The position numbers were made by a program, and so were the translations under genes. The notes below the pieces were generated by a model. The model saw only the letters and a list, made by a program, of their open reading frames with translations, did no database searches and was not told where the DNA came from. From Candidatus Thalassarchaeaceae archaeon (GTDB taxonomy: Archaea; Thermoplasmatota; Poseidoniia; Poseidoniales; Thalassarchaeaceae), in the NCBI GenBank assembly GCA_030747675.1, contig JASLKH010000036.1, forward strand, positions 1 to 26,528: a DNA stretch of 26,528 nucleotides. The letters are read 5' to 3'. Below are positions 1-26,528 of this stretch, in pieces. Positions within the stretch are counted from its first letter, which is position 1. Every line of letters begins with the position of its first letter.

Positions 1-125
1 ATTTTTCCAACGCTAAGCGTCGACACATCTCCGCAGGTGAGAAGTCTCGCGTACCGCGTGGGCGTTGGAACATCGGACTCCTGCGCGTGCCTACGCCACT
101 TCAATCCGATGGCTTTCTTATTCAT
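1..125 (-). CDS. Possible 5' end of a gene running off the window (MNKKAIGLKWRRHAQESDVPTPTRYARLLTCGDVSTLSVGK...), product unknown
   Basis: ATG at 125 (minus) opens a frame with no stop through position 1, on the same strand and 39 bp downstream of the GtrA-like gene. Too short to identify. Confidence 0.35.
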   Translation of the reverse strand, partial: MNKKAIGLKWRRHAQESDVPTPTRYARLLTCGDVSTLSVGK

Positions 126-164
126 CAAAAAGGGATTATTCGTGGTTTCGGAAATGGCCAATAA

Positions 165-689
165 TCACTCTTCTTCTAATTCAGGATAAAATGCAACTAA
201 TCGGAGCCCGATGAAATTCATTGGCCCGAATACGCAAGATTGAACAATCCAAGAAACCCAATGATTCAATTCAAACACATTGACCAAAAAGAATCCAGAA
301 ATCGTTGCAGCAGAACCGATGGTGATGTAAACCAATTGAGACCAGAATAAACTCTCAAAATATTTTGTCTTTGATTTCCCAAAGGTTACTCTTCGATGAA
401 GCATGTGTGCTTCAATTGAACAAAGGAACCATGCGATACCGTATGCAAAGGTATGAATGTAGGATTCTGCAGAAAATTTCAATGGGTTTACAATATAAAC
501 AAAAGTGTAAAAACTGAAGAAAACAAGTGTATTTACTCCCCCAATGAACAAGAATTTGGTGTATTCACCAGCGAATCTTCGTCGATCATATTCTTCATCA
601 ACAAGGCGATTTTTGGCCCCAATTGCACGCTCTAAAATGGGGTTTTTTTTCTGCTCCTCCACATCACCACCCCACGTCATTCCAATCAT
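165..689 (-). CDS. GtrA-like small membrane protein (polyprenyl-linked sugar flippase family)
   Basis: About 4 hydrophobic helices; GtrA-like N-terminal 'KFLFIGGVNTLVFF' and C-terminal 'NFIGLRLVAF'. Exact start uncertain. Confidence 0.75.
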   Translation of the reverse strand: MIGMTWGGDVEEQKKNPILERAIGAKNRLVDEEYDRRRFAGEYTKFLFIGGVNTLVFFSFYTFVYIVNPLKFSAESYIHTFAYGIAWFLCSIEAHMLHRRVTFGKSKTKYFESLFWSQLVYITIGSAATISGFFLVNVFELNHWVSWIVQSCVFGPMNFIGLRLVAFYPELEEE

Positions 690-1239
690 CGTCTGAATCC
701 TGCTGACTCCATGTTACGTCAACTGCACCTAAAGCATCCTTCTTCTCCTTGCCGGCGGAGGGATGTAGTTGAACTGCAACGGGAGAAGTGTCTGGAACTT
801 CAATATCATCTGCAATTTCGGTAATATCTAATTGATTAACTAATTCCGAAACATCGCCTGTTTCAACAAGTGATTCCCGACGAATTCCAACACTTTCTGT
901 CAACACTTCAGTCCCAGTGCGATCTGTTTGATTACCTAACATCGAAGGCTCCTCAAGATTACCAAATGCTTTGGCAAGAAGGCTAGTAGAAACAGGAGGG
1001 GGAGCCTGTGCCTTTTGTCTTGCCAATTCTCGCTGAGATTCTAACCGCTGTTCTTCTCTCACTTTAGCATCCTCTTTGAGAAACGTTTCACGAATATCCC
1101 GTTCCTCTTTTCTTCGCGCCATTTCGGCTTTAGCCGCTCTGGATGGGCGATCCCATCCTCGCCAAAATTTCCAGCAAATTGGAATTAAAACAAAGGCAAC
1201 GAATGCCATTATCAAAATCCAAGTTTGAATGGTTGGCAC
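664..1239 (-). CDS. Hypothetical single-pass membrane protein with coiled coil and acidic disordered tail
   Basis: 191-aa ORF: N-terminal TM helix, E/R/K-rich heptad-like segment, low-complexity acidic tail ending DDDWNDVGW; fits a run of minus-strand genes. Confidence 0.75.
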   Translation of the reverse strand: MPTIQTWILIMAFVAFVLIPICWKFWRGWDRPSRAAKAEMARRKEERDIRETFLKEDAKVREEQRLESQRELARQKAQAPPPVSTSLLAKAFGNLEEPSMLGNQTDRTGTEVLTESVGIRRESLVETGDVSELVNQLDITEIADDIEVPDTSPVAVQLHPSAGKEKKDALGAVDVTWSQQDSDDDWNDVGW

Positions 1240-1263
1240 GGTTGTCCCAATCGGTAGTGCTTC

Positions 1264-2796
1264 TCAAGCATCACGGTCAGGAGTTTCGCCCGTCCACTCA
1301 GCCAAAGTTCTAGCAATGTGCACAGGAACATCACTAGCAGAGAGACCTGGTCCCAATTCAATTGCTGCTGCTGAACCTGCACTCCGCATGAGAGCGCATC
1401 CCAACCTTGCTGCGGCCCATGGACTCATCCCTTGAGCCAAAAGCCCTGCGATACATCCTGACAACAGGTCTCCAGTGCCCCCAACAGACATTCGAGCATG
1501 ACCTCCGCTAGCATAGCAATGTCGTCGTCCAGGAGCCCACAACTGATCTTCAGAACCTGTTCGAACAATTACACATGATTCATCCTCAACAACCTGATCA
1601 ATACCATCCCTTTTTGCTCGGATACTCAATACTTCAACAGGATCTGATGCCCCCAACCAATGTTCCATTTCTTTTGTATGAGGAGTCACAACACCAAGCA
1701 TTCCAGATGGCCATTCATGAGATGGTAATGCCCTAATTGCATCCGCATCAATTACCATCGGAATATTATGTTCAATCAAAGTTGAGATGATTTCACGAAC
1801 TGCTTCCATAGTTGGACCTTTGCGACCCAATCCCGGGCCAATTAGTGCAGCTTGACATCCTCTCCCAGACAATGCTCTACTCAGAATTGTATCGACTGAT
1901 TTTGGTGTCAAGATATCTGCGTCCGACAAATTCTCAGGAATCAATGAAAGTGGCCAATCTGCACGAGCGACTGCATCCGTTGGCATTGCAACATGGATCA
2001 AATCACACCCACTTCTTTCAGCAGCCAAACCGGCCAATAATGGTGCACCGTGATATGGGCCGCCTCCTATGATCAACAGTCGACCTCGATCCCCTTTGCG
2101 AGCATCTTTCCGAATAGGTGGGTGGCGGCGAGCATCCCCTGGCCCACAGTCTTCAACTTGTGGGGGCCAAGGCAAATTTGCTACATGTATCTCTCCAACT
2201 TCACTTCGAACATCTCTCTCCTCATCTCGCAACGACCATTTTTCTGCATGGAAGGTTACAGTGGCATCTGCTATGATGACATCAGGGCCACCCAATCCTG
2301 TAGGCATATCACAAGCCAATGTTAGTGAATTCCGGCCACGACTCTCAGAGAGCCATGAGCGTACACTTGCAACATCTCCTCGCAATTGGACACCTGAATA
2401 TCCTGGACCTGCACCAATTAGGCAATCAATGACTAAAGCAGGAGTTCCAGAGCCACTTTGAGCCTGAGTTTGAGGCCATATCGATTCTTGAATTCCTGCT
2501 TTTTGGCAGGCTTCACGAAAATGTTGGGCTGCTGAGCTACGCTGGATTAAACTGGTTGCAAGGATGCGAACATCCACACCTTCTTCAGCAAGACCAAGTG
2601 CCGCAGCATAACCATCTCCACCATTATTTCCACGGCCACATAAAATCCAAACTGGACCTTTTGGTTTTTGTTTTGCCACGAGCATTCTTGAGGCCTGAGC
2701 AGCCAATGCTTGACCTGCAGCGCTCATCAAATCTTGAACATCAATTCCAAGCGCTGCCGCATTCTCATCAAAGGCAGATACTTCCGCCCAATGCAT
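1264..2796 (-). CDS. nnr: Bifunctional NAD(P)H-hydrate epimerase/dehydratase (NnrE-NnrD fusion)
   Basis: YjeF_N motifs GRGNNGGDG, DCLIGAG, DMPTG; carbohydrate-kinase motifs GPYHGAPLLAG, IGPGLG, DADA, TPH, GGTGDLLSG. Start set at MHWAEV (2796); the ORF extends to 2838. Confidence 0.93.
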   Translation of the reverse strand: MHWAEVSAFDENAAALGIDVQDLMSAAGQALAAQASRMLVAKQKPKGPVWILCGRGNNGGDGYAAALGLAEEGVDVRILATSLIQRSSAAQHFREACQKAGIQESIWPQTQAQSGSGTPALVIDCLIGAGPGYSGVQLRGDVASVRSWLSESRGRNSLTLACDMPTGLGGPDVIIADATVTFHAEKWSLRDEERDVRSEVGEIHVANLPWPPQVEDCGPGDARRHPPIRKDARKGDRGRLLIIGGGPYHGAPLLAGLAAERSGCDLIHVAMPTDAVARADWPLSLIPENLSDADILTPKSVDTILSRALSGRGCQAALIGPGLGRKGPTMEAVREIISTLIEHNIPMVIDADAIRALPSHEWPSGMLGVVTPHTKEMEHWLGASDPVEVLSIRAKRDGIDQVVEDESCVIVRTGSEDQLWAPGRRHCYASGGHARMSVGGTGDLLSGCIAGLLAQGMSPWAAARLGCALMRSAGSAAAIELGPGLSASDVPVHIARTLAEWTGETPDRDA

Positions 2797-2844
2797 ACAC
2801 CAGCGAGCGGCTTCACGCCCGCGTCCGTTCGCGCCCACAATGTC

Positions 2845-4554
2845 CTACGAGAGTTCCGCGTCCATGACTCCTTCGGGTGATGAGAGGTGTTCCCACCCTT
2901 CAATGACGTCTCCAACATTAGCCACCAATGGATCATCTCCACCAGGTAACATCGAGATATCAGCACCTGCACCTGCACCCTCTGGAACGTTCCGATACAA
3001 CGGCCTTGATGCTAAGACATGATTGAAACCAATGAATATTGCACCAACAACTCCCCAGAAGAGGAAAATGATTGTGATTCCATGAGGATTACTTGGGTCC
3101 CAAACATTCGGAGTGTTAGCAATCATGTCTCCAAAGTAAGACAGAAGGAGAACAGTGAATAACACAGGGAAGGCAATGAACATTAGGAAATCCCACCAAG
3201 GTCCAATCCATACATCGTTATCTCCAGTGTTAACGAATTCATCTCTGAAGGCAGGGACACCATGACGTATGTATCCCATTAATCCTTCTTCGGCCTCCCC
3301 AAGGTCGACCTTTCTACGCCAAGCAATCCAACCATATTGCCAGATAGTGTAAGCGATGAATAAACCGCTGAACATCAAGCCATATCCCCAGATGTGATCT
3401 TGAACTTCCAAGAATTCAGGGAATGCAACACCATCGGCATCCAAATGAATCCAAAGGAAGGTAGAAGGTAATCCAAAGAAGAAAATTGCAGAGCCTGTGA
3501 TTCCAACAGACTTGTTGCGAGAGAAGCCGTGATCCACGAAGTTACGAACACAAAGTTCGACTGTAGAAATCATACTTGTCAACGCAGCAAAAGTTAGTGC
3601 CAAGAAGAATGCCCACATCATAATCCATTGTGTAACCGTACCACCAGGAGCCTGAGCGAATACCTCTGGTAATGCGAGGAAAGTTATGGCACTTGAACCG
3701 CCTGTAACTGTTGCTAATGGATCTGCTTGTACTGCAAAAATTGCACTTAGAACGGTAAGTCCTGCAATAATTGAGATGCTGTTGTTTGCCAAACCCATTG
3801 TGAAAGCGTTCAATGTTGTATCTTCGTCCTTTCGCATGTAAACCGCGTATGTGATGGCCATACCCATTCCTGCTGAACAAGACCATGCCGATTGGCTGAG
3901 GCCATTAATCCAAGTTTCAGGTTCCATCAATATTTCACCATCAACGCTGAACATGAATAGAACACCATCAGGTGTTCCATCAGAGAAATCCATCCACAAG
4001 GCCAAGAATAATGCAAGGAAAAGTAGGGCAAAGAGACTGAGCATCATGAATGTGTTTGCCTTTTCAATCATTTTAGCACCGCCCCAAATTGCAATCAACG
4101 TAATTGCAATTACAAGTGATTGGAACAATATCACTAATTCAGTTGTCTGAAGGAAATTATTCCATACTTCAACAGTATCGATACCACTATCCAATCCTCC
4201 TGTAAATCCAAGACGGAAATAATTCATGCACCATCCAGCAACAACTGCGTAGTAGAATCCAATCGCGGTTGAAATCCAAGCTGTCCACAGCCCCATCCAA
4301 GCCAATTTACGACCTCCGAAAATTCGGAATGTTCCAACAGTGCCTGTTCGGCTACGCTTACCTAAAGCGAATTCAGCGATTACCAGTGGAATTGACCAAA
4401 CAAACAAGAAAAATAACCAAGGTATGAGGAATGTACCTCCACCATTAGCCCCTACCATTCGTGGAAATCGCCAGATATTACCTGTTCCAATCGCAGCTCC
4501 AATTGTTGCGAAAATAAGACCCCAGCGGGATGAAAACTCGTCACTCTTCTGCAT
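2845..4554 (-). CDS. Sodium-dependent transporter, neurotransmitter:sodium symporter (NSS/SNF) family, probably amino-acid uptake
   Basis: N-terminal signature GAAIGTGNIWRFP, 'EFALG', about 12 TM segments. Confidence 0.93.
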   Translation of the reverse strand: MQKSDEFSSRWGLIFATIGAAIGTGNIWRFPRMVGANGGGTFLIPWLFFLFVWSIPLVIAEFALGKRSRTGTVGTFRIFGGRKLAWMGLWTAWISTAIGFYYAVVAGWCMNYFRLGFTGGLDSGIDTVEVWNNFLQTTELVILFQSLVIAITLIAIWGGAKMIEKANTFMMLSLFALLFLALFLALWMDFSDGTPDGVLFMFSVDGEILMEPETWINGLSQSAWSCSAGMGMAITYAVYMRKDEDTTLNAFTMGLANNSISIIAGLTVLSAIFAVQADPLATVTGGSSAITFLALPEVFAQAPGGTVTQWIMMWAFFLALTFAALTSMISTVELCVRNFVDHGFSRNKSVGITGSAIFFFGLPSTFLWIHLDADGVAFPEFLEVQDHIWGYGLMFSGLFIAYTIWQYGWIAWRRKVDLGEAEEGLMGYIRHGVPAFRDEFVNTGDNDVWIGPWWDFLMFIAFPVLFTVLLLSYFGDMIANTPNVWDPSNPHGITIIFLFWGVVGAIFIGFNHVLASRPLYRNVPEGAGAGADISMLPGGDDPLVANVGDVIEGWEHLSSPEGVMDAELS

Positions 4555-4558
4555 AATA

Positions 4559-4565
4559 CCACCTC
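4559..4565 (-). promoter_or_regulatory. Shine-Dalgarno site GAGGTGG for the NSS transporter
   Basis: GAGGTGG lies 4 nt before the ATG at 4554, inside the 12-bp gap after the peptidase stop. Confidence 0.7.
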
Positions 4566-4566
4566 T

Positions 4567-6723
4567 CTAGTCAAGAGCGCCAACAATTGGAGTCTCTTCT
4601 TCACCGGATTCATTCATTTTCTTGATCGCCAGACCTAGGCTACCCCAGACTGTGCCTGCAACTAATGCAAATAGTAAGAAAGCCAGAATTGCATTGCCGT
4701 AGGGTGCACGGTACGCAATTGTAACTTCTTCGTATCCTCCATTTGCAGGATATGAGAATGGGAAGGTTCCTGAACGCGTACCAAGCATCGCTTTGTATTG
4801 TAATTTACCACTAAATTCATCTTCAACTGGTACGTAGGAAACAATCAAGTTTCCAGTTTCATTGTTATTCAGTGTGCAATTTGAGCCTGTTTCTTCAAAA
4901 CCAGTCATCGCCCATTCCTCACTGAACCATTCTTTGGGACCATAATCAGATTGTTGACGAGTAGGTTTCACCTTTCGCCACATAACATGGCTATACGTCT
5001 CGTTGATGGTGTAAGGGAACGATGGATCAACACACATCTCGATAGGAATCGGTCCTTCATCTGGAATTGTGAGGTTGTCTGAATCAATAATCCATTGACT
5101 TGTATCTGCTTCTTCGATTCCAACACGAGCACGCTCCCTTGGATTGTCAGCAATCTCAAGCATATAGAATGGGATTCCAAGATTTCGAACAGCAATGTGA
5201 TCAATATCAGATGGGTGTTGATGGAAAGCAGTTCCAATTTCAATGGTGTAACAATATGAATCATGGACACCGTAATGCCAATCACAATAATCTCCAGTTG
5301 TTGGGTACAAATCACTACTCTGCATGTTTTGGTAGAGTGTCATTTCGGCCATTTCATTTCCATGGAAAATTAATTCTTCGTGATCTGGAGTCTCACAATC
5401 CGTGCAATGACCCCACGGATAAAGCACAAGTTCAGAGTAAGAATGCCAAGTCAATGTGGCTCGATAATCAGATGCACCATCGCCATCATCATCATTCATC
5501 TCAGTTAGATCTTGAATGAATCGTGTCTCTGGTTCCGAATTTCCACCCCACCAATCTTCATCAGTTTGTCCATCGGCATCATCATCCTTACCATCAACGT
5601 GGTCTTCGTTAATTTGTCCATCGCCATCATTGTCAGTGTCATCTACTGGGCCGTTGTAAACATCATTGTTTGCTCCTGTTCCAGCATAGCACATTCCAGG
5701 GAAAAGAGGGCCTGTTGCCCCTAGAGGGGCGCCCCACTCAAACTGATAATTTCGATTCAAGTCGACACCGTCGCAGCTTTCATCAACTTCTTCATCGGTG
5801 TCAGGAATAGGTGTAATCCCGGTTACAGTATTGTCACGCAGATTCTTGCGCCATCCTGCAGACTCACAGTTCCAAGCATCCTCTCCACAGAACACTTCAC
5901 GATCGTATCGATTGCCATCAACATTGAGCATTGGAATTAGATAAATTTCACGGGTGTTGACCAAATTAGTGATTTCCTGCTCAGAAAAATCCTCGTCTAC
6001 TCCAAGGTCACCAGGTCCACAAGGAATTCCATCTCCATTTGAATCTTGGAATTCCGTCGCAAGTCGAAGGCAATCGCCGTCGTCATCAAGAATGCCATCA
6101 CCATCATCGTCACCCCATCCATCCTCATCGTACTCACCATCACCATCATTGTCTATGGCGGCAGAGCCGTAATAGTAGGCTAAAGTTTCAAGGAAAAACA
6201 TCGGTACCTCGTATGACATCCATTCACGTGCATGATGGTTTCCAACTAATTGGATATCTGGGATGTCAGCATAATTCCCACAATCTCCAACGAAACTATT
6301 GCATGTCCCCCCATGGACTCCCTCAAGTTCCTCACCGCCTCCTGTGATTTTCATCCAAGGTGATGGGTGGCTGTAAAAATGACCTTTGTAATCATCAGCA
6401 GTCATATCCATTCCACGAGCATTGATTCCTCCGTCAAGGCCCTCATGAAATGACATTATGACATCATTTTGTTCAGCTAGTTGCATCATTCGATCCCGCA
6501 TTGAATCATAGTCATGATAAGCCTTGAACTGCATTGCGTCAGTCCCCCCCCATGGATAAATTTCATTCGCATATGTGTAACTCCATGTGTCTTCAGGAGT
6601 ATTGCCTTGCACATCATCATCTTGAGAATTTTCAATGCTTCCAGTGAGCATTGGAATCACCATACAGAATGTCACTAGCAGTGTTATGAGTCGACGATTC
6701 GCCATTGCAACCGCTTGGCCCAC
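4567..6723 (-). CDS. Secreted, C-terminally membrane-anchored M14 zinc carboxypeptidase with Asp-rich inserts
   Basis: Signal-peptide-like N-terminus; Zn ligands HHARE (HxxE) and WHSYS; RKN and GVDLNRNY motifs; catalytic TIEIG; C-terminal TM helix with basic/acidic tail; GTG start preceded by GGGAGA. Confidence 0.92.
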   Translation of the reverse strand: MGQAVAMANRRLITLLVTFCMVIPMLTGSIENSQDDDVQGNTPEDTWSYTYANEIYPWGGTDAMQFKAYHDYDSMRDRMMQLAEQNDVIMSFHEGLDGGINARGMDMTADDYKGHFYSHPSPWMKITGGGEELEGVHGGTCNSFVGDCGNYADIPDIQLVGNHHAREWMSYEVPMFFLETLAYYYGSAAIDNDGDGEYDEDGWGDDDGDGILDDDGDCLRLATEFQDSNGDGIPCGPGDLGVDEDFSEQEITNLVNTREIYLIPMLNVDGNRYDREVFCGEDAWNCESAGWRKNLRDNTVTGITPIPDTDEEVDESCDGVDLNRNYQFEWGAPLGATGPLFPGMCYAGTGANNDVYNGPVDDTDNDGDGQINEDHVDGKDDDADGQTDEDWWGGNSEPETRFIQDLTEMNDDDGDGASDYRATLTWHSYSELVLYPWGHCTDCETPDHEELIFHGNEMAEMTLYQNMQSSDLYPTTGDYCDWHYGVHDSYCYTIEIGTAFHQHPSDIDHIAVRNLGIPFYMLEIADNPRERARVGIEEADTSQWIIDSDNLTIPDEGPIPIEMCVDPSFPYTINETYSHVMWRKVKPTRQQSDYGPKEWFSEEWAMTGFEETGSNCTLNNNETGNLIVSYVPVEDEFSGKLQYKAMLGTRSGTFPFSYPANGGYEEVTIAYRAPYGNAILAFLLFALVAGTVWGSLGLAIKKMNESGEEETPIVGALD

Positions 6724-6768
6724 TCAAGTTCTCCCTTTCAAGTCAACGCATCGATGGCTTGGCGGAAA

Positions 6769-6784
6769 CGTCCCTTAAGGGACG
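6769..6784. promoter_or_regulatory. Perfect 16-bp palindrome CGTCCCTTAAGGGACG in a divergent intergenic region
   Basis: The sequence equals its own reverse complement and lies between the divergent peptidase (6723) and mscS (6842) starts. Function inferred. Confidence 0.55.
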
Positions 6785-6841
6785 GTTTCGTGCGGATTAC
6801 GAAAGCGAAAGCATCAACATCGTATTTCAGGTCCCGTAGCC

Positions 6842-7969
6842 ATGGAGAACCAAACCAGTGATGAAAATTGGATGACAGATGTTGTCGAAATTGTACCCAA
6901 TTGGGAAAGTGAAATGATTGGATTCAATCAAGGAACAATGGCCGTTCTGATTGGAATGATAATTCTAGTCTTAATTGCTAGACAACTATCTCTTCTGCTA
7001 ATGCCTCGCTTATTCAAGACAATGTGCGAAAAAAGCCCTATGGCAGATTTGGCAATTCGTGGCTCAAGTACTGCACTTGGTACAGCCATTGGAGCAGGTC
7101 TTCTCACACTGATTTCAGTTGAGTTAATTGCAAGTGATTCAACACTGATGCCGGAACTCATCTCAATTTGGTTACCTTCGATTGCAAAAGTAACCATGCT
7201 CGTAGCTCTAATGATGTGGGCACTACGATTGACTGGTATTGTACAAAGCGTGGTCGAATACTGGGATGATGATGATGAATTAGATGGAAGTGAAAAAACT
7301 CTCATCAGTGCAGTAGAAAGTGTACTTCGATTTTGTATTGTGGTCTTCGGTTCGATATTCATTGCAGATGCATTACACTTTGATCTCACAACAATGGTCG
7401 CAGGATTAGGAATTACAGGACTTGCTTTGGCATTAGCAGCCAAGGATTCAATTGCCAACATCTTCGGGGCTGCCACGGTTCTCTTGGATCGGCCATTCAG
7501 GGTAGGGGACTGGATTATTGCAGCAGGGGCAGAAGGGGAAGTGATCATGATTTCACTTCGAACAACTCTACTACGAACAAGCATGGATACTGTTATTACG
7601 ATACCAAACGCAAGTTTGACAAATCAATCAATTGAGAACTTTGGGAAAAGGCGATGGCGGAGATACAGGCCTGTTCTTTCACTCGATCTCGATAGTAATC
7701 CCGATGCGGTACAAACATTCTGTGAAGACGTTGAAAGTTTGATTCAAAATGATGAAAACACAATGAAAGAAGATGATTCATGGGCAAAAGTAACTGGTAT
7801 TGTCAAAGATTCAATTGAGGTCAGTTGCAACATTTACTGGGATGTGGAAGGCGGAGCTGATGAAAGAGCTGCGAAGCAAGACTGGTTGCTGAATGTTGCA
7901 CGAATTGCTAAGAAAAACAAAGTAGAATTTTTCGAGCCAAGGAATCGTAACCAACGCACACTCAATTGA
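6842..7969 (+). CDS. mscS: Small-conductance mechanosensitive channel family protein
   Basis: Several N-terminal TMs, GLGITGLALALAAKDSIANIFG pore helix, DRPFRVGDWI, 'TIPNASL' beta domain. Confidence 0.93.
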   Translation: MENQTSDENWMTDVVEIVPNWESEMIGFNQGTMAVLIGMIILVLIARQLSLLLMPRLFKTMCEKSPMADLAIRGSSTALGTAIGAGLLTLISVELIASDSTLMPELISIWLPSIAKVTMLVALMMWALRLTGIVQSVVEYWDDDDELDGSEKTLISAVESVLRFCIVVFGSIFIADALHFDLTTMVAGLGITGLALALAAKDSIANIFGAATVLLDRPFRVGDWIIAAGAEGEVIMISLRTTLLRTSMDTVITIPNASLTNQSIENFGKRRWRRYRPVLSLDLDSNPDAVQTFCEDVESLIQNDENTMKEDDSWAKVTGIVKDSIEVSCNIYWDVEGGADERAAKQDWLLNVARIAKKNKVEFFEPRNRNQRTLN

Positions 7970-7974
7970 GGTGA
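7968..7974 (+). promoter_or_regulatory. Shine-Dalgarno site GAGGTGA for gpmA
   Basis: GAGGTGA overlaps the mscS stop codon and lies 4 nt before TTG at 7979, supporting the TTG start. Confidence 0.75.
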
Positions 7975-7978
7975 ATCT

Positions 7979-8575
7979 TTGGCTCAACTCATATTGTTAC
8001 GCCATGGTCAATCTGTATGGAATGCTGCCAACAAATTCACAGGGTGGACTGATGTTGATCTTTCAAAAAAGGGCGAAGAAGAAGCTGCTGCGGCAGGAAA
8101 GCAATTGGCAGATGTTGACATCAATGTCGTTCATACTAGCGACCTTATGCGGGCACAGCGTACTGCAAAAATTGTAATGCAACATAACCAAGTATCCAAT
8201 AACTACCCTACTCACGAAGATTACCGCTTGAATGAGCGGCATTATGGGGCATTACAAGGGTTGGATAAGGACGAAACGCGTGCCAAATACGGTGCGGAGC
8301 AAGTCCACATTTGGCGTCGGTCATATGATGTCCCTCCACCTGAAGGTGAAAGTTTAGCAATGTGTGCAGAGCGTACACTTCCTTACCTCTCAGAGGTAAT
8401 ATTACCTGATCTTGATGCTGGAAAGAATGTCTTAGTCGCAGCTCATGGGAATAGTCTCAGAAGTATAGTCATGAATATAGAGAATTTGACCAAAGATGAA
8501 GTTCTCTGTTTAGAAATTCCAACAGGGACTCCACGGATTTATTCCTATGAAAATGGGCTATTCACCAGGGCTTAG
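7979..8575 (+). CDS. gpmA: 2,3-bisphosphoglycerate-dependent phosphoglycerate mutase
   Basis: LLRHGQSVWN (phospho-His), FTGWTDVDL, RLNERHYGALQG, RRSYDVPPP, AHGNSLR. Confidence 0.93.
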   Translation: MAQLILLRHGQSVWNAANKFTGWTDVDLSKKGEEEAAAAGKQLADVDINVVHTSDLMRAQRTAKIVMQHNQVSNNYPTHEDYRLNERHYGALQGLDKDETRAKYGAEQVHIWRRSYDVPPPEGESLAMCAERTLPYLSEVILPDLDAGKNVLVAAHGNSLRSIVMNIENLTKDEVLCLEIPTGTPRIYSYENGLFTRA

Positions 8576-9749
8576 GTGCAGCGGCTCGATACATCCGGCG
8601 GAGGAATATTCCAATACTACCCAATGCGACCATCGCTAGGCCATCGGATGTTGATGGGACTATTGCATCAGGATAAAACAACCAATACAATATTGCAAAT
8701 GGTGGAATGGATAAACAAATCAGACCTGCTGCTGCTAATGAACGAGCCTGATACATACCGTTTTGGAATCCAGATACATTAGTCAAAAATCGTGTAACAA
8801 AGGATGGCTCTTTTTCCCCCCAAGCTTGATGGAATAATCTTCGTTCAAGGTGTTGTTCATATTCCCAAATAACCAGGCCGCCACGATGACTATCCAGTGC
8901 TTTTGCGGAGGAACAAAAACTGGGTACTGTAGAGATCCAACCCCCACAAAAAATGCCCTTTTGCTCTGATGATAAATTGAGAGTACCTGCAGCAACATCG
9001 CGCAATACAGGGGATGGTGAATTCTCGGGAAGTATCGCATTGTATACACCCCCTAAACAACCTCCAATCTTCACATTTCCATCAATGATTTGACAATGCT
9101 CGATACCAAAATTTCGATGAGTGATTGTTCCCCTTGTATCTGAAGAGTGAGGGGCTCGCCATTTGGTAGCTGATCGAGTTCTAGGCTCTAATAATTCCAA
9201 ACGTTTGTTCCACGACCTTTCATTATTAGGGGTTGAAAGTTGAGATAAGCAAACTGAATGGAATCGACCCAGTACTTCTCCTGCTTTTCGCAGATATTCT
9301 TCGTCTAGAGGTAAGGGTTCAGTCTCTACTTTTTCAAATATCAAAATCACATCTCTTCCCTCAAATTGAAGGCCTCCTATTGCAGTATACAACTCATCGC
9401 AGTTCAACTCTGCAAGACGACGAGCGTGCCCATCTTCGTCTAGTGGAAGTATCTGTGCTTCATGATTAGGGAAATCAATTAGCCAACCCAATTCATTTAC
9501 GGCCATTGATTGAGGTTTGCCACTTAGCCATACACCCCATGTTACCGTTTGTTCATTCCACCATTCTTCGGAGAGCAAATCTCCTTCAGGCAATAGGACA
9601 GGCAAACTATCCCAACGAAGATGTAGAGTTTTGGAAATGAAACCGGGAGGAGCCGAATTTCCTTCGGTCACTGAAGATGTGGCGACCTTAGGGTACCATG
9701 GCATTTCTGCAAGGTCCATGATGGGGGGCAGACACTGCATCCAAATCAA
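8562..9749 (-). CDS. Maltokinase/aminoglycoside-phosphotransferase-like protein with degenerate catalytic motifs and two C-terminal TM helices
   Basis: GEVLGRFH, ITHRNFG and SPVLRDVAAG resemble the maltokinase motifs LG..TAELH, IHGDxH and SPLRDVAG; two hydrophobic helices at the C-terminus. Real start may be 9719. Confidence 0.6.
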   Translation of the reverse strand: MIWMQCLPPIMDLAEMPWYPKVATSSVTEGNSAPPGFISKTLHLRWDSLPVLLPEGDLLSEEWWNEQTVTWGVWLSGKPQSMAVNELGWLIDFPNHEAQILPLDEDGHARRLAELNCDELYTAIGGLQFEGRDVILIFEKVETEPLPLDEEYLRKAGEVLGRFHSVCLSQLSTPNNERSWNKRLELLEPRTRSATKWRAPHSSDTRGTITHRNFGIEHCQIIDGNVKIGGCLGGVYNAILPENSPSPVLRDVAAGTLNLSSEQKGIFCGGWISTVPSFCSSAKALDSHRGGLVIWEYEQHLERRLFHQAWGEKEPSFVTRFLTNVSGFQNGMYQARSLAAAGLICLSIPPFAILYWLFYPDAIVPSTSDGLAMVALGSIGIFLRRMYRAAAPKPW

Positions 9750-9803
9750 TCCTCGCGAAAGGACGGGACAGATTATTGGTGACTAAACGGCGCCCAGTAG
9801 TCA

Positions 9804-10346
9804 ATGGGCGACGCCACTGACCTCCCTCTCGCAGTCGATTTGGATGGAACTTTGATTCTAACCGACATGTCAAGGGTGACAATTCGGCGTGTTGTATTAC
9901 CAAGGCCATGGCTTCTTCCAAAGCTATTATGGTTGGAAATAACTGGACGACGGGCAGCCTGGAAGCGTGAACTTGGTCAACGTTTAGAATTCAATCCAGC
10001 TGAATTAACATATCACGAAAAATTCCTCTCTTGGCTTAAGGAACAAAAGAAAACCGGTAGGGAAATTATCCTATGCACTGCATCTGAAAGTTGTGTAGCA
10101 GAAAAAATCGCTGATTATGTTGGTATTTTTGAAGATGTCATGGCTAGTGATGGAATTGTAAACTTGAGAATGGAAGCAAAGGGTAAGGCACTTGCTGAGC
10201 GATATGGAGAGGGTAACTTCGCATACGCTGGAAATTCAAGTCATGATCTCAAAACTTGGCCGTATGCGGGGGAAATCATTGTTGTAAATGCAAGTAAGCG
10301 TACAATCAAAGCATTGGGTGATCGTCCATCTCTGATATTTGAGTGA
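9804..10346 (+). CDS. HAD-superfamily hydrolase (stand-alone, resembling the HAD domain of HAD-UbiA fusions)
   Basis: Motif I AVDLDGTL, motif II CTAS, Lys in EAKGK, motif IV YAGNSSHDL. Confidence 0.82.
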   Translation: MGDATDLPLAVDLDGTLILTDMSRVTIRRVVLPRPWLLPKLLWLEITGRRAAWKRELGQRLEFNPAELTYHEKFLSWLKEQKKTGREIILCTASESCVAEKIADYVGIFEDVMASDGIVNLRMEAKGKALAERYGEGNFAYAGNSSHDLKTWPYAGEIIVVNASKRTIKALGDRPSLIFE

Positions 10347-10977
10347 ATTTAGTTACACTCAGATTAACCAACATATCTCCAAGTGCATAGAATACACCGC
10401 AAAGAAGTGGTGGATTTAGTGCTGTTAATGGGGTCCATGGGACGTCTGATGCCCATTCCCAATTGCCCAAATGAGTCCCCCACAATTCCATAATCAGGGC
10501 TAACCAAACCATGACTGCATAAAGGCGAGGTTGGGGGCCCAAATACATGAATGCCAATACAAAAATTAAGAAGACTATTCCTGATGTATCCACACCGGTC
10601 CAGGCAAAGTAAAGTGATAGGGGAACAAAGGGTAAAACAAGTGGCCAAGCAGCCTTTTCAGTTATTCTTGCGGCTATTCTTCGACCCATGTCAAAAAGAA
10701 ACCAATGTCCTGCTGGGACAAATAATGGCATCATTCCTTCTCGATATTCATACAATCCCCAAGGTTCACTGAAGAACAATTCCATCGGTGTAGCAAAGGC
10801 TAGAACTGTCAACATTTCAATTCTTTCAACACGATTTGTTTTCGCAAATATTGTTCCAAAAATTGACCACACAACTAGGTCAACTATGTACTCACCCTTG
10901 ACCGTCCACTCCGTTCCATTCTGATCAACCCAAAGTCCAATCGCGATAGTGAGGCCATAAATTACCTCACGCCGCAT
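10306..10977 (-). CDS. Hypothetical multi-pass membrane protein with an internal duplicated E..WG.Y/W.Y/W...P motif
   Basis: About 7 hydrophobic segments; ELFFSEPWGLYEYREGMMPLFVP and ELWGTHLGNWEWASDVP repeats. Start set at MRREV (10977); the ORF extends to 11001. Confidence 0.75.
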   Translation of the reverse strand: MRREVIYGLTIAIGLWVDQNGTEWTVKGEYIVDLVVWSIFGTIFAKTNRVERIEMLTVLAFATPMELFFSEPWGLYEYREGMMPLFVPAGHWFLFDMGRRIAARITEKAAWPLVLPFVPLSLYFAWTGVDTSGIVFLIFVLAFMYLGPQPRLYAVMVWLALIMELWGTHLGNWEWASDVPWTPLTALNPPLLCGVFYALGDMLVNLSVTKFTQISEMDDHPML

Positions 10978-11027
10978 GAGGCTTGCCACTGGTTGTTGCA
11001 CTTCAATGCACCCGATTCCATGAAGTG

Positions 11028-11918
11028 ATGAACCGTAGTCGACGAGGTATGGGCTGGCTGGGGCGGACTCTTGATAGAATTGCCCATTGGCTGTTGAAAT
11101 GGAGAATTATTCGGGCACCTGCGCGTTGGATTGCAAATTCAGGATATGCTTGGAGTTTAATTTCTAGAACTGACCGTGTTCGTTTGCGACGAATGCAAAC
11201 AAGAGTGATGGGGAACCAACTACCAGAACACATCTCAATCATCATGGATGGAAATCGAAGATATGCTTCCGAACAAGGTTTAGGGACTAATTTTGGTCAC
11301 AAAATAGGCAAGGAAAAAGTCGAAGAAGTCATGGATTGGGTTCTTGAATTTGGAATAAAATACCTTACTGTTTATGCGCTAAGTACTGAAAATATCAAAG
11401 GTCGAGAACCCGATGAGTTGGAAGAATTATACGACCTATATGTTGAAGGGTTACGTGACATTGCTTCTGATGAAAGAATTCACAAAAACAAAGTCCGTGT
11501 ACAAGTGGCTGGGCGAATGGACTTGCTGCCACAAAGGGTTCTAGATGCAATTGAACTTGCAATTTCAAAAACAAAAGAATATGATCAACTTGTATTCACT
11601 GTTTGTTTGGCATATGGAAGCAGAGAAGAAATTCTTGATGCTGTTCGTTCAATCGCTTTAGATCATGCCAAGGGAGAAATTCAATTGGATGCAATCAATG
11701 AAGGAGAAATTAGCAAACGCTTGTGGACCGGTGATTTACCAGATCCAGACCTTGTGATTCGGACTTCTGGTGAAGAACGGATTAGTAATTTCTTACTATG
11801 GCAATCAGCCTACTCCGAACTTTACTTCACAGATGTATTTTGGCCATCATTTAGTAAACAAGATTTGTTAGAGGCAATAGAATCCTACCAAAACCGTAAA
11901 CGACGGTTCGGGGGTTGA
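11028..11918 (+). CDS. uppS: cis-polyprenyl diphosphate synthase (UppS family)
   Basis: HISIIMDGNRR, YALSTEN, LAYGSREEI, PDLVIRTSGEERISNFLLWQSAYSEL, terminal RRFGG. Start is 11028 or 11049. Confidence 0.95.
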   Translation: MNRSRRGMGWLGRTLDRIAHWLLKWRIIRAPARWIANSGYAWSLISRTDRVRLRRMQTRVMGNQLPEHISIIMDGNRRYASEQGLGTNFGHKIGKEKVEEVMDWVLEFGIKYLTVYALSTENIKGREPDELEELYDLYVEGLRDIASDERIHKNKVRVQVAGRMDLLPQRVLDAIELAISKTKEYDQLVFTVCLAYGSREEILDAVRSIALDHAKGEIQLDAINEGEISKRLWTGDLPDPDLVIRTSGEERISNFLLWQSAYSELYFTDVFWPSFSKQDLLEAIESYQNRKRRFGG

Positions 11919-11921
11919 AAT

Positions 11922-12329
11922 TTGGATTATCGAAACCCTGCACTCGCAGTAGACGCTGCTGTTCGCAGAGGTAATGAAGTTCTACTCATCCAACGTGGAA
12001 ATCCACCTTGGAAAGGTTCGTGGGCTCTTCCAGGAGGGTTCGTTGATTACGGTGAAGACCCCGTAAATGCTGTCCTTAGAGAACTAAAAGAAGAAACAAA
12101 TCTGGATGGAAAAATCATAGCGTTGCTCAATGTAAAAGGAAATCCCGCAAGGGACCCTCGCAAACACATTGTGAGTATCGTTTACGAAATATTTGCAGAA
12201 GGTGAACCTGTGGGTGGAGATGATGCCGTTGATGCCCGGTTTTGGCCGATAGAAGTTGTGCTAAATGGAGGGTTGGAAATTGCTGGTGATCACATTGAAA
12301 TTCTGTCTGAGTGGCTATCTGAAAAATGA
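11922..12329 (+). CDS. NUDIX hydrolase (ADP-ribose pyrophosphatase-like)
   Basis: Nudix box GGFVDYGEDPVNAVLRELKEETNL and an RDPR motif; TTG start 3 bp after the uppS stop. Confidence 0.9.
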   Translation: MDYRNPALAVDAAVRRGNEVLLIQRGNPPWKGSWALPGGFVDYGEDPVNAVLRELKEETNLDGKIIALLNVKGNPARDPRKHIVSIVYEIFAEGEPVGGDDAVDARFWPIEVVLNGGLEIAGDHIEILSEWLSEK

Positions 12330-13286
12330 GTCTAATACTGATTTAACTTCAGGGTTCGGAACGGGGTTGCGGCCATTTTCCCTGGTGGATTTCATGCAAT
12401 TCTTCCACTGTTCTGCCATTTCAGAAAAGTGACCATCGAATAAATCAGAATTATTCCAGTGAAAGAAATGGGGTTGTTCAGAAAGATATGTCAAAAATCC
12501 GCGTTTTGCTTTCGAAATCAGTAAAGTTGGAACACCTTGTACAACTGCTTCAGCAGCTAAAGTTGTACTTCCAGTTAGAACGCCATCGAAAAGTGATGCC
12601 TGAATAGGAAATTCCCATGCTGAGCCGTCCTCTGGAGCAGTGTTTTCCTTATTCTCGACGAAATGCACGTTCATTTTCCTTATTGATTGTTCATAATCGA
12701 TGATTTCAGTACTATCATGGACTCCATTCCCTATTATTTTCCTGTGGAAAACGACGATTTCATCCGCAGATATACCCAATTCAGATGGAATTTGACTTCT
12801 TGCAGAATTCCATGAAGAGATTGAGGCATCTGTATCGATGTACGCTTGTGGTAATATTCCTGGATAAGTATGGGTCGGTTTGAGATTTGATTCCCAAGAT
12901 TCTGGAAGTAAAATATGACTCGAAGAGCGAGTACCTAATCTGTGAGCAATCGTGTTAACTTCGGTATCTGAAATGTACCACCGCTGAGATATTCTCTCTT
13001 TTGCTGCGGCTCGTAATTCGAAGGGAGCACCCTTGGATATAATTCTTGAAACTGAATTTAATTTCAAAAAACGCCGAGCCGTAGATTGGCGTAGTCTAGC
13101 CGCCCTAAATTTACTGAAAAAAGAGCCGGATACACGCGGTACTCGCAGAATCTCTTGGGTGAAGCCTATGGCGAGCATTGCATCCAATTCTTGACGTTTA
13201 GTCACAATGAGAATATCATCCTCCTGAAACCATTGCTTGAATAGTTGAAAATGTGCAGGGTGATCAATTACCCAACAGGTGCGCAT
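12315..13286 (-). CDS. DUF354-like / GT-B fold glycosyltransferase-like protein
   Basis: N-terminal WVIDHPAHFQLFK resembles the DUF354 D..P.H motif; C-terminal GSTTLAAEAVVQGVPTLLIS resembles the GT-B donor-binding E..A.G.P motif. Start set at MRTCW; the ORF extends to 13334. Confidence 0.65.
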   Translation of the reverse strand: MRTCWVIDHPAHFQLFKQWFQEDDILIVTKRQELDAMLAIGFTQEILRVPRVSGSFFSKFRAARLRQSTARRFLKLNSVSRIISKGAPFELRAAAKERISQRWYISDTEVNTIAHRLGTRSSSHILLPESWESNLKPTHTYPGILPQAYIDTDASISSWNSARSQIPSELGISADEIVVFHRKIIGNGVHDSTEIIDYEQSIRKMNVHFVENKENTAPEDGSAWEFPIQASLFDGVLTGSTTLAAEAVVQGVPTLLISKAKRGFLTYLSEQPHFFHWNNSDLFDGHFSEMAEQWKNCMKSTRENGRNPVPNPEVKSVLDSFFR

Positions 13287-13351
13287 ACCTTTGCGAAAAG
13301 AAGGAAGTGAATGAACCGAACGCTCATGTCCCATCAGTGTAAGCGGATAAC

Positions 13352-13726
13352 ATGGCGAAAGAACGAGTTGATACTGGTGGACAAGTTTTCGGACCCTATA
13401 GTCCAGGTGTGAAGGCCGGAGGAGTCATCTGGTTGGCTGGGCAAATCGCACCAGAAGCAGGTGGCATCTCAGAGCAAACACAGGCTAGTTTAGATAAAAT
13501 TGACAATTTGCTCTCTGCTGCTGGAGTGACTAAACATCAAGTGACATTTGCACAGGTCCTCCTCAATGACATCAATGATTTTGCAGCAATGAATGAAGTA
13601 TACGGGGCATGGTTAGCTGATGTCGAAATCCCACCGGCTCGTGCAGCCTTTGAAGCAGCCGCTCTACCACGAGGAGCCGCTGTAGAGATTGTTGTCCAAG
13701 CCTATGATGATAAGTGCTGTGAATGA
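13352..13726 (+). CDS. ridA: RidA/YjgF/UK114 family reactive-intermediate deaminase
   Basis: GPYSPG, LAGQI, DINDFAAMNEVY, PPAR (catalytic Arg), LPRGAAVEI. Confidence 0.92.
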   Translation: MAKERVDTGGQVFGPYSPGVKAGGVIWLAGQIAPEAGGISEQTQASLDKIDNLLSAAGVTKHQVTFAQVLLNDINDFAAMNEVYGAWLADVEIPPARAAFEAAALPRGAAVEIVVQAYDDKCCE

Positions 13727-13959
13727 ATATGCCCGGATCACCGTATCTAGAAGAACGTCCATCAGGATTACTGACTTGGCCATTATTGATGCCAATTTTA
13801 CTCACCGTTTTCCTGCTTGAAGGGCTAGTAGGAACATGGGTTTGGTTTACATTTCCAAGCTATCGAATTATTGTATATGTAATCTTAGGGATTGATCTAA
13901 CTATCCTCATTATTTTCTTCATAGTAACCACCAGGCAAAGCGGGGAGAATTTGGAATGA
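13723..13959 (+). CDS. Small hypothetical membrane protein (2 TM)
   Basis: 78 aa with two hydrophobic helices; ATGA overlap with the ridA stop. Confidence 0.65.
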   Translation: MNMPGSPYLEERPSGLLTWPLLMPILLTVFLLEGLVGTWVWFTFPSYRIIVYVILGIDLTILIIFFIVTTRQSGENLE

Positions 13960-14150
13960 ATTGGCGGCGATGGGGCGTTCTAGCAATAATTCTTGCAACT
14001 ACTGCTGCGGGTTCTGTTTGGTTATGGACAAAGGGTTACTACTACGGTGTTATTTGTTGCCTTTTTCTACCGTTTGAGGGGCTTTTCTTCAACATGAAAA
14101 GAGATTCGGAACCCACTTATGTGCATCACGAGGATGCGCAGGGGCTTTGA
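13956..14150 (+). CDS. Small hypothetical membrane protein (2 TM)
   Basis: 64 aa, hydrophobic; ATGA overlap with the upstream ORF. Confidence 0.6.
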   Translation: MNWRRWGVLAIILATTAAGSVWLWTKGYYYGVICCLFLPFEGLFFNMKRDSEPTYVHHEDAQGL

Positions 14151-14172
14151 GCAGAAGGTGAGTCGCGACACC

Positions 14173-15564
14173 ATGGGAGAATGGGCGCTTCACTGTTTCA
14201 AGGCCTACGACATCAGGGGAATTGCCCATTCAGAACTTGATGCGGCATTCGCCAACCGCCTTGGACAAGCACTGGCAACATTTCTCGATTGCAATGCTCT
14301 TGCGGTAGGACGTGATATTCGTGAATCCGGGCCAGAATTACACGCCGCTTTTGTTGAAGGGTTAATGTCTGCTGGATGTGATGTAAAGGATCTAGGGATT
14401 TGTACCACCGGTGCATTATATCACGCTACAACATCTCTTTCTGTCGATGGTGGAGTGATGATTACTGCAAGTCACAATCCTCCGGAATATAATGGGTTCA
14501 AGATGTGCCGAGGAACTGCTGCTATGGCTGGAGATGAAATTCAAGAGTTGCGAACCGTTTTCGAGTCTGGAAATTTCCGTAGTGGAGAAGGAAGAATTAC
14601 TGAAGCACCTAATTTCCTTGATGATTACAGCGCTCATGTTGTTGCTAAAGCTGGGATTCCAATCCGTTCAGTCAAAATCGTGATTGATGCTGCAAATGCA
14701 GTCCCTGGGCCATTCATCTATGACTTGTGTCAAAAAATTGGATGTGAAGTGATTCCATTATACTGTGAATGGGATAACACATTTCCAAACCATCCACCAG
14801 ATCCAACACGGCCAGAGAACATGATTGATTTAGGAAATGCTGTGATTGAGCACGGTGCTGAATTTGGAATCGGTGTCGATGGTGATGGAGATCGAATAGG
14901 AGTTGTTGACGAGGCAGGAAATTTCATCCATCCCGATCGCTTACTCGCAGTATTTGCTAAAGACATCCTCGCTCAAATCCCAGATGAAAGTAGTGAGGAA
15001 GGAAGAACAATCATTCATGATGTAAAATGCAGTATGGCTTTGGAACAAACCATCGAATCATGTGGGGGTATCGCACATATGATGAGGACTGGGCACTCGT
15101 TCCTAAAACAGGCTCTACGCGAACGCCCTCAAGTGCCATTAGCGGGGGAAATGAGTGGACATTTCTTCTTTAATGATCGTTGGAATGGGTTTGATGATTC
15201 ACTTTATGCTACAGCAAGGTTACTAGAATTGGTAGCCCGTAGTAATGCATCTTCGTTCTCTGCCCTCTTTGATGGAATCCCAACATATCCTTCGACAGGG
15301 GAAGCAAAGGTCCCCCTTTCAGGTGCACGAGAGGATACAATGGATGCTGTAAGAGAGGCATATGCCGATATGGAATATAGTTCAGTTGACGGGGTTAGGG
15401 TCCGATACCCCGAGGGGTGGTATTTATGTCGGCCTTCAAACACTGAACCAATTCTAGTTATGCGAGCAGAGGCCGGGGATGAAGAAAACCTAGATTACAT
15501 CAAGCAAGATGTTCAAGCAAGACTTGGCTCAATTATTAATCTGACAAAATTCCATTCAGCCTAA
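14173..15564 (+). CDS. Phosphomannomutase/phosphoglucomutase (AlgC/ManB-like)
   Basis: FKAYDIRG, TASHNP (phospho-Ser), DGDGDR metal loop, GEMSGH sugar loop, RPSNTEP. Start set at MGEWAL; the ORF extends to 14119. Confidence 0.95.
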   Translation: MGEWALHCFKAYDIRGIAHSELDAAFANRLGQALATFLDCNALAVGRDIRESGPELHAAFVEGLMSAGCDVKDLGICTTGALYHATTSLSVDGGVMITASHNPPEYNGFKMCRGTAAMAGDEIQELRTVFESGNFRSGEGRITEAPNFLDDYSAHVVAKAGIPIRSVKIVIDAANAVPGPFIYDLCQKIGCEVIPLYCEWDNTFPNHPPDPTRPENMIDLGNAVIEHGAEFGIGVDGDGDRIGVVDEAGNFIHPDRLLAVFAKDILAQIPDESSEEGRTIIHDVKCSMALEQTIESCGGIAHMMRTGHSFLKQALRERPQVPLAGEMSGHFFFNDRWNGFDDSLYATARLLELVARSNASSFSALFDGIPTYPSTGEAKVPLSGAREDTMDAVREAYADMEYSSVDGVRVRYPEGWYLCRPSNTEPILVMRAEAGDEENLDYIKQDVQARLGSIINLTKFHSA

Positions 15565-15917
15565 TTCACCAACGAGTATTTTTCAACCAATTGGGTAGTA
15601 ATCCAATATCCAATGAAAGTGACTGCAAGACCTGTTCCAAGAGCAGGATAAAATTCCCATCCTCGATTCATTAGAACTGGCATCACAATGAACACTAGAA
15701 GAGAGGGGAGAACAAGCCATACTATGCTCTTTGAAAAATCAACAATTTCATCAGAAGATGCACCCTCATAATTCATCCACATCATTGCCAACACACTAAT
15801 TGTAGGGATTGATGCGAGTACTGCTCCTAACATTGTGCTTCTCTCACTAATCTGAACTACAGCGAAAATAATCAATGCTGTGAGAACAATCTTTGCACCA
15901 TCCATGTACCATGCCAT
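15561..15917 (-). CDS. DUF3147-like small membrane protein
   Basis: 118 aa, 4 TMs; KIVLTALII...ISERS..LGAVLASIP pattern. Confidence 0.75.
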   Translation of the reverse strand: MAWYMDGAKIVLTALIIFAVVQISERSTMLGAVLASIPTISVLAMMWMNYEGASSDEIVDFSKSIVWLVLPSLLVFIVMPVLMNRGWEFYPALGTGLAVTFIGYWITTQLVEKYSLVN

Positions 15918-15954
15918 ACACTCGACTACAAACGGCAGAGGTCAACCTTTGCGG

Positions 15955-16722
15955 TCAAAAAGGTGTCGCGGACCACGAAAACCACTGTATGGTATCATCT
16001 GCGACGGAGGTTCGAACTTCCTCATATGCCTGTAAGACTTCTTTAGTTGTGAATGGGATTCCGTACGCTTTTGGATCAAATCCTGCTAGGCGTAGGGCCA
16101 TTTTCATCATCAATGATACACGTTGGAGTTTTCCGAGAATCCTTTCTGTAACTTCAGGTTCTTCTCTTACCGATTTTATTGTGAACCCTGCCTCTTGAAT
16201 TTCTGAGGTAATCTGATCTGAGGTTCGTAAAGTCATGACTTCTTGCAATCTAGTTTCACCCATCATACGTGTAACCATGCTTGGTAATTGACCCCCTTCA
16301 CTAACAACAGCATCGTTTACAATCAAAATTCCATTACTCTGTAGCACTGATTTTGCACTGATTAATACTGATTGTAAATTAGGAATAACAAAACAACGGG
16401 CTTCAATTAAAATGTGAGAAAATGATTCTGGTTCGAAAGGAGGTTGGGTTAAAGGGGCATGCAAATATGTTACTCGTTCATCATCGAAATCAGCATACTC
16501 AAGTAATTCTTCCATCTCTACAATTCCTGTTGAATGGCATCCAAATGTTTCAGTCAACAATTGACAAACTGTCCCAACACCAGCACCAATATGCAATACT
16601 CTGCTATTTTGGTCAATTCCAGCCTCTTCTGCAAGGCGAAGCGTTACGGTTGGAGACGCGGGGAATGAATCACCTAATGCTGAACGAATTACCGGATTCC
16701 CGGCGATATCATTGACCTCCAT
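15955..16722 (-). CDS. Class I SAM-dependent methyltransferase
   Basis: RVLHIGAGVG motif-I-like loop, PFEPESFSHI, VLQSNGILIVND. Start set at MEVND; the ORF extends to 16737. Confidence 0.8.
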   Translation of the reverse strand: MEVNDIAGNPVIRSALGDSFPASPTVTLRLAEEAGIDQNSRVLHIGAGVGTVCQLLTETFGCHSTGIVEMEELLEYADFDDERVTYLHAPLTQPPFEPESFSHILIEARCFVIPNLQSVLISAKSVLQSNGILIVNDAVVSEGGQLPSMVTRMMGETRLQEVMTLRTSDQITSEIQEAGFTIKSVREEPEVTERILGKLQRVSLMMKMALRLAGFDPKAYGIPFTTKEVLQAYEEVRTSVADDTIQWFSWSATPF

Positions 16723-16756
16723 GCATCCGCGAAACATAACGGGTCTTTCAAGAGAA

Positions 16757-16832
16757 TGGAGCCACCGGCGAGATTTGAACTCGCGACCTCTTGATTACGA
16801 ATCAAGTGCTATACCAGCTAAGCTACAGTGGC
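16757..16832 (-). tRNA. tRNA-Thr (anticodon CGT), intron-less, CCA encoded
   Basis: Reverse complement GCCACTG TA GCTTAGCTGGTATAGC A CTTGA TTCGTAA TCAAG AGGTC GCGAG TTCAAAT CTCGC CGGTGGC T CCA folds as a 76-nt cloverleaf with U73 discriminator. Confidence 0.97.
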
Positions 16833-16857
16833 AACATTTGTGGGGAAATTACACTTG

Positions 16858-16866
16858 TCATAATAC
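16858..16866 (-). promoter_or_regulatory. Candidate TATA-like element for the tRNA-Thr gene
   Basis: GTATTATGA on the minus strand, about 26-34 nt upstream of the tRNA 5' end, in the 43-bp gap after the pgk stop. Confidence 0.35.
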
Positions 16867-16875
16867 AACTGGGGT

Positions 16876-18138
16876 TCAAAGGAAACCCAATTCAGCTAAT
16901 TTTTCACTATACAAATTTGCACTGTGCTCTAATGCTTCTAAAGCAGGCATGGGGCGATTAGCAAGCATGGTGAGGCAAGCACCTCCACCTGTCGAATTAT
17001 GGCCTACTAAATGCCCAACTCTTTTTTCACTAACAAGTGAACTTGTATGTCCTCCACCTATGATGACAAAACCATTAGATTCACAGCACTGATTCAGGAT
17101 TTCAATTGTACCAAATGCGAATGGTTTGTTTTCAAAATATCCTGCAGGGCCATTCCACAAAACGCATCCTGCATCAACAATATGTTTCCGAATTCCCATC
17201 ATTGTTTGCAAGCCAATGTCAAAAATTGGTGCATCTACAGGTAAATCCTTCACTGAAAGGTCAATTCGTTGTTTATCAATTTCCACAGCAACATCAATTG
17301 GAAGATTAATTCGATCTGAATGATTGGTACACAAATCCATCGCCATATTCCAAGTGGATTCAAAGGCATCTCCAAGTTCTCCTTTCAAGAAATTTTCATT
17401 AATTTCTCCAATATCTTTTCCGGAGGCCCAAAGCATAAGGTTTCCAACTGCTCCCACCAAGATTACTGTATCTGCAACATTTCGTGAACATAAATTTGTG
17501 GCAATATCCAAACTGTCATCACACTTAACTCCACCCAGCACAACAGTGTATGGTTTTGGGGGAGTTTCTGTTGCCATCTTCAAAGCCGAGACTTCTTTGG
17601 CCATTAGTTCGCCAGCAAAGCAAGGTACAGCCTTACCAAACCCGGAGAGTGAAGGACTATTTCGATGAGCTGCAGCAAAGGCATCTGTGACATATGCATC
17701 AACCAATGGACTCAAGTTTTGGACAATTTCAGATTCATTGAGTTCATCCAAAGTTGACTTCTTCATACTCATCTCGTCTGCATGCCCCCTCACATTGTCC
17801 AAAAATAACATGTCACCCGGTTTCATGTAGCGGATGGCATCTTGAGCGATGTCACCACAAATATCTGGAACGAATGTGATGGCCCGGCCAAGTAAACGAC
17901 CTAGCAAGTCTGCATGTTTTGCCATACTAATGAAATCAATTTTGCCAGGGCGACTTTGATGGCCAACTAAAATTACACGTGCACTTGCTAAGCGACGAAG
18001 CGTTGGAAGGACCGCACGCAAGCGTGTATCATCCAAAAAAGCACCAGTCATTGGATGCAGTGGACTGTTTACATCCACGCGAACGAGGACTCGCTTGCCC
18101 GCAAAGCGGGCATCTGCGAGGGTCAGTACGGACCCCAT
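16876..18138 (-). CDS. pgk: Phosphoglycerate kinase (archaeal type)
   Basis: RVLVRVDVNSP, GHQSRPG, DAFAAAHR, VLGGVK, WNGPAGYFE, IGGGHT, STGGGA. Confidence 0.97.
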   Translation of the reverse strand: MGSVLTLADARFAGKRVLVRVDVNSPLHPMTGAFLDDTRLRAVLPTLRRLASARVILVGHQSRPGKIDFISMAKHADLLGRLLGRAITFVPDICGDIAQDAIRYMKPGDMLFLDNVRGHADEMSMKKSTLDELNESEIVQNLSPLVDAYVTDAFAAAHRNSPSLSGFGKAVPCFAGELMAKEVSALKMATETPPKPYTVVLGGVKCDDSLDIATNLCSRNVADTVILVGAVGNLMLWASGKDIGEINENFLKGELGDAFESTWNMAMDLCTNHSDRINLPIDVAVEIDKQRIDLSVKDLPVDAPIFDIGLQTMMGIRKHIVDAGCVLWNGPAGYFENKPFAFGTIEILNQCCESNGFVIIGGGHTSSLVSEKRVGHLVGHNSTGGGACLTMLANRPMPALEALEHSANLYSEKLAELGFL

Positions 18139-18216
18139 TACTACTGCCGACCCGAGGACCGGTTATGACCCATTCGCCGACAGAAGACATTTGGAGGCGG
18201 ACCACTTCGACGTGGC

Positions 18217-19434
18217 ATGCACTGGGACACGGGGTCTTTGATTGGGCCTGATGGAGAAGATTGGCGTGTACCAGTTTCTGAACTTGAAAAACGTCAATCA
18301 TTGTTCTCTTCATCCCTTGCAGCACAAAATATTCCAAGTGCATGGGTGCAAGATCCTGTCGATTTGTATTGGTTGGTTGGCAACCGCCAAGCAGGGGGAG
18401 TTCATGTCAAAAGTACTGGTTCAGTCACTCAATATGTACGTAATTCTCTAGAAAGGGCAATCTATGAATCTGGAGAGGGTGCTGCACCCCACCAAGTTGA
18501 AACACATCCACGGATGTCCAACTTATCTGAAACCCTTGGTGAAATTCCTGCGCTGCAACTTGGTCGTTTACCTGCATCAGATGCATTGTTCATGCAATCA
18601 AAATTGGGAGATGGTGGGGATTGCACTCAGACTCTCTGGGATTTGCGAGAGGTAAAGAGTGAATGGGAAATCAAACGAATGAAGGAAGCTGGAATGGTTC
18701 AACAATTAATGTTTGAAACCATTGACCAAATGGGGTGTGAAGGTGTAACTGAAATTGATTTAGCCGCAGCAGCGGATGAAGTCAGTCGATCCGCTGGATT
18801 CGCAGGTCACATCCGTATGAGAAAATGGCCCATGGATTGCGAGCGAGTCGTTATTGCAAGTGGAAGTGCTGGAGCTGTTCCAACATTCTTTGATTCAGCA
18901 GTTGGAGCTACTGGCCCTCATCCTTTGGCAGGTTTAGGTGCAGGATTCAAGAAAATTAGTATTGGTGAACCTGTAATTGTTGATATTGTGCATGTGCATC
19001 GAGGATATGTTTCCGATATGACAAGAATGTTTAGTGTCGGCCCGTTAGATGATATCTGGAATGAGAGATTGTCTGACATGAGTGAAATTGCAATTGCAGT
19101 CCGTGAATCCCTTGAAAGAGGTGAAGATTGTAGTTCGGCATGGAATATAGGATCGCATATGGCCACGGAAATGGGCCATGATGGACATTTGATGGGGCAG
19201 GGGCCTGATCAAGCTCGTTTCCTCGGCCATAGTATTGGATTAGAACTTGATGAAACACCGGTAGTTGCAGCTGGATTCAATCGGCCCTTACCAATTGGAG
19301 GTACTATGGCTATTGAGCCAAAAGTTATTCATCCAGACGGGGCAATTGGGGTGGAAGATTGTTGGGTTCGAACTACTGAAGGCATGGAATGTATCTCAAG
19401 TGGAGATGATTTCCCTCTCTGGACCGAGTGGTAA
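18217..19434 (+). CDS. M24 family Xaa-Pro aminopeptidase/prolidase
   Basis: Creatinase-like N-domain; REVKSEWEI; metal ligands VDIV, SDMTR, GHSIGLE, AIEP, GVED. Confidence 0.92.
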   Translation: MHWDTGSLIGPDGEDWRVPVSELEKRQSLFSSSLAAQNIPSAWVQDPVDLYWLVGNRQAGGVHVKSTGSVTQYVRNSLERAIYESGEGAAPHQVETHPRMSNLSETLGEIPALQLGRLPASDALFMQSKLGDGGDCTQTLWDLREVKSEWEIKRMKEAGMVQQLMFETIDQMGCEGVTEIDLAAAADEVSRSAGFAGHIRMRKWPMDCERVVIASGSAGAVPTFFDSAVGATGPHPLAGLGAGFKKISIGEPVIVDIVHVHRGYVSDMTRMFSVGPLDDIWNERLSDMSEIAIAVRESLERGEDCSSAWNIGSHMATEMGHDGHLMGQGPDQARFLGHSIGLELDETPVVAAGFNRPLPIGGTMAIEPKVIHPDGAIGVEDCWVRTTEGMECISSGDDFPLWTEW

Positions 19435-19478
19435 CTAGTTCCCAATGGTTGAAAGCCTTCCACTAATGGAAGGGGATT

Positions 19479-20288
19479 ATGGCGAAGCCTTGGGCCACAT
19501 CCCATATTGCAACTGTTGCCGCTGGCCTTGGTATAGAACATCGAATATCCGGTGATGTCAAGGAACAACTTGTTAAAATTCTAGAAGAGCATCTGAAAGT
19601 AGTCACGCGAGAAATGGAAGACAGAACACTCTCTGCAGAACCCGACAGAAAAACTCTCGATGATCCCAACAGAATGCGATTAGGATTTAGTCGTACAAGA
19701 GGGATGATGATTGACAACCTTGCTCGTGTTGATTCGGTAGGAGCAGCTGCAGTAGTCGCTGCAAACGAACAACTAGAAGCATATCTCCGTACATTATTGG
19801 GTTCTGCATCTAACATTGCTGCTGTTGACCGAGTTGGTACCATCAAACCCCGGCATTTGCAAAAGGCACTCGATGCAATGGGAGGCTCTGGGCCAACAGA
19901 TGAAGCAATCGAAGCCATTGCGTCATCCGAACCATCCAGAGATGCAGTAGGAGATGCTCTTGAAGGTGGAATATCTGGTGCTTTAACACCTCAATCTTTG
20001 CGACAAATGGCACGCAGCTTCTCCAATGGAAAGCGAGTTGATGATGAAGCGATTGAAGAATTAATTTTGCTCTTCTATGACCATGTTGGAGAAGTTCAAC
20101 ATGAAATGAAAAGTGGTCTGCTAGGGGGAGATCCTGCTGCATTCATTACCAAATTGGATAATTTGCAAAGTCTATTCATGTTGGGGTGGATGCGACGAAT
20201 GCTACAAAATGCCTGTAAAAGGGCGGATGCAGCAGGTAGCAAGATCGTTCTAGTCGACCATGTTCTGAATGTAGATCCTTGGAGTTGA
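19479..20288 (+). CDS. Multi-histone-fold protein (three tandem archaeal histone-like folds)
   Basis: HRISGDVKEQLVKILEE...RKTL; SVGAAAVVAANEQLEAYLRTLLGSASNIA...TIKPRHLQKAL; KRVDDEAIEEL...MLQNACKRADAAGSKIVLVDHV. Each follows the HMf alpha1-L1-alpha2-L2-(alpha3) pattern. Confidence 0.8.
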   Translation: MAKPWATSHIATVAAGLGIEHRISGDVKEQLVKILEEHLKVVTREMEDRTLSAEPDRKTLDDPNRMRLGFSRTRGMMIDNLARVDSVGAAAVVAANEQLEAYLRTLLGSASNIAAVDRVGTIKPRHLQKALDAMGGSGPTDEAIEAIASSEPSRDAVGDALEGGISGALTPQSLRQMARSFSNGKRVDDEAIEELILLFYDHVGEVQHEMKSGLLGGDPAAFITKLDNLQSLFMLGWMRRMLQNACKRADAAGSKIVLVDHVLNVDPWS

Positions 20289-20292
20289 ATGA

Positions 20293-20589
20293 ATGTCACG
20301 CGCTCAAAAGGCTGCAAAAAAAGCGCTTGCAGAAATTTTGCGGGATTGGGAAGAGCCGCACGGATCAGGTTCAATTTTAGACCAAAAATGGCTTCTTCGA
20401 TTGGAAGCTGATGAGCATGGTCACACAATGATTGAAGTTCGACCGTCCCGACCACATTGTCCTTGTTGTTTAATCGATTTGACTGATTTGAAAATAAAAG
20501 TTGAGAAACATCGTAAAATTTCTTCAATTTATATCAAAGTAGCAGATGTACCTGATGCGCATCGATGGACTGATGCCATCAACACCTGA
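20293..20589 (+). CDS. DUF59 / MIP18 (CIA2) / SufT-like Fe-S assembly domain protein
   Basis: ILRDWEEPHGSGSILD...IEVRPSRPHCPC aligns by eye with the L..V.DPE....IVD...MTLT.PGCP / PTIPHC pattern. Confidence 0.65.
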   Translation: MSRAQKAAKKALAEILRDWEEPHGSGSILDQKWLLRLEADEHGHTMIEVRPSRPHCPCCLIDLTDLKIKVEKHRKISSIYIKVADVPDAHRWTDAINT

Positions 20590-20640
20590 TTATTCGGATT
20601 CATCGATATTTTCCATTTTTTTCTTGTCCGGAACGCTTGA

Positions 20641-21663
20641 ATGGAAGTCACCAAATCCCGAGTTATGGCGACCAACACATTGCGCGTTTCTGGGGACCGC
20701 GCCAAGCACAGTGAAGAACTCGCTATTGTAGATCTTTCCGCTGCGCTAGAAGCGGCCAAGGGGCTCGCTTGGATTGATATGATAAATCCTGAGGCAGATG
20801 AACGTAAGTGGCTGCTCGCTCAAGGTTATCACGAGATGGCGGTCGAGGACTGCTTCAAAGAACCTGTTCCAAAAGCCTACGTTTACGATACGCATAGATT
20901 CGTTGTCGTGCGTGCACGTGATGCGGATAAAGAGATTGATACGGAGTTTCTTTGTGTCTTCGTGACCGATAATTTACTCATTACCGTTCGTCATTCAGCC
21001 ATGCCTTCGGTGAAAAATTTCGCAAAGAGGTTCGGTTCTCGGAAGATTCAGCGTCGTGTTGAATTAGGTCCTGAATACCTACTCTACGAAATGCTCGATG
21101 CAATTGCTGATGACTGGTATCGTATCCTCGGTGGTTATTCAGGACGAATTGACGTGTTAGAAGACCGTGTTTTTGATCCAAATACAAAACATCCAGATTT
21201 ACTTCAAGACCTGCACGAACTCAAGCAGGACTTGCGTGAAATCACAAAATCGGTTGCTCCTTTGCATGATGTGGTTAGCCGCATGATGCGACCTGATCAA
21301 GATTACATTACTGAATCATGTATGATTTACTGGCAAGATATTTTCGATGTGCTAACCAAACTCAAGAATGATGTTGAGAACTACAATGCGGGGGCGGCGA
21401 GCACTCGCGATACCTACCTTTCACAATCAACAATGCGCCTGGCTGAATCACAGGCTGAAGCGAATGATGTCATTCGAATCCTGACAATTCTGGCGACATT
21501 GATGTTTCCAATTACCGCAATCGCCTCAATCTTCGGAATGAATATCGAAGTCTTTGGTGCATCTACTGAAATGTTCGGACTGGAAGAAATCATGGGTTTG
21601 ATGGCATTGACAAGTGCATTCATTTTAGGTTTCTTTGTCTACAAAGGATGGCTCACTCGCTAA
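20641..21663 (+). CDS. corA: CorA family Mg2+/Co2+ transporter
   Basis: WIDMINP, LYEMLDAIAD, ILTILATLMFPITAIASIFGMN (GMN signature), two C-terminal TMs. Confidence 0.95.
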   Translation: MEVTKSRVMATNTLRVSGDRAKHSEELAIVDLSAALEAAKGLAWIDMINPEADERKWLLAQGYHEMAVEDCFKEPVPKAYVYDTHRFVVVRARDADKEIDTEFLCVFVTDNLLITVRHSAMPSVKNFAKRFGSRKIQRRVELGPEYLLYEMLDAIADDWYRILGGYSGRIDVLEDRVFDPNTKHPDLLQDLHELKQDLREITKSVAPLHDVVSRMMRPDQDYITESCMIYWQDIFDVLTKLKNDVENYNAGAASTRDTYLSQSTMRLAESQAEANDVIRILTILATLMFPITAIASIFGMNIEVFGASTEMFGLEEIMGLMALTSAFILGFFVYKGWLTR

Positions 21664-21797
21664 TTCCTTTCATTTTGATCTGCTTTACGTTCTTCGACTT
21701 CTGCTAATTTCAAGCGCAAACGAGATGAAATAAACCAAACTCCAATTGATATCCCAATAATTGTGACTCCAATTGCAATTATAAAATTTGGATCCAT
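21660..21797 (-). CDS. 45-aa single-TM small protein MDPNFIIAIGVTIIGISIGVWFISSRLRLKLAEVEERKADQNERN (not in the ORF track)
   Basis: Translated by hand; ATG at 21797 is preceded by GGGTGA (21802-21807) at 4-nt spacing; TM plus charged tail; exactly fills the gap between the ferredoxin and corA. Confidence 0.72.
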   Translation of the reverse strand: MDPNFIIAIGVTIIGISIGVWFISSRLRLKLAEVEERKADQNERN

Positions 21798-21807
21798 TTT
21801 TTCACCC

Positions 21808-22101
21808 TTATAATGGTGGAATTAAATCAATATCACAATTCCCATTTGGGATACCAATGCATGTCAATATCGCTCCATCTTGCACTAAATCATCATCAAG
21901 ACCAGGGGGGAGAACTTCAGGTAATTTTACAGTTCCAGAAATTAGACGTGCCATACAAGTTCCACAATTTCCTGATGTACAATTCCTCGGAATCTCGATA
22001 CCAATTTTTTCAGCAAGTTCTAGGAATGAGGTTTCTAATTCAAACTCTGCTACACCTAGCAATAATTCTCCTCGAAAGAAGCGAACTATCGAATTCCTCA
22101 T
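21808..22101 (-). CDS. Plant-type 2Fe-2S ferredoxin
   Basis: C-x4-C-x2-C (CTSGNCGTC) plus a distal Cys in ILTC; 97 aa. Confidence 0.93.
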   Translation of the reverse strand: MRNSIVRFFRGELLLGVAEFELETSFLELAEKIGIEIPRNCTSGNCGTCMARLISGTVKLPEVLPPGLDDDLVQDGAILTCIGIPNGNCDIDLIPPL

Positions 22102-22194
22102 GACACCTCGCAGAGGTGGTTTGTGCTTGAACCCGCCCCTTCTGCGGCTTGTCCTGTAATCAATTCAAATACTGATTGTTTTCGTAATGACAAT

Positions 22195-24768
22195 ATGGCC
22201 GATGGGAGGTTAAGCGTCCGAAGTTTTTCTCTCTGGATTCCAATTCTTTGTGTACTCATGTTGTGCATACCATCTGCAATATACACTGGATCCTATATTA
22301 CGATGGATACGCCTGCTCCAAAAGAAGGAGTGGAGGAATCCCCTTACCCAGATGAGCGGTTAGCCGAGGGGATTCTATGGGTTGTTCTTGATGGGGTTCG
22401 AAGAGATATTATGGCTGATTCAGAATATATGCCAGGCTTGGTTGAAAAAAGCAAAGAGGGGACAATTCTTGAAGTTAAAACAGGACCACTTACAATGACT
22501 GGTTCTTGCATAAGAGAAATGGCAACAGGAGTCCAATCGAGGCCAAGCGAAGGACTCAATAATTTCCATCCGAATCATCCAGGGACGCCAGATGGTTGGA
22601 CATTAGCTAGCACATATGATTACGATAACGATAGTATCCCTGACAACATGGTCGCAATGCTTGGAGATTATGTATGGCGAGATCTAGACCCTGACCGTGA
22701 ATTAATTCCTTTCTCACAACATTACTTTGGTCACGCTGACTTTTATCGAGGAGATGAAGAAGGATACGATGTGTTAGAGGGATGGTTGACAGATAATCCA
22801 CCTGATGAGGGGAAACCGAATGTGATTGTTGCACACCTTTCAGGTCCAGATCATGTAGGACATCGATTTGGAACTAAAGGTATTGAAGAATATAAAGAAA
22901 AGATGCTATGGACTGACTCACGATTGAATACTATTTACGATATGGTTCCTGAAGATTGGGCAATAGTTGTGACATCAGATCATGGTCAAACCCCTGATGG
23001 TCGACATGGTTCCCCAGATGGGCAATTAAGAAAAGTTGCAGCAGTAATGTGGGGTCCGAATATATCTGAAGGAGTAACCATACCTGGTGTAAAACAGCGT
23101 GATTTAGCCACACTTCCATCTGCCCTACTTTCTCTACCGTTACCCCATGCTGTTGATGGACGAATACCATTAGATGCATTTGATATTTCACAAGAAAAGA
23201 AAGATGTTATCGAACAATGGAACTGGAATGCAGCTATAGCGAGAAATGAATGGTTGAAAGAAGAAGGTTGGCCATATGTGGAAGGGTTAACCGAAGAAGA
23301 AATCCAGTGGGATAAATTACCTGACGATGAACTTGGTGTGAGAAGTTCAGATATTATTCTAGCAGTAATCGCAGCGACGCTTATCACTGCGATATTCTGT
23401 TGGAGAATGGTGCGAGAAAATGTCGCTCCAGCAAATATCAAAAAATATGTTGCAGGCTTTGCTGCCGTAGGCGCTTCTTCTGCATTAATTGAGTATAACT
23501 ACCCAATATATCCCATGAGTTTTAATTTGCTAATTGGTGGTTTGGCCTCCCTATTCTTATTTGGGATGTCTTGGCGGATACTTGGGATGAATCATAGTAG
23601 GAAAACAACTTGGGAATATGATGATGCTTCAGCAGGTCATTGGAAGTATCTACTTGGGAGCACGGTCCCACTTCTATGTCTTGCAGCATTTGTCCTAATG
23701 TTTCCAAATACTAGACACTCACTTGGAGCATATGTTGTATGGGTTTCATGTTTGTTACTACTGCGTAATTACAAAGAAAATGATTTGAGTCTAAATCTTG
23801 CTGCTATCAGTTTATTTGTGCTCTGGATACCACCATTATTGTTCTCTCATGTCCGAATAATTGGGTTTGATTTGACTCGAGGGATGTTGGTTTATACTCA
23901 AATCGAAACATTGGATTTGGCAATATGGTGTGCCATTGGAGTTGGGTTTTCTGCAGGTTTAGCAACATTAATTCGAATTGGAGAATTTGATCTGAAAAGA
24001 ATTGGAATTCATGCAATGACATTTGCTTCACTGCCTATACTAATGGTGCAACAATCCAATAATGTAGATTGGATAGTTATTGGAATCGTCCTACTAGTTT
24101 TGATAATTGGAATATATCAAATCATGACCTTTGGTAAAGATACTGAGAGGTTGGTCATTACATCAGCATTAGCGTGGATGACAATGTCATGGGGTGTATG
24201 GGGGGGTTCTATTTGTCTCATTGGTTTCGCTAGTACAGAGCGATTGTTAGCGGGTCCTTGGAGCTCTATTTTGGAAAAACGTTCAGATATTCGGCAAGAG
24301 ACTGCTAGAATTGTAATGCTTGCACTACTACCCCTTACTATTTGGTATGGAATTTGGTGGACGCTGGGTCAAGTCGAAGGTTTGTCATGGGATTTCTTAT
24401 ATCCAAGAGAAATAGATCCGGGGGACATCCTCCTTCGAGGGGGTTACATTGGAGATAGATGGTCTCCAAGCAATGAATGGGTTGCATTCATGGGGGCAGG
24501 ACCAGTTATTGCTGTGATGCTGGTTATGTGGCGAACATTCCATCGTGTAGGATGGCCATTACACTTACTTGCAGCAGCATTAATCATTCGATTCTCATTT
24601 ATGTGGCTACATCTTTCATATGCTGCAGATTCCCCACGCCTTGTGTTCAAAGCAACATGGGATGCATTCTATGGAATTATTCTAGTATTGACATTAACAC
24701 CGTTTGTCATATATCAATTACTAAGACCATCAAGCAAGAATTCAGTGGAAACTGTTGAAGATGAATAG
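22195..24768 (+). CDS. Alkaline-phosphatase-superfamily membrane protein resembling GPI ethanolamine-phosphate transferases (PIG-O/PIG-G/PIG-N)
   Basis: N-terminal TM; VVLDG, LTMTGSCIREMATG, HLSGPDHVGH, TSDHG..DGRHG, QRDLATL..LL.LP.P; then a long multi-TM region. Start set at MADGR; the ORF extends to 22123. Confidence 0.8.
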   Translation: MADGRLSVRSFSLWIPILCVLMLCIPSAIYTGSYITMDTPAPKEGVEESPYPDERLAEGILWVVLDGVRRDIMADSEYMPGLVEKSKEGTILEVKTGPLTMTGSCIREMATGVQSRPSEGLNNFHPNHPGTPDGWTLASTYDYDNDSIPDNMVAMLGDYVWRDLDPDRELIPFSQHYFGHADFYRGDEEGYDVLEGWLTDNPPDEGKPNVIVAHLSGPDHVGHRFGTKGIEEYKEKMLWTDSRLNTIYDMVPEDWAIVVTSDHGQTPDGRHGSPDGQLRKVAAVMWGPNISEGVTIPGVKQRDLATLPSALLSLPLPHAVDGRIPLDAFDISQEKKDVIEQWNWNAAIARNEWLKEEGWPYVEGLTEEEIQWDKLPDDELGVRSSDIILAVIAATLITAIFCWRMVRENVAPANIKKYVAGFAAVGASSALIEYNYPIYPMSFNLLIGGLASLFLFGMSWRILGMNHSRKTTWEYDDASAGHWKYLLGSTVPLLCLAAFVLMFPNTRHSLGAYVVWVSCLLLLRNYKENDLSLNLAAISLFVLWIPPLLFSHVRIIGFDLTRGMLVYTQIETLDLAIWCAIGVGFSAGLATLIRIGEFDLKRIGIHAMTFASLPILMVQQSNNVDWIVIGIVLLVLIIGIYQIMTFGKDTERLVITSALAWMTMSWGVWGGSICLIGFASTERLLAGPWSSILEKRSDIRQETARIVMLALLPLTIWYGIWWTLGQVEGLSWDFLYPREIDPGDILLRGGYIGDRWSPSNEWVAFMGAGPVIAVMLVMWRTFHRVGWPLHLLAAALIIRFSFMWLHLSYAADSPRLVFKATWDAFYGIILVLTLTPFVIYQLLRPSSKNSVETVEDE

Positions 24769-24773
24769 TTAAT

Positions 24774-25868
24774 TCAGCGATCTTCCCAACGAGTCCATCG
24801 GCCTGTTTGTTTGTTAAACGCTAAGCCTGCTTTCTTCATCCATTTGTTAAATTTGGTAGCGCCAGCACCGGTCGCAATAATGAAATCTTCACGATCCTCT
24901 TGAGCTTGGATGTATCCTTTCACTGCCAAGGTTTGGTCTATCCACTCATTGATTGACATTAGGCCACTGTTCAAGTTACTCTCTTCAACAGCAGCAGCAA
25001 TTGTGTCTGCACTAGCACCTGTTGCTGCAAGGTCTGCGGCAATCAAATCTTGAACACTGGCATTCTCAACAGCCTTTGGAGGGCGAATTACCTTACTGCG
25101 GGGTTTCTTGGATGCATCAATTTTAATCCAATCTTTCTTCACATCCATTCGAGATTCAACCACATCGGCCATTGGTGAAGTGAATGATGCTCCGCAATCC
25201 CAACACATAAATCCGAAATTGTCCATTGTTTCAACATTTACATTTGAACGTGGATCCATTTCTTCTCCACATTCAGGACATGAATGAAAACATAAGGATG
25301 GCACAATTTTTCTGCGGAAGTCGACAATGTCTTGCGGTGTCCCTTCAAGTTCAAGCAATTCATGATCGCGAGCTGCTTCTAGGCCTCGGGTCTCTAACTG
25401 ATCTCGTATCTTTGACCGTTGCTCTTCCTTTGATTCATCATCAAAGTTATTCTCTAACTTAACAATCAATTCAATTGTTTTCCCAAGACGATTCATCACT
25501 ACTTTTTGACTACGGAATTGCTCGACTTTAGCAAGTTTTAGGCGCTCCTGCTGCTCTTGCAACTCAAGCAGAATATCCTTCTGCTGTCGCTTAAATCTCT
25601 GCTCTTCGATTTTATCCATTGGTTTCTTAACTTCACTGGATAGGACATTAGAAAGATATCTTTCTTTACCTGATTGGGTTGTTCCAGATTGTATAACTTC
25701 AAGCACAGATCTTGCAATCTCAGCCTTAAGGCCATAGTTTTGGACTAATTGGTCTTTATCGAGTTTCTTCAAATCTCCAATTTTTAATCCTGAATCTGCA
25801 AGAGTCATCGCAGTGGTTTCATCAACCCCTCTCCGTAAAAGAGCAAGGTAGGTGTCTTTCTTTGCCAT
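24774..25868 (-). CDS. Hypothetical protein: HhH-like N-domain, coiled coil, CxxC-CxxC zinc ribbon, putative C-terminal winged helix
   Basis: N-terminus LLRRGVDETTAMTLADSG...DQLVQNYGLKAEIARSVL; CPEC-x21-CWDC; aromatic/basic C-terminus. Start is 25868 or 25874. Confidence 0.75.
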   Translation of the reverse strand: MAKKDTYLALLRRGVDETTAMTLADSGLKIGDLKKLDKDQLVQNYGLKAEIARSVLEVIQSGTTQSGKERYLSNVLSSEVKKPMDKIEEQRFKRQQKDILLELQEQQERLKLAKVEQFRSQKVVMNRLGKTIELIVKLENNFDDESKEEQRSKIRDQLETRGLEAARDHELLELEGTPQDIVDFRRKIVPSLCFHSCPECGEEMDPRSNVNVETMDNFGFMCWDCGASFTSPMADVVESRMDVKKDWIKIDASKKPRSKVIRPPKAVENASVQDLIAADLAATGASADTIAAAVEESNLNSGLMSINEWIDQTLAVKGYIQAQEDREDFIIATGAGATKFNKWMKKAGLAFNKQTGRWTRWEDR

Positions 25869-26014
25869 ATTCATCCCCTATATCCGTAGAGTACCACTCA
25901 ACCTACTTGAACCACTGGATTCAATTCTCATAGCCGCACACAAGGTACGCGTCCGGTCCACCCGAAAGGGGGGTTCCCTATCAAGTCAATGTCGGAATGG
26001 TGTCATTTGTAGAC

Positions 26015-26528
26015 TCAAACTACTGAAATCAATTCACAAATCATAACCCAATCTTCTGGTTTGAGCATTTCCGGTCGTTCTTCCATCAACGAATGATTTG
26101 ACAAATGGGTCAATGCGGTATTCCAACGGTCACGGTGCCACCCAGGAATTCTTGCTAGCCTTTTTGGTGGCCTTTTCAATAAATTTCTCAATTTTTTGCG
26201 GCGATCAGCAAAGCAATGAGAAACAATTTGCCTTAGTAATCGACGATTAATCTCTCCTTTCTCTGATTCAAATCGATTAACAGGAAGAAGGCGGACTAAA
26301 CGAGAATGTACTCGCGGTTGTGGAATAAAGCAAGAAGGTGATACTCGTCTACCCATTTCTACATCAAAATCAAGCCAAAGAGATATGCCCAATGGTCCTC
26401 TATCCATAGGCCCTGCTTGCATTGTCATTCTCTCTGCAAATTCTTCTTGTACGAGGAAAATAATCACAGATAAATGCATTTTTTCTCTTTGGATTCTTTC
26501 AAGCAACGGACTAGAAATCTGATACGGT
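26015..26528 (-). CDS. rsmA: 16S rRNA adenine dimethyltransferase (KsgA/RsmA/Dim1), 5'-truncated by the window edge
   Basis: The frame continues to the window end as PYQISSPLL, followed by LVQEEFAERM, FIPQPRVHS, F..RRKKLRN, RPEML. Confidence 0.9.
   Translation of the reverse strand, partial: PYQISSPLLERIQREKMHLSVIIFLVQEEFAERMTMQAGPMDRGPLGISLWLDFDVEMGRRVSPSCFIPQPRVHSRLVRLLPVNRFESEKGEINRRLLRQIVSHCFADRRKKLRNLLKRPPKRLARIPGWHRDRWNTALTHLSNHSLMEERPEMLKPEDWVMICELISVV

Follow-up and report, generated by a model that had tools for sequence, protein, structure and literature searches.

An acidic multi-histone-fold protein of Thalassarchaeaceae: a member of a published Poseidoniales family whose chain is modelled as two histone pseudodimers

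Introduction

Poseidoniales count among the most abundant archaea of the plankton, which makes the role of their only histone-fold protein a question worth asking. Thermoplasmatota, MG-II archaea included, have long been described as having lost histones (PMC4153887), and MC1, which occurs in most MG-II archaea, has been taken as the MG-II nucleoid protein (Hocher et al. 2022, PMC7613761). A stretch of 26,528 nucleotides from a Candidatus Thalassarchaeaceae archaeon (contig JASLKH010000036.1; hereafter, the window) carries a gene in which an earlier reading of the sequence, the original prediction, saw three histone folds in one chain, the third of them split by an insertion. What this protein is built of, whether it is new and whether it would handle DNA are the questions raised by the locus.

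The survey entitled Histone diversity in the archaeal domain of life (Nat Commun 2026; bioRxiv June 2025; PMC13260811) defines a 'cluster 5, acidic quadruplets' of 130 sequences, with a median length of 262 aa, a median pI of 5.2 and four predicted histone-fold motifs. Apart from one related genome, the cluster is confined to Poseidoniales (Thalassarchaeaceae and Poseidoniaceae), and no genome that carries such a gene has a second histone gene. In the predicted models of that survey, the N-termini adopt histone-fold-dimer-like conformations within the chain and the C-termini do so between chains, and AlphaFold3 together with molecular dynamics gave neither four-helix-bundle assemblies nor DNA wrapping. 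Its authors suggest that the proteins of cluster 5 may not be DNA binders and that their function has nothing to do with compacting the genome. Poseidoniales do not appear in the main text of Schwab et al. 2024 (PMC11390915). The family and its multi-fold architecture are therefore already published and the present finding is a rediscovery, to which we add the anatomy of the C-terminal module, the patchy distribution of the gene in Thalassarchaeaceae and the occurrence of relatives outside the order.

Results

The gene occupies positions 19479..20288 of the window on the plus strand and encodes a multi-histone-fold protein of 269 aa with a pI of 5.55, as supported by the list of open reading frames, the translation, Pfam PF00808 and its homologs; the translation confirmed that the reading frame is real and that its sequence had been quoted correctly. 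For the whole protein, PF00808 (CBFD_NFYB_HMF) scored 30.9 bits against a cut-off of 21.4, with its best stretch at aa 87-131, and residues 69-139 alone scored 26.9 for PF00125 (cut-off 26.4). Taken as single sequences, the isolated first and last thirds gave no Pfam match, and a phmmer search of the PDB was uninformative for fold 1 and for the C-terminal third, so that family profiles were required to obtain PDB sequence matches for these two regions. With Pfam and these profiles, each third matched histone-fold proteins, in agreement with the three histone-fold units originally recognised in the sequence. A total of 149 homologs were found at E <= 1e-3, the full-length ones measuring about 254-295 aa and the named ones being labelled as Thalassarchaeaceae, Poseidoniaceae, Thermoplasmatota, Euryarchaeota or 'histone H3/H4'. 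Short forms of 132-201 aa (P0127, P0128, P0130, P0151 and P0153) were considered as natural, 'stand-alone' split forms and rejected, as they correspond to frameshifted nonsense tails or mid-protein starts.

The gene is a member of the published cluster 5, from which it shows no difference in kind. Both share length class and acidic pI (269 aa and 5.55 in the window against cluster medians of 262 aa and 5.2), taxon, the condition of sole histone-fold gene and an N-terminal intrachain pseudodimer. In the source data of the survey (PMC13260811), the 'Single 5' entry DAQW01000042.1_19 begins with MAKPWATSH and contains GTIKPRHL, and by reading of its sequence, not by alignment, it resembles 263-aa homologs of about 59% identity such as P0042. 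In the own genome of the window, which is 78% complete, the only other PF00808 signal lies in the lid of a Cdc48-type AAA ATPase. An overlap with a doublet family catalogued in Poseidoniia had been suspected beforehand, and a family had indeed been catalogued in Poseidoniales, but as 'acidic quadruplets' and not as doublets or triplets (PMC13260811). Three folds are recognisable by sequence and four long central helices by structure, and these four alpha2-type helices of the AF2 model match the four histone-fold motifs of cluster 5.

A full-length AF2 model was built from an alignment of 39 homologs (mean pLDDT 69, pTM 0.46). Fold 1 (aa 5-60; 19491..19658, plus strand) is modelled as alpha1-L1-alpha2-L2 without alpha3, just as had been predicted, with helices at residues 7-16 and 25-53, bridge elements at 22-23 and 59-60, R22 in L1 and K58-T59 in L2. 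Its family profile found the archaeal histone HmvA as the top match among PDB sequences (E 1.2e-3), aligned through the RKT motif. The alpha3 of fold 1 is replaced by a junction, DDPNRMRLG (aa 61-69; 19659..19685, plus strand), which leads to fold 2 and is the most conserved stretch of the protein, with a mean column conservation of 0.83 as compared to 0.66-0.67 for folds 1 and 2. Fold 2 (aa 70-133; 19686..19877, plus strand) ends in GTIKPRHLQKAL and was also predicted correctly as a complete fold: the AF2 model shows alpha1-L1-alpha2-L2-alpha3, with helices at 70-80, 89-116 and 124-133 and bridge elements at 86-87 and 121-122, in line with the Pfam match at aa 87-131 and with profile matches to H2A/H2A.Z. 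Residues 1-141 of the model superimpose on single-chain H2B-H2A, on Melbournevirus doublets and on HMk 1f1e (Z 13.4-14.8, rmsd 2.1-3.4 A, 129-143 residues aligned), which indicates that the N-terminal half is an intramolecular histone pseudodimer; residues 1-134 are thus modelled as an intramolecular histone doublet, hereafter module 1. In a separate observation, residues 5-35 of the fold-1 profile (window 19491-19583) gave a 31-residue match to the helicase domain of reverse gyrase (3p4x, 4ddt; E 0.003-0.006), which may be due to chance.

The alignment of 39 homologs contains 25 invariant columns, 24 of which fall within residues 1-126. Invariant residues comprise R22 and S24 in L1 of fold 1 and T59 in its L2, where K58 is nearly so; D62, R65, R67 and L68 in the stretch before fold 2; R72 and T73 in the surroundings of its alpha1; S86 in its L1; and T121, K123, R125 and H126 along its L2 and alpha3. 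Both the junction RKTLDDPNRMRLGFSRTRG and the GTIKPRHL stretch are nearly invariant. Most of the basic and hydroxyl residues that never vary in the family lie on the DNA-facing elements of module 1, and the invariant positions, mapped from knowledge of HMfB and H2A, coincide with the DNA contacts of canonical histone dimers. This strong conservation of DNA-contact positions contrasts with the survey, where the cluster 5 sequences are described as 'poorly conserved' (PMC13260811). The HMf contacts thought to be retained fared unequally across the 39 homologs: R22 and T59 never vary, K58 hardly does and position 255 is mostly K or R, but R186 is not conserved. In divergent relatives, R22 is replaced by Asn. 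Module 1 is not basic either, with a median net charge of -1 and a pI of 6.4 across homologs, which counts against DNA binding.

None of the folds carries a canonical RKTxxxxD clamp, a point of the original prediction that the sequence bears out. Fold 1 reads RKTLDDPN, without an Asp at position +7, fold 2 reads RVGTIKPRH, with His126 at the place of the Asp, and the C-terminal region reads GSKIVLVDH at the clamp position; the divergent relative P0164 has RKTISIED in its C-terminal half. In the AF2 model, the alpha2-alpha3 face that forms four-helix bundles is absent from one of the two folds of the dimer, as fold 1 has no alpha3.

The resemblance of fold 2 to eukaryotic H2A deserves its own comment. 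The 60 or so best PDB sequence matches of the N-terminal doublet profile, in which fold 2 is dominant, are almost all H2A or H2A.Z chains or H2A fusions (E down to 1.1e-5), and fold 2 shares with H2A an R-x-x-L-x-F...R pattern before alpha1, VGA at L1 and an identical PRHLQ. Among 1.84 billion representatives, the two matches checked from outside the family were a tandem H2A.Z (E 2.4e-5) and a hypothetical protein of Branchiostoma, 3239 aa long and without a resolved stretch. Such data could be read as a specific relationship with H2A, either by ancestry or by transfer from eukaryotes or giant viruses, the N-terminal half being then an H2B-H2A-like doublet. The margin over archaeal histones is small, however, as H2A.Z alone reaches about 21 bits against 18.4 for HmvA, and divergent members have ARHLP, GEHIE, KRHLP or AKHLE instead of PRHLQ, which indicates that PRHLQ does not go back to the ancestor of the family. 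The L..R-[IV] element ahead of alpha1 is a general feature of histone folds, the whole protein gave no Pfam match to the Histone_H2A_C domain at E up to 10, and the profiles of fold 1 against the PDB carried no H2B-specific signal. Because of the small margin and of the divergent members lacking PRHLQ, the H2A resemblance is treated as shallow, and an H2A ancestry of fold 2 was set aside as highly improbable.

Module 1 is followed by an acidic linker (aa 134-167; 19878..19979, plus strand), for which a length of about 35 aa had been rightly proposed. This stretch is predicted to be disordered (pLDDT below 50 for residues 136-167), and residues 136-168 contain 7 D+E against 1 K+R. In the 39 homologs, the linker measures 23-43 aa and has a median net charge of -7, and with a conservation of 0.30 it is the least conserved part of the protein.

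The C-terminal region, or module 2 (aa 168-269), shows in the full-length AF2 model a helix at 171-181, a bridge element at 186-187, a helix at 189-213, a loop at 214-218, a helix at 219-251, a bridge element at 256-257 and a helix at 259-263, and when folded alone with its own alignment it reached a pLDDT of 81.7 and a pTM of 0.71. Its first half (aa 171-213; 19989..20117, plus strand) is modelled as alpha1-L1-alpha2 and its second half (aa 219-263; 20133..20267, plus strand) as alpha2'-L2'-alpha3', with K255 in L2'. Between them lies the hairpin loop LLGGD (aa 214-218; 20118..20132, plus strand), non-helical in both models, whose tip is the lowest-confidence part of the domain model (pLDDT 62-68) and has a conservation of 0.44. 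The domain model contains only two bridge elements, L1 and L2', which presumably pair within the chain, and its two central helices, of 25 and 33 residues, each amount to roughly a full alpha2.

An exhaustive structural comparison of module 2 with 48,161 PDB chains gave the HMk doublet 1f1e as the best match (Z 8.8, 102/104 residues, spanning chain residues 4-149), followed by viral doublets, scH2A-H2B, Sos, SAGA doublets and DUF1931, and a search of the ESM Atlas agreed with this result. Z scores of about 8-9 are moderate for a helical domain, since helical folds can reach such values by a common arrangement, and the sequence evidence thus becomes important for this module. A profile including the divergent relatives had HmvA as the top match among PDB sequences (E 3.5e-5), and 'Archaeal histone A' was matched in two pieces: positions 3-34 of the profile cover alpha1-L1-alpha2, and positions 70-95 cover L2 and alpha3 together with the end of alpha2. 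The second half aligned by hhalign with the alpha2-L2-alpha3 of fold 2 (E 1e-4), whereas the hhalign match of the first half with fold 1 was weak, though collinear. Moreover, divergent relatives have a canonical RKTISIED or RGKKSIDVVE at L2'-alpha3'. The profile and hhalign matches, together with these motifs, indicate that the C-terminal region is histone-derived.

According to the models, module 2 is best described as a reduced doublet, in which an alpha1-L1-alpha2 half is hairpinned onto an alpha2'-L2'-alpha3' half, and its origin may have been either an insertion into one fold or a deletion within a doublet. A reduced doublet closed in the chain would also explain why the published catalogue counts four motifs. 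The proposal of a third fold split by an insert holds to the extent that the archaeal histone A matches come in two pieces about 35 residues apart, but in the models the insert of about 25 aa is part of two long helices and not a loop inside alpha2. Likewise, the idea that the insert could serve as a complementing half fold came close to the models, where a hairpin of near-full-length alpha2 helices is seen, but this hairpin presumably closes within its own chain. What did not survive is the argument that an odd number of folds would force the protein into a homodimer or towards a partner: the C-terminal domain is modelled alone with confidence and superimposes on the whole HMk doublet, so that structurally the folds do not come in an odd number and a partner is topologically unneeded. 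A co-folding prediction with two copies of module 2 scored 0.02, a value that has no bearing on dimerisation either way.

A search of sampled genomes with the full-length family profile (E <= 1e-5) found the gene in 72 of 74 genomes of one sister family and in 2/2 of another, and in only 20 of 74 of the own family, Thalassarchaeaceae, where six genera had it in none of 45 genomes at this threshold. In a 97%-complete genome of one of those genera (G023), the M24 peptidase and HCPCC genes share a 4-nt overlap, and the histone gene is absent between them. Absences in the same-genus genomes G029 and G039 were not accepted as real losses, as the adjoining M24 peptidase gene is missing too and assembly gaps are the probable cause. 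The patchy presence in the own family and the clean syntenic absence favour a dispensable role.

The conserved upstream neighbour is the M24 peptidase gene (18217..19434, plus strand; Pfam), which is also the neighbour in a 46%-identical relative, and the 44 nt that separate it from the histone ATG contain a ribosome-binding-like GGGGA motif. Downstream, a 98-aa ORF with an HCPCC motif (20293..20589, plus strand) starts 4 nt after the histone stop codon; it had no Pfam match and has an ortholog in G023 (L011 2754-3047). The M24 peptidase and HCPCC genes look like a conserved pair that may or may not enclose the histone gene. In the 46%-identical relative, an unannotated 88-aa ORF (L003 3734-4000) lies between the M24 peptidase and histone genes and abuts the histone start codon. 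Homology between the small ORFs beside the gene in the window and in a Poseidoniaceae-like contig was considered and rejected, and the 88-aa ORF is not homologous to the HCPCC ORF. Further along the window, positions 22123-24768 (plus strand) encode an 881-aa protein with N-terminal matches to phosphodiesterases, sulfatases and a metalloenzyme superfamily.

Divergent full-length relatives of about 25-30% identity and the same architecture were found in five Thermoplasmatota genomes of 3.1-4.4 Mb, belonging to two other families outside the order. Those at L014 6001-6786, L015 6001-6789 and L018 1492-2433 have 228-262 aa, are non-syntenic and show canonical RKT..ED-type motifs in L2'. Their occurrence differs from the published distribution, where the family is exclusive to Poseidoniales plus one related genome (PMC13260811). 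As for other chromatin proteins, the own genome encodes MC1 (PF05854, 81.5 bits; G000:C35:33914-34174, L021), in agreement with Hocher et al. 2022, and no Alba (PF01918) was found in its 78%-complete assembly.

Discussion

On balance, we lean slightly towards a single chain of two histone pseudodimers that would act beside MC1 as a non-wrapping, dispensable accessory protein for DNA binding or bridging. The conserved contact positions suggest that module 1 would bind DNA as one histone dimer does, through a face made of the N-termini of its alpha1 helices, of L1 of fold 1 with L2 of fold 2, and of L2 of fold 1 with L1 of fold 2. Module 2 would contribute a single L1-L2' pair within the chain, and the variable, acidic and disordered linker would join both modules, whose relative placement is not defined by a full-length model with a pTM of 0.46. 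The absence of alpha3 in fold 1, the lack of an R-D clamp in any fold and the reduced second pseudodimer speak against polymerisation of the hypernucleosome type, of which the protein is probably incapable. With regard to DNA binding, caution is called for by the acidic linker and by the near-neutral charge of module 1. Non-nucleosomal chromatin or a scaffold role, both raised in the original prediction, are possible outcomes. In any case, the useful yield is a sharper hypothesis, which combines a conserved DNA-contact ridge on the N-terminal doublet, an intrachain C-terminal hairpin and dispensability in many Thalassarchaeaceae.

Two other explanations have to be weighed against this one. The protein could be a true triplet, whose C-terminal region would be one fold with an insertion engaged in a handshake with a second chain, making it an obligate homodimer able to bridge two DNA segments. 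The C-terminal sequence does align with single archaeal histones as a lone fold into which about 35 residues are interposed, the published AF3 models obtain their C-terminal histone-fold-dimer-like conformations via interchain interactions (PMC13260811), and the tip of the hairpin is both the least confident part of the model and poorly conserved. The monomer of the C-terminal domain is, however, modelled confidently without a partner, with two bridges that presumably pair in the same chain, and its helices of 25 and 33 residues, both about as long as a complete alpha2, jointly cover the whole doublet structure, so we regard the triplet as unlikely.

A scaffold or chaperone without DNA binding, in which histone folds would have been co-opted for protein-protein contacts as in TAFs, CENP-S/X or the histone domain of Sos, agrees with the acidity of the protein, its near-neutral N-terminal module, the missing R-D clamp and the lack of alpha3 in fold 1. 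A gene that is dispensable in many relatives, in a genome with MC1 as a bona fide nucleoid protein and with metabolic or housekeeping neighbours by Pfam (M24 peptidase, PGK, CorA), would also fit such a role, which is the one suggested by the authors of the survey (PMC13260811). But the invariant residues are the canonical DNA-contact positions (the Arg of L1, the Lys-Thr of L2 and the Arg at the N-terminus of alpha1) and not a new surface, and archaea commonly have acidic histones, singlets as well as doublets, that bear a basic ridge (PMC13260811). A scaffold role thus appears possible but doubtful, and the DNA-binding or bridging chain of two pseudodimers is the reading that we retain.

Compared with known single-chain doublets (HMk 1f1e, those of halobacteria, and the H2B-H2A and H4-H3 of Marseilleviridae), the window protein is alike in residues 1-141, and its C-terminal module is like HMk. 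It differs from them in that fold 1 has no alpha3, in the long acidic linker between two pseudodimers and in the second pseudodimer, which lacks the L2-alpha3 of its first fold and the alpha1-L1 of its second. Viral histone quadruplets (Irwin & Richards 2024), as described in PMC13088155, fuse H2A-H2B-like and H3-H4-like doublets and assemble nucleosomes in E. coli. To judge from this description, they have four histone-fold motifs per chain like the window protein, whose second pair is by contrast truncated and for which the published predictions show no nucleosome-like particle (PMC13260811).

Beyond these comparisons, it is tempting, if rather speculative, to regard module 2 as a natural, self-complemented 'half histone dimer', which may derive from a doublet that lost its central L2-alpha3-alpha1-L1 or from a fold that closed again on itself, and the whole protein as a DNA-binding, non-wrapping relic of a pre-Poseidoniales Thermoplasmatota histone, kept beside MC1 and lost repeatedly. 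If this were true, swapped histone dimers and un-swapped bundles similar to AAA+ lids would be linked by an intermediate that is amenable to study. In the proposal of Alva et al. 2007 (PMC1847821), the histone fold goes back to an un-swapped ancestor, the lid (C-) domain of AAA+ proteins, and the lids of RuvBL1/2, clamp-loader delta and Lon share with module 2 a core of two helix-strand-helix units in a single chain (64-82 residues, rmsd 1.9-3.1, Z 7.4-8.3). The central helices of module 2 are, however, roughly twice as long, its sequence signal points to histones and not to AAA+ proteins, and Pfam found no AAA domain in the window protein, the resemblance to AAA+ lids being structural only.

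As a side observation, the lids of Cdc48-type AAA ATPases gave sub-threshold PF00808 matches of 19.1 bits (G000:C35:47380-47496, L001) and 15.4 bits (G029:C42, L009), and the PF00808 match of G029 was accordingly rejected as a histone. These lids are a source of false 'histone' calls, and they recall the proposed kinship between AAA+ lids and the histone fold.
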